DNA of 64,000 nt from an uncultured SAR86 cluster bacterium (lineage in GTDB: Bacteria > Pseudomonadota > Gammaproteobacteria > Magnimaribacterales > D2472). The DNA is taken from positions 262,685 to 326,684 of the forward strand of contig CACEAR010000001.1 of NCBI GenBank assembly GCA_902557575.1. Direction: 5' to 3'. Below, piece by piece: positions 1 to 64,000 of this stretch. Within the stretch, counting starts at the first letter, position 1. Every line of letters begins with the position of its first letter. Made by a program: the position numbers and the translations under genes. The notes beneath the pieces were generated by a model, which ran no database searches, was not told the origin of the DNA, and saw nothing but the letters and a program-made list of their open reading frames with translations.

Positions 1-220
1 CCGCTAATCTTCTTTCATCATCAGAACCTTCTAGAAACCAAATAAGCTCAGAAACAACACCCTTCCAGGCAAGTTTTTTTGTGGTTACAGCAGGGAATCC
101 ATCCCTTAAATCAAATTTAAGTTGATGCCCAAACGAAGAAATAGTTCCAACATTAGTTCTGTCTTCACGCTTTTCTCCATTTTCTAAAATGTGAGATAGA
201 AGATTAAGATATGATTTCAT
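1..220 (-). CDS. thyA: thymidylate synthase, N-terminal ~73 codons (gene runs off the left edge)
   Basis: Not in the ORF track. Hand translation of the minus strand from ATG 220-218 gives [65 protein letters not shown], the canonical ThyA N-terminus. The start overlaps the lgt stop by 17 nt. lgt-thyA adjacency is classical. Confidence 0.85.
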
Positions 221-1013
221 TTTTATTTTTAAAAGTAACTATGAATATTAAACCAATAAGGATCATAGGAATACATAAAAGTTGACCCATTGTAAGAAAA
301 TCAGAAAAAATAAAACCAAGGTGTGAATCTGGTTGCCTAAAATTTTCTATTACAAATCTTATACTTCCATAAAAAAATAGAAAAGATCCAGCAACTAGCC
401 CTCTTTTTTTTGTGTATTTATTTACAATCATTAATAGGATAAATAGCAAAGGGCCTTCACCAAGAGATTCATACAGTTGAGAAGGATGTCTTGTAAGACC
501 AAATGGATCAGTTGGGAAAATGAAGCCCCAACTTCCATCTGTAGCTCTTCCATAAAGCTCACCATTTAAAAAGTTGCCAATCCTAACTAGGCATAGACCT
601 ATAGGCATACTTAAGGCAGCGGAGTCTAGAAGTCTTATAAAGTTAATCCTATTTTGTTTTGAAAAAATAAACATCGAGATGATTACACCAATTAATCCTC
701 CATGGAAGGAAAGACCACCCTCCCAAATATAGAAAAGCTTGAGAGGATTATTTATAAGCTGATCAAATCCATAAAAAAGCATATAGCCAATTCTTCCACC
801 AATCATTGCTCCAAATATTAATCCATATAAAAAGACGAGATCATTTGCCTTTTCCTTAGAAATACCAATTTCTCTTGTGATTGAGTTATTTGCAAGATGG
901 AGATAAATAAATATAGCTGAAAGTATCCATGTAACTGCATAGTACTGAATAGATATACTCCCAATCGAGACCAGGCTTGGGTTGTTAAAAAAATCTGATA
1001 ATTCAATAATCAT
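204..1013 (-). CDS. lgt: prolipoprotein diacylglyceryl transferase
   Basis: 269 aa polytopic membrane protein with Lgt-type motifs ([37 protein letters not shown]). Lies upstream of thyA. Confidence 0.9.
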
Positions 1014-1792
1014 ATAAAAAGCATATAGTAGCTTACTAAGAGAATAAAAATACCAAAAAGAGCTTTTAATAATCTTTCACTTATCTTGTGAGCTAGATAA
1101 ACGCCAGCTTGAGCGCTAAATAGACTACCTAAAGAAATCCCTACTAAAGCAGGCCAGTAAATTAAACCAATAGATTTCTCCAATGTTTGATCTTCCCCAA
1201 GTCCAGTTAAAACAAAACCAAGAGATGCAAAAAAAGAAATTATTACTCCGCATGCCGATGCTGTTCCCACACTATTAACCATTTTTAGACCAGCATAATT
1301 TAAGTATGGAACAGTGAAACTCCCACCGCCAATTCCTAGTATTGATGATGCAGCTCCAGTACCTGTACCATAAAGGATAGTGCTAAAAGAAGGCTTAAGA
1401 TCTTTTGATGACATATTAACGTTTAAAAGTATTTGAAGTGCAATAAGAAGGTATGAGACACCTATAATTACTTTTAAAGTCGAGGCTTCTATAGATATTG
1501 ATAATACTGAGCCAAAATAAGAACCAAGAGCAATACCAATGGAAAGTTTGCGCCAAAAGCTCCAATCAACACTCCCTTTTTGATTGTGAGCAAATGCAGA
1601 TGCAAATGCAGTAAAGAATATAGTTCCAAGCGATGTTGCAACACAAATGTGTATTAGTAGATCAGACTCATATCCAAGATAAGTAAGAACAAATAGTAAT
1701 GCTGGAACAATAATTACACCGCCACCAATTCCAAATAACCCGCCAAGGACACCCACAAATAAACCGAGAATAATATAGATAGGTATTTCCAT
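1010..1792 (-). CDS. TSUP/TauE-SafE family anion exporter-like membrane protein (DUF81)
   Basis: 260 aa with two repeats carrying the GxGGG motif (LGGLFGIGGGVIIVP, ILGIGGGSFTVP). Overlaps lgt by 4 nt. Confidence 0.8.
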   Translation of the reverse strand: MEIPIYIILGLFVGVLGGLFGIGGGVIIVPALLFVLTYLGYESDLLIHICVATSLGTIFFTAFASAFAHNQKGSVDWSFWRKLSIGIALGSYFGSVLSISIEASTLKVIIGVSYLLIALQILLNVNMSSKDLKPSFSTILYGTGTGAASSILGIGGGSFTVPYLNYAGLKMVNSVGTASACGVIISFFASLGFVLTGLGEDQTLEKSIGLIYWPALVGISLGSLFSAQAGVYLAHKISERLLKALFGIFILLVSYYMLFI

Positions 1793-2280
1793 TATTTACT
1801 AAACTCCAACTTATATGCTGGCTCAAGCTCAGTTAAGACTTTTTCATAAATTTCCCTTTTGAATTCAACTATTTCATCAAGAGGTTTCCAATAATCAACC
1901 CAATTGAATTCGTCAAACTCAGGGTTATTTTCATTATTTAAATCAATCTTAGTTTCTTCAATCAACTTAAACAAAAACCATTTTTGCTTTTGGCCTTTAA
2001 AACTTTCCCATAGAAAACTATTTCTTTTATATTTTTTGGGAAGATCATACTTATACCAATTATCAGATTCTTTAATTAATTTTATTTTGTTTTCTTCAAT
2101 ACCAACTTCTTCATATAATTCTCTTAGCGCAGCATCAAAAATATCCTCATTTTTATCTATACCACCTTGAGGAAATTGCCAGTTGGTGGAATTTTTTCTT
2201 TTGCAGTACAACAATTTACCATCTGAATTGGCTACAATAATACCAACATTTAAACGATAACCTTTTTCTTTAATATCCAT
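1792..2280 (-). CDS. rppH: RNA pyrophosphohydrolase (Nudix)
   Basis: The N-terminus GYRLNVGIIVANSDGKLL and the Nudix box GGIDKNEDIFDAALRELYEEVGI match RppH/NudH. Confidence 0.85.
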   Translation of the reverse strand: MDIKEKGYRLNVGIIVANSDGKLLYCKRKNSTNWQFPQGGIDKNEDIFDAALRELYEEVGIEENKIKLIKESDNWYKYDLPKKYKRNSFLWESFKGQKQKWFLFKLIEETKIDLNNENNPEFDEFNWVDYWKPLDEIVEFKREIYEKVLTELEPAYKLEFSK

Positions 2281-2950
2281 GACTGTTAATAAAAAATTAG
2301 CAATTTTTGATTTAGATCATACCATTCTTAAATGCAACTCGGATCATTCCTGGCTGGATTATCTTATAAATAAAGGATTTGTAAAAAGAGAAGAATATTT
2401 TGAACAAAATGCTGAATTTCAGAAGAAATTTAGAGAAGGTGATGTTAATTATAAAGACTATTATGAATTTACTATTCAATACCTTAAAGACAATAGTGAT
2501 GACTATATTTCTGAAATTAGATCAGATTTTATGAAGGAAATTATTGAACCTTCAATTAATATTTATGCTTTAAGGTTAATTCATAAGCATTACGAAAAAG
2601 ATGAAGAGCTACTTCTTGCTTCAGGAACAACCTCAATAATTGCTGACCCAATTGCCAAAAGATTAGAATTTAAAAATGTTGTTTGTACAACATGTGAAAA
2701 AGAAAACAATATTTATACCGGAAGAATTGAAGATCCTCCATCGCTAGGAGAGGGGAAGTTAAAAAATGTGCAGGCATGGATGAAAAATAATGGGTTCTCA
2801 GATTTTAATGGCACAACCTTTTATTCTGACTCAATCTTAGATATGCCTCTCTTGCAGAAAGTAGAAAAACCGGTGGCAGTTAACCCAGATAATGATTTAT
2901 TTAGAGTATCTAAAGACCGTGGTTGGGAAATTATAGATTTACCTATCTAA
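2279..2950 (+). CDS. HAD-superfamily subfamily IB hydrolase (SerB-like phosphatase family)
   Basis: DxDxT motif (AIFDLDHTIL) near the N-terminus. SGT and C-terminal YSDS(x)D motifs are typical of HAD-IB. Confidence 0.75.
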   Translation: MTVNKKLAIFDLDHTILKCNSDHSWLDYLINKGFVKREEYFEQNAEFQKKFREGDVNYKDYYEFTIQYLKDNSDDYISEIRSDFMKEIIEPSINIYALRLIHKHYEKDEELLLASGTTSIIADPIAKRLEFKNVVCTTCEKENNIYTGRIEDPPSLGEGKLKNVQAWMKNNGFSDFNGTTFYSDSILDMPLLQKVEKPVAVNPDNDLFRVSKDRGWEIIDLPI

Positions 2951-5766
2951 AACTCGTCCATATCTGGACAGGTACAAAATAGGTTTTTATCACCGTAAAC
3001 GTTATCTATCCTCTTTACAGGCGGCCAATACTTTCTTGCTTTTAAGTAATCCAGTGGATATGCAGCTTTTTCTCTAGAATAATTATGTTCCCAATTATCA
3101 CTGCTAAGCTCTTCTACAGTGTGAGGCGAATTTTTTAGAATATTATTTTTAGAATCCTCATTGCCCTTTTCAATTTCCTCTATTTCTTTCCTAATAGAAA
3201 TCATAGCATCACAGAATATATCTAATTCTTCTCTCGACTCACTTTCAGTAGGCTCAATCATAAGAGTACCTGCAACTGGCCAGGACATAGTAGGAGCATG
3301 AAAACCGTAATCCATAAGCCTTTTAGCTATATCATCAACATCAATATTTGAGGACTCTTTGAAAGGTCTTGCATCTATTATGCATTCGTGAGCAATTAGG
3401 TTGTTCTCACCCTTATAAAGTATTTGATAGTGATCGCTTAGGCGCTTTGCAACATAATTCGCGCTTAAAATGGCAGTCATCGTAGCTTGTTTTAAACCCT
3501 TTGATCCCATCATTACAATATACATCCAACTAATTGGTAGAATGCTGGCACTTCCAAAATCTGTTGAGGATACAGGACCTACATTTTGAATATTTTCATG
3601 ATGTGAAGGCATAAAATCTTTAAGTTTTTCTACAACTCCTATCGGGCCGACTCCAGGTCCACCTCCACCATGAGGAATGCAGAATGTTTTATGCAGGTTG
3701 AGATGAGAAACATCACCACCAAACTCACCGGGTTTTGCAATACCAACAAGAGCATTCAAGTTAGCTCCATCAATGTAAACTAACCCTCCATGGTCATGAA
3801 CAATTTTACAAACTTCTCTCACATTACTTTCAAAGACTCCATGAGTGGAAGGATATGTGATCATAATTGCTGATAAATTGCTTTTGTGAAGAGATGACTT
3901 TTCTTTTAAGTCCTTAAGATCAATATTCCCTTCCGAATCACATTCAACAGGGACAACTTTCATTCCAACCATCATTGCTGAGGCAGGATTAGTACCATGA
4001 GCTGACCTAGGAATAAGACAGATTGACCTATTGTCATCACCATTATTCTTATGATATGCATCAATTGCTAGGAGACCTGCATACTCACCTTGAGAACCAG
4101 CATTTGGTTGAAGTGAAATATCATAATACCCTGTAATACCTGATAACATTTCTCTTAAGTCCTTAATAAGAACTTGATAACCTTTTGTTTGATCGGTCGG
4201 ACAATATGGATGCATATTTGCAAATTCTGGCCAGCTTACTGGCGCCATTTCCGAAGCTGAGTTTAATTTCATTGTACAAGAGCCAAGTGGAATCATTGAT
4301 CTATCGAGCGCGATATCCTTATCAGATAGTCTTTTAATATATCTCATCATCTCTGTTTCGGAATGATATTTATTAAAACGCTCCTGTTTCATAAAATCAG
4401 AGGATCTAACTATTTCTTTATTAAGACTAGCTTCACCATCTTCGGAATCATTTAATATAGGCTTTCCTGAGAGCGCAAAGACTAGATCAGCAATATCTTC
4501 AGAGGTTGTGGCTTCATCTATTGAGACACTAACTAAATTATTATCAAACCAATTAATATTTATTTTTGCATCGAGTAGACGAGTTTTTATCTCCGAAATG
4601 TCTCCTTTTAAGCGAATAGAAAGAGTATCAAAAAAGTTATTATTTAGAATTTCATGATCGCCAGACTTAAGAGCGCTAAAAAGTTTACGAGTTTTTTTAT
4701 GGACATCATTAGCAATTCCTATCAGGCCATTTGGACCATGATAAATAGCAAAAAAGCCAGCCATCACAGCAAGTAGCGCTTGAGAAGTACAAATATTGCT
4801 AGTGGCTTTTTCTCGCCTTATGTGCTGTTCTCTTGTTTGAAGTGCAAGCCTGTAGGATAGATTTCCGCTAGCATCTTTAGATGCCCCTATAATTCTTCCA
4901 GGCATCGACCTTTGAAAACTCTCATGTGTAGCCATAAATGCAGCATGTGGCCCTCCAAATCCCATTGGGACTCCAAACCTTTGGGATGAGCCTATAACAA
5001 TATCAGCACCAATTTCCCCTGGAGGTCTCAAAAGAGTCAAGGCAAGAAGATCAGTAGCACAAACAAGCAAGGACTTATTCTTTTTGCAGTAATCTGATAG
5101 CCTTGAAAAATCTTCTATTTCTCCAAATTTATTTGGATATTGTATTAACATTCCAAAAAAATCTTTTTCATTAAAATCTTGAGGATCTCCAACCTCAAGC
5201 TCAATACCAAATGGTTTAGCTCTTGTTTTAAGAACAGAAATAGTCTGCCCGAAACAGTTCTTATCAACAAAAAAATAATTAGATTTATTTTTCGATACTC
5301 TTTTTGCTAGCATCATAGCTTCAGCTGCGGCTGTAGCCTCATCAAGAAGAGATGCATTAGCTATTTCCATTGAGGTTAACTCACAGATAGTTGTTTGGAA
5401 ATTTATTAGTGCCTCTAATCTTCCTTGAGAAATCTCAGCTTGATATGGAGTATATGAGGTATACCATCCAGGATTTTCAAATACATTTCTTTTAATGACC
5501 TTAGGAGTAACGGTTCCATAGTAACCCTGCCCAATATAAGATCTAAAGACTTTGTTTTGCTTAGCAACCTTATCAAGCTTTTTCAGAGCCGCCATCTCTG
5601 ACAATCCATCTCCAAGATCTAAATAATCATCCTCTAATATACTTTCAGGCACAACATCCTCAATAAATGCATGCATATCTTTGTAACCAAGAAAATCTAG
5701 CATATCTTTTTGGTCATCAGCACCAATACCAATATGCCTATCAACGAAAGATTTAATTTGATTCAT
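2947..5766 (-). CDS. gcvP: glycine dehydrogenase (decarboxylating), glycine cleavage P protein
   Basis: 939 aa single-chain P protein with conserved blocks (YTPYQAEISQGRLEAL, HLNLHKTFCIPHGGGGPG). Forms a gcvT-H-P operon. Confidence 0.95.
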   Translation of the reverse strand: MNQIKSFVDRHIGIGADDQKDMLDFLGYKDMHAFIEDVVPESILEDDYLDLGDGLSEMAALKKLDKVAKQNKVFRSYIGQGYYGTVTPKVIKRNVFENPGWYTSYTPYQAEISQGRLEALINFQTTICELTSMEIANASLLDEATAAAEAMMLAKRVSKNKSNYFFVDKNCFGQTISVLKTRAKPFGIELEVGDPQDFNEKDFFGMLIQYPNKFGEIEDFSRLSDYCKKNKSLLVCATDLLALTLLRPPGEIGADIVIGSSQRFGVPMGFGGPHAAFMATHESFQRSMPGRIIGASKDASGNLSYRLALQTREQHIRREKATSNICTSQALLAVMAGFFAIYHGPNGLIGIANDVHKKTRKLFSALKSGDHEILNNNFFDTLSIRLKGDISEIKTRLLDAKININWFDNNLVSVSIDEATTSEDIADLVFALSGKPILNDSEDGEASLNKEIVRSSDFMKQERFNKYHSETEMMRYIKRLSDKDIALDRSMIPLGSCTMKLNSASEMAPVSWPEFANMHPYCPTDQTKGYQVLIKDLREMLSGITGYYDISLQPNAGSQGEYAGLLAIDAYHKNNGDDNRSICLIPRSAHGTNPASAMMVGMKVVPVECDSEGNIDLKDLKEKSSLHKSNLSAIMITYPSTHGVFESNVREVCKIVHDHGGLVYIDGANLNALVGIAKPGEFGGDVSHLNLHKTFCIPHGGGGPGVGPIGVVEKLKDFMPSHHENIQNVGPVSSTDFGSASILPISWMYIVMMGSKGLKQATMTAILSANYVAKRLSDHYQILYKGENNLIAHECIIDARPFKESSNIDVDDIAKRLMDYGFHAPTMSWPVAGTLMIEPTESESREELDIFCDAMISIRKEIEEIEKGNEDSKNNILKNSPHTVEELSSDNWEHNYSREKAAYPLDYLKARKYWPPVKRIDNVYGDKNLFCTCPDMDEF

Positions 5767-5777
5767 TTTTGATTTAA

Positions 5778-6173
5778 TTAACTATTACCATCAAGCATGG
5801 ATGAATATTCTTTAGCTGTCATAAGACTATCTATGCTTCCAAGATTTTCATCACTAACTCTTAATTTGAAGAACCAACCATCCTCATAAGGAGAGGTATT
5901 TACAAGCTCAGGGCTTTCTTCAAGAGCTTCATTTACTTCAATAACTTCACCAGACAAGGGAGTATACACTTCAGATGCAGCTTTTACAGATTCTACTACA
6001 GCTGCTTCATCGCCTGAGACGAACTCATCTCCAATTGCTGGTAATTCAACAAAGACAACCTCTCCAAGCTCATTCTGAGCATGATCACTGATACCAACTA
6101 TAACAGTATTATCATCCACTTTTACCCATTCATGCGAATCCAGAAATTTAAGATCACTTGGAGTTTCATTCAT
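5778..6173 (-). CDS. gcvH: glycine cleavage system H protein
   Basis: 131 aa with the lipoyl-lysine motif ESVKAASEVY, lying between gcvT and gcvP. Confidence 0.95.
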   Translation of the reverse strand: MNETPSDLKFLDSHEWVKVDDNTVIVGISDHAQNELGEVVFVELPAIGDEFVSGDEAAVVESVKAASEVYTPLSGEVIEVNEALEESPELVNTSPYEDGWFFKLRVSDENLGSIDSLMTAKEYSSMLDGNS

Positions 6174-7237
6174 ATCATAATTTTACCTTTTCTTATAAAA
6201 GGTAGCGATAATATTTTTACATTTAGAAGCTTATTTCTTATCAGCACATTTGCATTTTCATTGATATCCATCGGTATCCTAGCTAAGCCAATGCTTTTCT
6301 TCATATACGGCGAAAAAGTACCACTTGTAACTTCTCCCTCAAAATCATCTTTGATAATCTTTTGACCACTTCTCAGAATTCCTTTTTCATTAAGTAAAAC
6401 ACCAACAAGCTTAATCTTGTTGGTATTTTTAATTTCAAGAAGCTTTTCTTTAGCTATAAAATCTCTTTCGATATCACTAAAATCGACAACCCAACCTAAA
6501 TTAGACTCAAAGGGATTATTCTTTATGGTCATGTCTGTGCCATTGAGATTCATCCCAGCTTCAACTCTCAAAGTATCTCTTGCACCCAAACCAATTGGAG
6601 GAATGCTCCTAGAAATACATAAATCCCAAATGTTTTGTAATTCTTCAGGCTCACCAATAACCTCAAAACCATCTTCCCCTGTATAACCAGTCCTTGAAAC
6701 GAAAAGTTTATTCCTTTCAGTAAATGAAAAACTTTTATAGTTTGAAAGCTCTAGTTTAAGGATATTTTTAAGAGCAATCTCAGATTCTGGTCCTTGTATA
6801 GCTAGAATGCCTAAACTTGGTTTATGACGGAACTCACAATCAAATTTGATAATATTTGATTCAAAGAAGTTATTTACATCATCAAAAGTAGAACAGTTTG
6901 ATACGACTCTGAATTTTTCATTGTTAAATTTATAAACGATTAGATCATCTATTATCCCGCCTTCATTATTCGTTATTACACTATAAAGTGCAGAACCATC
7001 GTCAATTTTATTCACATCATTTGTTAACACATGTCTCATAAATTCTTTCGCTTCCACACCATAGAAATCAAAGATATTCATATGAGAAACATCAAAAATA
7101 CCAGCACTATTTCTTACAGAATTATGTTCATTAATCTGAGAGCCATAATGTATGGGCATTTCCCATCCTGAGAAATTAACAAATTTTGATCCCAAGCCCA
7201 GATGAGATTCATATAGAAAGGTTCTATTCATTATCAA
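6170..7237 (-). CDS. gcvT: aminomethyltransferase, glycine cleavage T protein
   Basis: 355 aa with GcvT blocks (GWEMPIHYGS, FDVSHM, RTGYTGEDGFE, ARDTLRVEAG). Confidence 0.95.
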   Translation of the reverse strand: MIMNRTFLYESHLGLGSKFVNFSGWEMPIHYGSQINEHNSVRNSAGIFDVSHMNIFDFYGVEAKEFMRHVLTNDVNKIDDGSALYSVITNNEGGIIDDLIVYKFNNEKFRVVSNCSTFDDVNNFFESNIIKFDCEFRHKPSLGILAIQGPESEIALKNILKLELSNYKSFSFTERNKLFVSRTGYTGEDGFEVIGEPEELQNIWDLCISRSIPPIGLGARDTLRVEAGMNLNGTDMTIKNNPFESNLGWVVDFSDIERDFIAKEKLLEIKNTNKIKLVGVLLNEKGILRSGQKIIKDDFEGEVTSGTFSPYMKKSIGLARIPMDINENANVLIRNKLLNVKILSLPFIRKGKIMI

Positions 7238-8726
7238 CTCTATTATTTAATATCAATACAAGAATTAAACTTAAAAGAATCATGGCTATGCTGGGAGTTG
7301 CAGCTAATTCCCATTGACCCTCTGAGGTAAAATTATAAATCTTTGATGACAAGGTATCGAAACCTACCGGCCTCAACAATAGTGTTGCAGGCTGCTCTTT
7401 AATCACTTCTATAAAAACAACTAAAAAGCCTAACAACAGAGATGGATATAAAGCTGGAAAATATATATTCCTAAAAGTTTTCAATAAGCTTTTCGAATAG
7501 ATCCTTGTTGCAGAAAGGGTCTCTTCGGCCATACTCGAAAGGGCAGCATCCAAATAACGTATTAAAGGAGTTATAAATCTTATTACCAAACATAAAAATA
7601 ATCCCCATATGCCGAATACTGTTACTGATAAATCAAAGTAAAAGCTAAAGACTAATAATATAGAAACTGCAAGAACAGAGCCTGGGATTGCATAACCTAT
7701 TGTCGATAGATTAAAAATAATTTTATTTGAGCTTTTGAAGCTCCCCAGTGAAAGAATTATTGCAATAACTGAAGCAGCTAATGCAACTATAAAACCTATG
7801 AAGAAAGAATTAAAAATTAGCTCTAATGGAATATTATTTTTGATATTTTCTGAAGACCAAACTATAAGTTGTATAAATGGAAAGATGAAGGTTATTACAA
7901 AAACAAATGAACAAAATAGGGCAATTGAGAAATTAAATATTTTACTAGGCTTAATTAAACTATGATTTGCTTTCCCAGCACCTGATGACTTCCTACTTTC
8001 AGAGCTTAGTTTACTGATATACAAAATAATCATTGCTAATAAGAAAAGCATAAGAGATATTTTTGCTCCAGATATTAAGTCTTGATAACCAAACCAAATA
8101 TTAAAGATGCCAACAGTTAGAGTATTAATACCAAGTGTTGCAACGCCTCCAAAATCAGAGATAGTTTCAAAGATGCATAGAACTGTTCCAGCTATTATCG
8201 CAGGCTTCAGAGACGGGAGAAGAATAAGATAAATTGTTTGGAAGTTATTTTTTCCTAGAGACTTTGATGCTTTGAATATAGATACTCCAGTTTTTCTTAA
8301 CTGCGCCTTACATAGAAGGAACGTATAAGGATATAAACCGAGAGACATTATTAAAGCAGACAACACGATATTTTCTCTAATAGAGCTAGAAATGAAGCTG
8401 ATTTCTTCAGCAGCCCCAACAAAAATAAAAGCATACACATAGATAGGAAATGCTAGGGACAAACATAAAGCCCATGAAAAAAACTTTCTCCCATAAAAAT
8501 CGAACATTGTCACAAAGATTGAGCAAGGAACAGCTATCAGAGAAGTGAATATTGCAACCAGCATGCATAACAATAAGGTGTTAGACGTCATCTTAATTAT
8601 CAAAGATGTTGTTACATATTCATTGAGTGGCTGAGTGAAGCCTAAAAAAATAAAGGTAAGAAATATTATTGATATAAATATCAGCCAAGGATATGACAGA
8701 ATTTTTAATAATCTTAGATGCTGCAC
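7224..8726 (-). CDS. ABC transporter permease, two fused permease domains (Fe3+/thiamine FbpB-ThiP type)
   Basis: 500 aa with about 12 predicted TM segments and two EAA-like loops (ASKSLGKNNFQTIYLILLPSLKP, ATRIYSKSLLKTFRNIYFPALYP). The ending PATLLLRPVGFDTL is typical of FbpB-type permeases. Confidence 0.7.
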   Translation of the reverse strand: MQHLRLLKILSYPWLIFISIIFLTFIFLGFTQPLNEYVTTSLIIKMTSNTLLLCMLVAIFTSLIAVPCSIFVTMFDFYGRKFFSWALCLSLAFPIYVYAFIFVGAAEEISFISSSIRENIVLSALIMSLGLYPYTFLLCKAQLRKTGVSIFKASKSLGKNNFQTIYLILLPSLKPAIIAGTVLCIFETISDFGGVATLGINTLTVGIFNIWFGYQDLISGAKISLMLFLLAMIILYISKLSSESRKSSGAGKANHSLIKPSKIFNFSIALFCSFVFVITFIFPFIQLIVWSSENIKNNIPLELIFNSFFIGFIVALAASVIAIILSLGSFKSSNKIIFNLSTIGYAIPGSVLAVSILLVFSFYFDLSVTVFGIWGLFLCLVIRFITPLIRYLDAALSSMAEETLSATRIYSKSLLKTFRNIYFPALYPSLLLGFLVVFIEVIKEQPATLLLRPVGFDTLSSKIYNFTSEGQWELAATPSIAMILLSLILVLILNNRVDNE

Positions 8727-8731
8727 TATAT

Positions 8732-9829
8732 TTATTTGTTATCTGAGTCTGCTAGAACTTTTTTTGATCTGGCTCCCATTTCTTGTAACTCTTTTGCTTG
8801 ATTTGTTAGATTTCCCTTACCGGTGCTTAACTTCTTTTCTGCTTCATTTATCGCATCTTGAGTAGCATTGAAGCTACTTTTTACCTTTTCAAAGTCTGTT
8901 TTAAGGCCAACAAGCTTATCAATCATTAGGCCAGCTCTTAGAGCAATTTTTTCGGCATCTTTACTCAATCTATCTTGTCGCCATAAACTTTCAGCGACTC
9001 TAAGGATTGCTATCAAGTTAGTTGGTGTTACAAATCCCATTTTACTTTGCATGGCGGTTTTCTGAAGGTCCCAATCATTCATAAGCGCAAGAGACAAAGC
9101 TGATTCAATTGGGATAAACATTAAAATATAGTCAGCTGATCCAAGCTCTTCAATACTTTTATAAGACTTAGATGAAAGTTGTTTTATATGAGTCTTTAGG
9201 GAGCTTAGATGTTCTTTTAGATGTTTTTCTTTTTCAGACTCATCTTCAGTATCAACATACCTTAAGTATGCTGTAAGAGAGGCTTTTGAGTCGATAATGA
9301 TACTTCTATTATCTGGCATAAAGACAACAGCATCCGGTTGAACAGTAGATCCATCGCTGGCAGTAAATTTTTTTTGGAGCACATAGTCTTTATCTTTCCT
9401 CAATCCAGATTCCTCAAGTGTTTTTTCTAAAACTTGTTCTCCCCAGGCACCTTGAGTTTGGACATTTCCACTCAAAGCTAAAGCTAAGTCTCTTGCTTCT
9501 TTGCCGATATTATCAGTTTGCTCAATTATTTTTGATACGTGATCTTTAAAACTTTCTTTTGATGCAGCCTGTTCTTCTTTTAAGCCAACAATTTCTTCAT
9601 TTAGATTTCGTAGTTGTTCTTTAAAGGGCTTAAGCGTTAAATCGATTTTCTCTAAATTATGCTTTGAAGAGCTTTCATTCTTTTCCTGAACTACCTTGGA
9701 AATTATTTCCTCAATATTTGAGTTATAATTTTTGCTCATCCTATAAACAAACCAAAGCACAATTCCAACTAAAGGGATCGCTAACAGAAGCTCTAAGAAA
9801 ATTAAATTTATATTTTCATTCATATGCAT
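8732..9829 (-). CDS. rmuC: DNA recombination protein RmuC
   Basis: N-terminal TM segment, long coiled coil, and a C-terminal RmuC nuclease-like block (PDAVVFMPDNRSIIIDSKASLTAY, ILMFIP). Confidence 0.85.
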   Translation of the reverse strand: MHMNENINLIFLELLLAIPLVGIVLWFVYRMSKNYNSNIEEIISKVVQEKNESSSKHNLEKIDLTLKPFKEQLRNLNEEIVGLKEEQAASKESFKDHVSKIIEQTDNIGKEARDLALALSGNVQTQGAWGEQVLEKTLEESGLRKDKDYVLQKKFTASDGSTVQPDAVVFMPDNRSIIIDSKASLTAYLRYVDTEDESEKEKHLKEHLSSLKTHIKQLSSKSYKSIEELGSADYILMFIPIESALSLALMNDWDLQKTAMQSKMGFVTPTNLIAILRVAESLWRQDRLSKDAEKIALRAGLMIDKLVGLKTDFEKVKSSFNATQDAINEAEKKLSTGKGNLTNQAKELQEMGARSKKVLADSDNK

Positions 9830-9864
9830 TATTATTTCATTAAATTGATAACACTCATAATGTG

Positions 9865-11070
9865 ATGGAAAAATTACTTGAAAGTTTTAAAGCACTAAAG
9901 CAAAAAAACTTATCAATTGATCTTACTAGAGGAAAACCACATTCCGACCAACTAGACTTATCGAATAACTTAATGACTCAGGCTGTCGATCCCATTGGAG
10001 AAAATGGTGTTGACTTAAGGAATTATGGAGAGCCAATTGGAATTATAGAGGCTAGAAAACTTGGTGCAGACATTCTTGATAGCAAAATAGATTTAACAAT
10101 CGCCGGAGAACAATCAAGCTATCTTCTAATGACTCAACTTCTTTTAGGAAGATTTCTCTTTGGGCTAGATGATGATCCATGGAAAAATGATAAAGAGCCA
10201 GCATTTCTGTGTGCCGTGCCTGGATTTGATAGGCATTTTGCAACTCTAGAAGGCCTTGGTCTAAAAATGCATACTGTAAATCTCTGCTCATCTGGTATCG
10301 ATCTTGATGATTTAAATAAGAAACTTTCCAAATATCCAAATATAAAGGGATTAATCTGTGTTCCGAGGCATTCCAACCCTTCTGGCGAAGTATTTTCTGA
10401 CGAAAACATCACAAACCTTTTAAAGATTACCAAAGAATATAACTCAAGCTTTATTAACTTATTTGATCATGCTTATTTAATTCATGATTTCGATGAAACG
10501 CGAGTTCAGACACCAATCCCTCTCTTAGCAGATGGTTTGGGTGCTTTAGACAATGTAGCTGTATTTACTTCTTTCTCAAAAGTTACTTTTGGCGGAGGCG
10601 GCATGGCTTTTTTAACAACTGGCGAAAAGAATTTTAAATTAATTGAAAGAGTAAGGAACATGATGGTAATTTGTCCAGATAAAATTAATCAAAGAAGACA
10701 TGTTAATTTCTTTAAAAATAAATCAAATGTTCTTGAACATATGAAGAAGCATGCCAGTTTTGTTAAGCCAAAGTTTGAACTTGTTAATAAAAAACTTTCA
10801 AATCTACCCAGCGAAGTAGGTGAATACACAAATCCAACTGGTGGGTATTTCGTAACCTTCTATTCAAAAAAACCAATTGCTAAAAGAATTGTTGCGCTGT
10901 GTGCAGAGGCTGGACTAATGCTAACACCTGCAGGCTCAACTTATCCTTACGGCAATGATCCAAATGATTCAGTCTTGAGGATAGCTCCAACCTATATTGA
11001 CATTGATGAGCTTGATGTCGCAATGGATATTTTTGTATTATCAGCTCAAATTGCTCACTCTGAAATCTAA
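9865..11070 (+). CDS. class I/II PLP-dependent aminotransferase
   Basis: About 400 aa with the SFSK PLP-lysine motif (FTSFSKVTFGGGG). I prefer ATG 9865 over the GTG at 9862 used by the track. Confidence 0.7.
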   Translation: MEKLLESFKALKQKNLSIDLTRGKPHSDQLDLSNNLMTQAVDPIGENGVDLRNYGEPIGIIEARKLGADILDSKIDLTIAGEQSSYLLMTQLLLGRFLFGLDDDPWKNDKEPAFLCAVPGFDRHFATLEGLGLKMHTVNLCSSGIDLDDLNKKLSKYPNIKGLICVPRHSNPSGEVFSDENITNLLKITKEYNSSFINLFDHAYLIHDFDETRVQTPIPLLADGLGALDNVAVFTSFSKVTFGGGGMAFLTTGEKNFKLIERVRNMMVICPDKINQRRHVNFFKNKSNVLEHMKKHASFVKPKFELVNKKLSNLPSEVGEYTNPTGGYFVTFYSKKPIAKRIVALCAEAGLMLTPAGSTYPYGNDPNDSVLRIAPTYIDIDELDVAMDIFVLSAQIAHSEI

Positions 11071-11113
11071 AAACCATATAGAAAAATATTACTTTTTATA
11101 ATATTCTTTATTA

Positions 11114-11443
11114 ATGGACAGTGATAATTTTTTAGTTGTTTCCAGCAATTCAATCGAGAACAAAAATATTGAAGAATACTTAGGCATAGTTGTTGGTAGT
11201 ACAGTGAGAGCAAGAAATGTTGGAAGCGATTTCTTCGCTACTCTGAAAAATCTTGTTGGCGGTGAGGTTGTTAGTTACTCAAGGCTTTTAGAAAGAGCTA
11301 GAGATCAGGCATATGAAAGAATGATCCAGGAAGCTAAAGAAAAAGGAGCGAATGGAATTATCAATTTCAGGTTCCAAACATCTCAAATTGTTCAAGGTGC
11401 CTCAGAGGTGATGGCCTACGGAACAGCTGTAAAAATTTCATAA
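11114..11443 (+). CDS. YbjQ/UPF0145 family protein
   Basis: 109 aa; the blocks GIVVGSTVRARNVGSDF and GANGIINFRF...EVMAYGTAV are typical of YbjQ. Confidence 0.8.
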   Translation: MDSDNFLVVSSNSIENKNIEEYLGIVVGSTVRARNVGSDFFATLKNLVGGEVVSYSRLLERARDQAYERMIQEAKEKGANGIINFRFQTSQIVQGASEVMAYGTAVKIS

Positions 11444-11468
11444 GCCTTTTCAAATTTAGAGGATAGTT

Positions 11469-11693
11469 ATGAATCAAACAGAAAAAACTGCATTTCGTGA
11501 AAGTATTATCATTGTGTTAATAGGACTATGTATTAATTTCCCACTTCAAACTTTTTTACTTTGGATAACAATAGATAGGTGGCATTGGTCTGATCCATTA
11601 TCAATTTCAATTTTTACTCAATGCGTAATTACCTTTGTAGCTTTAATTAGGATTTATACGATAAGAATGAGGTTCACAAGGGGTAAATTCTGA
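11469..11693 (+). CDS. small hypothetical membrane protein (2 predicted TM)
   Basis: 74 aa ORF with two hydrophobic stretches. No family recognised. Its stop overlaps the start of the next gene. Confidence 0.4.
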   Translation: MNQTEKTAFRESIIIVLIGLCINFPLQTFLLWITIDRWHWSDPLSISIFTQCVITFVALIRIYTIRMRFTRGKF

Positions 11694-12883
11694 AAATAGC
11701 GATTATTGGATCAGGAATATCTGGTCTCTCTGCAGCTTATTATCTCTCTGATCAGCACGAAGTAGATTTGTTTGAAAAAGACTCTAGGTTGGGTGGGCAC
11801 ACTCATACACATACTCTTGAGCTGGAAAAAAAAATAAGAGTCGACTCAGGCTTTATAGTAATGAATGATAGAAATTATCCTTTATTAACAAAACTGTTCC
11901 TTGAATTAGAAATTGAACTTCATCCAACCTCCATGTCTTTTAGTGTCGATACAGAAAATATTTCATGGTGCTCAGAAGAATTTAAAAAATTTAGATTCTT
12001 TAATAGCTTAAAAAAAATAAGGATTTTTCTTGAAATGGTTAGATTTAATAATATTGCATCAAATGTAGATTCAAATGGATCAATAGAAGATTGGTTAAGA
12101 GAAAAAAAATTCTCAGAATTCTTTAAGAAAAATTATGTATATCCGATGTCTGCATCAATTTGGTCTTCATCCCAGGAATCAATTAGTAGATTCCCAATGA
12201 AATCATTTTCTAGATTTTTTAATAATCATGGATTGTTAGATCTAATTAAAAGGCCTCAGTGGTTTTCAGTCTTGGGTGGAAGTAATACCTATATAGAAAA
12301 ACTAATTAATCACTCAAAAATAAATAATGTTTTTAAAAATGCAAACGTATCGATAAAAAGAGAAAAAGAAAAAGTATTTGTTCTAAATAATGATATAGAA
12401 AATCAATATGATGTAATTATTTTTGCCTGTCATGCTAATCAGGTTGGAGCAATAGTTGATGATATGTCCTCTGAGGAACAAGAAATATTATCTATGTTCG
12501 AATACACAACTAACAATGCTTTGCTTCATCATGATCAAAACCTGATGCCAAATGAGAAATCTCTTTGGTCTTCCTGGAACTCTTTTAAGAATAATAAATA
12601 TGATTATGTTTCTTATTGGATGAATAATTTACAGAAATTAGACATCGAGAGAGATATTTTTGTAACACTTGGAAATTATCCTGATGTTGATGAAGAAAAA
12701 GTTTTTAAGAGAATTAAATATGAACATCCTCTTTATAGCGAACAAACAATTAAAGGACAAAAATTGATACGATCAATTCAGGGGAATAGAAAAACATATT
12801 TTACAGGTGCTCATCTTGGTTATGGATTTCATGAAGATGGCATTAAATCTTCATTAGAAGTTATAAAGATTATTAATGGATAA
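11690..12883 (+). CDS. FAD/NAD(P)-binding amine-oxidase-like oxidoreductase (partner of DUF1365 and CFA synthase)
   Basis: The track starts at TTG 11768. The same frame is open back to the stop at 11684-11686 and encodes the Rossmann motif (L/M)KIAIIGSGISGLSAAYYLSDQHEVDLFEKDSRLGGH. The only plausible initiator is CTG 11690, with an AAGGGG SD 6 nt upstream. Confidence 0.75.
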   Translation: MKIAIIGSGISGLSAAYYLSDQHEVDLFEKDSRLGGHTHTHTLELEKKIRVDSGFIVMNDRNYPLLTKLFLELEIELHPTSMSFSVDTENISWCSEEFKKFRFFNSLKKIRIFLEMVRFNNIASNVDSNGSIEDWLREKKFSEFFKKNYVYPMSASIWSSSQESISRFPMKSFSRFFNNHGLLDLIKRPQWFSVLGGSNTYIEKLINHSKINNVFKNANVSIKREKEKVFVLNNDIENQYDVIIFACHANQVGAIVDDMSSEEQEILSMFEYTTNNALLHHDQNLMPNEKSLWSSWNSFKNNKYDYVSYWMNNLQKLDIERDIFVTLGNYPDVDEEKVFKRIKYEHPLYSEQTIKGQKLIRSIQGNRKTYFTGAHLGYGFHEDGIKSSLEVIKIING

Positions 12884-13616
12884 AGCAAAACTAAATTTAT
12901 TCGATGGTGATGTATCTCATAGAAGAGTAGGCAATAAAAAGCATCAGTTTGAATATAAATATAAATCAGCTTTTGTTGAGGATGTATTTGATTTCAACTC
13001 AGAAAAGTTTAAACATATTAATTCTAAGATTTTAAGTTTTGCTGATAATTATTCTGACATGTCAGCCAAAGTAATTGACTCAATGAAGTCCTTTATTAAA
13101 GAAAAAGATATTGAAGCTAATATGTGCAAAGTAAATCTTCTCAGAACACCCAATATTGGATTTATCAAATCTTTTAACCCAGTATGTTTTTGGTTTTTAG
13201 AAACCAAAGAAGGTTGTAAATTTTTTATAGCTGAAGTCAAAAATACATTTTATGAAGACCAAATTTATATTGTTGAAAATAATGGGGAAGCTATTTCTGA
13301 AAACATTTGGCTTGAGGTTGAGAAGAATATGTATGTTTCTCCTTTTGCAGAGAAATCCGGTTTCTATAAATTTAATTTATCCAGAAACCCATTTAAAATA
13401 AAGATAAATCAGTTTAACAAAGAAAAAAAAGCAGAGATCGTTACAAATATTCGAGGCACAGTTATGAAAATGACAGGAATAAAGAAGCTAGTATTCTATT
13501 TTGGTCTAGCCCTAAGCTCTCTTCTCGTTCTTGTTAGGATCCATATTCAAGCATTCTTTCTTTGGATAAAGAAATTTAAAATCTTTCCTCATGGAGATAG
13601 CGGATATGCTGACTAA
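12876..13616 (+). CDS. DUF1365 family protein
   Basis: N-terminal G-x-V-x-H-R-R...H-x-F-x-Y signature (LFDGDVSHRRVGNKKHQFEYKY). Overlaps the preceding gene by 8 nt. Usual partner of amine-oxidase-like and CFA-synthase genes. Confidence 0.7.
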   Translation: MDKAKLNLFDGDVSHRRVGNKKHQFEYKYKSAFVEDVFDFNSEKFKHINSKILSFADNYSDMSAKVIDSMKSFIKEKDIEANMCKVNLLRTPNIGFIKSFNPVCFWFLETKEGCKFFIAEVKNTFYEDQIYIVENNGEAISENIWLEVEKNMYVSPFAEKSGFYKFNLSRNPFKIKINQFNKEKKAEIVTNIRGTVMKMTGIKKLVFYFGLALSSLLVLVRIHIQAFFLWIKKFKIFPHGDSGYAD

Positions 13617-14769
13617 ACTTATTCAAAATTTCTTGAACAAGAACATTGGCGAACTTGAAGATAAGAACATTTCAATTACTCTTCCAAATGGAAAAAGGAT
13701 AGAGCTAGGAAATCATCAATCTTCTATAGAAATTACTTTTAATTCCTGGCTTGGGATTTGGACTATATTCAGACGCGGAGCTTTGGGACTTACGGAAGGC
13801 TATATCAATAATTACTGGCAAACAGAAGATCTAATTGAATTAATGGACTATCTTCCGAAGAATTTAGATGCTTTTTCAAAGATCTCAAATGGCATGCTTT
13901 CCCTAAAGATTTTCGCAAAAATTAATCATTTTTTTAATAAAAATACGCTTAAGGGAAGCAAAAAAAATATTGAAGCACACTATGACCTAGGAAATGATTT
14001 TTATAATTTGTGGCTGGATGAGTCTATGACATACTCTTCTGGCATATTTTATGAAGAAACAAATAACTTAAGTGAGGCACAAGAAAATAAATATCAGTCG
14101 ATACTAGATATGCTAAATCTGAAAGAAGGAGCAAGAATACTTGAGATTGGATGTGGCTGGGGAGGATTCTTAGAATATGCTGGGAGGAGGGGTTTCGACG
14201 TTAAGGGAATCACAATATCACCAAGCCAATTCCAGTTTGCTAAAACAAGGATCGGGCAAATGGAAAAGATCCCTGAGATTGAGCTCATTGATTATAGAAA
14301 GATATCAGGAAAATTTGATGCCATTGTTTCAATTGAAATGTTCGAAGCAGTTGGGTCAGAATATTGGGAGGTATTCTTCTCAAAAATAAAGGGGTTGCTT
14401 AAGGAAAATGGTAAAGCCGCCATTCAGACAATTACCATTGGAGACGAGTTTTTTGATAGCTATCAAAAAAATCCTGATTTTATCCAAACATATATTTTTC
14501 CTGGAGGCATGCTTGCTAGTAATAAAATTATTCATAGGCTTGCTAAAAATAATGAGCTTAAATCTATCTCGCAAAAAAATTTCCCAGAATCATATGCAAA
14601 AACTTTAGAGACTTGGTTTATTAATTTTCAAGATCGCTGGGATCAAGTCGAAGCATTGGGCTTTGATAAAAAATTTAAAAATACTTGGGATATGTATCTT
14701 GCATATTGTCGTGGTGGATTTTTAAATGAAAGAATTTCAGTTTCACAATATTTATTGGAGAATAAATGA
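13591..14769 (+). CDS. cyclopropane-fatty-acyl-phospholipid synthase family SAM-dependent methyltransferase
   Basis: CMAS family blocks: HYDLGNDFYNLWLDESMTYSSG, SAM motif ILEIGCGWGGF, SIEMFEAVG. The start could instead be ATG 13606. Confidence 0.8.
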   Translation: MEIADMLTKLIQNFLNKNIGELEDKNISITLPNGKRIELGNHQSSIEITFNSWLGIWTIFRRGALGLTEGYINNYWQTEDLIELMDYLPKNLDAFSKISNGMLSLKIFAKINHFFNKNTLKGSKKNIEAHYDLGNDFYNLWLDESMTYSSGIFYEETNNLSEAQENKYQSILDMLNLKEGARILEIGCGWGGFLEYAGRRGFDVKGITISPSQFQFAKTRIGQMEKIPEIELIDYRKISGKFDAIVSIEMFEAVGSEYWEVFFSKIKGLLKENGKAAIQTITIGDEFFDSYQKNPDFIQTYIFPGGMLASNKIIHRLAKNNELKSISQKNFPESYAKTLETWFINFQDRWDQVEALGFDKKFKNTWDMYLAYCRGGFLNERISVSQYLLENK

Positions 14770-15779
14770 CAAAATTTTTACTTTATCTTACCGAAAGAGG
14801 CTACATTCCAGACTTTTTAATTAAGAGAGCAGCACTCTTTTTATCAAATAGAAGGCTTGCAGAATCTGATATTGAAAGGAATAAAGAAAAAGTTATTAAC
14901 TTATTATCAGATGGAGTTGTCGCGGAAAAAACAGTTGATGCTAATGATCAACATTATGAAGTACCTCCAGAATTTTTTAAAAAAGTACTTGGTAATAGAC
15001 TGAAGTATTCTTGCTCATTATTTGATGGTCAGACCTCCTTAGATGAAGCTGAAGATAAGATGTTGGATTCATATATAGAGAGAGCAAATATTTTAGATGG
15101 TCAAGAAATACTGGATCTGGGATGTGGATGGGGCAGTTTTTCACTCTATGCTGCAGCGAAATTTCCTGAATCTAATATTACCTCAGTAAGCAATTCGTTT
15201 GATCAGATTAATTTTATTAATGAAGAGGCAGAAAAAAGGAATCTTAAAAATATTAAGGCAATCAAAATGGATGTAAATAACCTTAATTTAGATAATCATT
15301 TTGATCGGATTATTTCTATTGAAATGTTTGAGCACCTAAGAAACTATAAATCAATATTATCTTCTTTAAGTAGTTTGCTTAAGGACAATGGAAAGCTTTT
15401 TGTCCATATCTTCTGTAATAAAGAAATTACTTATCTTTATGAAGTAAGACATGATTTAGATTGGATGACAAAATATTTCTTCTTGGGAGGCATTATGCCC
15501 AGCAAGGATATATTTAGCTATTTTGAAGAAGATTTAATTGTTACAAAACAATGGGATGTTAATGGTGTTCATTACTCAAAAACCTCAAAAGGGTGGCTTG
15601 AAAATCATTATAAAAATAAAAATGAAATAATGGATATTTTCAAAGATCATTATGATGATCCAGTTGTTTGGTTTAATAGATGGAGAATATTTTTCCTTAC
15701 TTGTGAGGTTTTCTTTGCAATGAATAGAGGAGAGGAATATTTTGTGTCACATTACCTATTTGAAAAAACTAATTCATAA
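14766..15779 (+). CDS. second CMAS-family SAM-dependent methyltransferase
   Basis: HYEVPPEFFKKVLGNRLKYSCSLF, SAM motif ILDLGCGWGSF, SIEMFEHL. Overlaps the previous gene by 4 nt. Confidence 0.75.
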   Translation: MTKFLLYLTERGYIPDFLIKRAALFLSNRRLAESDIERNKEKVINLLSDGVVAEKTVDANDQHYEVPPEFFKKVLGNRLKYSCSLFDGQTSLDEAEDKMLDSYIERANILDGQEILDLGCGWGSFSLYAAAKFPESNITSVSNSFDQINFINEEAEKRNLKNIKAIKMDVNNLNLDNHFDRIISIEMFEHLRNYKSILSSLSSLLKDNGKLFVHIFCNKEITYLYEVRHDLDWMTKYFFLGGIMPSKDIFSYFEEDLIVTKQWDVNGVHYSKTSKGWLENHYKNKNEIMDIFKDHYDDPVVWFNRWRIFFLTCEVFFAMNRGEEYFVSHYLFEKTNS

Positions 15780-15793
15780 TGAGAATGATTATT
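15775..15793 (+). promoter_or_regulatory. Fur-box-like sequence upstream of the ferritin-like gene
   Basis: CATAATGAGAATGATTATT matches 15 of 19 positions of the GATAATGATAATCATTATC consensus (hand count), about 70 nt upstream of the ferritin-like ATG. In AT-rich DNA this can arise by chance. Confidence 0.3.
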
Positions 15794-15862
15794 ACTTCAT
15801 TTCGCAATAGGAGATTTAAGAAAAATTTAATGTAGAATCCATCTTATTTAAAAGGAGATAAG

Positions 15863-16297
15863 ATGAAAGATATTGACGTTAAAAAAGTTTGCGAGATTCT
15901 CAATGAAGTTATGGAATGCGAACTTGCTGGTGTTGTGAGATATACCCATTCTTCAATGATGGTAAGTGGGCCTCATAGAATCCCAATAGTTGATTTCTTA
16001 AAAGAGCAAGCGAATGAATCTTTACTCCATGCTCAACAAGCTGGAGAAATTCTTACTGGCTTAGATGGGCATCCAACGCAAAACATTGCAAAGATAAAAG
16101 AGACTAATAGACATACTATAAAAGATATATTGGAAGAAAGCCTTGAGCATGAGATGCACGCAGTCGATTTGTATAAAGATCTCCTTTCTCTTGTTGAGGA
16201 TAGATCAATTTATCTTGAAGAATATGCAAGAGGCATGATTGGAGAAGAAGAGCAGCACTCTTTAGAGCTTAAAAAAATGCTGAAGGATTTTGGTTAA
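15863..16297 (+). CDS. ferritin-like / bacterioferritin-family protein
   Basis: 144 aa four-helix-bundle type with di-iron ligand spacing (ECELAG...Y, ESLLH, EHEMH, EEEQH). AAGGAG SD upstream. Confidence 0.75.
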   Translation: MKDIDVKKVCEILNEVMECELAGVVRYTHSSMMVSGPHRIPIVDFLKEQANESLLHAQQAGEILTGLDGHPTQNIAKIKETNRHTIKDILEESLEHEMHAVDLYKDLLSLVEDRSIYLEEYARGMIGEEEQHSLELKKMLKDFG

Positions 16298-16335
16298 TTA
16301 ACTAAATACAGATTTTCAAATATAATTACTTCGTT

Positions 16336-16821
16336 ATGAAGAAATTCTTGATTTTTCTTTTAATCCCTCTTTTTTCTTTTTCTCAGGAACAACTTACTGA
16401 AGATATGATCATAGATCACATCAATGAATTTTTTAATGCCCTAAATATCAAAAACTACAATAAAGAGCTTTTAAGCCAGAAAGTGACAGATGACTTTATT
16501 ATTTATGAGATGGGTGACAAATTTACACTTAATGAGTTTACAGATTTTATTGAGTCTGCAGGATTTCTTGGGTGGGAGTCAACAGAATGGTTTCTTTCTG
16601 ATTTTACTATCACTATTGATAATAATTCAGCTCACGCCAGCTATCTCAATATTGGAGTTTTTATATATCCAAATCCACATGCACCAGAGATATTATTAAA
16701 AGAGAATAAGCAATGGCTAGAGAGTATTTTTGTTGTCCGCGAAGGAGAAGATTTAAAAATTAAGTTCTTACAATCTGATGAAATCTACTCAAAGGTTTCT
16801 GTTTTCAAGAAATCTTCATAG
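16336..16821 (+). CDS. secreted hypothetical protein (possibly NTF2/SnoaL-like fold)
   Basis: 161 aa with an N-terminal signal peptide (MKKFLIFLLIPLFSFSQ). The fold assignment is a guess from size and pattern only. Confidence 0.45.
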   Translation: MKKFLIFLLIPLFSFSQEQLTEDMIIDHINEFFNALNIKNYNKELLSQKVTDDFIIYEMGDKFTLNEFTDFIESAGFLGWESTEWFLSDFTITIDNNSAHASYLNIGVFIYPNPHAPEILLKENKQWLESIFVVREGEDLKIKFLQSDEIYSKVSVFKKSS

Positions 16822-17477
16822 TATAAATAAGATTCTCCCTTTTGTTTATTTAGCAAATTCATTACCATTCTCTTTGCTACTTGCCTTGCTTCTATCTGCC
16901 TAAAATTCTTAAGAGGACCCTGCATAAAAGGAGCTACAATTCTTAAACCTGATTCAAGAACTGGTATTTCATAACCTCTAAAATCTTTTCTAGCTCCAAG
17001 CAGGTGACCTGGACGAGCAAAGCATATATTTTCATATCCTATTTTTCTAATTTCGTTCTCGAGTTTTCCTTTTATATGAAAGTAATAATTAAAAGATCCT
17101 TCTTGAGCGCCAACAGCAGAAACCAGGGCGATAGATCTAGCACCTCTATCATATGCAAGTTTTGCAATCGATAGAGGGTATTCAAAATCTATTAATTTGA
17201 AACTCTCTCTAGCACTATGTTGCATATATCCTAACTCATAAGTTGAAAGTCTTTTACCCAGGCATAGATATACATGATCAATACCATCTTTTAGCTTCAC
17301 TTTATTTGAACCTAAGCTATCAAAATTAATTATTTGCAGATCAGCATTTTGCGGTATTTCTGAATTAAATGACCTAGCTAGAATGATCTGTGCACCCGAT
17401 TTTTTTGAGAGTACTTTAATTACATGACTGCCAACAAGGCCAGTACCTCCGGCTATAAGGGATAAAGGTGATTCCAT
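16785..17477 (-). CDS. NAD(P)H-binding (atypical SDR/HTATIP2-like) protein
   Basis: N-terminal GGTGLVGSHV Rossmann motif, 230 aa. The 3' end overlaps the convergent gene by 37 nt. Confidence 0.65.
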   Translation of the reverse strand: MESPLSLIAGGTGLVGSHVIKVLSKKSGAQIILARSFNSEIPQNADLQIINFDSLGSNKVKLKDGIDHVYLCLGKRLSTYELGYMQHSARESFKLIDFEYPLSIAKLAYDRGARSIALVSAVGAQEGSFNYYFHIKGKLENEIRKIGYENICFARPGHLLGARKDFRGYEIPVLESGLRIVAPFMQGPLKNFRQIEARQVAKRMVMNLLNKQKGESYLYYEDFLKTETFE

Positions 17478-17487
17478 TTAAAAAATA

Positions 17488-17976
17488 TTAAGGAACTTCT
17501 GGTAAATTACTATAATTTAGATCGTTGTAAGGATTTTGGTTAGATATAGCATCAGGATGCACAACTGAAATTACAATATCACTTCCAACATCTCCTGCGA
17601 TAAATCCGCTAACAGTATTTCTGGGTGTCATTTCAAGGGTTGCATATCTTCCGTTCTTAAAATAAATAAGAGTAACCTCTTCACCAACCTTAGAAGAGAT
17701 TAACTGCCATCCAGTTGTTAAGGTTTCGTTTCCATAAAAAATTAGATTTTCGGCAGGACTATAGCCAGATTCAAGAACAATTCTTCCTGATATTGCATCA
17801 CCAGTACCCAAAAGGACTGATGGGTATTTAATAATGTCTGCATCGTCTGGGAGGGGTAAGTCCTCAAGGAGATAAGCAATTACTTTTCTTGAATTTACTT
17901 GATACTCATCTACAAACAGGGAGCAACTGGTTGAAAAAAGCAAGACAAAAACTAGTGATAGTGAAGAAAATTTCAT
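17488..17976 (-). CDS. hypothetical exported protein, possible lipoprotein
   Basis: Signal peptide MKFSSLSLVFVLLFSTSC with a loose lipobox. No family recognised. Confidence 0.5.
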   Translation of the reverse strand: MKFSSLSLVFVLLFSTSCSLFVDEYQVNSRKVIAYLLEDLPLPDDADIIKYPSVLLGTGDAISGRIVLESGYSPAENLIFYGNETLTTGWQLISSKVGEEVTLIYFKNGRYATLEMTPRNTVSGFIAGDVGSDIVISVVHPDAISNQNPYNDLNYSNLPEVP

Positions 17977-18005
17977 AATTTATATTAAACAATAATTTTT
18001 AACTA

Positions 18006-18794
18006 TTATAAACCAAAATCCATTATTCTTTTTTGGAAATCTTCATGAGTCATCCATGCAACTTTTTGAAGGATTTCAGCTACCTCAGGATCTAGGTCCA
18101 TCATGAACGTATTTCCAATTGGTGATTTATTGCTCAGGGACGCAAATACCATTAAAGCTGCAAGATATGTACCTTCTTTGCTTGGATGTCTAAGATCTTT
18201 TGTATAGAGATTAATATTTGGAAAATTTTTATTAATGTATAAAAAAGCTTGGCCAGCAGGGATTAGTCTTAAATTATTTATTTTAGAGGCTTTAAAAAAC
18301 TCTTTTTCAAGCATCTCCTGCATCTCTGGTTTATTTTTATATGGCCAACTCATAAATAAGATTGGCTCTATTCCTTTTGATCTAATAGTTTCAGAATGTT
18401 TTTTAACATATTTATAAAAACTGTCTTTTCTTTCATCATTTATGGGGCAGAGGCTGCAATCCATCATGACAACAACATCAATATCAAGCTTTTCATAAGG
18501 TTCATAGGTATTTGTATCTGAATCTATCTTAAAACTTCCAATTTCTTCATTTGATAGGTAGCTTTCAACATCATGCCAAGACAAAGAAGACCCATTTATA
18601 GTAATTGATCGCCTTCTTGGAGTATCTAAATCAGGATCCGCATCATAAAGATCACCAAGATGATTATGCAAACTATTGTTGTAATAAAAAAAACTATTTC
18701 CAATAAGCATAATTGAACTGATATTTTTCGCACTATCTGAATAAGAAGAAACCGCAAATACAAAAGAAATGAATACAGCGAGAAATTTAAGCAT
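18006..18794 (-). CDS. secreted hypothetical protein, possibly SGNH-hydrolase-like
   Basis: I trimmed the start to ATG 18794 (MLKFLAVFISFVFAVSS signal peptide), because the track start at 18842 would overlap the divergent gene. GNSF near the N-terminus and a D-x-x-H-like motif (DLRHPS) near the C-terminus suggest an SGNH fold. Confidence 0.45.
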   Translation of the reverse strand: MLKFLAVFISFVFAVSSYSDSAKNISSIMLIGNSFFYYNNSLHNHLGDLYDADPDLDTPRRRSITINGSSLSWHDVESYLSNEEIGSFKIDSDTNTYEPYEKLDIDVVVMMDCSLCPINDERKDSFYKYVKKHSETIRSKGIEPILFMSWPYKNKPEMQEMLEKEFFKASKINNLRLIPAGQAFLYINKNFPNINLYTKDLRHPSKEGTYLAALMVFASLSNKSPIGNTFMMDLDPEVAEILQKVAWMTHEDFQKRIMDFGL

Positions 18795-18821
18795 CCAAAG
18801 ATTATATAATGAAAATAATTT

Positions 18822-19928
18822 ATGAATGACTATTCTGAACATATTGCCATTATCGGAGGAGGTATCGCGGGATTATCTCTTGGATGTTTTTTATTAAGAA
18901 AAGATATTCAACCTATTATTTTTGAACGATCATCTCAAATAAGAGAAGGCGGGGCAGGTATATCCATATCTCCAAACGCCATAAATCTGCTTGATAAGAT
19001 TAATCTAAAAGAGAGTCTTTCCAATGAAGGTTTTTTTCCAGAAAAAATAAATTTTTTAGACGAAGATCAACCAATAACTTCCATTGATTCGAGAGTTTGT
19101 TGTATTTCCAGAGAAAAACTTGTGACAATTTTATATAAGAAATTTATTGAGCTTGGTGGAAGAATTATTTTTGATCACGAATATGTTTCATTTGATTCAG
19201 ACAACAAGATTCTAAACTTCAAGAATGATCAATCATATAAAGTTCTTCACTTAGCAGCATGCGACGGAATAAAATCAAAAATACGAGATGATTTTTTTGA
19301 CACAGGAAAGCCAGTTTATAGCGGTTATTCTGCATGGCGATGTATAGGCCATAATCCACAAAAAGATGCATATCTTCAACTCTCTTCAAACAAGCACTTA
19401 GTTCTTTATCCAATAACAAATTCTTTATCAAGTTTTGTGGGATGCATTAAAACTACTAAAGAAAATAATGAGTCTTGGATAGCTGAGGGTAGTATAGATG
19501 AGCTCGTTCAGGATATCGGTTTTATGTCTGAAAATCATAAAGAGACGGTTCATTCTTCAAATAAGTTCTTTAGATGGGGTATATATACAAGGCCTTTGCT
19601 AAAAAAATATTTTGCTAAAAATATTTCTTTATTCGGTGATGCTGCACACCCTATAGTGCCTTTTTTAGGGCAGGGCGGATGTCTTGCTATTGAGGATGGA
19701 TACTCTTTTGCTAAGCTTTTAAGTGATATTGGCAACTTAGAAGATACTCAAAATCGTTATGAGCGGATAAGGAAGCCAAGAGTTAAGATGATTACCAGAC
19801 TGTCTAAAGAGCAAGCTCTTCATAACCATATATCAAATCCATTATTAAAAAAGACAAGAAATTTCCTTATGTCAAAAACTCCTATCATAGATAAACAAAT
19901 GGATAGAATTTATAAATTCAATTTATGA
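18822..19928 (+). CDS. FAD-dependent aromatic-ring monooxygenase (salicylate hydroxylase/UbiH-like family)
   Basis: GxGxxG (IAIIGGGIAGLSLG), the DG motif (ACDGIKSKIR) and GDAAHPIVPFLGQG are the three class-A flavoprotein monooxygenase fingerprints. Confidence 0.8.
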   Translation: MNDYSEHIAIIGGGIAGLSLGCFLLRKDIQPIIFERSSQIREGGAGISISPNAINLLDKINLKESLSNEGFFPEKINFLDEDQPITSIDSRVCCISREKLVTILYKKFIELGGRIIFDHEYVSFDSDNKILNFKNDQSYKVLHLAACDGIKSKIRDDFFDTGKPVYSGYSAWRCIGHNPQKDAYLQLSSNKHLVLYPITNSLSSFVGCIKTTKENNESWIAEGSIDELVQDIGFMSENHKETVHSSNKFFRWGIYTRPLLKKYFAKNISLFGDAAHPIVPFLGQGGCLAIEDGYSFAKLLSDIGNLEDTQNRYERIRKPRVKMITRLSKEQALHNHISNPLLKKTRNFLMSKTPIIDKQMDRIYKFNL

Positions 19929-21079
19929 AAGTAATAATTCTTGGAGGGTGTGGTGGAATGGGACGATATGCCTCAAAGGCTATTTCTTCATTTAATCAAA
20001 TCCAATCACTTACCATAGCTGATCTTAATAAAGAGGATGCTGAGGAATTTGCAAAACAACTAGGATCTCATGTGGAGGGAATTGGTTTAAATATTAATGA
20101 CAAAGAACTTCTTTATGGGACTCTTAAGAGCTTTGATATTGTCGTGAACACAGTTGGGCCATTTTTTAAATATGGATATGGAGTGCTTAAGACATCTTTG
20201 GATGCAAATTGTCATTACATGGATATTTGTGATGACTGGGAGCCTACCGAAAAAATGTTAGAGCTAGATCATCTTGCCAAAGAGAGAGACTTGCTTGCAA
20301 TATTAGGCATGGGAGCCAGTCCTGGCATTACAAACTTGCTTGGAGCAATTGCCATAAATGAGCTTGATGAGGCAGAAACAATATATACCGGGTGGAGTAT
20401 GAATGAGGCAAAGCCTGAAGATATTTCATCTCAAAAAGATACTAATGCAGCGATGATTCATGGAATCGAACAGATCTCTGGGAAAGTAAAAATTTTCAAG
20501 GATAAAAAATTTCAAATGACGAGACCTTTGAAGGAGATAGAAATTGACTATCCACGAATAGGAAAATTCAAACCAAGTATCTTTGGTCATCCAGAAGCAA
20601 TTACTTTTCCTAAACATTATAAAAATCTTCAGGCTTCAATGAATTTAGTTCATGGAGATAGACTAATCATGACTATACTGAGACTAATTAACAAACTCAT
20701 TGCACTAAGGCTACTTTCAAAAAGAAGTGCAGCTAGGTTTTTAGATTGGTTGGAGAGGAACTCTTCTTCAAATGATTCCCAACAACAAAACAGTATTCCA
20801 GAAATATATGCTCTAGCAATTGGATCAAAGAATAATAAATTTGAGTCTGTAGGAGTATCTTATGATGGAACACCAACTCGAGAATTATCTATGGGTGATG
20901 CTACAGGTTTGCCTCTATCTCTAGGTCTTAGTATGTTTATTGCGGGAGAAATTTCTATTAGAGGAGTCATTTCACCCGAAAGCAAAGGTATTAATCATAG
21001 AAAAATGCTACTAGAAATATGTAATTTACTCGGAATGAGGGATGCAAGTATAAAAATTGATAGATCTTGGGAGTGCTAA
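19925..21079 (+). CDS. saccharopine dehydrogenase-like NAD(P)-binding protein
   Basis: MKVIILGGCGGMGR Rossmann start, VVNTVGPF and GASPGITNLL blocks typical of the Sacchrp_dh family. ATGA overlap with the monooxygenase. Confidence 0.7.
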   Translation: MKVIILGGCGGMGRYASKAISSFNQIQSLTIADLNKEDAEEFAKQLGSHVEGIGLNINDKELLYGTLKSFDIVVNTVGPFFKYGYGVLKTSLDANCHYMDICDDWEPTEKMLELDHLAKERDLLAILGMGASPGITNLLGAIAINELDEAETIYTGWSMNEAKPEDISSQKDTNAAMIHGIEQISGKVKIFKDKKFQMTRPLKEIEIDYPRIGKFKPSIFGHPEAITFPKHYKNLQASMNLVHGDRLIMTILRLINKLIALRLLSKRSAARFLDWLERNSSSNDSQQQNSIPEIYALAIGSKNNKFESVGVSYDGTPTRELSMGDATGLPLSLGLSMFIAGEISIRGVISPESKGINHRKMLLEICNLLGMRDASIKIDRSWEC

Positions 21080-21155
21080 TGGTGCCCAGAGGTGGGATCG
21101 AACCACCGACACAAGGATTTTCAGTCCTTTGCTCTACCAACTGAGCTATCTGGGC
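21080..21155 (-). tRNA. tRNA-Phe (GAA)
   Basis: The minus strand reads GCCCAGATAGCTCAGTTGGTAGAGCAAAGGACTGAAAATCCTTGTGTCGGTGGTTCGATCCCACCTCTGGGCACCA, 76 nt. Anticodon loop CTGAAAA, encoded CCA, and a close match to E. coli tRNA-Phe. Confidence 0.95.
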
Positions 21156-21170
21156 AAATTAGATCAAAGG

Positions 21171-21199
21171 ATTATATGCAAGAATGAAGACAATGTCAT
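21171..21199 (-). promoter_or_regulatory. candidate sigma70 promoter for tRNA-Phe
   Basis: On the minus strand: ATGACA, a 17-nt spacer, then TATAAT. The -10 ends 15 nt before the mature tRNA 5' end. The element overlaps the yggX stop region. Confidence 0.4.
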
Positions 21200-21202
21200 T
21201 AA

Positions 21203-21472
21203 TCAGTCTAATGACTTAAATCCTTCGGCTTTTGCATAATCAGCATTATCAAAAAATAGATGCATTTGTTCTATAAGCCATTTTCTATTCTTATGATCTG
21301 ACATATCAAGCATCTTTTCATTGATTAGAGTAACTTGGTGAGACTTCCATTCTTCCCAAGCTTTTGCAGAAACTGTTTTTTGTAATTCAATTCCAAGCTC
21401 GCCCGGCATTGGCGGAATTTCTAACGATGGAAGCTCTTCTTGATATTTCCTACAAAAAACCATTTTCGTCAT
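21203..21472 (-). CDS. yggX: Fe(2+)-trafficking/oxidative-damage protection protein YggX
   Basis: 89 aa; [27 protein letters not shown]...W..W is the YggX signature. Immediately downstream of mutY, as in enterics and pseudomonads. Confidence 0.85.
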   Translation of the reverse strand: MTKMVFCRKYQEELPSLEIPPMPGELGIELQKTVSAKAWEEWKSHQVTLINEKMLDMSDHKNRKWLIEQMHLFFDNADYAKAEGFKSLD

Positions 21473-22461
21473 AACGCACTCACAACTTTTTTGATAGGTG
21501 TTGGCATTGCATATTCATTAACTTTACTTTTCTTAATCCATTTATACTCTAAATTAGAGTCAAGATCATATTTTTTATCAATTTCGAAAGCTTTTATCTT
21601 CATATCAAGATTTAGGTGACTTAGCGGGTGATTAACTTTGATCTTTGAATACCTTTGAGTACCTTTAATTTTTACTTCATTTCCATCAATCGGAATCCAC
21701 AAACTTTCCCAGTATTCGGGAGCCTGTTTTTTATGCATAAGGATTTCATTTTTTGTATGAGGCAAAATAAAATTAAGCTTTACAGTAGGCTTTTGAATAG
21801 CTTTCTTCAAACTTATATTATTAGTAACTTCCTCAAATGCACTATAACAATCATTACTAACTGGGCATACATCACAATTAGGTTTTGATTTTGAACAATG
21901 AGTAGCTCCTAAATCCATAATTCCTTGAGTATATTCAAAGGATCGCTTATTTGGAGTAAGTTTCTCAGAAATAAGCCAGAGTTTTTTCTGTTTTTCATTT
22001 TCAGTCTTAAAAGATATTTTTTTATATCTTCCAAGCACTCTTTTTACATTGGCATCAAGTATGGGATGACCTTCATTGAAAGCGATTGACATAATTGCTC
22101 CAGCTGTAGATCTTCCTATGCCAGGTAAAGACTCTAAATCATTTATATTTGTTGGTAGCTTATTATTAAAATTTTCATTGATCATTCTACAAGCTTTATA
22201 AATATTCTTTGCTCTTCTATAGAAACCCAATCCTGACCACTGAGCCAATATCTCGTCTTCAGATGCCTGAATTAAAGCCTCAAGATCAGGATACTTTTCT
22301 ATAAATTTATTGAAGTAGGGGATAACAGTTTTTACTTGAGTTTGTTGAAGCATTATCTCCGATATCCATATGGAATAAGGAGATATATTTTTTCTCCAAG
22401 GCAGATCATGCCTGCCATTTTTTTTGTACCAGTTTACAATTCTGTTGCTAAAACTATTCAT
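21469..22461 (-). CDS. mutY: A/G-specific adenine DNA glycosylase
   Basis: HhH-GPD blocks ([12 protein letters not shown]), a 4Fe-4S Cys cluster ([17 protein letters not shown]) and a C-terminal NUDIX-like domain. I prefer ATG 22461 ([23 protein letters not shown], which aligns with the E. coli MutY N-terminus) over the track start at 22509. Confidence 0.9.
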
Positions 22462-23068
22462 TGAAGAAATCTTTTTTTGATTTAACTGAACCATCCTCGT
22501 TAATAACATAATGTATCGGAGCCCCAGTTGGGATTTCTAACTTAACAATATCTTCGTCCGAAATGTCATCAAGAAACTTAATTAACGATCTAAGAGAGTT
22601 CCCATGAGCTGCAACTAAAATATTTTTACCATCACAAACATGTGGGAGTATTTCTTTAATAAAAAATGGGAGCACTCTTTCACCTGTATCTTTAAGACTT
22701 TCTCCTCCAGGAGGAGGAATATCATATGATCTTCTCCAAATATGAACTTGTTCATTACCCCATCTTTTTCTTGCGTCATCCTTGTTCAGGCCTGCAAGGT
22801 CTCCATAGTTTCTTTCATTAAGAGCCTGATTTTTTATGGTTGATAAAGGCTGATTTATTTCTTTAAGGATTATTTCAGCTGTATTCTGAGCTCTTACTAG
22901 TGCAGAGGTGAAGACTAAGTCAAAATTAATTTTTAAGTCCTTTATTATCTTTCCCGCATTATGAGCCTCTTCAATACCTTTGGTCGTAAGATCAGGATCC
23001 TTCCATCCAGTAAATTGATTTAGGGCATTCCACTCGCTTTGACCATGCCTTATTAAAATTAGATTCAT
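22454..23068 (-). CDS. gpmA: 2,3-bisphosphoglycerate-dependent phosphoglycerate mutase (short ~200 aa form)
   Basis: [10 protein letters not shown] catalytic motif, ERNYG, and AAHGNSLR. Confidence 0.85.
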
Positions 23069-23112
23069 TTTTATTAGATAAAATCCTATTTTAATAGATA
23101 ATATGTCTTCAT

Positions 23113-23529
23113 ATGTTGGAATTTAATCTTTTTTTAATTGATTATTGGTATTTCTCAGTGCCATTGTTTTTCTTTTTATTCTTATTTGCTTATTCAGAAA
23201 TGAATAAAGGTGGCAAGAAAATTGAGCCCAATGAACTTACACGCTTAGTAAACAAAGAAAATGCAATTCTTATTGATCTTAGAAAAAAAGAAGATTTTGA
23301 AAATGGACATATTATGACTGCACTGAATTATCCACATCAAGAATTTGATAATCAGATGCATGAATTAGATAAATTTAAAGAACGTCCAATAATTTTGGTT
23401 TGTGATATGGGAAGGAACTCAGCAAATATTGGAGAAAAGCTTAAAAAAGCAGAGTTTAAAGAAACCTTTAGGTTAAACGGTGGAATGATGACTTGGACAC
23501 AAGAGAATCTTCCCGTTATTCAAAAATAA
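23113..23529 (+). CDS. membrane-anchored single-domain rhodanese
   Basis: N-terminal TM helix, then a rhodanese domain with the active-site loop VCDMGRNS. Confidence 0.75.
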
Positions 23530-23558
23530 ATACGCGGGAAGAGTATTCCCGCGTATTT
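23528..23558. terminator. bidirectional rho-independent terminator between convergent genes
   Basis: AAATACGCGGGAA-GAGTA-TTCCCGCGTATTT forms a perfect 13-bp stem with a GC-rich core, A-run on one side and T-run on the other. It lies between the rhodanese stop (23529) and the GSII stop (23572). Confidence 0.75.
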
Positions 23559-23571
23559 AGAAGAGACAAAT

Positions 23572-24543
23572 TTATTTAGTAAGAGTTCCTACTAGATGAG
23601 ATAATATCTTATAAGGATCAGCATTAGATGCTGGTCTTCTATCTTCAAGATATCCATTCCAGTCATGCTCAACTGTGTAAACTGGAATTCTAATACTAGC
23701 ACCACGATCACTGACACCATAAGAGAATTTATCAATGCTTTGTGTTTCATGAAGACCAGTAAGCCTCATGTCATTGTCAGAACCATATGAAGCAATTCCT
23801 TCTGCATGGACTTCTCCTAACTTATCACAGATTGAAGAAAATAATTCTTCAGATCCACCAGTTCTCATTTCTTCATTTGAGAAATTACAATGCATTCCTG
23901 AACCATTCCAATCTCCTGTTTTAGGTTTTGGATGAATATTTACACCAACACCGTATTCTTCAGCAATCTTATAAAGAAGATATCTTGATACCCAAAGATC
24001 ATCAGCGGCCTTAATGCCCTTACCAAAACACTGATATTCCCATTGTCCAAGGGCAACCTCAGCATTTGTCCCAGTTAGGGTTATACCAAGATCTAGACAA
24101 GCTTCTAAGTGAGCATCTGAGATTTCTCTACCAACAACATTACCTGCACCAACACCACAATAATATTCTCCTTGAGGTCTTGGTGTTCCATCTTCCCATC
24201 CTAGAGGTTCACCTGTTTGCGGATCAGTAAAGAAGTATTCTTGTTCAAAGCCAAACCACCACTCATCTGTAACCACTTCAGCAGCTGCAGCTCTAAAGTT
24301 TGAGGGATGAGTTGTATGATCTGCTGCTTGAACTTGAGTCATAACTAAATCGTGCCCGTTTGGATTTGCATAGGTTTGCACCGGTAAAAGTAAGCAGTCT
24401 GAACTCCCACCTTCAGCTTGCTGAGTTGAAGATCCATCAAAAGACCAATCTGGAGGAGTATCGTCCTCAGTGGCTTTAACTTTGCTTCGCATCATTGGTT
24501 CTGGCTGATACCCATCAAGCCATATATATTCAAAAGTATTCAT
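23572..24543 (-). CDS. glnII: glutamine synthetase type II (eukaryote-like GSII)
   Basis: 323 aa; FEYIWLDG, DGSSTQQAEG, FGFEQEYF, NAEVALGQWEYQ, HPKP...DWNGSGMHCNFS and RRPASNADPY are GSII blocks. AGGAG SD 7 nt upstream. Confidence 0.9.
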   Translation of the reverse strand: MNTFEYIWLDGYQPEPMMRSKVKATEDDTPPDWSFDGSSTQQAEGGSSDCLLLPVQTYANPNGHDLVMTQVQAADHTTHPSNFRAAAAEVVTDEWWFGFEQEYFFTDPQTGEPLGWEDGTPRPQGEYYCGVGAGNVVGREISDAHLEACLDLGITLTGTNAEVALGQWEYQCFGKGIKAADDLWVSRYLLYKIAEEYGVGVNIHPKPKTGDWNGSGMHCNFSNEEMRTGGSEELFSSICDKLGEVHAEGIASYGSDNDMRLTGLHETQSIDKFSYGVSDRGASIRIPVYTVEHDWNGYLEDRRPASNADPYKILSHLVGTLTK

Positions 24544-24618
24544 AAATATCTCCTAAAAAATAAATTTTCATGCATTTTTTAGTCTGCAGGATTTTTGAAG
24601 TTAAACTCGATCGGGTTT

Positions 24619-24675
24619 AACGGTTGCGTTCCTTCAGCTTTCGCTTACTTCCGACTCTAAAAGAGTTGAACGATT
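24619..24675 (-). promoter_or_regulatory. glutamine riboswitch aptamer (glnA RNA motif), gene-proximal copy
   Basis: Minus-strand RNA: AUCGUUCAACUCUUUUAGAGUCGGAAGUAAGCGAAAGCUGAAGGAACGCAACCGUU. P1 is CGUUC/GAACG, a hairpin is ACUCU/AGAGU, the core CGGAAGUA is conserved, a second hairpin is AGC-GAAA-GCU, followed by GAAGGAACGC. Confidence 0.8.
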
Positions 24676-24688
24676 AACGTTATCCTGT

Positions 24689-24747
24689 TAACGGGCGCGT
24701 TCCTTCGGTTTTCACCTACTTCCGACTTCCTAAGAAGTTGAACGATT
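24689..24747 (-). promoter_or_regulatory. glutamine riboswitch aptamer (glnA RNA motif), gene-distal copy
   Basis: Minus-strand RNA: AUCGUUCAACUUCUUAGGAAGUCGGAAGUAGGUGAAAACCGAAGGAACGCGCCCGUUA. The architecture matches the proximal copy, with compensatory changes in both hairpins (ACUUC/GAAGU; GGU/ACC). Confidence 0.8.
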
Positions 24748-24895
24748 TTAACTCTTCACTCAAATAATTGAGTTCCTTTTTAACCATGGAAATGGTGCAA
24801 ATTAAAATGCTAAGTAAAGTTTACTCAAATGAAATAACTAAGCAATAGACATATTAATATTAAGGGCAATATTTTCAGAATTGTTACAAGAATTT

Positions 24896-25468
24896 CTAAA
24901 GTTTCATAAATTTCGAGATTATTTCTAGCTTTTCTTTGAAAGAATCAAAAGAATGACTTCCTCCATTAACGATACAAAAATTACAGCCCTTATAGAAATC
25001 AAGAGTGTGCTTAAATGGAATAACATCATCACCAGTTTCAATTAGCACTAAATAGTTCGATGGAGATTTTATTTTTGAGACATTTTTCAGCTTCAAGATT
25101 TCAAGATCTTTTTTAGTTAGGTAGAATTCTTCATTTGTTGAATAGTTAGTATTCTTTCCTAAATACATTTCCATTCCTAAATATGGATTTGATGCGGGGT
25201 TGATCAAAACAGCATTTGAATCAAACTTTTCAGCAAAATAAGATGCATAAAAACCGCCAAGTGAGCTTCCAATGAATAATCTATCACCTTCATTCTCTTT
25301 TACTAAACTTTCTAATTGAATGAAAGATTTTTCTATTGAGTTATCAATATTTGGGATATGGAGATGAACATTTGGGAATTTCTCTTTTATAAAATCATCA
25401 AAGATTATTGCCTTTGTTGAATCAGCAGATGATGCAAAGCCATGAAAATAAAATATATTTTTATTCAA
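24896..25468 (-). CDS. yqiA: YqiA-family esterase (alpha/beta hydrolase, UPF0227)
   Basis: 190 aa; FYFHGFASS start, nucleophile elbow GSSLGG, and a C-terminal GGSH. Follows a yqiB-like gene, as in E. coli. Confidence 0.75.
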   Translation of the reverse strand: MNKNIFYFHGFASSADSTKAIIFDDFIKEKFPNVHLHIPNIDNSIEKSFIQLESLVKENEGDRLFIGSSLGGFYASYFAEKFDSNAVLINPASNPYLGMEMYLGKNTNYSTNEEFYLTKKDLEILKLKNVSKIKSPSNYLVLIETGDDVIPFKHTLDFYKGCNFCIVNGGSHSFDSFKEKLEIISKFMKL

Positions 25469-25877
25469 TTATTTCTTCTGCAAAAGTAAGTAAATTTTCA
25501 AGAAGGTCAAAAAAGAAAGTATTTTGTTGATGTTTTTCATCAGATGATTGAAGAACAGATTTATTTTTTACATAAAAAGGGAAAGGCTTCTCTCCTTGAA
25601 AGGAAATCACCTCTACCATTTTTGCGTCAATGAAAACACAGAACCTGACTACAAAATCATTGAGGCTATCTTCAGGATGAATATGCTTTACCTCATAAGT
25701 TAGAGTGTGCTTAGTCTTTGATAATAAATTAAACTTTATTAAAACTTTTTCATTTTTACTGACAGACTTCTCAAAACTTTTCCTAGGTTCTTTAAAATCT
25801 TGGAGCAATTTTTTTAATTTAAAGAAATTACTCCCACAAACATTTAAATGTATTGAAGTTTTAGGAAGAGTTTTCAT
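25461..25877 (-). CDS. DUF1249 (YqiB-like) protein
   Basis: 138 aa; VCGSNFFKLKKLL and DEKHQQNTFFFDLL align with E. coli YqiB LCEMNFSQLRRLL and DEKHQINQFLADWL. Overlaps yqiA by 8 nt. Confidence 0.65.
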   Translation of the reverse strand: MKTLPKTSIHLNVCGSNFFKLKKLLQDFKEPRKSFEKSVSKNEKVLIKFNLLSKTKHTLTYEVKHIHPEDSLNDFVVRFCVFIDAKMVEVISFQGEKPFPFYVKNKSVLQSSDEKHQQNTFFFDLLENLLTFAEEIIE

Positions 25878-25886
25878 TTCTATAAA

Positions 25887-26744
25887 TTAAATAAAAATAT
25901 TATATTTTTCAATCAACAAAGCTAATAAAAATAATAAACCGATAAAGTTGTTATTTTTAAATGCTTTTAGGTGCTCATTATTTCTTGATATCGAATGCTG
26001 ATAATAAAAGAGAAGAAGAGCAAAAAATATAGTCAAATACCAAATAAAACCTAAGCTATTTAAGTAACCAAGTAATATGAAAGATATAAGAGAGAAGCTT
26101 TGAAACACAATAATATAGTTTTGAGATTTTTGTCCCCAGTAAGTAATTGAAGAGTTCACCCCTAATTTTTTATCATCATCATAATCGCTCATTGCATAAA
26201 ATGAGTCGTATGCAACTATCCAGAAGAAATTAGCTAAGTATAAGATCCACATTGATGTATCGAGCAGCTTCTCATTCATTGAAAAAACAATTGGAATACT
26301 TGAACCAAAAGTTAATCCTAAGAAAATCTGTGGGATCTTCAGAAATCTTTTTGTTAAAGGGTAGGAAACTATGAAAACTGCAAAAAATAAACAAACCAGC
26401 TGCGCTTGTCTTTCTAGGCTGAAAACAAGTAGTAAAGATAACAGTGAAAGTAGAAAAAATATAAAATACGCCTCGCGCTTGCTAAGCTGACCTGACGCTA
26501 ACGGTCTGTCTTTAGTTCTCTCAACCCTCTTATCAAACTCCATATCAAATATATCATTGATCACGCATCCAGTTGATCTTACTAAAATTGATCCAACTAC
26601 AATAATAGTTACGAATGAGTAATTAATAGATGCTTCAGTTGAGATTAACAGAGCAATTAGGGCAGGCCATAAAAGGAGATAAATACCGATAGGCTTATCA
26701 AGCCGAGTTATTCCAATAAATCCACTTATTTTTTCAGCTATCAT
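25887..26744 (-). CDS. ubiA: 4-hydroxybenzoate polyprenyltransferase
   Basis: NDIFDMEFDKRVERTKDRPLASG and a second Asp-rich motif (YAMSDYDDD). 285 aa polytopic protein, downstream of ubiC. Confidence 0.9.
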   Translation of the reverse strand: MIAEKISGFIGITRLDKPIGIYLLLWPALIALLISTEASINYSFVTIIVVGSILVRSTGCVINDIFDMEFDKRVERTKDRPLASGQLSKREAYFIFFLLSLLSLLLVFSLERQAQLVCLFFAVFIVSYPLTKRFLKIPQIFLGLTFGSSIPIVFSMNEKLLDTSMWILYLANFFWIVAYDSFYAMSDYDDDKKLGVNSSITYWGQKSQNYIIVFQSFSLISFILLGYLNSLGFIWYLTIFFALLLFYYQHSISRNNEHLKAFKNNNFIGLLFLLALLIEKYNIFI

Positions 26745-27225
26745 TTATTAAAAAGATTTCACAAACACTGAAAGGATAACCTTTAACAGTGTATATGCCT
26801 TTTCTCCCATAGAATATTCTTTTATTTAATTCAAACTTAGCAAATAGCATATATTTTTTTCTAATTTCAGGATTTAAAAAAAGGATATCTCCTAATGGAT
26901 TTTCTTTGAGATTCCCGAGAGCACCTAAACCAAGTCTTATTGTTTCAAGCGGTATGATGCTTTTTGCATAAATTAATGGCTCTTCATCAGAATATAGAAC
27001 TACTTCTCTAATATTATTTTTTTCATAGTTTGCAATAATAAGGTCATCTTCATCAGTATTTACCTCTCCAGGACCATCTCTGAGAAGCTTTAATCTGAAA
27101 TTTGAAAATGATTTGATTCTAGATGTTATTGATCCAGGCTCATTTAGCCAGGAAAGAATTTCTTTATTCTGGACTTCAAGGGATTTAATCTCAGACATCC
27201 ATGAAGTTAATTTATTGAATTTCAT
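26734..27225 (-). CDS. ubiC: chorismate pyruvate-lyase
   Basis: 163 aa; blocks align with E. coli UbiC (SWLNEPGSITSRIK, REVVLYSDEEPLIYAKSIIP, NPLGDILF, VCEIFL). Overlaps ubiA. Confidence 0.8.
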   Translation of the reverse strand: MKFNKLTSWMSEIKSLEVQNKEILSWLNEPGSITSRIKSFSNFRLKLLRDGPGEVNTDEDDLIIANYEKNNIREVVLYSDEEPLIYAKSIIPLETIRLGLGALGNLKENPLGDILFLNPEIRKKYMLFAKFELNKRIFYGRKGIYTVKGYPFSVCEIFLINDS

Positions 27226-27297
27226 ATATTTAAGTATCTCAATTTTGGTATTATACGCTGATCTTTTTTATAATTTTTAGACACTAAGAAATGAAAT

Positions 27298-27471
27298 ATG
27301 GACTATAAAAAATGGGAATGCATTGTTTGTGGGTTAATCTATGATGAAGCTGAAGGCTGGCCTGAAGACGGCATTGAACCTGGAACAAAATGGGAAGATG
27401 TTCCTGAAGATTGGATATGTCCAGACTGTGGTGTTGGAAAGGAAGATTTTGACATGGTTGAGATATCATAA
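27298..27471 (+). CDS. rubredoxin
   Basis: Not in the ORF track (57 aa). Hand translation: [57 protein letters not shown], with the CxxCG...CPxCG iron site. The TAA overlaps the next ATG (TAATG). Confidence 0.9.
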
Positions 27472-28727
27472 TGCTTGATGCACCTAAGAATCTTACTAGA
27501 AACGTATTAATTGCAATGTTTTTAGGCGCTTTAATAGGCGCTATCTTATATTATTCGAGTTCTTTTTCAGATGGCATAAAAGATTTTATTTTTGAATATA
27601 TATTTAAACTTGGCGGTGAAATCTTTATAAATCTCTTAAAACTAATGGTAGTCCCATTAGTATTTTTCTCGCTAGTATCGGGTATTGCTTCTCTATCAAG
27701 CTTAAAAAGCTTTGGAAATATTGCTTCTAAAACTATTGCTTTATATTTGCTTACTACAGCGATAGCAGTATCTATTTCGCTTATAGTTGGATCAATTTTT
27801 CAGCCAGGCTCTGGTTATTTAATGGCAGAGAGTGTTGCGCTTAAGGATTTACCAGAAGGTCAGGGAATATATCAAACAATCGTTAATATAGTTCCCGCAA
27901 ACATAATAGATGCAATGGCTAAAAACCAGATGTTAGCCATTGTCTTTTTCAGCATTCTCTTTGGCCTAGCTTTAAATAAAACAAATCACTTAACGGGAAA
28001 CTTATCAGAGTCATTTGAAAAACTTAATACGGTTTTTCTTCAATTAGTATTAATGATAATGAAATTTGCTCCAGTTGGTGTCTTCTGTTTAATTGGAAAG
28101 TTCGTTATCACAGACGGTTTTAATATTTTCCAAGATGTATTCATGTATGTAATTTTATTAATTTCAGTTCTTCTTTTTCATGCCTTTGTTACTTATTCAC
28201 TGATTTTAAGATTTTTCGCTTCCATAAATCCATTTCATTTCTTTTATAAAATGAAAGATGCTGCAATATTTGCTTTTTCTACTTCTTCAAGTGCAGCAAC
28301 AATCCCGGTGACCTTAAAGACGGTTAATCAGGATATGGGTGTTAAAAAAGATATAGCTTCTTTCGTTGTCCCTGTTGGTGCAACTATTAACATGGATGGG
28401 ACTGCAATTATGCAAGGTATGGCAACCGTTTTTATCGCTCAGATTTCAGGGATTGATTTAACTCTAATACAGTATGTCCAAATAGTCTTATTGGCAGTTG
28501 TAACATCGATAGGAACAGCAGCAGTTCCTTCTGCAGGAACTATTACTCTTGTAATAATCCTTCAACAGTTTGGTCTTCCTCTGGAGGCAATTGGAATAAT
28601 ATTAGCTGTCGATAGAATTCTAGATATGATTAGAACATCTGTGAACGTTACAGGTGATGCAACAGTTGCTTGTGTAGTTGCTAAGTCAGAGAATTCTTTT
28701 GACGAAATGGTGTTTAATAAAACATAA
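27471..28727 (+). CDS. dicarboxylate/amino acid:cation symporter (DAACS/GltP family)
   Basis: 418 aa; SSSAATIPV, NMDGTA and AVDRILDMIRTSVNVTGD are DAACS signatures. Confidence 0.85.
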   Translation: MLDAPKNLTRNVLIAMFLGALIGAILYYSSSFSDGIKDFIFEYIFKLGGEIFINLLKLMVVPLVFFSLVSGIASLSSLKSFGNIASKTIALYLLTTAIAVSISLIVGSIFQPGSGYLMAESVALKDLPEGQGIYQTIVNIVPANIIDAMAKNQMLAIVFFSILFGLALNKTNHLTGNLSESFEKLNTVFLQLVLMIMKFAPVGVFCLIGKFVITDGFNIFQDVFMYVILLISVLLFHAFVTYSLILRFFASINPFHFFYKMKDAAIFAFSTSSSAATIPVTLKTVNQDMGVKKDIASFVVPVGATINMDGTAIMQGMATVFIAQISGIDLTLIQYVQIVLLAVVTSIGTAAVPSAGTITLVIILQQFGLPLEAIGIILAVDRILDMIRTSVNVTGDATVACVVAKSENSFDEMVFNKT

Positions 28728-28764
28728 ATTTGATAAAATTCGTTTAAATTTTTCGGAGTAAAAT

Positions 28765-30765
28765 ATGCCAGCATTCATACCACCACTTTTAGGTCTCATA
28801 GGTCTTCTCATCGCCCTAGGAATATTTAGAGTTGTTCTTAGCTATCCAGAAGGAAATCCTGAAGTAAAGAAAATCGGTGACATGATTCATTCAGGCGCAA
28901 TGAGCTTTATGAAAACTGAGTATATGTACTTGGTTGTTTTCGTTCTTGTTTTAGCTGTTTTAGTTTTCTTTGCCCTGGGCTGGGAAACAGCAACTGCAGT
29001 TTTAGTTGGCGCTTCTAGTTCAGCTCTAGCTGGATTTATTGGAATGTATGCCGCAACTAAAGCTAACACCAGAACAGCTGCAGCAGCCCAAGATAGTGGT
29101 GCAGCCGCAGCTTTATCAATTTCTTTTTACGGTGGATCAATTATGGGTCTCTGTGTTGCTTCTTTGGGTCTGCTTGGCTTGGGAGGATTATTTTATTTTC
29201 TAGGAGAGGGTCATTACCTTGAAGGATTTGGAATGGGAGCTTCAGTTGTAGCACTATTCTCAAGGGTTGGTGGAGGAATCTTTACCAAAAGCGCTGATGT
29301 TGGAGCTGACCTTGTTGGAAAAGTCGAAGCAGGAATACCAGAAGATGATCCACGAAATCCAGGAGTAATTGCTGATAACGTTGGAGATAACGTTGGTGAT
29401 GTTGCAGGAATGGGCTCAGATATTTTTGAATCATATTGCGGCTCAATGATCGCAACTATAGCAATTGCTTACACTATGACGGAAGGAAATAATGGTCCTT
29501 TGATGGGCTTACCTCTAGCATTAGCATCTATTGGTTTAATATCATCAATTTTAGGTATCTTAATTGTTAGAGCTCAATCTGCTAAAGCACCTGCTGCAGC
29601 ATTGAGGACTGGAACAATAGGCTCCCCAGTTATTTTTATAGCATTAGCATTTGGGCTAATTACATACTTAGAAATTTCACTAAATGTTTGGTTTTGTGTA
29701 CTTACAGGAGCTGTAGGTGGCGTATTAATTGGACTTATAACTGAATACTATACCGGTAGCACGCCTGTAGAAAAGATTGCAAAATCCGGTGAAACAGGAT
29801 CCGCAACTGTAATGATTTCTGGTCTTTCTGTGGGGATGCAGTCGGTTGTGATTCCTATCTTAATTCTGGCAACAATTATCTTTATTTCTACAACATTATT
29901 TGATTTATATGGTGTAGGTATTGCTGCAGTTGGGATGCTTGCTACAGTTGGCATAACGATGGCAATTGATGCATATGGTCCCGTCGCTGATAATGCTGGT
30001 GGAATTGCAGAGATGTCAGGAATGGGAGAGGATGTTAGGGAAATTACTGATTCTTTAGATGAGCTTGGAAATACAACTGCAGCTATTGGAAAAGGATTTG
30101 CAATAGGCGCAGCTGCCTTGGCTGCATTAGCTATAATCGCTGCTTTTGTTCAAGTAGTCGGTGTAAATAATGATGGATTCCAGTTGATTTTATCTGATCC
30201 AATAGTCCTAGTAGGAATGTTTATTGGAGGCTCAATTCCATTTTTAGTTTCCTCAATTACAATGACTGCCGTAGGCGATGCAGCATTTGAGATGATCAAT
30301 GAGATAAGAAGACAATTTAGAGAGATTCCAGGGATTCTAGAAGGCACAGGAGAACCAGATACTGATAAATGCGTTGAGATTGCTACAAGAGCAGCACTTC
30401 AGAGAATGTTATTACCTGGAGTTATTGCAGTTTCAATGCCTCCATTAGTTGGTTTCTTATTAGGAGCAAAAGCTCTTGGCGGAATGTTAGCTGGCGGATT
30501 ACTTGGTTGCGTTCTTCTTGCCTTAATGATGGCTAATGCTGGAGGCGCTTGGGATAATGCTAAGAAATACATTGAGAAAGGAAATCTTGGTGGAAAAGGC
30601 TCAGATACTCATGCTGCTGCAGTTGTCGGAGATACAGTTGGAGATCCATTTAAAGATACTTCAGGACCTGCGATGAATATTCTAATTAATGTTATGGCAA
30701 TTGTAAGTTTAGTTATTGCTGGCCTTCTTCCAGTTGATGGCTTAATAGTTACCTTATTTAATTAA
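28765..30765 (+). CDS. hppA: membrane-bound ion-translocating pyrophosphatase (K+-dependent-type signature)
   Basis: 666 aa; [46 protein letters not shown], and [14 protein letters not shown]. Confidence 0.95.
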
Positions 30766-30791
30766 GCTAACTAAACAAATACAATATACAT

Positions 30792-31640
30792 ATGCTTAGA
30801 AGTATGACCGCATATGTTTCCAATAACCATATCTATAAAGGTTGTTCTATATCCTGTGATATTAAGTCAGTTAACGGCAAATATTTAGATATTAATTTCA
30901 AATCAAACTTCATTTTGCCAGAAGTTGAGCTAGTCATTAGAGAGTTAATATCAAAGAAAGTTCAAAGAGGTAATTTAGAAATTAACTTTAATGCAGAGAC
31001 TATTGCTCAGCCCTCGTTCGCACTCAATAAAAAACTTATTAAGGAAATTAAAGAGGAATTAAATAAATCTGATTTGGACATTAAGAACCTCAATTTCTCA
31101 GACATAAAAGATATTCCAAACATCTTTATAGATAAAAAGAAAGCAGCTTTTTCAGAAAACATTATTAAAAAAGTTTTTAAAGATGCATTAAAAGCCCTAA
31201 TTGAAAATAAGGAGATAGAGGGTCAAAAAATTAAAAAAACCTTCACCGATAGAATAAAAAGAATGCATAAGAATTTAAAATTTCTTGCTAATGAAGTTGA
31301 GAAGAACAAACTTAAAAGAAAAAAAAATATTTTAAATAAACTTAATTCATCTAAACTTAGCGCATCGGATGAATCTGTTTCAAATGAAGTAGTCAATCAA
31401 ATAATCAAATCTGATATATCAGAAGAGATTGATAGGTTAGATTTCCATAAATCCTCTTTGTTAGAAGAGTTAGCATCAAAAAAAGCTAAAGGAAAGAAAA
31501 TAGATTTTATTCTTTTGGAAATGCTGCGCGAAGTGAATACAATTCTTGCTAAGGTTACATTTAGCAAAGAAAAGAAGTATGCCTTAGGTATTAAGATATA
31601 CATTGAAGAAATGAGAGAGCAGGTTAGCAATGTCGAGTGA
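30792..31640 (+). CDS. yicC: YicC-family stress-induced protein/endoribonuclease
   Basis: MLRSMTAY start (E. coli MIRSMTAY), a central coiled region, and a C-terminal DUF1732-like block (EMLREVNTI...[11 protein letters not shown]). Confidence 0.8.
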   Translation: MLRSMTAYVSNNHIYKGCSISCDIKSVNGKYLDINFKSNFILPEVELVIRELISKKVQRGNLEINFNAETIAQPSFALNKKLIKEIKEELNKSDLDIKNLNFSDIKDIPNIFIDKKKAAFSENIIKKVFKDALKALIENKEIEGQKIKKTFTDRIKRMHKNLKFLANEVEKNKLKRKKNILNKLNSSKLSASDESVSNEVVNQIIKSDISEEIDRLDFHKSSLLEELASKKAKGKKIDFILLEMLREVNTILAKVTFSKEKKYALGIKIYIEEMREQVSNVE

Positions 31641-32259
31641 TAAAGGGCAACTCATAGTTATTTCAGCCCCCTCAGGAGCTGGAAAAACATCCATTATTAA
31701 GAATGTTATAAAAAAACTAAATGATGAAAATAGAAAATCAAAGTTTTCTGTTTCTCATACAACGAGATTACCGAGAGAAGGTGATATTGATGGCAGCGAT
31801 TATTTTTTTGTATCAAATGAAATATTTGATGAGCTTTATGAAGCTGGAAACTTTATAGAGACCGCAGAGGTTCATGATTATAAATACGGAACATCAAAAG
31901 ACTTTATTGATGAGAATATAAACCAAGGCATAAATGTCTTTCTTGAAATAGATGTACAGGGGTTTCAAAAACTTCGAAATAGAGATATTGAATTTAGATC
32001 AATGTTTATATTGCCTCCATCAATTGAAGAGCTAAGAAAAAGAATTCAAAAAAGAGGTCTTGATTCCGAGGATGTTATTGAAAAAAGGATGAAAAATGCA
32101 TTAAAAGAGTTGAGCGAAGCAGAAGAATATGATTATTTAGTTATAAATGATGTTTTTGAAAATGCCATTGAAGAATTGCTTGAAATAGTCATAAATATGG
32201 ATTTTAAAGACCATACACATGATAAAAAACTAAAGATATTGCAAGATTTGTTGTCTTAA
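31630..32259 (+). CDS. gmk: guanylate kinase
   Basis: P-loop [11 protein letters not shown], then [21 protein letters not shown]. Confidence 0.95.
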
Positions 32260-32300
32260 AAGGCTATTTGCAATTAAAATACGCTTCTAGGAGAAAATAT

Positions 32301-32570
32301 ATGGCAAGAATAACAGTAGAAAAGTGCTTAGAGCATGTACCAAGTAGGTTTGATTTAATACTTTTGGCATCCGGTAGAGCTAGACAGCTTTCAACTACCA
32401 GCAGGGAGCCAATGGTTGAAGAAAAAAATGATAAAAATACACTTATAGCTCTTAGAGAAATTGAAGAGGGCTTAATAGATGCAGAAACTCTAGAGAAAAC
32501 TCTTGAAGAAGATGTGCTGCTAGACCAATTCTCCACTTCAAAACCTAAAGAGTCAGACATAATTGGATAA
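32301..32570 (+). CDS. rpoZ: DNA-directed RNA polymerase omega subunit
   Basis: [31 protein letters not shown] chose ATG 32301 (AGGAG SD upstream) over the track start at 32268. Confidence 0.9.
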
Positions 32571-32588
32571 ACTTTTTGGAGAACTATT

Positions 32589-34778
32589 TTGAGTGAAAGA
32601 GTTCTCCAAGGTCATCATTTAGATACAAATTTTAAATCTGAGGAACTTCTTCGTTTCCCAAATGACTTATACACCCAACTAAAAAAAGACTTTCCTCGTA
32701 AACAAGTTAATCTGATGAGGCAAGCTTATACTTTTGCCTCCAAAGCTCATGATGGCCAAGAAAGAATGGATGGTAAACCATACATTAGTCATCCGCTAGA
32801 AGTTGCAAGGATATTAGTCGAGATGAATATGGATGTGGATTCAATTTGCGCAGGTCTCATGCATGATGTCCTCGAAGATTGCAATATTGAAAAAAGAAAT
32901 ATTGATAAAATATTTGGCAAAGACGTATCAGAAATAGTTGATGGCGTTAGCAAAATTGGGAAACTAGATTTCCAATCCAAAGCTGAGAGGAATATAAACA
33001 GCTTCCAGAAAATGGCTCTAGCCATGGCAAAAGATGTTCGCGTCATTGTAGTGAAGCTCGCTGATAGGCTTCATAACATGAGAACGATTGATTTTCTCCC
33101 TAGAAATAAACAAATAAGAGTCGCAAAGGAAACTCTTGAAATATATGGACCTATTGCGCTTCGAATTGGGATGCAGAAAGTCCGAGCTGAGCTAGAAGAT
33201 TTAGCATTTGATTGCTTGCACCCTCTCAGAGCTGAGATGCTAAGATCAGCAATAAAGAAATCCAGCGGTGGAAGAAAAAAAATTGTTTACAAGATTAGAA
33301 AAGAAATAAAAAGTCATTTGAAGTCTAATCAAATTATGTCAACAGTAAAAGGCAGAGAAAAAAATCTATTTAGCATATATAGAAAGATCAAAACTAAACA
33401 TAAACCATTTTCAGAGGTTTTAGATGTTTATGGATTTAGGATTATTGTCAATTCTGTCGAGGATTGCTACAAGTCACTTGGCTTGATACATAATTACTAC
33501 AAACCAATTGAACAAAGATTTAAAGATTATATAGCGATTCCTAAATCGAACGGATATCAAGCACTGCACACAACATTATTAGCTCTTGATTCGATACCAA
33601 TCGAAATACAAATACAAACTAAAAGCATGGAGCTTATTGCAGAAAATGGTATTTGTGCGCATGCAAATTATAAGAATGAGGATATAAATGATAGCTCCTT
33701 TCACATTAGAAATTGGATGGAAAGTTTGCAAGATCTTCATGAAAAGTCTCCTAGTACAGAGGATTTTGTTGAGTCAATTAAAACAGACCTTTTCTCTGAT
33801 GAGGTTTATGTTTTTTCTCCTAAAGGACAGATTTTTAATCTTAAGACTGGTTCAACTCCTGTAGATTTTGCTTATGAAGTTCATACTGATATCGGTAACA
33901 GTCTTGTTGGTTGTAAGATAAATAGAAAGTATGCACCTTTAAATGTTCAGCTAGAAAGTGGACAAACTGTAGAAATAGAAACAGATAAAAAAGCGATTGT
34001 AGATCCAGGCTGGCTTAATTTTGTTGTAAGCAGTAAAGCTAGGACTGCAATACGAGCACAGCTAAGGCATCAAAAAACGTCATCTGCACGAAAAGCTGGG
34101 AAATTGCTCTTAGAAAGTGAGTTAAAAAGATCTGGTAAAGCATTAAAAGAATACAGAGGAGGTATTCTTAAGAGTATTTTGCAAAGAACAGGTGTCAGAT
34201 CATTGAATCAGCTGCTAACAGATATTGGACTAGGTAAGAAAACAAGCACTATCGTTGCAGAGAGATTTTATGATGGCCTTCAAATCAGGAAAGATAAAAA
34301 GAACATAGTTAAATCTTTTGAACTAAAAAATAATAAGATCGATGGTTTAAGTGTGACTTATGGAAAATGTTGTATGCCAATAGAGGGAGATTCAATAGTT
34401 GCACATTCTGATACAGAGAGAGGTATTGTAATTCACCACTCAAGATGTAATGAAGTTACTCCTTATAAACAAAACAAAGAAAGGTATATACCTTCTTTTT
34501 GGTCAAAAAATAATAAGAAACAAGTAAGACCATGTCATATTAAGGTGCTTAGTGAGAGTGGCCCAGGAGTTCTAGCAGATATTGCATCAACTTTTACAAA
34601 ATCTGATATAAATATAATCTCAGTTGTTTCTAAGTCAGCAGGAAGCAAACTCACAGAATTTAGTTTTGATATTGAAATATATGACTTAGAAGAGCTTAAG
34701 AAAGTAATGCGAAAAGTAAGATCAATGAAAATTGTTTCAAGCTGTGTTCGAGATATCAATGAAGCTAAGAAAAAATAA
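32589..34778 (+). CDS. spoT: bifunctional (p)ppGpp synthetase/hydrolase
   Basis: HD hydrolase domain (HPLEVA, HDVLED), RelA/SpoT synthetase block (YRKIKTKHKPF...DVYGFRIIV, GYQALHT), and TGS and ACT domains. TTG start in the track. Forms a gmk-rpoZ-spoT operon. Confidence 0.9.
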   Translation: MSERVLQGHHLDTNFKSEELLRFPNDLYTQLKKDFPRKQVNLMRQAYTFASKAHDGQERMDGKPYISHPLEVARILVEMNMDVDSICAGLMHDVLEDCNIEKRNIDKIFGKDVSEIVDGVSKIGKLDFQSKAERNINSFQKMALAMAKDVRVIVVKLADRLHNMRTIDFLPRNKQIRVAKETLEIYGPIALRIGMQKVRAELEDLAFDCLHPLRAEMLRSAIKKSSGGRKKIVYKIRKEIKSHLKSNQIMSTVKGREKNLFSIYRKIKTKHKPFSEVLDVYGFRIIVNSVEDCYKSLGLIHNYYKPIEQRFKDYIAIPKSNGYQALHTTLLALDSIPIEIQIQTKSMELIAENGICAHANYKNEDINDSSFHIRNWMESLQDLHEKSPSTEDFVESIKTDLFSDEVYVFSPKGQIFNLKTGSTPVDFAYEVHTDIGNSLVGCKINRKYAPLNVQLESGQTVEIETDKKAIVDPGWLNFVVSSKARTAIRAQLRHQKTSSARKAGKLLLESELKRSGKALKEYRGGILKSILQRTGVRSLNQLLTDIGLGKKTSTIVAERFYDGLQIRKDKKNIVKSFELKNNKIDGLSVTYGKCCMPIEGDSIVAHSDTERGIVIHHSRCNEVTPYKQNKERYIPSFWSKNNKKQVRPCHIKVLSESGPGVLADIASTFTKSDINIISVVSKSAGSKLTEFSFDIEIYDLEELKKVMRKVRSMKIVSSCVRDINEAKKK

Positions 34779-34845
34779 TCTAAAAATTTATTTTTTCATA
34801 TGTTTTATATTTCCTTTACAATGCATAAATTCTTTGGAGTCGACT

Positions 34846-35229
34846 ATGTCAAAAGAACCTATTCAAACTAACAAAGCGCCAGAGGCAATTGGAGCTTATT
34901 CTCAAGCAATTAAATCAGGAGACCTGCTATTTATATCTGGTCAGATCCCTTTAAATCCAGAAACTATGGAAGTTGAAGATTCATCATTTGAGGAATCTGC
35001 CTACAGAGTGATATCTAATTTAGAAAATATATGCAAAGAGGCGGGCGCAAGTCTTGATGATATTGTTAAGTTAAATATTTATCTTTTAGATTTAGGTAAC
35101 TTTGCATCTTTGAACAAGATTATGGAAGAAAAATTTTCTCGACCATTTCCTGCAAGAGCAACAGTAGAGGTTGCTGGATTACCAAAGGATGTAATGATTG
35201 AAATGGATGCAATAGTTAGCCTTAAATAA
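34846..35229 (+). CDS. ridA: RidA/YjgF-family reactive-intermediate deaminase
   Basis: MSKEPIQTNKAPEAIGAYSQAIKSGDLLFISGQIPL...ARATVEVAGLPKDVMIEMDAI. I chose ATG 34846 (GGAG SD), because the track start at 34732 lies inside spoT. Confidence 0.85.
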   Translation: MSKEPIQTNKAPEAIGAYSQAIKSGDLLFISGQIPLNPETMEVEDSSFEESAYRVISNLENICKEAGASLDDIVKLNIYLLDLGNFASLNKIMEEKFSRPFPARATVEVAGLPKDVMIEMDAIVSLK

Positions 35230-36128
35230 TGAGACACTTAACGTCACTCAAGGAATTATCAAAAGATGAAATCCTTGAACTATTAGATTTAGCAGATAAT
35301 TTTATTGATTCAGAAGGTTCCATCAGAAGAGACCCACTTTTTCCAGATAAGAAAGTTGTTAATATTTTTTGCGAGCCAAGCACTCGAACTAAAATCTCAT
35401 TTGAGATAGCTGCTTCTAATCTAGGATGTCAAATAATTGATTTTGATTTGAGCTCTTCTTCTCTAGAAAAAGGCGAGACCCTCAAAGATACCATTGATAA
35501 TTTAGCAAAGATGAACATTAATCTTTGCGTCTTAAGGCATAAAGACTCAGTTATTCATGAATTAATAGATCAAACAGATTCTATGGTTTTTGTAAGCGGA
35601 GGAGAAGGTTCTATTTCCCATCCATCCCAAGGACTTTTAGACATTATGACAGTAAGGCATAGGAAGGATTTGGATAATTCAAATATTTTGATTGTTGGCG
35701 ACTTGGATCATTCAAGAGTTTTTCAGTCTTTCATTGATGGGATGACTAACTTTGATTCTAAAATTACTTTATGTGGGCCTAAAGAGCTGTGCAAAGATGT
35801 TATAGATTACTCTAATCTTAATTATGAGGAAGATCTTAACAAAGCACTAAAAGGTCAGGATGTTGTAATGGCTCTTAGGATTCAGCATGAAAGATTTGAA
35901 GACAAGAAAAACCTTGATAAGGAAAGCTATCTTAGTAACTATCAAATTAATAATGAAAAATTACAGATTGCTAATGATGATTGCATAGTCATGCATCCTG
36001 GACCTGTAAATCAAGGTATTGAGATCTCAGAGGATGTTTATAATTCAGCTAACTCTGTAATATTAGATCAAGTAGCTAATGGCGTCGCTATGAGAATGGC
36101 TATCTTAATAAAGTACCTTTCTCAGTAG
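35229..36128 (+). CDS. pyrB: aspartate carbamoyltransferase catalytic subunit
   Basis: STRTKISFE, HPSQGLLD and HPGPVN motifs. No pyrI is adjacent. Confidence 0.9.
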   Translation: MRHLTSLKELSKDEILELLDLADNFIDSEGSIRRDPLFPDKKVVNIFCEPSTRTKISFEIAASNLGCQIIDFDLSSSSLEKGETLKDTIDNLAKMNINLCVLRHKDSVIHELIDQTDSMVFVSGGEGSISHPSQGLLDIMTVRHRKDLDNSNILIVGDLDHSRVFQSFIDGMTNFDSKITLCGPKELCKDVIDYSNLNYEEDLNKALKGQDVVMALRIQHERFEDKKNLDKESYLSNYQINNEKLQIANDDCIVMHPGPVNQGIEISEDVYNSANSVILDQVANGVAMRMAILIKYLSQ

Positions 36129-36620
36129 TTAACTTGCAAATCCCATAGCATTAAGTTTTTGAATAATTCTAGAGATTTCATCTTTTAAGATAGATTTATC
36201 TTCTTCATTTAAAAAACTTCCAACTATTATTTCTTTACCTTTTGATCGAAAACTTAAATCATCATCTTTGGAGTCATTTTTTGTTACATTGAAGGTTGCA
36301 AAAGATCTAAATTCTTTCCATGTAAAAAATTCCTTTAAACCATCAACTCTCACTTCCACATGCTCCTTGGATAAGATAATTATTTGTTTTTGGTTACTCC
36401 AATTGAAGCTAAGCCTAAAAGCTAAATATACTAAAATAATTTCTAATCCTGCAAAAGGTAAAATCATTGTCCCTCCAGCAAGAAAGAAACCGATACCAAT
36501 TACACTACAAATAAAGAAAATACTTCCAAGAAAGAAAACCCTTGCTGCTCCCGTAAGTGAGCTGTTAGGTTTTAAAAGGATTTCAAATTTCGTTGCTTCT
36601 AATTCTTTAACTTTTACCAT
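36129..36620 (-). CDS. hypothetical membrane protein (DUF2244-like)
   Basis: 163 aa with two adjacent TM helices followed by a soluble tail. The pattern NSSLTGAARVFFLG...LPFAGLEIILVYLAFRLSF resembles DUF2244. Tentative. Confidence 0.45.
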   Translation of the reverse strand: MVKVKELEATKFEILLKPNSSLTGAARVFFLGSIFFICSVIGIGFFLAGGTMILPFAGLEIILVYLAFRLSFNWSNQKQIIILSKEHVEVRVDGLKEFFTWKEFRSFATFNVTKNDSKDDDLSFRSKGKEIIVGSFLNEEDKSILKDEISRIIQKLNAMGFAS

Positions 36621-37215
36621 CTAAATATTTTTTTACTGTATCAGCAATCACTATTGTGTTTTGATCAAGCTCAACATTAACAATGCTATTTTGTTGAAGC
36701 TGAAAAAGATTTGTTATTGAAAGAGTTTCAGGAATTAAATGAATCATAAAAGATTCTTTAGAAATTTCTCCCACAGTAAGACTACAACCATTAATAGCAA
36801 CATAACCCTTATGCAGAATATAATCCTGCATGAAAGGCTCAACAGAGAATTCAACATCCCAGCTTTCATCTCTCATATCTATAGAAATAACTTTTGAAGT
36901 CCCATGAATATGTCCCGATACAAGATGGCCACCTATTTCATCTCCCATCTTCAATGATCTCTCAAGATTTACGTTGTCGCCAGCATTTATCTTTTGAAAG
37001 TTTGTTCTCTTTATTGTTTCCTCAACAAGGTCAAATCTCAATACTTCTGGATTTGCATCTTTGACAGTTAAACATACTCCGTTTACAGAAACACTTGCAC
37101 CTTTTTTAAGACCAGAAATAAACTCAGACGAAGAATCTATAGAAAGGTTATAGATATCTTTTTCTTTTAGAAACTCTATTACTTTTCCAGTTTCCTGGAC
37201 AATACCTGAAAACAT
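36607..37215 (-). CDS. ribE: riboflavin synthase (alpha chain)
   Basis: MFSGIVQETGKV start (ATG 37215, TAATG overlap with pyrE). Two lumazine-binding repeats (GASVSVNGVCLTV, GYVAINGCSLTV). Confidence 0.9.
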   Translation of the reverse strand: MFSGIVQETGKVIEFLKEKDIYNLSIDSSSEFISGLKKGASVSVNGVCLTVKDANPEVLRFDLVEETIKRTNFQKINAGDNVNLERSLKMGDEIGGHLVSGHIHGTSKVISIDMRDESWDVEFSVEPFMQDYILHKGYVAINGCSLTVGEISKESFMIHLIPETLSITNLFQLQQNSIVNVELDQNTIVIADTVKKYLDGKS

Positions 37216-37853
37216 TAGGCACCCCAATTATTTCTATATTCTTCAAGATCACTTTTGAACTCCTTGAAGTTTGGATCATCGCTTACAAAGCTTATTAAAA
37301 GATCTAGGTTTACTATTGATGAAACAATAAGTTTGAAATCATTCTCTAGCTCAGCTTTTGCAGAAATATTTGATGAGCCTTTTTCTTGTCGATCTAGACC
37401 TACTAGCATAATTTTTGGATTGGCGCCTATAGACTTTATTTTCTCAATTGATTCTCTAGCTGCTGTTCCAGCAGAAATAACATCATCTATGATGAGAACG
37501 TTACCTGAAGGAAGCTGGCCAATAATATCACCACCCTCACCATGATCCTTCTCTTCTTTTCTGTTGAAAGATACAGGAATATCAAGATCAGATTTTCCTA
37601 TTCTTGCACCAATAATTGATGCTAAAAAGATACCTTTGTATGCAGGACCATAAATACTATCGAAAGAAACATCTAAATCTTGAAGAGTTTTTGTATAGCA
37701 TTCCGAAAGGTCAGCTAGAAACTTAGTATTTAACATTTTTGCTGCATTGAAGAAGTAGGGACTATTTCTTCCTGATTTGAGAGTGAAATCACCAAAAATT
37801 AATGCCTCAGCATTTAAAGCAAGTCTAATAAATTTCTCTTGATAATCCTTCAC
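37215..37853 (-). CDS. pyrE: orotate phosphoribosyltransferase
   Basis: PRPP-binding motif VLIIDDVISAGTA, FTLKSGRNSPYFFN, downstream of rph. Confidence 0.9.
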   Translation of the reverse strand: MKDYQEKFIRLALNAEALIFGDFTLKSGRNSPYFFNAAKMLNTKFLADLSECYTKTLQDLDVSFDSIYGPAYKGIFLASIIGARIGKSDLDIPVSFNRKEEKDHGEGGDIIGQLPSGNVLIIDDVISAGTAARESIEKIKSIGANPKIMLVGLDRQEKGSSNISAKAELENDFKLIVSSIVNLDLLISFVSDDPNFKEFKSDLEEYRNNWGA

Positions 37854-38557
37854 TATCCTTCTACAGCCTGTTTTTGGATAGCAACTATTTCCTTAATAGA
37901 TGAACTAGCCTTGCTTACAATTTCAGTGAGTTGTTCTTGCGAAAAAGGACGCTCTTCAGCGGTACCTTGAATTTCAATTAAATCAAGATCCTGGGTCATT
38001 ACAATATTAATGTCTGCATCAGCAGTGCTATCTTCTTGGTAGTCAAGATCAACTAGTATTTCGTCATCTTTAACACCTAAAGAGATTGCAGCCACATATT
38101 GTTCAATTGCTCTTTGATCATCATGGTGATTCTTTATTGCAAGGAAAAGTGCAACGCATCCACCAGTAATTGAAGCAGTTCTTGTACCTCCGTCTGCTTG
38201 AATAACATCGCAGTCAACTTGGATTGTTTTATCTTTTAAATATTTAAGATTTACAGATTGTCTAAGGGATCTTCCGATAAGTCTTTGTATTTCCTGAGTT
38301 CTCCCTGACTGTTTTCCTCTTGCTGCTTCTCTACCCATTCTCTCATTGGTCGATCTTGGAAGCATTCCATATTCAGCTGTTACCCAACCCTTATCTGATC
38401 CCTTCATCCATCTTGGGACATTGTTATCAATACTTGCTGTACAAATTACATGTGTATTGCCAAACTTGACCAATACTGAACCTTCAGCATGAAGATTTAC
38501 ATTTGTCTCAATGGAAATTTCTCTTGCTTGAGTTGGTTTTCTATTATCTCTAGACAT
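37853..38557 (-). CDS. rph: ribonuclease PH
   Basis: AEGSVLVKFGNTHVICTAS, GRTQEIQRLIGRSLR, and DCDVIQADGGTRTASITG. Confidence 0.95.
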   Translation of the reverse strand: MSRDNRKPTQAREISIETNVNLHAEGSVLVKFGNTHVICTASIDNNVPRWMKGSDKGWVTAEYGMLPRSTNERMGREAARGKQSGRTQEIQRLIGRSLRQSVNLKYLKDKTIQVDCDVIQADGGTRTASITGGCVALFLAIKNHHDDQRAIEQYVAAISLGVKDDEILVDLDYQEDSTADADINIVMTQDLDLIEIQGTAEERPFSQEQLTEIVSKASSSIKEIVAIQKQAVEG

Positions 38558-38590
38558 TTATTAATTATATCTTTATGAATTAAAAAAGAA

Positions 38591-39034
38591 TTAAATTAAT
38601 TTTTCTTTAACAATCTTACTTACTAGGCCCATATCAGCTGAATCACCAACTGAACCCTTTAGATGGCCCATTACTTTACCCATATCCTGAGGGCCTGAAG
38701 CGCCAAGCTCAGAAATAGTTTTTGTAACAAGTTCATTGATAGCTTCTTCTGACATCATCTCAGGCATGTATTTATCAAGAACAAGAAGCTCATTTTTTTC
38801 AATCTCTGATAAATCAGCTCGACCACCTTTATCGAATTGCTCAATTGAATCCTTTCTTTGCTTGATCATTTTTTTTAGGGTTGCAAGAACCACTGAATCA
38901 TCAGCGTCAACTCTATTATCAATTTCATATCTCTTAATTTCAGATATCAGCATGCGAAGTGTATCCCTCGTTGCATTATCTTTAGCAAGCATTGCAGCTT
39001 TAAGGTCTGAATTTATTTGGTCTAGGGTCGACAA
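38591..39034 (-). CDS. GatB/YqeY domain-containing protein
   Basis: 147 aa; AMLAKDNATRDTLRMLISEIK...QRKDSIEQF..GGR.DL...E is the YqeY pattern. Follows rpsU. Confidence 0.85.
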   Translation of the reverse strand: MSTLDQINSDLKAAMLAKDNATRDTLRMLISEIKRYEIDNRVDADDSVVLATLKKMIKQRKDSIEQFDKGGRADLSEIEKNELLVLDKYMPEMMSEEAINELVTKTISELGASGPQDMGKVMGHLKGSVGDSADMGLVSKIVKEKLI

Positions 39035-39037
39035 GCT

Positions 39038-39256
39038 TTATCTGTAGGATCTTTGCCTACCGAAGTTATTGATTCTATTGGTCTTTCTTGCTCTTTTCTT
39101 GGCAGCTGCCATCTTCCTTTTTCTCATCTCAGTAGGTTTTTCATAAAACTCTTTCTTTCTAATATCAGGAATAATTGCTGCTTTTTCGCAAGCACGCTTA
39201 AATTTTCGAAGACCAATATCGAAATGTTCCGTGTCTTTTATTATTATTGAAGGCAT
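39038..39256 (-). CDS. rpsU: 30S ribosomal protein S21
   Basis: [48 protein letters not shown]. Divergent from tsaD, as in gammaproteobacteria. Confidence 0.95.
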
Positions 39257-39307
39257 AATTTGGAACGTAGTTTATGCTTTTCTGGAGATATTTGCAAAAC
39301 AATTTTT

Positions 39308-40297
39308 ATGAAAACATTAGGAATAGAAACATCATGTGATGAGACAGCAGTAGCACTGTATGATTCTGCATCTGGAATTATTGCTGAGACTGTTTATAGC
39401 CAGATCGATTTGCATAAAAAATATGGTGGCGTGGTGCCTGAGCTAGCTTCAAGAGATCATTGTGAGAAAATTATCGATGTTTTTAATGATGGGATAGGTG
39501 GAGTTGATCTTCACGACATAGATAGAATTGCATATACGGCTGGACCAGGATTATTAGGCGCTCTAATAGTTGGAGAATCTTTTGCGCAAGGCCTAGCATT
39601 TGCTTTGAATAAACCTTTAATTCCTGTGAATCATCTGGAGGCACACTTTTTGTCACCTTTTTTAGATTTTCCTGAAATTCAGTATCCATTTACTTCTTTG
39701 CTTGTGTCTGGAGGACACTCTTTAATAGTGGATGTAAAAGATTTTGAGGATTATGAAATTATTGGCCAGTCCCTAGATGATGCAGTTGGAGAAGCATTTG
39801 ATAAAGTTGGAAAGCTACTTCAGTTGCCATATCCAGGAGGTCCCCATATAGAGGAAGCAGCAAAAAATGGTGATCCAATGAAATATGATTTTCCGCGTCC
39901 TATGAAACATTCAGATGATCTAAATCTAAGTTTTAGCGGACTAAAGACAGCAGTTTTATACGCAACTAAAGACCTAAACATAAATGATGAAAGATCAAAC
40001 ATATCAGCTTCTTTCCAAGAAGCAGTTATTGATGTTCTTTCCACAAAAATCAAGAAGGCAATGAAACAGACAGGCAATAAGTCTCTTGTAATGGCTGGTG
40101 GTGTAGCTGCAAACAAAAAAATTAGAGCTGCTTTAGATATGTTAGAAGAGAAGGAAGGATTTAAAGTTTTTTATCCTTCAATTAAGCATTGCACTGATAA
40201 CGCAGCAATGATTGCATATCTTGGTTCACTCAAAACAGAGAGCAAAAACATTTATAATTCTAATGTTCGAGCCAGATGGCCAGTGAGTGAGATTTAA
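39308..40297 (+). CDS. tsaD: tRNA N6-adenosine threonylcarbamoyltransferase
   Basis: MKTLGIETSCDETAVALYD start (ATG 39308 rather than the track's 39260), then VSGGHS and GGVAANKKIR. Confidence 0.95.
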   Translation: MKTLGIETSCDETAVALYDSASGIIAETVYSQIDLHKKYGGVVPELASRDHCEKIIDVFNDGIGGVDLHDIDRIAYTAGPGLLGALIVGESFAQGLAFALNKPLIPVNHLEAHFLSPFLDFPEIQYPFTSLLVSGGHSLIVDVKDFEDYEIIGQSLDDAVGEAFDKVGKLLQLPYPGGPHIEEAAKNGDPMKYDFPRPMKHSDDLNLSFSGLKTAVLYATKDLNINDERSNISASFQEAVIDVLSTKIKKAMKQTGNKSLVMAGGVAANKKIRAALDMLEEKEGFKVFYPSIKHCTDNAAMIAYLGSLKTESKNIYNSNVRARWPVSEI

Positions 40298-40645
40298 ATG
40301 GAAGATATTATTTATATAAAAGATCTAAGGATAAAAACCATAATTGGCATTTTTGATTGGGAGCGAAAAGTTAAACAAGAAGTTTCTATTGATATGGAGT
40401 TTCCATTTGATTGCAAAAAAGCAGCTAAAACTGACTCTATTGAAGATACAACAGACTACAAAGCAATTACAAAGGCTGTTATTAAATTTGTCGAAGAGTC
40501 ATCATTCCAGCTTCAAGAAACGCTCGCTGAAAATATTGCAGAATTGGTCAAAAGAGACTTTGGTGTTAAGTCTATTAAACTAAGAGTATCTAAACCAGGC
40601 GCACTTCGTGGCGCTAAAGATGTTGGTCTTATTATCCATAGATGA
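40298..40645 (+). CDS. folB: dihydroneopterin aldolase
   Basis: 115 aa; IYIKDLRIKTIIGIFDWERKVKQEV..D and a C-terminal KLRVSKPGA. Confidence 0.85.
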   Translation: MEDIIYIKDLRIKTIIGIFDWERKVKQEVSIDMEFPFDCKKAAKTDSIEDTTDYKAITKAVIKFVEESSFQLQETLAENIAELVKRDFGVKSIKLRVSKPGALRGAKDVGLIIHR

Positions 40646-41016
40646 AATATTACCTATCACTTGGAAGCAATATTAATGCAGAAGAGAATTTAGCTTTTGC
40701 CATTGAAGAGCTTAATAAGGTTCTTTCGAATGTAATTATTTCATCAACCCATAAAACTAAAGCAGAAGGTTTTGAAGGAGATGATTTCCTAAATCTTGTT
40801 CTAGCTGGTGATTCAAATCTTGATTTTGACTTGCTAAATAAAGAACTCAAGACTATCGAAGATAGCTCAGGTAGAAAAAGAGATGTCCCGAAGTTTTCAG
40901 CAAGGACTCTTGATATAGATATTGTTCTTCAATTAGATGGAGACGAAATAGTTTTTGAAAGTGATGAAATTAAAAAATATCTTTTCGTATCAGAGCCTCT
41001 CAAAGAATTAATTTGA
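40642..41016 (+). CDS. folK: 6-hydroxymethyl-7,8-dihydropterin pyrophosphokinase (short, divergent)
   Basis: YLSLGSNI, GRKR....ARTLDIDIVL and FVSEPL align with HPPK blocks. Only 124 aa. Overlaps folB by 4 nt. Confidence 0.7.
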   Translation: MKYYLSLGSNINAEENLAFAIEELNKVLSNVIISSTHKTKAEGFEGDDFLNLVLAGDSNLDFDLLNKELKTIEDSSGRKRDVPKFSARTLDIDIVLQLDGDEIVFESDEIKKYLFVSEPLKELI

Positions 41017-41052
41017 ATACTTGTTAACAGGACTTCTTGCTATACTTAAATT

Positions 41053-41271
41053 ATGAAAAAGGGGAGTTTTCTAACAGAGCATCTTCGTGCAATTGATAAG
41101 TCATACTTTGAGCATCTAAAAGATGCCTTATATTACGGATTTAGGCTTTTGATAGGTGGTATAGGTGCGATATTGCATGCAATTTTTCCATTTATTCTTA
41201 CTACAATAGCTAGTGATACTATCAACGACCTTCACAAGATGAACGTTAATAGATTGAATTCAGACGATTAA
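41053..41271 (+). CDS. small hypothetical membrane protein (possibly DUF6356-like)
   Basis: 72 aa; pattern SYFEHLKDALYYGFRLLIGGIGAILHAIFPF. The family assignment is from memory and tentative. Confidence 0.4.
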   Translation: MKKGSFLTEHLRAIDKSYFEHLKDALYYGFRLLIGGIGAILHAIFPFILTTIASDTINDLHKMNVNRLNSDD

Positions 41272-42330
41272 TCAAAAATTTGATTCAACAATAGACCAGG
41301 CACCCTTTGATAGAGGGAAAACATTCATACCTCTCTCTTCAGCATGTTTGCTTGCAGCAGTTCCATCTCTTACTCTCCCTAAAATACCCTGACAGATTGC
41401 GGCCACTTTAAAAAGACTATAAACCATATAAAACTCCCAGTCTTGGGATAAATCTTTACCGGTTTGCTCAGAATACATATCTCTATATTGCATCTCATTT
41501 GGTATTCCTAAATCTTTCAACTTTGTATGATCATAAAAATTAGGTAGGGTTCTCCATGTTAAACAGTGATAGCAAAAGTCAGCAATAGGATGTCCCAGTG
41601 TTGAGAGCTCCCAATCAAGAACACCAACGACATCAAAATTAGAATAAATCATATTATCCAATCTAAAGTCACCATGAACGATTGATGTTTCATCATCTTC
41701 TGGAATATTTTTAGGTAACCACTCTATGAGTTTATTCATTTCATCGATATTTTCAGTTTCAGAGGCTAGATATTGTCTTGTCCAAGTATTAACCTGTCGA
41801 GCAACATAGTTACCGGACTTCCCATAATCCTCAAGACCAACTTTTTTATGATCAACACTGTGAAGGCTGGCTATAACCTTATTTTTATTTTTATAAATTA
41901 GTGCTCTTTCCTCAGGAGAACATTTTGGCAGCATATGATCCCAATAAACTGTTCCATCAACGTACTCCATTAAAAAAAATGGAGTTCCTACAACTGAATC
42001 ATCCTCACAAAGGCCATAAGTTTTAGGAACAGGCACATCAGTTTCATATAATGCAGTTATAACCTTATACTCTCTATCAACTGCATGCGCTTTTGGTAAA
42101 AGCTTGCCAGGTGGTTTTCTTCTTAAAACATAAGCATTATTTTCAGTCGAAATTTTATATGTTGGATTTGACTGCCCACCCTTAAATTGCTCAATTTTTT
42201 CTATATTGCCTGAGTCTTTAACATTATCATTAATCCACTCTTGCAGAAGCTTAGACTCAAATTTTAGATTTTCAGAAACTTCTTTTGTTCCAGTATAAGT
42301 ATCATCATTAAGCTGAAACTCTTCTGTCAT
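41272..42330 (-). CDS. phosphotransferase-family kinase (APH/ACAD10-N-terminal-like)
   Basis: FKGGQSNPTYKI..YVLRRKPPGKLLPKAHAVDREYKV, catalytic HGDFRLDN, and LDWELS. Confidence 0.75.
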   Translation of the reverse strand: MTEEFQLNDDTYTGTKEVSENLKFESKLLQEWINDNVKDSGNIEKIEQFKGGQSNPTYKISTENNAYVLRRKPPGKLLPKAHAVDREYKVITALYETDVPVPKTYGLCEDDSVVGTPFFLMEYVDGTVYWDHMLPKCSPEERALIYKNKNKVIASLHSVDHKKVGLEDYGKSGNYVARQVNTWTRQYLASETENIDEMNKLIEWLPKNIPEDDETSIVHGDFRLDNMIYSNFDVVGVLDWELSTLGHPIADFCYHCLTWRTLPNFYDHTKLKDLGIPNEMQYRDMYSEQTGKDLSQDWEFYMVYSLFKVAAICQGILGRVRDGTAASKHAEERGMNVFPLSKGAWSIVESNF

Positions 42331-43055
42331 AATAAAGATCTGCCGCCATCTACGTTAATAGCTTGACCAGTAATATATTCAGAATCTACAAGAAACTTTA
42401 CAGTTCCAGCAATATCTTTTTCAGTTCCCAGTCTTCCTAGAGGGATTGCAGAAAGTATTTTATTTTTTACTTCTTCGCTCCACGAAGATCCAGGCGGTTC
42501 TAGGATTGCTCCGGGAGCAACAGCATTTACTCTTATATCAGGAGCTAGCTCTCGTGCTAACACTTTTGTCGCCGCTAAAAGACCTCCTTTTGCAGCTGTA
42601 TAGATTGAAAACTTTGCTAAACCTCTACCAACGTTCATATCGGTCATATTTATAATTACGCCTTTTGATTCTTTTAGCAGATCAATTAATCCATTAATTA
42701 GAAAGAGGGGCCCTTTAAGGTTACTGCCAATAAGTTGATCCCAGTCTTTGAGGGTTAGCTCTCCAATAGGAGTTGGATAGAAAGAGGAAGCATTGTTTAC
42801 AATTGCATCCAGTGACCCAAAACAGCTTTTTACCTCATCAATCATTCTTTCAACATGATCATCTTTATCAAGGTTAGCCTGTACAACTTTTGCTGATGAA
42901 TCAAAGTTTTCCTCAATCTCTCTCGCTAAAGCTTCAGCTTTTTCAGTAGAACTATTGCAGTGAATTATTATATTCCAACCATCTTTAGCAAAAGTTAATG
43001 CAATTTCTCTTCCAATTCTTACTGCTGCACCTGTTACTAAGATTGTTTTTTTCAT
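42327..43055 (-). CDS. short-chain dehydrogenase, pteridine reductase/FolM-like
   Basis: TGAAVRIG (the TGxxxRIG variant typical of pteridine reductases), NNASSFYPTP, and YTAAKGGL. Near folB-folK. Confidence 0.6.
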   Translation of the reverse strand: MKKTILVTGAAVRIGREIALTFAKDGWNIIIHCNSSTEKAEALAREIEENFDSSAKVVQANLDKDDHVERMIDEVKSCFGSLDAIVNNASSFYPTPIGELTLKDWDQLIGSNLKGPLFLINGLIDLLKESKGVIINMTDMNVGRGLAKFSIYTAAKGGLLAATKVLARELAPDIRVNAVAPGAILEPPGSSWSEEVKNKILSAIPLGRLGTEKDIAGTVKFLVDSEYITGQAINVDGGRSLL

Positions 43056-44071
43056 TTAGATTCCTTTATTGATTCTATATAGAGATTTTTTTTCATTTTC
43101 ATCATATCTTCTTTAGGAGCTTCACCTAAAATAGAAAAATCTTTAGATAGGATATTATCTTTCAATTTCATTAAATAATCTCTTTTGTTCTCAAAAAATT
43201 TGAGTTTTATTATTTCTTCGACTTCTTTTTGATTTCTATGAAAATTTATTTTTTCTAACTTATCGATAAGGTTTTCCTGATTTTCTTCAATATCAATAGC
43301 AGCAAGCTGAAAAGATAAGTTTGTAAGATCAATAAATTCTCTAGGAAGCTCTAGAGATTCGTGCAGTGAAAAATTGTTTTGAAGTTCTAATTCGATCCAT
43401 TTTAATTGGGGTGAATTACTCTCATTTACATCATATGAGCTTATTTTAGAAAACCATGGATCAGTTAAGCCTAATGCAACAAGAGATGAAAAAAAGTTTG
43501 CAGACCTTGGTGAAGATAATGCAGTTCTTAGTTCCATCCAAATTCTGTCAGCAGATAAATGATCTAATTCATTCGATTTACCGATACTTCTAATACTCTC
43601 CTCAGTGGTCTTGTCCAGAGCAAAATCAGCCAAATGAGGATATGTTTTAAACTTTGCATATCTTATTGATCGAAGGGGATCCTCAGAAAAAGATTCCGAG
43701 GTTTGTCTGAAAATCTTATCTTTTAAATCTTCAAGACCACCATGTGGGTCTATTAGACTTCCATTTTCATCTTTTGCTATAGAATTAATAGTGAAGTCGC
43801 GTCTTTTAAGATCTTCCTCAAGAGTCACTGTTTCATCATAGTAAAAAGTAAAACCTTTATAACCCTTTCCCGACTTTTTTTCAGTTCTTGCAAGAGCATA
43901 TTCTTCATTGGACTCAGGATGCAGAAAGACAGGGAAATCTTTTCCGATAGGTTTGAAACCTTCGGCAATCATTTTCTCTGGTGATGACCCAACTACAACC
44001 CAATCCTTATCATTTGCTTCTACGCCTAGAATCTCGTCCCTAATGGATCCACCAACCTGAAATATTTTCAT
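43052..44071 (-). CDS. cca: CCA-adding tRNA nucleotidyltransferase (no recognisable HD domain)
   Basis: The N-terminus MKIFQVGGSIRDEILGVEANDKDWVVVGSSPEKM...PVFLHPESNEEYALARTEKKSGKGYKGF tracks E. coli Cca. 339 aa versus 412 aa. Confidence 0.85.
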   Translation of the reverse strand: MKIFQVGGSIRDEILGVEANDKDWVVVGSSPEKMIAEGFKPIGKDFPVFLHPESNEEYALARTEKKSGKGYKGFTFYYDETVTLEEDLKRRDFTINSIAKDENGSLIDPHGGLEDLKDKIFRQTSESFSEDPLRSIRYAKFKTYPHLADFALDKTTEESIRSIGKSNELDHLSADRIWMELRTALSSPRSANFFSSLVALGLTDPWFSKISSYDVNESNSPQLKWIELELQNNFSLHESLELPREFIDLTNLSFQLAAIDIEENQENLIDKLEKINFHRNQKEVEEIIKLKFFENKRDYLMKLKDNILSKDFSILGEAPKEDMMKMKKNLYIESIKESK

Positions 44072-44865
44072 AATGACTTTATTTTAAAGATTTTTCTGTC
44101 ATTAATCCTTATCGCTTTTAAATGTCCACCCCAAACACAACCAGCATCAAGACCGATTACATTTCTTTTATTTGTCTTGCCTTTCAAAGCAGCCCAATGA
44201 CCAAATAGCTGATAGCTATCTTTTTCATTTTTTATAAATTTGAACCAAGCTTTATATTTACTATTTCTTGAAGAGACCTTAGTTTTAAGATCAACCTGAC
44301 CTTCTTGAGTTATTAGTCGCATTCTTGTGAAGTAATTAATTATTACTCTTATTCTGCTAAAACCTCTCAAGCTTTCTGACCATATATCAGGATGATCTCC
44401 CCACATATTTCTAAAAACACCACCAGGATTCTTTTTCATCGCCTTTAAATACTCCTCATTAAGTCTTCGAGCATCCCCTAAATCCCAAATATGAGGAATC
44501 CCAGCATGTGAAATAATAAATTTCTCATTTTTATTATTTTTTCTTTCAAGCATTAGAGGTTTTTCGATTAGCCAGCTAAAAAACTTCTTTTTATTCTTAG
44601 ATTCAAGGATAGGGGCTAGCTGATAGTTTTTTTTATTTTGATGAATAAGATAAAGAAGATAAATATCATGATTTCCAAGCACAACCTCAATTGACTTTTT
44701 ATTTTCAAGGCAGAATTCAAGCACCTCCAGAGATTTGGGGCCTCTATTTATAAGATCGCCTGCAAAAATTAATTCATCATTTTTTGGATTAAAACTTATT
44801 TTGTCCAGAAGAAGCATTAACTCATCGAAACATCCCTGGACATCACCAATGACATAGCTAGGCAT
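44068..44865 (-). CDS. apaH: bis(5'-nucleosyl)-tetraphosphatase, symmetrical
   Basis: GDVQGC, GDLINRGP and GNHD metallophosphatase motifs. Confidence 0.9.
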   Translation of the reverse strand: MPSYVIGDVQGCFDELMLLLDKISFNPKNDELIFAGDLINRGPKSLEVLEFCLENKKSIEVVLGNHDIYLLYLIHQNKKNYQLAPILESKNKKKFFSWLIEKPLMLERKNNKNEKFIISHAGIPHIWDLGDARRLNEEYLKAMKKNPGGVFRNMWGDHPDIWSESLRGFSRIRVIINYFTRMRLITQEGQVDLKTKVSSRNSKYKAWFKFIKNEKDSYQLFGHWAALKGKTNKRNVIGLDAGCVWGGHLKAIRINDRKIFKIKSL

Positions 44866-45604
44866 TTTTGTAAATCTCTAGAAAATCTTCAAGGCTAAGC
44901 TGCTCAGCCCGTAAATTTTTGTCAAACTTCAACTTTTCCCAATTTATATTATGTTTTTTTAAATTATTGAATATGGTCTTTCTTTTAGACTGGAAGGATA
45001 AATCTATAATTTGAAATAGTTTCTTTATTTCAAAGGCCTGACTATTTATTGGCTTGAACCTTACCAGAGAAGAATCAACTTTAGGCTTGATATCAAATGC
45101 TTCAGGAGATATATCCATCAATATCTCAGTTTCATAAAAAAAAGCTACTTTCACAGCAAATTTATTCCAACTCTTATTTCCTGGACTTGAGGTAAGAACT
45201 TCGGCCATTTCTTTTTGGACCATAAAGTGCATATCAAAAATTTTATTATTCAATTCTAAAAATCTAAGTATTATTTGAGACGCTATGTTGTAGGGGAGGT
45301 TACCGACGATCCTATCATTATTCTCTATAAAACTAAGATCAATTTTTAGAACATCCTCTTCGAATATCTCAATTTCATTTCCAAGAGAGTTCTTTAAATA
45401 AGCTACATTTTTTCTATCAATTTCTATAAGAGTAAGATTTTTAGAATTATTTTTTATACCTTCCGTTATTGCTCCTTGACCAGGACCAATCTCGATAAAG
45501 CTATCTTCCTTTCCAGGATTAATTTTATCTACTATTTGGTAGATAACAGACTTATCGCTTAAGTAATTTTGCCCAAAGCGCCTTCGGGATGATCTATCAA
45601 TCAT
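44858..45604 (-). CDS. rsmA: 16S rRNA (adenine1518/1519-N6)-dimethyltransferase
   Basis: RRFGQNYL, EIGPGQGAIT and GNLPYNI. Confidence 0.9.
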   Translation of the reverse strand: MIDRSSRRRFGQNYLSDKSVIYQIVDKINPGKEDSFIEIGPGQGAITEGIKNNSKNLTLIEIDRKNVAYLKNSLGNEIEIFEEDVLKIDLSFIENNDRIVGNLPYNIASQIILRFLELNNKIFDMHFMVQKEMAEVLTSSPGNKSWNKFAVKVAFFYETEILMDISPEAFDIKPKVDSSLVRFKPINSQAFEIKKLFQIIDLSFQSKRKTIFNNLKKHNINWEKLKFDKNLRAEQLSLEDFLEIYKNA

Positions 45605-46572
45605 TAGATTAGGTTATCAGCTGCATAGAAAGCATTCTTCAAAGAGGAATTATTCGCAATACCCTTTCCAGCAATATCTAAGGCAACCCCATGATCAACT
45701 GAAGTTCTTACAATTGGCACACCTAAAGTAATATTAATTGAATCTCCAAAACTTAAAGCTTTTAGCACTGGAAGTCCTTGGTCGTGATACATAGCAAAAT
45801 ATGCATCAGTTTCATCAAGAAGATTTTTATTGAATGCTGTATCTGCAGATAGGGGCATAGACACATCAACATTAGAAGCAATTAATTCTTTTACAGCAGG
45901 TATTATTGTTTCAATTTCTTCCTTTCCTAATTTTCCTCCTTCTCCTGCATGCGGATTAAGCCCTAGAAGAGAAATCTTAGGCTTTGCAATATTGAACTTT
46001 GATTTCAGCTCTTGATTTAAAATCTTTACTTTATTAATTATTAGATCTGTCGTAATCGATTCTGAAACCTTATTTAATGGCATATGTGTTGTTGCTAAAG
46101 CTACCTTTAGTCTTTCTGAAGCTAGCAGCATCAGCACATCATCACTGTTAGTCTTTTCCATTATTCTCTCAGTATGACCAGAGAAGGAATATCCTCCTTC
46201 AACAATATTCTCTTTACTTATTGGCCCAGTCACTAACCCTAAACCTTTGCTTTTCATACACACGTCAATTCCAAAATCAAGATTCTTAATTACATACTCA
46301 GAGTTAGTAGAATTTAGCCTGCCGCTTGAGATGTCTGGACACTTCATAATCTCAAGACACCCAACTTTTTCATTTATATCATTGATATCAGTAAAAGTGC
46401 TTATTTCGAAGCTATATCCCAATTCTTTTGCTCTTGAAGCAAAAAGTTTTTGGTCGCCTAAACAAACAACATTTGCTTTTATAAATTTAAAGAAATCTTC
46501 ATTTAAAAGGCTTAAAAATAGGTCTGGTCCAATGCCTGCTGGGTCACCGGGAGAATAAATTATAGTTTTCAA
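45604..46572 (-). CDS. pdxA: 4-hydroxythreonine-4-phosphate dehydrogenase
   Basis: GDPAGIGPD, GLNPHAGEGG, YHDQGL and RTSVDHG. Confidence 0.9.
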   Translation of the reverse strand: MKTIIYSPGDPAGIGPDLFLSLLNEDFFKFIKANVVCLGDQKLFASRAKELGYSFEISTFTDINDINEKVGCLEIMKCPDISSGRLNSTNSEYVIKNLDFGIDVCMKSKGLGLVTGPISKENIVEGGYSFSGHTERIMEKTNSDDVLMLLASERLKVALATTHMPLNKVSESITTDLIINKVKILNQELKSKFNIAKPKISLLGLNPHAGEGGKLGKEEIETIIPAVKELIASNVDVSMPLSADTAFNKNLLDETDAYFAMYHDQGLPVLKALSFGDSINITLGVPIVRTSVDHGVALDIAGKGIANNSSLKNAFYAADNLI

Positions 46573-47813
46573 TCTAGATCTTTAAACTCAACAAAAGCCT
46601 CTGCTCTCATTGATCTGAGAGTGTTTTCGAGCTCTTCATCGTATTTTCTTGAAAAGAGAACTGAGTATGCACGTTCTTCAATTTGATAGTCTGTTACATC
46701 TTCAACTCTTTTGCCTGTGACCTCGAGGAAATGAAACCCATATTGAGATTCAAAAACCTCTGAAACTTCATTGACTTCAGAGTTCAACATAACATTCTCA
46801 AATTCAGCTACAGTGGCACCTTTTGGGAGCCATTCAAGATTTCCACCATTTGAGCCAGAGCCAGGATCTTCAGAAAATTCTTCAGCAATCAATGCAAAGT
46901 CTTCGCCTGCAAGAATACGCTCCCGTAAAACTTCTGCTTCTGCCTTTGTTGCATCTACATCTCTAATAGCTGAGGGTATTAATAAAACATGTCTTGTTTC
47001 CCACTGCTCTTCAAACTTTACAAGTGGGCCTCTCTTTTCTTCAAGCTTAAGTAGGTGGAATCCTGATCCTGTTTTAATTGGTTCTGAAACGAACCCAAGT
47101 GACTGATTCCTTATTGCATCAGCAAAAACTGAAGGCATTTCATTAATTTTCCTCCATGGCATTAAGCCGCCCTGTGATTTATTTTGATTTATTGATTTCT
47201 CTTCAACAAGAGCTTCAAAATCTTCTCCCTCTTCAAGCCTTAAAAGGACAGTCTCAGCAGCTTCAAGAGAACTCACTTGTATTTGTCTTACAAGCAATTC
47301 AGGTGTTAGTTGAGCAATTGCTTCCTCTGTAGCTAAGAAGCCCTCAATTTCCTGCGCAGTTATATTAATAGAGCCACTAACAATTCCCCTTTGAACTCTT
47401 TGTATTATCATATCTCTTCTTATTTCTTCTCTTAATTTTTCATAGCTTTGGCCTGAGGCCTCATAATCTTTTATAAATTGCTCAAGATTTACACCATTAT
47501 TTGCTGCAATTTGAATGAATGTTTGGTTGAGTTCGCCATCACTTATCCTTATTCCAAATTCTTGCCCTCTTTGGAGTTGAAGTTCTTGAATAATAAGTTG
47601 TTCTTGGATTTCTTCAAGCAGAGCTTCGGTAGGAGGAAGCTGCATACCTTGTTCTATGGATCTCAATTTTGTAGTTTGAAGTAGGTCTTTAATTTGAGAT
47701 TCCATCACAACTCCTTCATCTACAATAATTGCAACTCGATCAAGCACTTCAATCTTTGCAAACGAAAAAGCAGACATAAGGATTGTGATTTGTATAAGTA
47801 ATAGTTTTTTCAT
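46569..47813 (-). CDS. surA: periplasmic chaperone/PPIase SurA
   Basis: Signal peptide, SurA N-domain, and two parvulin-type domains (GGLMPW, GGNLEW...GFHFLEV). Lies between lptD and pdxA. Confidence 0.9.
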   Translation of the reverse strand: MKKLLLIQITILMSAFSFAKIEVLDRVAIIVDEGVVMESQIKDLLQTTKLRSIEQGMQLPPTEALLEEIQEQLIIQELQLQRGQEFGIRISDGELNQTFIQIAANNGVNLEQFIKDYEASGQSYEKLREEIRRDMIIQRVQRGIVSGSINITAQEIEGFLATEEAIAQLTPELLVRQIQVSSLEAAETVLLRLEEGEDFEALVEEKSINQNKSQGGLMPWRKINEMPSVFADAIRNQSLGFVSEPIKTGSGFHLLKLEEKRGPLVKFEEQWETRHVLLIPSAIRDVDATKAEAEVLRERILAGEDFALIAEEFSEDPGSGSNGGNLEWLPKGATVAEFENVMLNSEVNEVSEVFESQYGFHFLEVTGKRVEDVTDYQIEERAYSVLFSRKYDEELENTLRSMRAEAFVEFKDLD

Positions 47814-50132
47814 TTAGTTAAGAATTGAGTTTTGTATATATCTCTTAAAACCTCTATTTGTGCTATTAAACCCCTTTAATTGAAAAGAGATATTAATACG
47901 ACTTTTATTTTCTGTATCTATTATATTGTCCCATAGCTCATTTAAAAACATATTATTTGAAATATTAATATCATTGAATCGAATTAACGTTCTCTTTGAT
48001 GCTGTTAAAGATGCAGCAAAACAACAGTTTTCATAGCCCAGACCCAGCCTTGCTTCTATAAATTTATCAGTTTCATTATCTCGTTGACCAAATGCAAATA
48101 TTGAATAACCACTTTCTAATGGAACGTCTAAAAAGAATTCGGTTAAGTCCAGATTATCTTGAAGGGATGAGTTTATTCTCCTATATTTTTGGCCAATTCC
48201 AATATTGATTTTCTCGTTTGTATAAAGCACCTCTAATCCAATATTGTTTATTTTTGATTGTTCATCTGAATAGTTCACATATGAGTTAAATTTTATTTCT
48301 TTTGAAGGATTCCAAGTAAAAGACGAGGCAATTGGCCCAGCATCATCTTTTATTTCAAATGGATTGTTTAGGTAAACCTCTCTGTCTTTGAAGTAAAACT
48401 TCTTTTTGATTGTAAAGTTTATTTTCTCAAGACTTTCCTCAAACCTTGAGAAATTTAACCCGATGGCATGAAATTTCTCATCTGCGATTCGATCATAACC
48501 AGAGAATTGCTTATTCATATAGGTATTAACACCCTGAGGTATAAGAGCTGAATCAAAAATAGGATTATCAGACTGATCCTCTGTCTTCGCATATCCAAAT
48601 GTATATATTGGAGTTAAGAATGAAACTCCATCACCAGAAGTTTTGAAGAGATCTTTGGAGACTCTTATATGAATATTCGGAACATTTATATCGTTAGCGG
48701 TATTTTCGTTATTTTTAAGATCATAGCTAATTGACTTTATTCCAATCGAGGTCTCCATATCAAAGTTTTTGTATCTGCTTTCAGTTTTTAATGTGTTGTT
48801 CATGAAAATTCTTGAGCCTTCAGGCGGGCTCTCAACAAGCAGCAAGTATTTTCCTTCATGAACTTGATATCCAATATAGTCATGAAGAGTCCCAGCAGAA
48901 AACTCTGCAAATTTAAAAGATGATTTAAATTGAAGACTCCCAAGATCATTTTTAAATTCAAGATCAATAAAAGGTTTTTTGACATAGCCATTTGTGAGTA
49001 TTGGATTTGATGATTCAAAACCCATCGACCCTAACTCATAAGATAGTTTTTTAAAGTTTCCTTGAAAAGAGATAGATTGTTCAAAATATTCTTCCCTTTG
49101 GAAATTTAAATCAACTGATTCACCTGGAACATCTCTAAAAAAATGAAAATCTGAAAAATCCGCCCAGTTAATATTTAATATTCCTAATTGAAGATCTGTA
49201 GAACTATTAATTTCATATCCCCACCTTTGGTCCCCAATATTTTTATAGCTTGGATATCTTTTATCAAACTCTTTATCACTACTTAAATAAATAAGATTAG
49301 CCCTTATATTATTCTTATCTTTTTTTGAGTTAAGCTGTAACTCAAATCCATTTCCACGTTTTGCAATTACTCTAGGACCAAAAATGAGATCAGAGTTATC
49401 AGATAATATTTTTTTATATGGCAATGTAAAATCAAAGCCATCAGAGGAATACGATATAGATGGATCGAGGAATCTTGAGTGCCTTTTAGGATTATTTTCA
49501 AAATCTTCAGATAAGTAGATAGGAAGATATGGAAATCTGAAAACGGTTTTATTAAAGATTTCCAATCTTATTTTTTTTGCAGAACCCTTTCCAAGCTCAT
49601 CATTAATTTCTATTTGTTCCGCCTTTAATGTCCATCCTGAGGAGGTATCAACACATGATGATAAAGACGCATTCGTGAAAGTTACAGAATCATTAGCTCC
49701 TTCCGCAGAATCAAAGTTGATAAATATATTAGGTTTTTTCCAGTAAGAGTTTCCAGAGTAAAGCTCAAAAGTATTATTACTTCTATCAAATTTACCTCTT
49801 TCTGCTTGCAGGTAAAGGTCATTTAGAAAAATGTCCGCATTATTTTTGAAATTAATTAAGTTGCTATTTTCTTTTAGGATGGCTGAAGATGAAGTGAAGA
49901 GGCCTCCATCAAACTTAAGCACAACATCCTCTTCTAAAAATATTGATTCTTCTGAGATAGAAATCCTTTCTGATTGAATATCCATTTTTTCTTGCTCTGA
50001 AAGGATTGGATAGTAAAAAGTACATTGAGAAAGAGATTCACTTTCTTTAAAAAAACTTTTTTGAATTTCTTCATTAGCTTGTAAAAAACTTGAAAGGATA
50101 AATGAAACAAGAACTAATCTTTTAAGAGGCAT
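47814..50132 (-). CDS. lptD: LPS-assembly outer-membrane protein LptD
   Basis: 772 aa with a signal peptide, beta-rich and aromatic-rich, and a terminal barrel. Heads the lptD-surA-pdxA-rsmA operon. Confidence 0.85.
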   Translation of the reverse strand: MPLKRLVLVSFILSSFLQANEEIQKSFFKESESLSQCTFYYPILSEQEKMDIQSERISISEESIFLEEDVVLKFDGGLFTSSSAILKENSNLINFKNNADIFLNDLYLQAERGKFDRSNNTFELYSGNSYWKKPNIFINFDSAEGANDSVTFTNASLSSCVDTSSGWTLKAEQIEINDELGKGSAKKIRLEIFNKTVFRFPYLPIYLSEDFENNPKRHSRFLDPSISYSSDGFDFTLPYKKILSDNSDLIFGPRVIAKRGNGFELQLNSKKDKNNIRANLIYLSSDKEFDKRYPSYKNIGDQRWGYEINSSTDLQLGILNINWADFSDFHFFRDVPGESVDLNFQREEYFEQSISFQGNFKKLSYELGSMGFESSNPILTNGYVKKPFIDLEFKNDLGSLQFKSSFKFAEFSAGTLHDYIGYQVHEGKYLLLVESPPEGSRIFMNNTLKTESRYKNFDMETSIGIKSISYDLKNNENTANDINVPNIHIRVSKDLFKTSGDGVSFLTPIYTFGYAKTEDQSDNPIFDSALIPQGVNTYMNKQFSGYDRIADEKFHAIGLNFSRFEESLEKINFTIKKKFYFKDREVYLNNPFEIKDDAGPIASSFTWNPSKEIKFNSYVNYSDEQSKINNIGLEVLYTNEKINIGIGQKYRRINSSLQDNLDLTEFFLDVPLESGYSIFAFGQRDNETDKFIEARLGLGYENCCFAASLTASKRTLIRFNDINISNNMFLNELWDNIIDTENKSRINISFQLKGFNSTNRGFKRYIQNSILN

Positions 50133-50163
50133 ACTTATATTGAAAAGATTTTGATAAAAAAGT

Positions 50164-50766
50164 TTATTTTAAAGTTAATAAATATTCCTCAATCTCAACA
50201 AGCTTATCTTTTCCAAAGAAGATTTGATCATTAACAAAAAAAGTTGGTACACCAAAAGAACCTCTTTCAACAGCCATGTTGGTATTATCAAATAATTGTT
50301 GCTTTATATCTTCAGAAGTAATCTCATTAAAAAAATGATCATGGTCAATATCAAACTCTTGTACAAAGTTCATTAGAATTTCTTGATCACCCAAGTTAAT
50401 GTCGTCTTCCCACATTGCTTGCAAAACTTTATCTCTATATTCTTCGACAAAACCCATTTCTTCAGCAACTAAAGCACCTCTTTGAAGGCTTACGGTGGTA
50501 ATTGGGAAATTTGAGTTCATTTTGAACTTATCCAAATTATGCTTTTTCATAAACCTTTCCATCTCAATTCCTTCATAATCAAGCTTATTTTTAATCTCAG
50601 AGAATTGAATCATCGGTGCTTGATTATTAGTTAGTTTAAAAATCCCACCAAGAAGACAATGAATATAATTAAATTTAATACCAGTTCTATCCTGTATTTC
50701 AGGAATAACCTTATGACAACAGTAAGCATTCGGACTTGCAAAATCAAAAATAAAATCTACCTTCAT
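50164..50766 (-). CDS. DsbA-family 2-hydroxychromene-2-carboxylate isomerase-like protein
   Basis: MKVDFIFDFASPNAY start and C-terminal GSFGVPTFFV...FFGKDKL are typical of the HCCA isomerase/DsbA-like family. Confidence 0.75.
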   Translation of the reverse strand: MKVDFIFDFASPNAYCCHKVIPEIQDRTGIKFNYIHCLLGGIFKLTNNQAPMIQFSEIKNKLDYEGIEMERFMKKHNLDKFKMNSNFPITTVSLQRGALVAEEMGFVEEYRDKVLQAMWEDDINLGDQEILMNFVQEFDIDHDHFFNEITSEDIKQQLFDNTNMAVERGSFGVPTFFVNDQIFFGKDKLVEIEEYLLTLK

Positions 50767-50830
50767 AACACTATATATATTTGGTAAAGTTACTTAGTTA
50801 TATTCTTTACATAGTAAATATTAGTTTTAA

Positions 50831-51571
50831 ATGAGAGATTATTCAAAATTTTCTGCCATCATAATTGGTGCAGGGGTATCTACTGGTTCAGCCATTACAC
50901 GAAAGTTTGCTGAAATGGGATATCACGTATGTCCTGTTAGAAGAGAAAGAAACTTTTCTGAACTAGAAAAATTAGCAAATGGCATTAAAGAAGCTGGTTA
51001 TTCAGCAACCCCCTTTGGTGTTGATGCCAGAGATGAGGATGCAATAGCAAAATTATTTAAAGAGGTTGAAGAGAATATTGCTCCAATTGATGTCGTAGTA
51101 TTTAATCCTGGTGCAAATGTTTTTTTCCCAATTGAAGACACTACCGCGAGAATTTATAAAAAAGTTTGGGAGATGGCAGCATTTGCAGGATTCTTAACTG
51201 GGAGAGAGGCTGCAAAATATATGAAGAAAAGAGGGCATGGGTCTATATTTTTCACTGGTGCAACTGCATCTATAAGAGGAGGTGCAGGATTTTCTGCATT
51301 TTCAGGAGCAAAGTTTGCATTAAGATCTCTTTCTCAAAGCATGGCAAGAGAACTTGGTCCGCAAGGTATTCATGTTGCCCATTTTATTATTGATGGTGCT
51401 ATAGATACTCCATTCATAAAGGAAAATTTTCCAGATACATACGCCTTGAAAGAAAAAGATGGTATCTTACAACCTAAGGAAATTGCTGAAGCATATTGGA
51501 ATATTCATGTGCAGCATCCTTCAGCTTGGACTCAAGAAATGGATCTAAGACCATATATGGAAAAATTTTAA
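50831..51571 (+). CDS. short-chain dehydrogenase/reductase
   Basis: GAGVSTGSAI cofactor motif, a GAxxS..G pattern, and a SAFSGAK catalytic-region variant. Confidence 0.75.
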   Translation: MRDYSKFSAIIIGAGVSTGSAITRKFAEMGYHVCPVRRERNFSELEKLANGIKEAGYSATPFGVDARDEDAIAKLFKEVEENIAPIDVVVFNPGANVFFPIEDTTARIYKKVWEMAAFAGFLTGREAAKYMKKRGHGSIFFTGATASIRGGAGFSAFSGAKFALRSLSQSMARELGPQGIHVAHFIIDGAIDTPFIKENFPDTYALKEKDGILQPKEIAEAYWNIHVQHPSAWTQEMDLRPYMEKF

Positions 51572-51582
51572 TAGGAGAAATT

Positions 51583-52440
51583 ATGAGCCTTAAAGATAAA
51601 GTAATATTTGTATCCGGCGGTAGTCGAGGAATTGGGCTGGCGATAGCAAAAAGAGCAGCTCAAGATGGAGCAAAACTTGCTCTAGCAGCAAAAACCGCTG
51701 ATCCACATCCAAAACTTCCAGGAACTATTTATACTGCTGCGGAAGAAATTGCTAAAGCTGGAGGAGAAGCTCTACCTCTAATTTGTGATATTAGAGATGA
51801 AGACAATGTAAGAGAAGTTGTAAATCAAACAGTTGATCACTTTGGTGGCATTGATATATGTATTAATAATGCATCTGCTATCCAACTTACCAATACTATG
51901 GATACAGAAATGAAGCGATACGACTTAATGCATCAAATTAACGGCAGGGGAACCTACATGGTTAGTCGATATTGTCTTCCTCACCTGCTTAAAGCTGAAA
52001 ATCCTCATATTTTAAATTTATCACCACCGCTTGATATGTCAGCAAAATGGTTTGCTGGCCATACTGCATATACTATGGCGAAATATAATATGAGTATGTG
52101 TGTTCTTGGTATGGCTGAAGAATTTAAAGATAGAGGAGTTGCAGTTAATGCTATATGGCCAAGAACAGCTATCGCAACAGCGGCGGTTCAAAACCATCTT
52201 GGAGGCGATGAAATAATGCGTCTTTCAAGAACGCCTGAAATTATGGCTGATGCAGCATATGAGATCTTAACTAAAGACTCAAAAGAGTTTACTGGAAACT
52301 TCTGTATTGATGATGTTGTTCTGCATGAAGCGGGAGTAAAAGATTTCTCTAAATATGCATCTGTTCCTTTTAATGAGCTTATGCCAGATTTCTTTGTACC
52401 TGACGATACCCCACTTCCGGAAGACGTAAAGAATAGTTAA
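51583..52440 (+). CDS. short-chain dehydrogenase/reductase (HSDL2-like)
   Basis: MSLKDKVIFVSGGSRGIGLAIA start (ATG 51583, AGGAG SD). The track start at 51496 lies inside the previous gene. NNASA and YTMAKY motifs. Confidence 0.8.
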   Translation: MSLKDKVIFVSGGSRGIGLAIAKRAAQDGAKLALAAKTADPHPKLPGTIYTAAEEIAKAGGEALPLICDIRDEDNVREVVNQTVDHFGGIDICINNASAIQLTNTMDTEMKRYDLMHQINGRGTYMVSRYCLPHLLKAENPHILNLSPPLDMSAKWFAGHTAYTMAKYNMSMCVLGMAEEFKDRGVAVNAIWPRTAIATAAVQNHLGGDEIMRLSRTPEIMADAAYEILTKDSKEFTGNFCIDDVVLHEAGVKDFSKYASVPFNELMPDFFVPDDTPLPEDVKNS

Positions 52441-53394
52441 TTGAAAGAATCACAAATACGAGAAATAGCCAAAAAGTGTGATTTAAGTTTTGATTCCATA
52501 GCTCCCCTTAAAGACGAAGCAAGTGGAAGATCTTACTGGAGAGTTTCACATGGCAAAGAGTCCTTTGTTTTATGCTATTTAAATCCAGATCTGGGTGATC
52601 ATGACAGTTTCATTTCAGTGGCTGAACAATTAAAAGATCATGATATCAACGTACCTAAAATAATTTCTCATCATCCGACAGTTGGCGTCACAATACAAAA
52701 TGATCTCGGAGACGATGACCTAATTTCATTAATGAATGATCAAAATAGGGAGTTTCTTATAAATAAAAGTATCGATCTCTTAGTAGATATTCATAAGGTA
52801 GATATTGAAGGACTTGTGCATCTGAGTCTGAGCGACCTTAAAGATCAAATGAATAAATTTAAATATATATTCTGTGAAAAATTTTTAGATATTTCTGCTG
52901 ATGAACTTGTGAATGATTTAATAATGAACGCGTTAGATAATTTACAGGAATGCCCGAAAAATAATTGCCATTTCGATTTTGAGCGAAGAAATCTTATTCT
53001 AGATGATCGCAATGAGGTAAATGTCATAGATTTTCAAGATATGTGCATTGCGCCAATTGGAATTGATATTGCTGGTATTTTATTAGATCACTATATGAGT
53101 TTTGATAGGTCAATTATTAAAAAAGGTCTTAAGTATTTTCTTAATCACTCAGATATTTCCTTATCTGAAGATGATCTCTTTGAGTTTTTTAGATGGTCTG
53201 GAATTCAAAGAAATATGAGAATCTTAGGTACATTAGCGAATCTATATTGTGATGAAGGACGAGATTTTAGATTAAAGGATTTACCAAATATTCTCTCAAA
53301 TCTAACATACCTCATTCCAGAGAAACATAATTCAAGATCTTTCTTTGAAGACAAAGTTAAAAATAAATTAAACGAAAGGTTGGCGGCATTATGA
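52441..53394 (+). CDS. phosphotransferase-family kinase, AmgK-like (anomeric MurNAc/GlcNAc kinase candidate)
   Basis: APH-fold kinase (GRSYWRV, HFDFERRNLIL, IDFQD). Overlaps a MurU-like gene and lies next to lptD, as amgK-murU do in Pseudomonas. TTG start in the track. Confidence 0.65.
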   Translation: MKESQIREIAKKCDLSFDSIAPLKDEASGRSYWRVSHGKESFVLCYLNPDLGDHDSFISVAEQLKDHDINVPKIISHHPTVGVTIQNDLGDDDLISLMNDQNREFLINKSIDLLVDIHKVDIEGLVHLSLSDLKDQMNKFKYIFCEKFLDISADELVNDLIMNALDNLQECPKNNCHFDFERRNLILDDRNEVNVIDFQDMCIAPIGIDIAGILLDHYMSFDRSIIKKGLKYFLNHSDISLSEDDLFEFFRWSGIQRNMRILGTLANLYCDEGRDFRLKDLPNILSNLTYLIPEKHNSRSFFEDKVKNKLNERLAAL

Positions 53395-54062
53395 AATGCA
53401 TGATTCTTGCAGCAGGTTATGGCAAGAGGATGATGCCATTAACCAAAGAAACTCCTAAACCACTTTTAAAGATAGGAAATGAAACTCTGCTTGATAGAAA
53501 TATTAAACATGTTCTATCAAATGGCTTTGATGAAATCATAATCAATGTCTCGCATCACGGAGATAAGATAAAGGAACATCTAATTGAAAATTATAAAGAC
53601 CATAAAATAACTTTAGTTGAAGAACCACATCCATATGGAACTGGAGGAGCCCTTATAAATGCTAAAGATTATTTAGGAGATGAAACTATATTAATTATCA
53701 ATGCAGATATTTTTCATGATTTTGATTTATCAAAACTTAATAGAGAAACTGAATGTATTCATTTGGTGGGTGTAGAGAATCCTGATCACAATACAGATGG
53801 TGACTTTAATATTGGACCAGATGGGAAAGTATTTTGTGACGACATAAATCAACTAACGTGGTCAGGCATTTCTTTATTGAATGCAGAAATCTTGTCAAAG
53901 ATTGATAATAACAATTTTCCATTTGATAGCTGGTCAAGCATTGTTTTACCTCAAATTAAGGAGGAAAAAGTAACTGGAGAAATTTACTCAGATATCTGGT
54001 TAGATGTTGGAACAAAAGATAGACTAGAGCTTGCTAATAAAATATTAAGGGAAGAAAATTAA
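53391..54062 (+). CDS. nucleotidyltransferase, MurU-like (MurNAc-1-P uridylyltransferase candidate)
   Basis: MILAAGYGKRMMPLTKETPKPLLKIG sugar-phosphate nucleotidyltransferase motif. 223 aa. Synteny with the kinase. Confidence 0.7.
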   Translation: MKCMILAAGYGKRMMPLTKETPKPLLKIGNETLLDRNIKHVLSNGFDEIIINVSHHGDKIKEHLIENYKDHKITLVEEPHPYGTGGALINAKDYLGDETILIINADIFHDFDLSKLNRETECIHLVGVENPDHNTDGDFNIGPDGKVFCDDINQLTWSGISLLNAEILSKIDNNNFPFDSWSSIVLPQIKEEKVTGEIYSDIWLDVGTKDRLELANKILREEN

Positions 54063-54065
54063 TAA

Positions 54066-54728
54066 ATGAGTGAAATAATTATTGCGCCATCAATCTTGTC
54101 TGCAGATTTTGCAAGGCTTGGTGAAGAGGTTGAGGAAGTACTAAATGCAGGTGCTGACTGGGTGCATTTTGATGTTATGGATAATCATTACGTGCCAAAC
54201 TTAACCATTGGCCCAATGGTTTGCAAAAGTTTGCGCGACTATGGCATTGATTCTTTTATAGATGTTCATCTGATGATTGATCCTGTAGATAGGCTTGCAC
54301 AAGATTTTATTGATGCAGGCGCTTCACTTGTAAGTTTTCACCCTGAGGCTTCAAAACATGTTCATAGGTCAGTATCAGCAATCAAAGATAGGGGTTGCAA
54401 AGCTGGATTAGTGCTTAATCCTGCAACTCAAGTAAATGTATTAGAAGATGTATTAGAAGATTTAGATCTAATCTTAATAATGAGTGTTAATCCTGGATTT
54501 GGTGGGCAGTCTTTTATTGAGTCATCGCTTAAAAAGGTCGAAAAAGTAAGGAAAATGATTGATTCGTCTGGTAAAGACATTAAATTAGAAATTGATGGCG
54601 GCATTAATAAGGATACTATTGCATCAGCATATAGCGCAGGAGCAGATACATTTGTAGCTGGCTCAGCTATTTTTAACAGCAATAATTATGAAGAAACAAT
54701 CTCCTTATTTAGAAAGCTGGCTTCTTAG
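54066..54728 (+). CDS. rpe: ribulose-phosphate 3-epimerase
   Basis: [41 protein letters not shown], and DGGI. Confidence 0.95.
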
Positions 54729-55125
54729 CTTTGCAATACTGGTTTTTTTCAATACTGAAGTAGCAGCTTCAAAAGAAATAAATATAGAAAAGCTTTTATC
54801 CAATATGGAGATTGCCGACAACTATTCAAAACGTAAGAAAGGCTTAATGTATAGAGATAATATTGATAAAGATTTTGGGATGTTGTTTATCTGGGATAAA
54901 GAAGAAATACAATGTATGTGGATGAAAAATACTTCTATTCCTTTAAGTATTGCTTTTATAAAAGAAGAAGGGATAATCTCAGACATTTATAATCTTTATC
55001 CATTTTCGACATTATCCGTATGCTCAACCGATAAAGTTAAATATGCTCTAGAGGTGAATAGGGGTTGGTTTAAAGAAAATGAAATAACTCGCGGTGATAC
55101 TGTAATAAGCTCACAAATAAAATGA
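54688..55125 (+). CDS. DUF192 domain protein (exported)
   Basis: [21 protein letters not shown]....[14 protein letters not shown] and [10 protein letters not shown] are DUF192 blocks. The track start overlaps rpe by 41 nt. Confidence 0.7.
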
Positions 55126-56588
55126 TTACAAAGGAAGAATTCAATACTCTACAAGATAGAGGTTTTAACGTAATACCAATTGTGAAAGAAATATCTCTCA
55201 CAAATGCTTCACCATTATCTGTTTTTAATACTTTTCTAAGAACAAAGAACTCTTTTCTCTTAGAGTCAGTTGAAGGAGGAAATAAGTGGGCTCAATACTC
55301 AATTATTGGTCTCGACTGTCATGATTATTTCAAGATTTCCGGAAATGAAGTTATTAGTTTTGAAAATAATCAACAAACTTTTTTTCATTCTGAAAGTCCA
55401 TTAGATCTTATAAAAGAGAAGATAGAAAAATATAACTGTGCAAAATTTGATGATTTGCCTAGATTTTCTGGAGGTTATGTAGGTTTCTTTGCATATGAAA
55501 GCTCAAAATATGCAGAAAAAAAGATTGAAAGCTTGAAAGAAAAGCCATCGAAATTTGATGAGAATATGCCAGATATTTTCCTTGTGAAGGCAAAAAAACT
55601 AGTTGTTTTCGATAACTTTAGCAACAAAATAAAAATAATAATTAATACTTTTTTAGATACTGGATCATATGATCAATCAATTGAAGAAATTGCCCACATT
55701 GAAGATGAACTTAAAAAAGAAAACAACTTTGAACCTAAAGATTTCTCATTAAAGGCATCAGAGGAAGCTTTTGATTCAAATTTTTCTAAAGAAGATTTCT
55801 TAAAAGCTGTATCTGTGGCTAAAGACTACATTGTTGATGGTGATGTAATGCAAGTTGTTCTAGCTCAAGACTTTTCAAAGGAGTTCACTCATGAGCCTTT
55901 TGATTTATATCAGGCGCTTAGATTTTTAAATCCATCGCCTTACATGTATTTTCTAAACTTTGGAATTTGTCAGGTAGTAGGAGCATCTCCAGAGATCTTA
56001 GTAAGACTTCAAGGGGATCAAATAACCTTAAGACCAATAGCAGGAACAAGAAGAAGAGGCTCAAACGAGATTGAAGATGAAGAAAATGCCAAAGACCTTC
56101 TTTCAGACCCCAAGGAGTTAGCTGAGCATTTGATGTTAATTGATTTAGGAAGAAATGATGTTGGAAAGATTTCTAAAATGGGAACAGTGAAAGTCTCTGA
56201 AAAAATGGTAATAGAAAAATATTCTCATGTTATGCATATTGTTTCTAACGTAGAAGGTAGTAAAAAAGAAAACTTAAGCTTTATTGATGTCTTAAAATCT
56301 GCTCTTCCTGCAGGAACCTTGTCTGGAGCACCAAAAATAAGAGCTATGGAAATTATTAATGAATTAGAGCCAAGCTCAAGAGGCATATATGGAGGAGCAA
56401 TTGGTCACATATCTTGGGATGGAGACATTGATACAGCAATAGCTATCAGAACTGCAGTCATTAAAAATAATAAAATTCATGTTGGAGCTGGGGCAGGGGT
56501 TGTGGCTGACTCAATACCCGAGAATGAATGGAATGAGTGTCTTCAAAAAGCTCATGTTTTCTTAGATGCCATTGAGATGATTAAATGA
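55122..56588 (+). CDS. trpE: anthranilate synthase component I
   Basis: LLESVEGG, GDVMQVVL, SPEILV, IAGTRRRG, LMLIDLGRNDVG, and GAPKIRAMEII. Confidence 0.95.
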   Translation: MITKEEFNTLQDRGFNVIPIVKEISLTNASPLSVFNTFLRTKNSFLLESVEGGNKWAQYSIIGLDCHDYFKISGNEVISFENNQQTFFHSESPLDLIKEKIEKYNCAKFDDLPRFSGGYVGFFAYESSKYAEKKIESLKEKPSKFDENMPDIFLVKAKKLVVFDNFSNKIKIIINTFLDTGSYDQSIEEIAHIEDELKKENNFEPKDFSLKASEEAFDSNFSKEDFLKAVSVAKDYIVDGDVMQVVLAQDFSKEFTHEPFDLYQALRFLNPSPYMYFLNFGICQVVGASPEILVRLQGDQITLRPIAGTRRRGSNEIEDEENAKDLLSDPKELAEHLMLIDLGRNDVGKISKMGTVKVSEKMVIEKYSHVMHIVSNVEGSKKENLSFIDVLKSALPAGTLSGAPKIRAMEIINELEPSSRGIYGGAIGHISWDGDIDTAIAIRTAVIKNNKIHVGAGAGVVADSIPENEWNECLQKAHVFLDAIEMIK

Positions 56589-57148
56589 TTTTAGTAATAG
56601 ATAACTATGACAGCTTTACTTATAACTTAGTCCAGTATATTGGAGAGCTTGGATATGAAGTAATAGTTAAAAGGAATGATGAAATAACTTGTGAAGAAGT
56701 AAGCGCACTAAATCCAGAAAAAATAGTTATTTCGCCTGGACCGTGTACGCCTTTAGAAGCAGGCATATCAGTAGAAATTATTAAAACAATTGAAAAACCT
56801 ATTTTGGGAGTTTGCTTAGGCCATCAGGCAATTGGAGTAGCTTTTGGCGGAGAAATAATTAAGGCTAATGAACCAATTCATGGCAAGCTCTCATTAATTA
56901 ATCATATTGAAAAAGGAGTTTTTAAAGATGTTGATAATCCCTACAGTGTTGTTAGATATCATAGTCTTATTGTTAACCCAGAAAATCTTCCGGATGAGCT
57001 TGAGATAACAGCGACTTTAGTTGAAGATGAAAATATGATCATGGGACTATCTCATAAAACAAAACCCATAGTTGGCGTGCAATTTCATCCAGAATCTATT
57101 GATACAAAGTTTGGTAAGAAACTTATTAGTAACTTTCTTAAATCATGA
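56585..57148 (+). CDS. trpG: anthranilate synthase component II (glutamine amidotransferase)
   Basis: IDNYDSFTYNLVQY, GVCLGHQAIG and VQFHPES triad motifs. Confidence 0.9.
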   Translation: MILVIDNYDSFTYNLVQYIGELGYEVIVKRNDEITCEEVSALNPEKIVISPGPCTPLEAGISVEIIKTIEKPILGVCLGHQAIGVAFGGEIIKANEPIHGKLSLINHIEKGVFKDVDNPYSVVRYHSLIVNPENLPDELEITATLVEDENMIMGLSHKTKPIVGVQFHPESIDTKFGKKLISNFLKS

Positions 57149-58158
57149 TTGATAACGAATTACAAAAACTAAGAGAAAAAATTGATTTAAGCAGGCAAGA
57201 AATGCTCGACGTGATGGATTTAATTATGTCTGGTAGCTTACAAGATAATGAAATAGAAGAATTTCTTATAGCTATGAATGAAAAGGGCGCATCCATTAAT
57301 GAAATATCTTCTGCAGCTTCAGTGATGAGAGATAAGTCACTTAAATTTAATATTGGAGACGGGACTCATATCGATACATGCGGGACAGGAGGAACTGGAC
57401 TTCATATTTTCAACTGCTCAACAGCATCGGCTTTTGTTGCTGCTGCATGTGGGGCAAAGGTAACAAAACATGGCAATAAAAGTATTTCAAGTAAAACTGG
57501 GAGCGCCGACTTTCTTCTAGAAGCAGGAGCAGATATTTCTCATGATAGAAGTTTATTAGAGAGTATTTTTAGAAAAACTGGCTTTATATTCCTTTTTGCT
57601 CCTTTGCATCATTCGTCAATGCGATATGTAATGCCAGCGAGACAGAAAATCGGAAAGAAAACTATATTTAATCTTTTAGGGCCACATACCAATCCTTGCT
57701 CTGCTCGGAAACAGCTAATCGGAGTTTACAAGAGATCACTGGTTGAAACTTTCTCAAGCGTAGCTAAGGAACTTGAAATGGAGCATGTAATTGTGGTCCA
57801 TGGGAATGACGGATTAGATGAGATCTCAATTACTGATGATTCTTTTATAAGCGAACTCAAGGATGGAAAAATAAAAAACTACCAGGTATCACCTAAAGAT
57901 TTTGGTCTAAGTTATGGAAATTTTGAATCCATTAAGGCTTTATCTCCTCAAGAAAGCTTTGAAAAAGTATCTCTAGCATTTGCAGGCAAAGAAGGTTCTG
58001 TTCAAGATATGATAGCTATCAATTCAGCAGCCGCATTAAAACTTTCAGGCATTGTTAATTCCCTTAAAGATGGTGTTGAGCTCTCTAAATCAGCCATGAA
58101 TGAAGGTCTAGCTCAATCAAAACTCGAAAGCTATGTAAAAATGTCTAATAACTTATGA
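57145..58158 (+). CDS. trpD: anthranilate phosphoribosyltransferase
   Basis: DTCGTGGTG, KHGNKSISSKTGSAD and NLLGPHTNP. Confidence 0.95.
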   Translation: MIDNELQKLREKIDLSRQEMLDVMDLIMSGSLQDNEIEEFLIAMNEKGASINEISSAASVMRDKSLKFNIGDGTHIDTCGTGGTGLHIFNCSTASAFVAAACGAKVTKHGNKSISSKTGSADFLLEAGADISHDRSLLESIFRKTGFIFLFAPLHHSSMRYVMPARQKIGKKTIFNLLGPHTNPCSARKQLIGVYKRSLVETFSSVAKELEMEHVIVVHGNDGLDEISITDDSFISELKDGKIKNYQVSPKDFGLSYGNFESIKALSPQESFEKVSLAFAGKEGSVQDMIAINSAAALKLSGIVNSLKDGVELSKSAMNEGLAQSKLESYVKMSNNL

Positions 58159-58904
58159 ATATCCTTGATGAAATAGTTTCAAAAAAAAGAACAAGAGTTA
58201 ATGAAGCAAAATCAATTGTATCCATTGAAGATATTCAAAATCAATTGGAAAAATTATCTTCACTAAAGAGTAATTTTAAAAATAACTTAGAAAACCAAAC
58301 ACAAGCGATAATTGCTGAGATTAAGAAGGCATCACCAAGTGCTGGAATTATTGCTGAAGATTTTAATCCAATTTTAAAAGCGCAAGAATATGAAAAAATG
58401 GGTGCAAGAGCATTATCTATATTAACTGAGGAAGACTTTTTTCAAGGAAGTAATAAGGTTCTTCAAGATGTTAAGAAAGTCACTAATCTCCCCATCCTTA
58501 GAAAAGATTTTATCATTGATGATTATCAAATATATGAATCTAAGTTAATAGGCGCCGATTGTATTTTATTGATTACAAGCATACTCTCAGACTCTCAAAT
58601 TGAAGAGTATGTATCCAAAGCAGAAGCCATAAATTTAGATGTTCTTATTGAAGTGCATGATGAGGAAGAGCTCGCAAGGGTCTCAAAATTTCATAATGCG
58701 CTAATAGGTGTTAATAATAGGAATCTTAAAACTTTTGAAGTAGATCTTACGAATGCTGTTAGGTTAAGGAAAAATTATGATGGAAATCAGATTTTTATTG
58801 CAGAATCAGGAATAAAATCTAGTGCTGATATAGAGTATTTAGCATCCAATAATATAAATGTTTTTTTAATTGGTGAGAGCTTGATGAGGGGTAATCTTTT
58901 TTGA
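58155..58904 (+). CDS. trpC: indole-3-glycerol phosphate synthase
   Basis: IIAEIKKASPSAG, ILRKDFIIDDYQIYES, GVNNRNLKTF, and ESGI. Confidence 0.9.
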   Translation: MNILDEIVSKKRTRVNEAKSIVSIEDIQNQLEKLSSLKSNFKNNLENQTQAIIAEIKKASPSAGIIAEDFNPILKAQEYEKMGARALSILTEEDFFQGSNKVLQDVKKVTNLPILRKDFIIDDYQIYESKLIGADCILLITSILSDSQIEEYVSKAEAINLDVLIEVHDEEELARVSKFHNALIGVNNRNLKTFEVDLTNAVRLRKNYDGNQIFIAESGIKSSADIEYLASNNINVFLIGESLMRGNLF

Positions 58905-60070
58905 AGTTAAGATCATGGCAAGCTGAAGCATTTCCTCTTTGGTGGGATAAACAACAAGGCATCATTAAAGTTGTTACCGGTGGAGGAAAAACATTTTTTG
59001 CCATTCACTGCATTAAAGAATATCTAAAGGCTTCTCCTAAAAAGGATATATTGATCGTTGTTCCATCAATTGCTCTCCTTGATCAATGGAATGAGGCTCT
59101 TTTAGAAAATAATGTAAATCAAGAAATTGTCCTCAATGGTGGCGGAGAAAAAGTTGATAAGTCAGCAAAAATTATTGTAACCACTATCGACTCCCTTAAA
59201 AATATTCTAGGCATAGTAAATGCAGAAAACTCCCTGCTCATTGTTGATGAATGCCATAAGATTGGAACTGAGAAGAGAGGGGATATGCTCAACAATAACT
59301 GGTCAGCAACTCTTGGATTATCTGCAACACCAGAAAGAGATTACGATGATAATTTCTATGTAATTATTAAAAAAATCCTCGGAGACATAATATTTGAATA
59401 CGACTATATTGATGCAAGAGATGATGAAGTAATTGTAAATTTTAGCCTTCTTTATGCCTATGCACCTTTATTGAAAGAAGAAGAAAAGAAATATGAAAAC
59501 TTTAGTAAATCTATCAGGAGAAGGGCTGCCACAATTGGCGGCCACAATATGGACGATTATCCACTTAAGATGCATGTGTTTAATAGGGCGCGCCTAATTA
59601 AAAATTCAAAAAATAGAATTCCATATGGCGTTGATTTAATACAAAAATATAAAAGAGAGAGTTGGATAGTTTTTACCGAAAATAAAAAACAGGCTAAGGA
59701 ATTTAACAAAATTATAAATACTAAGGGTTTTAAGTCTGCTCTATACAACACTGATTTAGATAGCACAGAAAGATTAGAAAACTTAAATAAGTTTAAAAAA
59801 GCTGACCTTAATGTATTGGTTACTTGTACTGCTCTAGATGAAGGTTTTGATATGCCAGAGGCAGATGGAGCACTTATATTAAGTGCCTCATCAAGTAAAA
59901 GGCAAAGAGTTCAGAGAATGGGTAGAGTTTTAAGAATCACTGAGAACAAACCAAATGCACTGATAGTGACAGTTTATTCATCAAAGACAGAATTTGATAA
60001 ACTCATGGAAGAAGCAAAGAGATATCATAAAGAGGGAGTGCCAGTTTCCTGGAAAAGACAAGATAGATAG
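58901..60070 (+). CDS. superfamily-2 DEAH-box helicase core (ResIII/XPB-like), no accessory domains
   Basis: Q-like LRSWQAEA, Walker A TGGGKT, Walker B DECH, motif III SATPER, and motif VI QRMGRVLR. TTG start at 58901 overlaps the trpC TGA (TTGA). The next in-frame Met lies beyond Walker A. Confidence 0.75.
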   Translation: MKLRSWQAEAFPLWWDKQQGIIKVVTGGGKTFFAIHCIKEYLKASPKKDILIVVPSIALLDQWNEALLENNVNQEIVLNGGGEKVDKSAKIIVTTIDSLKNILGIVNAENSLLIVDECHKIGTEKRGDMLNNNWSATLGLSATPERDYDDNFYVIIKKILGDIIFEYDYIDARDDEVIVNFSLLYAYAPLLKEEEKKYENFSKSIRRRAATIGGHNMDDYPLKMHVFNRARLIKNSKNRIPYGVDLIQKYKRESWIVFTENKKQAKEFNKIINTKGFKSALYNTDLDSTERLENLNKFKKADLNVLVTCTALDEGFDMPEADGALILSASSSKRQRVQRMGRVLRITENKPNALIVTVYSSKTEFDKLMEEAKRYHKEGVPVSWKRQDR

Positions 60071-60697
60071 TTAAATATAATGACTTGTAGAAGTCATTAC
60101 TTTAGCTGTGAGCTCCATTACTTTCTTAGTAGGACTTTGTAACTCTTCAGCTCCAGATTCATTTGCTTGACCAGCATGCAAATCTTCGTCTTCTTGCATA
60201 GTTTTTAATATTTCAATTGTCTCTTTATCATTCTCAGAGATTTTATCTAAATGTCTTTGGAGGTGTTTCACCACCTGTTTCTCAGTCTCTTCAACAAAAC
60301 CTAAACTAGTTTTTTCTCCTAAAGATCCAAAAATTGCTCCAATTGCAAATGATCCTGCATACCAAATAGGATTTAGAACTGAAGGTTTTCCATCAAGCTC
60401 ATCCAATCTTTTTTTACACCAAATTAAATGATCAGTCTCTTCATCGCCAGCATGTATCAGGTGCTCTTTTATTTCAGGATCTTTGCAAACCATTGCCTGT
60501 CCTCTATAAAGAGCTTGTGCAGCAACTTCACCTGCTAAATTTACTCTCATTAGAGCTTCTGAAAGTTTTCTTTCAGATTCTGATAGATTTACATCATTGG
60601 ATTCTCTATCTGCAGGATAATCCCTATCAGTTCCACTTTTCTTATAAGAAAGAGTTTTCAAAGCTATGTCTAATTCATTTACAAATTTATTAATCAT
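60071..60697 (-). CDS. coq7: demethoxyubiquinone hydroxylase (di-iron carboxylate, Coq7 family)
   Basis: RVNLAGEVAAQALYRGQ, DEETDHL, FVEETEKQVVKHL and EDEDLHAG are the paired ExxH di-iron motifs of Coq7. Confidence 0.85.
   Translation of the reverse strand: MINKFVNELDIALKTLSYKKSGTDRDYPADRESNDVNLSESERKLSEALMRVNLAGEVAAQALYRGQAMVCKDPEIKEHLIHAGDEETDHLIWCKKRLDELDGKPSVLNPIWYAGSFAIGAIFGSLGEKTSLGFVEETEKQVVKHLQRHLDKISENDKETIEILKTMQEDEDLHAGQANESGAEELQSPTKKVMELTAKVMTSTSHYI
60078..60099. terminator. weak AT-rich hairpin at the convergent helicase/coq7 junction
   Basis: TAATGACTT-GTAG-AAGTCATTA forms a 9-bp stem 8 nt after the helicase stop. It sits inside the last codons of coq7 and has only 2 GC pairs, so function is uncertain. 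Confidence 0.3.
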
Positions 60698-61964
60698 TCT
60701 TCAATCCTTTTTTCCCAATATCACTTCTGAAGAACATGCCCTCAAAGTTAATTTTAGGGATTGCATTATACGCATTATCTATAGCAATTTCTAAGGTCTC
60801 ACCTAAAGCTGTCATACAAAAAACTCTACCACCCGATGTGAGAATCTTATTATCTACAAATTTTGTACCTGCATGAAACAATTTCTCATTTTCACTGAAA
60901 TGATTTTTTATATCTATTTCCATATCTGTTTCATAATCTTCTGGATAGCCTGACGATGCTAAAACTACTCCACAAGAGTGCATTGATGACCATTCAACTT
61001 GATGGGCATTAAGTTTTTTATTAATCGCATCAAGACATAAATTTGTAAGGCTAGATTCTAATCTGAGCATAATTGGCTGAGTTTCTGGATCGCCAAACCT
61101 ACAATTAAATTCTAAGACTTTTATCTCATCTCCTTCTATCATTAGGCCAGCATATAAAAAACCAAGATAGGGAAATCCTTCAGCCTTTAATCCATTCATT
61201 GTTGGAAGCATAACCTCATCGATAACTCTTTTGTGAATCTCATCTGTGACAATTGGAGCAGGGGAGTAAGCACCCATACCTCCAGTATTTAATCCAACAT
61301 CTCCATCTCCAACAGCTTTATGATCTTGGCTTGTTGCAAGAGGAATAATTTGATCATCACTGACAACAGCAATAAAGCTTGCTTCCTCTCCATTTAAAAA
61401 GTCTTCGATTACCACTCTATTTCCAGCATCTCCAAAGGCATTTGATTCAAATATATCTTCAAGGGCTTTTTCTGCAGCTTCTCGATCATCACAAATAATA
61501 ACTCCCTTTCCAGCAGCAAGGCCATCAGCTTTTACAACCGATGGGAAATCAATCTTGTCGAGGTACTTCAGGGCATCATGATGATTATCAAAAGACTTGT
61601 AATTTGCTGTAGGTATACCATATTTTATAAAAAAGTCCTTCGCGAAGGTTTTTGATCCCTCTAGCTGAGCAGCTCCCTTTCTGGGCCCAAACACTTTTAT
61701 ATTTTTAGACTCAAGAAAGTCAACCAAACCATTAACTAGAGGATCTTCAGGACCGACAATTACAAGTTCAATATTATTTGAAACACAGAAGTTAGAGACA
61801 TCCTCATTGTTATTTATATCCAAGGAAATATTCTCTATTTTTTCTTCAAGAAATGTTCCTGCATTGCCTGGAGCAACGTAAACCTTTTCAACAAATTTAT
61901 CAGTAGAGCACTTCCATGCCAAAGCATGCTCTCTTCCTCCTGAACCAATTACTAAGATTTTCAT
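60690..61964 (-). CDS. purD: phosphoribosylamine-glycine ligase
   Basis: MKILVIGSGGREHALAWK, ATP-grasp blocks, and C-terminal TSGGRV. Confidence 0.95.
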   Translation of the reverse strand: MKILVIGSGGREHALAWKCSTDKFVEKVYVAPGNAGTFLEEKIENISLDINNNEDVSNFCVSNNIELVIVGPEDPLVNGLVDFLESKNIKVFGPRKGAAQLEGSKTFAKDFFIKYGIPTANYKSFDNHHDALKYLDKIDFPSVVKADGLAAGKGVIICDDREAAEKALEDIFESNAFGDAGNRVVIEDFLNGEEASFIAVVSDDQIIPLATSQDHKAVGDGDVGLNTGGMGAYSPAPIVTDEIHKRVIDEVMLPTMNGLKAEGFPYLGFLYAGLMIEGDEIKVLEFNCRFGDPETQPIMLRLESSLTNLCLDAINKKLNAHQVEWSSMHSCGVVLASSGYPEDYETDMEIDIKNHFSENEKLFHAGTKFVDNKILTSGGRVFCMTALGETLEIAIDNAYNAIPKINFEGMFFRSDIGKKGLKND

Positions 61965-61967
61965 TTG

Positions 61968-63503
61968 TTAATGCCTGAAATGTCTTACGCCAGTAAAAAC
62001 CATGACCATTTTATGTTCGTTTGCAGCATCTATAACTTCTTGATCTCTGACAGACCCGCCGGGTTGTATTATTGATTTGATTCCACTGCTAGCTGCCTTA
62101 TCAATACCATCCCTGAAAGGAAAGAATGCATCTGATGCCATGCACGATCCTTCAACATTCAAGCCTTCTTCTTTGGCTTTTAAGCTTGCAATTTCAGCAC
62201 TAATAACTCTGCTCATTTGACCTGCTCCAATACCAATCGTTTGTCCATCTTTCGCGAATACAATAGCGTTTGACTTTACGAATTTAGCTACCTTCCAAGC
62301 AAACATAAAATCATCTAATTGCTCCTGGGAAGGTTTAAGATCAGAAACTACTTTTAGATCATCTATAGAAATAATTTTTGTATCCTCATTTTGCACAAGT
62401 ACACCACCTGAAACAACTTTAAACTGATATCCAACCGCGTCTCCATCAAGATCACATCTTAGAACTCTTATATTTTCTTTTTTCTTTAAGACATTTAGGG
62501 CATCTATATCAAACTTAGGAGCAATTATTACTTCAACGAACTGATTTTCCAGTATTTCTTCTGCCAAACTTGATTCAAGCACCCTATTAATTGCAATTAT
62601 TCCACCAAAAGCTGAAGTTGGATCAGTTTGAAAAGCTTTTCTATAGGCTGTTTCAATATCTTCAGATTCACTAACTCCACATGGATTAGCATGCTTTACA
62701 ATCACGCATGCAGGCTTTTGGAACTGCTTTAGACATTCCCAAGCAGCATCTGAATCCGCAATATTATTATATGAGAGTTCTTTTCCCTGAAGTATGTCCG
62801 CATTAGCTATATTCTTTTTTTGAGAAGAATCTTTTAAATATAGTTTTGCTTTTTGATGGGGATTTTCCCCATATCTTAAAACTTTTGGATTAGATAAATC
62901 CATAATTATATTTTCATCATTTTCTGAATCTATGTATTGATGAATTGCTCTATTGTATTGGCTCATTTTTTTAAATACTTTTGCAGCTTGTTTTTTTCTG
63001 AATTCGTAACTAATACCAATCTTTGAATCCCATTCACTAATCATTTCCTCATAGTCGTTTGGATCAGACAAAACCAATACATCTTTGAAGTTTTTTGCTG
63101 CTGCCCTGATCATTGTTGGACCACCGATATCAATTTGCTCTATTGCTTCTTCAAACGAACATCCAGATTTTATTGTTTCCTCAAAGGGATACAAGTTAAC
63201 AACAACGATATCAATCTCTTTATAACCCATTGATTTCAATACATCTGTATCTTCTCCTCGACGAGCCAATATGCCAGCATGTATTTTTGGATGAAGTGTT
63301 TTTACTCTTCCATCCATCATTTCTTTATGTCCAGTATATTCTGAGACCTCTATTACATTGTCAGTAATTTTTTTGATTGCTTTATATGTCCCCCCAGTAG
63401 AAATGATTTCTACATTTCTCTCTAAAAGGAATGAAACTAAAAGATCTAAATTAGTTTTATCAGAGAGGCTTACCAAGGCTGACTTAGGCGAAATATTTTT
63501 CAC
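61968..63503 (-). CDS. purH: bifunctional AICAR transformylase/IMP cyclohydrolase
   Basis: ALVSLSDKT, STGGT, GRVKTLHP, NLYPF, DIGGPTMIRAAAKN, and a C-terminal RHFRH. Confidence 0.95.
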   Translation of the reverse strand: MKNISPKSALVSLSDKTNLDLLVSFLLERNVEIISTGGTYKAIKKITDNVIEVSEYTGHKEMMDGRVKTLHPKIHAGILARRGEDTDVLKSMGYKEIDIVVVNLYPFEETIKSGCSFEEAIEQIDIGGPTMIRAAAKNFKDVLVLSDPNDYEEMISEWDSKIGISYEFRKKQAAKVFKKMSQYNRAIHQYIDSENDENIIMDLSNPKVLRYGENPHQKAKLYLKDSSQKKNIANADILQGKELSYNNIADSDAAWECLKQFQKPACVIVKHANPCGVSESEDIETAYRKAFQTDPTSAFGGIIAINRVLESSLAEEILENQFVEVIIAPKFDIDALNVLKKKENIRVLRCDLDGDAVGYQFKVVSGGVLVQNEDTKIISIDDLKVVSDLKPSQEQLDDFMFAWKVAKFVKSNAIVFAKDGQTIGIGAGQMSRVISAEIASLKAKEEGLNVEGSCMASDAFFPFRDGIDKAASSGIKSIIQPGGSVRDQEVIDAANEHKMVMVFTGVRHFRH

Positions 63504-63769
63504 TTTATAATTCCGTATTTTTTTAGTTTTGTTCTAAAAGTACCTCTATTGATGCCAAGGATCTTTGCTGCTTTGGATTGATTATTATTTGTATGCTGCA
63601 GAATAAAATTAAATAATGGAGTTTCAACCTCACGCATAACTAAGTCATAAACATCTCTGGGTTCCTGCGAGTCTAAACTTTTAAAATATAGTTTTAGGGC
63701 CTTTTTTACATCCTCATTAAGACTTTTGTTTTTGCTTACTAAAACTTTCTTATTTTCTTTCAAATGCAA
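63500..63769 (-). CDS. fis: DNA-binding protein Fis
   Basis: C-terminal HTH NQSKAAKILGINRGTFRTKLKKYGI. The fis-purH-purD order matches Pseudomonas. Confidence 0.85.
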   Translation of the reverse strand: MHLKENKKVLVSKNKSLNEDVKKALKLYFKSLDSQEPRDVYDLVMREVETPLFNFILQHTNNNQSKAAKILGINRGTFRTKLKKYGIIK

Positions 63770-63826
63770 AAAAATTATTAATTGATCTTGTAGTTTACAA
63801 TTGATTAAAAAATGATCAATACTACT

Positions 63827-63999
63827 TCATACATTTATGATAGTTTTTTCAACATCCCTCATAGAGATCACAGAGATTTTTCCATTTTCCACTTCAATTT
63901 CGGTTATTGAAGCATTGTCTGGATAAAAATGTAACAACCTATCTTTTTTGATTGCATAGCCAACAAGAACATTTATGACCATGAAGTGGCAAAAAATTA
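63827..63999 (-). CDS. C-terminal 57 codons of an unidentified protein (gene runs off the right edge)
   Basis: Hand translation of the minus strand is open from the edge to TGA 63829-63827: ...NFLPLHGHKCSCCYAIKKDRLLHFYPDNASITEIEVENGKISVISMRDVEKTIINV. No family recognised. Confidence 0.3.
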   Translation of the reverse strand, partial: IFCHFMVINVLVGYAIKKDRLLHFYPDNASITEIEVENGKISVISMRDVEKTIINV

Positions 64000-64000
64000 T

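Follow-up and report, generated by a model that had tools for sequence, protein, structure and literature searches.

Two glutamine-I riboswitch aptamers stand in tandem before a type II glutamine synthetase (GS) gene, glnII, on the minus strand of the window, by which we mean the whole 64-kb stretch of SAR86 DNA that was analysed. By covariance-model match, pocket residues and pairing pattern, 24694-24746 and 24623-24674 are genuine tandem glutamine-I (glnA RNA) aptamers on the sense strand of glnII. Located in the 5′ leader of the glnII mRNA, they would exert direct product feedback on GS synthesis, with repression at high glutamine as the likeliest form, and we put the probability of this reading at about 0.6. 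The element belongs to a known riboswitch class, in a known arrangement and in the genetic context that gave the class its name; it is not a new class of element. The locus adds only a little to this: SAR86 as a named host, a type II GS as target, a distinct sub-architecture of the leader, and evidence suggesting replacement of an NtrC/sigma-54-type control region.

Glutamine-I aptamers upstream of glnII

Read on the minus strand, positions 24746-24619 consist of two repeats, exactly as the earlier note on this DNA had quoted them from the letters. That note had taken both for the glnA RNA motif, and the Rfam model of the motif, RF01739, bears this out. Cmscan at the gathering threshold, repeated on the leader alone, places aptamer 1, the distal copy as seen from the gene, at 24746-24694 of the minus strand with 70.7 bits (E=1e-13), and aptamer 2, the proximal copy, at 24674-24623 with 68.4 bits (E=4.6e-13). 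Both matches are full-length (model positions 1-53 of 53) and score about twice the gathering score of 35. The sole other gathering-level Rfam match in the 64 kb is a tRNA-Phe at 21080-21155, and for the glutamine-II model, RF01704, the window scores 14 bits against a gathering score of 33.

Aptamer 1 is built from P1 (CGUUC/GAACG), P2 (ACUUC-UUAG-GAAGU), the junction CGGAAGUA, P3 (GGU-GAAA-ACC) and GAAGGAACGC, and aptamer 2 has P2 ACUCU-UUU-AGAGU and P3 AGC-GAAA-GCU. Both copies thus show the three-stem junction architecture of RF01739, in which P1 CGUUC/GAACG is combined with variable P2 and P3. In the cmscan alignment the copies differ in P2 (ACUUC/GAAGU versus ACUCU/AGAGU) and in P3 (GGU/ACC versus AGC/GCU) with pairing preserved, and the compensatory character that had been ascribed to these differences extends well beyond the two copies. 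Over 99 unique aptamers from the window and marine metagenomes, the five outer pairs of P2 were formed in 97.4% of cells and the three pairs of P3 in 98.3%, compared with 60.8 and 80.1% when 3′ arms were shuffled among sequences as a control. None of 1000 shuffles matched the observed P2/P3 pairing, and 2-6 standard pair types occurred per position. Covariation is uninformative on P1, because this stem was fixed in the search pattern.

The list of glutamine-contacting residues was taken from the solved structure (PMC6698751). Both copies have the pocket residues C1:G59, G2:C58 and G22, the C after P1, and the E-loop strands CGGAAGUA and GAAGG. The C after P1 is presumably the partner in a long-range pair, following Ren et al. 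2015. From membership in this family, both copies are expected to bind L-glutamine, which GS produces.

Target gene and host

The ORF at 24543..23572 on the minus strand encodes 323 amino acids with Gln-synt_N and Gln-synt_C domains (Pfam). Its product matches the NCBIfam GlnII model over the full length with 359 bits, under the curated equivalog cut-off of 500, and its best PDB match is the type II enzyme 4bax at 1.7e-87, with type I chains such as 1f1h at about 1e-9. By these matches the product of 23572..24543 is a divergent member of the type II glutamine synthetases, and the GSII named downstream of the aptamers in the earlier note was correctly recognised (about 1e-87 versus about 1e-9 for type I). 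The start codon AUG lies at 24541-24543 and the Shine-Dalgarno (SD) sequence AGGAG at 24550..24554, both on the minus strand. Aptamer 2 is 68 nt away from AGGAG; the same SD had been named before, with a spacing of about 75 nt that the measurement corrects. The leader of 352 nt is the longest ORF-free stretch of the window, and other apparent gaps contain ORFs or a tRNA, so that its description as the only long non-coding stretch holds.

The near neighbours of the locus are mutY, a histidine phosphatase, a rhodanese, glnII, yqiA, a DUF1249 gene, ubiA, ubiC, a dicarboxylate symporter and an H+-pyrophosphatase, and gcvP, spoT, lptD and purH lie farther away. The glnII locus is ordinary chromosome. 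GC content is 31-36% throughout the window and 34% in the genome. The GS of the window is 99% identical to that of the SAR86 SAG AG-359-G23, and labels of the 80 best genomic GS matches are nearly all SAR86, Gammaproteobacteria or Pelagibacteraceae, with one Pseudomonadota. On sequence grounds the host of the tandem leader is SAR86 (Magnimaribacterales), which ranks, among surface-ocean heterotrophs, with the most abundant groups. A gammaproteobacterial, non-cyanobacterial host had been proposed correctly, and only its likeness to Pseudomonas has to be given up for a SAR86 genome of 34% GC.

The GSII protein of the window is 89-94% identical to those of L008-L082, while the flanking YqiA and rhodanese are only 32-47% identical. 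In SAGs labelled Pelagibacteraceae, GSII is 89-91% identical, and a PII gene lies directly upstream in the two that were inspected (L014, L080). This likeness of GSII may originate from extreme constraint or from horizontal exchange of glnII, possibly between SAR86 and SAR11; mislabelled SAGs are another possibility.

Tandem leaders and NtrC/sigma-54-type leaders at the same locus

The distribution survey covered the 80 species-representative genomes with the closest GS (L003-L082). Aptamers occur in only five of them, L003-L007, and all five have the tandem leader. Together with the window these genomes form a discrete clade by flanking genes: YqiA identity is 87-95% among its members and does not exceed 47% with any other locus. 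A second group, L088, L167 and L182, carries the same leader design at the same locus; in L167 the synteny runs from mutY to the pyrophosphatase, flanking proteins are just 30-65% identical, and GSII is 80% identical. As judged from these genomes, the tandem element occurs in two distant SAR86 lineages and is absent from many others sampled.

NtrC with sigma-54 is the classical device for switching GS on under nitrogen scarcity. For comparison we used 75 riboswitch-less leaders located between yqiA and glnII, taking about 330 nt upstream of the GSII start. Dyads were scored as TGCAC-N7-GTGCA with at most one mismatch, a pattern which we take to be the NtrC-site consensus. Such a dyad is found in 41 of the 75 leaders, and a consensus match to the sigma-54-type -24/-12 element, TGGCAY-N5-TTGCW, in 24; from base composition, either motif is estimated to occur by chance in <1% of leaders. 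The SAR86E locus (L079; 2670-3000) has two perfect dyads and TGGCATAGATGTTGCA, and the nearest outgroup of the window clade by flanking genes, L032, has both a dyad and a sigma-54-like element. Loci with neither motif are mostly labelled Pelagibacteraceae.

In the window and L003-L007, neither the NtrC dyad nor the -24/-12 (GG-N10-GC) element was found, relaxed pattern included. Look-alikes of sigma-54/NtrC sites in the window leader were inspected by eye and rejected for wrong spacing, in line with the negative motif scan. At the orthologous locus, an NtrC/sigma-54-type control region thus seems to have given way to the riboswitch leader. If this is true, it is a natural case of an RNA sensor displacing NtrC/sigma-54 on one gene, at one locus, in one bacterial order. 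Sister lineages with NtrC/sigma-54-type leaders at the same locus offer a clean natural comparison of RNA and protein nitrogen sensing in streamlined genomes.

Two leader architectures in marine metagenomes

Among 120 pattern matches in the metagenome sample, true aptamers were found at 59 loci, with 50 doublets, 2 triplets and 10 single copies by the strict pattern. Tandem arrays are the norm in this sample. Linkers are 18 nt in 33 cases, 17 nt in 8, 15 nt in 3, 19 nt in 1, 24-25 nt in 7 and 7 nt in 2. After the first aptamer, linkers this short can hardly accommodate a conventional platform of its own, which fits poorly with a class of 'two complete riboswitches'. The genes downstream of arrays encode AmtB (27), type I GS (17), GSII (4), a circularly permuted ATP-grasp protein (3) and a Gcw_chp porin-like protein (2, namely L157 and, by its near-identical N-terminus, L153).

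Two architectures can be distinguished. The commoner type A leader has a linker of about 15-18 nt (up to 19) that starts with CAUGC, and it precedes amtB or a type I GS gene. The type B leader, to which the window belongs, has a 24-25-nt linker with a hairpin, a CCGUUAAAC hairpin and a TGCA...TGCA motif.

Type A leaders (L084-L202, e.g. L099 3709-3920 and L139) also stand before the circularly permuted ATP-grasp gene; the GC content of their contigs is 25-41%. Their linker, CAUGC-AAA-GUUAU, has its complement in AUARCUA-GCAUG, a conserved segment 3′ of aptamer 2. Pairing of these segments would enclose aptamer 2 in a long helix, to be followed by a hairpin of variable sequence and then the SD. 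Because the sequences of this helix hardly vary, covariation is uninformative here.

L153 (305-540) and L157 (8079-8320) carry triple aptamers, with linkers of 7 and 24 nt, upstream of the Gcw_chp porin-like gene. From aptamer 1 to just short of the SD, their module is 88-90% identical to the window leader, and the flanks of L157 (trxB, ftsK, serS) have a gammaproteobacterial look. Glutamine riboswitches may control a second operon in SAR86.

Constraint and anatomy of the leader

Constraint was compared over six genomes, the window and L003-L007, as mean pairwise identity. The conserved block extends from TTAGCAUUUUAAUUUGCACC to the start codon (24544..24813, minus strand). Identity reaches 98.6% over the final 265 nt of the leader, versus 74.5% at third-codon positions of GS (minimum 64%), and the few substitutions sit in hairpin loops and linkers. 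The 79 nt from aptamer 2 to the start codon are 99.2% identical, and this segment is therefore functional. The strongly conserved leader of about 270 nt provides a defined sequence for testing the direction of the switch.

The following elements are all on the minus strand and are given in the direction of glnII. Upstream hairpin A (ACCAU-UUCC-AUGGU) occupies 24783-24796 and upstream hairpin B (ACUCAA-UUAU-UUGAGU) 24758-24773. At the same place L167 has a stem of GCCC/GGGU instead of ACUCAA/UUGAGU, with pairing retained, and this altered stem hints that the transcript begins upstream of both hairpins. The AUG in the first upstream hairpin opens an ORF of 23 codons (24716-24787) that extends into aptamer 1. 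It was rejected as a leader peptide: the 23-aa frame, 24787..24716, is without SD and has 11 codons in L167 and 4 in L088. Nor was any other conserved small ORF found in the leader. From 24754, GAGUUAAAAU continues into aptamer 1.

The linker between the aptamer cores, 25 nt in the window, contains hairpin 1 (CGUUA-ACAGGA-UAACG, 24678..24693), whose 5′ arm CCGUUA is similar to the 5′ strand of P1. Hairpin 1 is a 5-bp, A/U-rich stem without U tract and without SD. It is present in every type B leader with an invariant stem, and covariation speaks neither for nor against it. Immediately 3′ of aptamer 2, hairpin 2 (GUUAAAC-CCGAUCGA-GUUUAAC, 24600..24621) is predicted in every fold. It is conserved in L088, L167, L182, L153 and L157, where a single A-to-G change leaves a G-U pair; in its loop two bases vary and UCGA is invariant.

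A conserved pyrimidine element, AACUUCAAAAA (24592..24602), contains ACUUC and is a candidate anti-SD; it is complementary to the SD (CUUC/GGAG) and also to GAAGU of the aptamer core. Further downstream, all type B leaders share a TGCAG-ACUAAAAAA-TGCA motif (24571..24588; UGCAG-N9-UGCA in RNA). The spacing of its tetramers is 7, 9 or 10 nt among type B leaders, and an A run and then a U run follow, with the A-run/U-run segment at 24553-24582. The motif suits neither a DNA operator of fixed spacing nor a stable RNA hairpin. We rejected it as an NtrC dyad, which it does not match in pattern.

Candidate expression platforms

No intrinsic terminator was found in 24300-25100, as the earlier note had also seen, and hairpins 1 and 2 are A/U-rich without U tracts. 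A simple scan of the minus strand for a sigma-70-like promoter was negative. Four diverged leaders were folded by partition function as unconstrained, aptamer-enforced and P1-forbidden ensembles. Accessibility of the SD or the start codon did not change consistently between the states with aptamers enforced and with P1 forbidden in these four leaders, which agrees with the earlier impression of no obvious SD-sequestering helix.

An RNAalifold consensus of 6 GSII leaders proposes a long-range helix of 11 pairs between 24743-24754 and 24598-24609. Its candidate 5′ strand is the 5′ flank GAGUUAAAAUCG (24743..24754, minus strand), which overlaps C1 and G2 of P1 in aptamer 1, and its candidate 3′ strand is CGAGUUUAACUU (24598..24609, minus strand), the 3′ arm of hairpin 2. 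With C1 and G2 of P1 drawn into it, the helix would be incompatible with hairpin 2 and with a complete glutamine pocket. Ten of the 11 pairs are invariant, and only one strand changes in the outermost pair, which is G-U or A-U. We rejected the helix as covariation-supported, there being no compensatory change in any pair; the only hint for it is the invariant UCGA beside two variable bases in the hairpin 2 loop.

The ACUUC element is predicted to form nine pairs with the SD region in L167, where it is the best SD partner (-10.5 kcal/mol by duplex prediction). It is not the best partner in the window (outside the top five) or in the L088 group. As the top SD partner in L167 only, it was rejected as an established anti-SD and is kept as a hypothesis. 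A pairing of the linker loop CAGGAU with AUCCUG (24587-24592) can form in the window and in L153/L157; it is missing from the L088 group and was dropped as not conserved.

Sign of the regulation

Repression at high glutamine is rather probable, a sign that we infer from the regulatory swap. It is expected because other SAR86 lineages carry NtrC/sigma-54-type sites at the orthologous position. What counts against an OFF switch is that all characterised glutamine riboswitches are ON switches (PMC6212724).

The main competitor of repression is that the same tandem riboswitch acts as an ON switch, in which glutamine raises GSII translation, as for cyanobacterial gifB, and GSII is made under nitrogen plenty. 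All tested glutamine-I and glutamine-II riboswitches activate (PMC6212724), and our folding results give no argument for sequestration of the SD in the bound state. However, the orthologous gene in most other SAR86 lies behind NtrC/sigma-54-type elements, which are active under nitrogen limitation, and activation of a biosynthetic enzyme by its own product would be physiologically odd. In SAR11, one Amt protein was seen only in nitrogen-replete cells with mRNA unchanged, and a glutamine-activated RNA was proposed (PMC3870248). The amt intergenic regions of SAR11 are 125 and 146 nt (PMC2704228), too short for a tandem leader, so the element there may differ, and we rejected these proteomics as a guide to the sign. 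Activation is on balance unlikely, yet it has to be taken seriously.

Mechanism of the readout

The readout most likely acts once transcription is under way, on translation initiation or mRNA stability, via the 79 nt after aptamer 2. The two aptamers probably serve one shared platform rather than two independent ones, because they are only 25 nt apart.

In our working model, the strand CGAGUUUAACUUC would pair with the 5′ flank of an aptamer and invade the C1-G2 pairs of P1 in the glutamine pocket; in the alternative state the same strand would pair locally as hairpin 2. Glutamine would lock P1 and favour hairpin 2, and the CUUC element, once released, could pair with GGAG of the SD. This strand-exchange and anti-SD model is doubtful. 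Three results count against an OFF mechanism of this kind: SD accessibility does not change consistently, other partners of the SD outrank the anti-SD in the window, and the helix is without covariation. The wider proposition, which combines the first OFF glutamine riboswitch, two aptamers on one shared non-canonical platform (with CGAGUUUAACUUC strand exchange) and an RNA sensor displacing NtrC/sigma-54 in one order, is tentative and falls somewhat short of even odds.

Instead of a shared platform, the leader could hold two complete riboswitches in series, with hairpin 1 as platform for aptamer 1 and hairpin 2 for aptamer 2. A review predicts such 'pseudo-cooperative' behaviour for glutamine doublets (PMC9481103), and a similar CCGUUA hairpin after each aptamer suggests that the repeat unit is an aptamer plus a hairpin. 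But the linkers are short, 25 nt here, 15-18 nt in 44 of 54 other linkers and 7 nt in triplets, and hairpin 1 is a stem of five A/U-rich pairs with no U tract or SD; no terminator-like site was found. We regard this arrangement as quite improbable. The least probable reading is that the aptamers lie outside the glnII mRNA, through a promoter downstream of them (e.g. near the 24571-24588 motif), as a separate small RNA or as a decaying relic: although a TGCA-type motif, as in riboswitch-less leaders, does stand between aptamer 2 and the SD, its spacing of 7, 9 or 10 nt is ill-suited to a dimeric DNA-binding site, the scan of the minus strand found no promoter-like site, the aptamers and flanks are nearly invariant over six genomes with changes confined to loops, and a lineage with flanking proteins of only 30-65% identity shares this leader design at the same locus.

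Relation to known glutamine- and glycine-responsive systems

Ames and Breaker (2011) reportedly also treat the glnA RNA motif, or glutamine-I riboswitch. The motif owes its name to the genes that it was seen to precede in cyanobacteria and marine metagenomes, which encode glutamine synthetase, glutamate synthase, PII and ammonium transporters, and some copies were tandem already in that description (PMC2864571, Weinberg et al. 2010). A survey of 2022 lists 157 glutamine doublets and 4 triplets and predicts 'pseudo-cooperative' behaviour (PMC9481103), and a long-read study of 2025 found RF01739 within structural variants of SAR86 MAGs (PMC12379486). The surprise that the earlier note expressed at the context was therefore overstated: the link to GS and the tandem copies date from 2010 (PMC2864571), doublets have been catalogued (PMC9481103), and SAR86 MAGs are on record (PMC12379486).

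The closest relatives are the glnA RNAs of marine metagenomes, which share with the window the aptamer, the tandem habit, the association with GS and nitrogen genes and the low-GC marine sequence. They differ in that their host was not known (PMC6212724), whereas here it is SAR86, with a type II GS and a type B leader. Klahn et al. 2018 found GS-linked copies only in environmental DNA and stated that the effect of glutamine on glnA and the taxonomy of the carriers were not known (PMC6212724); the earlier note had likewise treated the sign of a GS-linked switch as unsettled. The question of Klahn et al. on the carriers of GS-linked glutamine riboswitches is now answered for one architecture, in SAR86.

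In cyanobacteria, Klahn et al. 2018 (PMC6212724) showed that glutamine turns on the expression of IF17, a GS inhibitor, through these switches. The glutamine-I riboswitch of Synechocystis gifB shares the aptamer class and the ligand-contact residues with the window, and it puts GS activity under control of glutamine, as the window leader would. In contrast to the window, gifB has a single aptamer and an ON switch, and its target is the GS inhibitor IF17 (PMC6212724). In the window two aptamers precede GS itself, and the opposite sign would be expected.

NtrC/sigma-54 control of proteobacterial glnA/glnII has the same target gene and the same nitrogen/glutamine signal, and in most other SAR86 the same position. 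It is a protein-based transcriptional activator, whereas the window clade has RNA sensors and neither the dyad nor the -24/-12 element.

In the tandem glycine riboswitch, two like aptamers also stand close together upstream of one gene, and the window resembles it in a readout that is probably shared. Glycine aptamers make defined tertiary contacts with each other and have one expression platform; we know of no inter-aptamer tertiary contacts for glutamine doublets. Unlike the glycine tandem, glutamine doublets are filed as pseudo-cooperative (PMC9481103). The glutamine-II riboswitch (Downstream-peptide, RF01704) has a glutamine pocket nearly identical to that of glutamine-I (PMC6698751), but it differs from the window in its pseudoknot fold and its restriction to marine picocyanobacteria.

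Matches on viral contigs

A phage origin of the module was rejected, as the only true match among viral contigs is the same SAR86 leader. This contig (L206, IMGVR_UViG_3300005074_000578) is a 6.3-kb IMG/VR entry with an identical SAR86 glnII leader, in which the GSII frame stops after 146 aa; it is probably misclassified or chimeric. Matches to the aptamer core on viral contigs (L211-L330) number at least 120, with 12 in tandem among the matches listed. Glutamine riboswitches have been reported in cyanophages and pelagiphages, and this abundance on viral contigs agrees with that.
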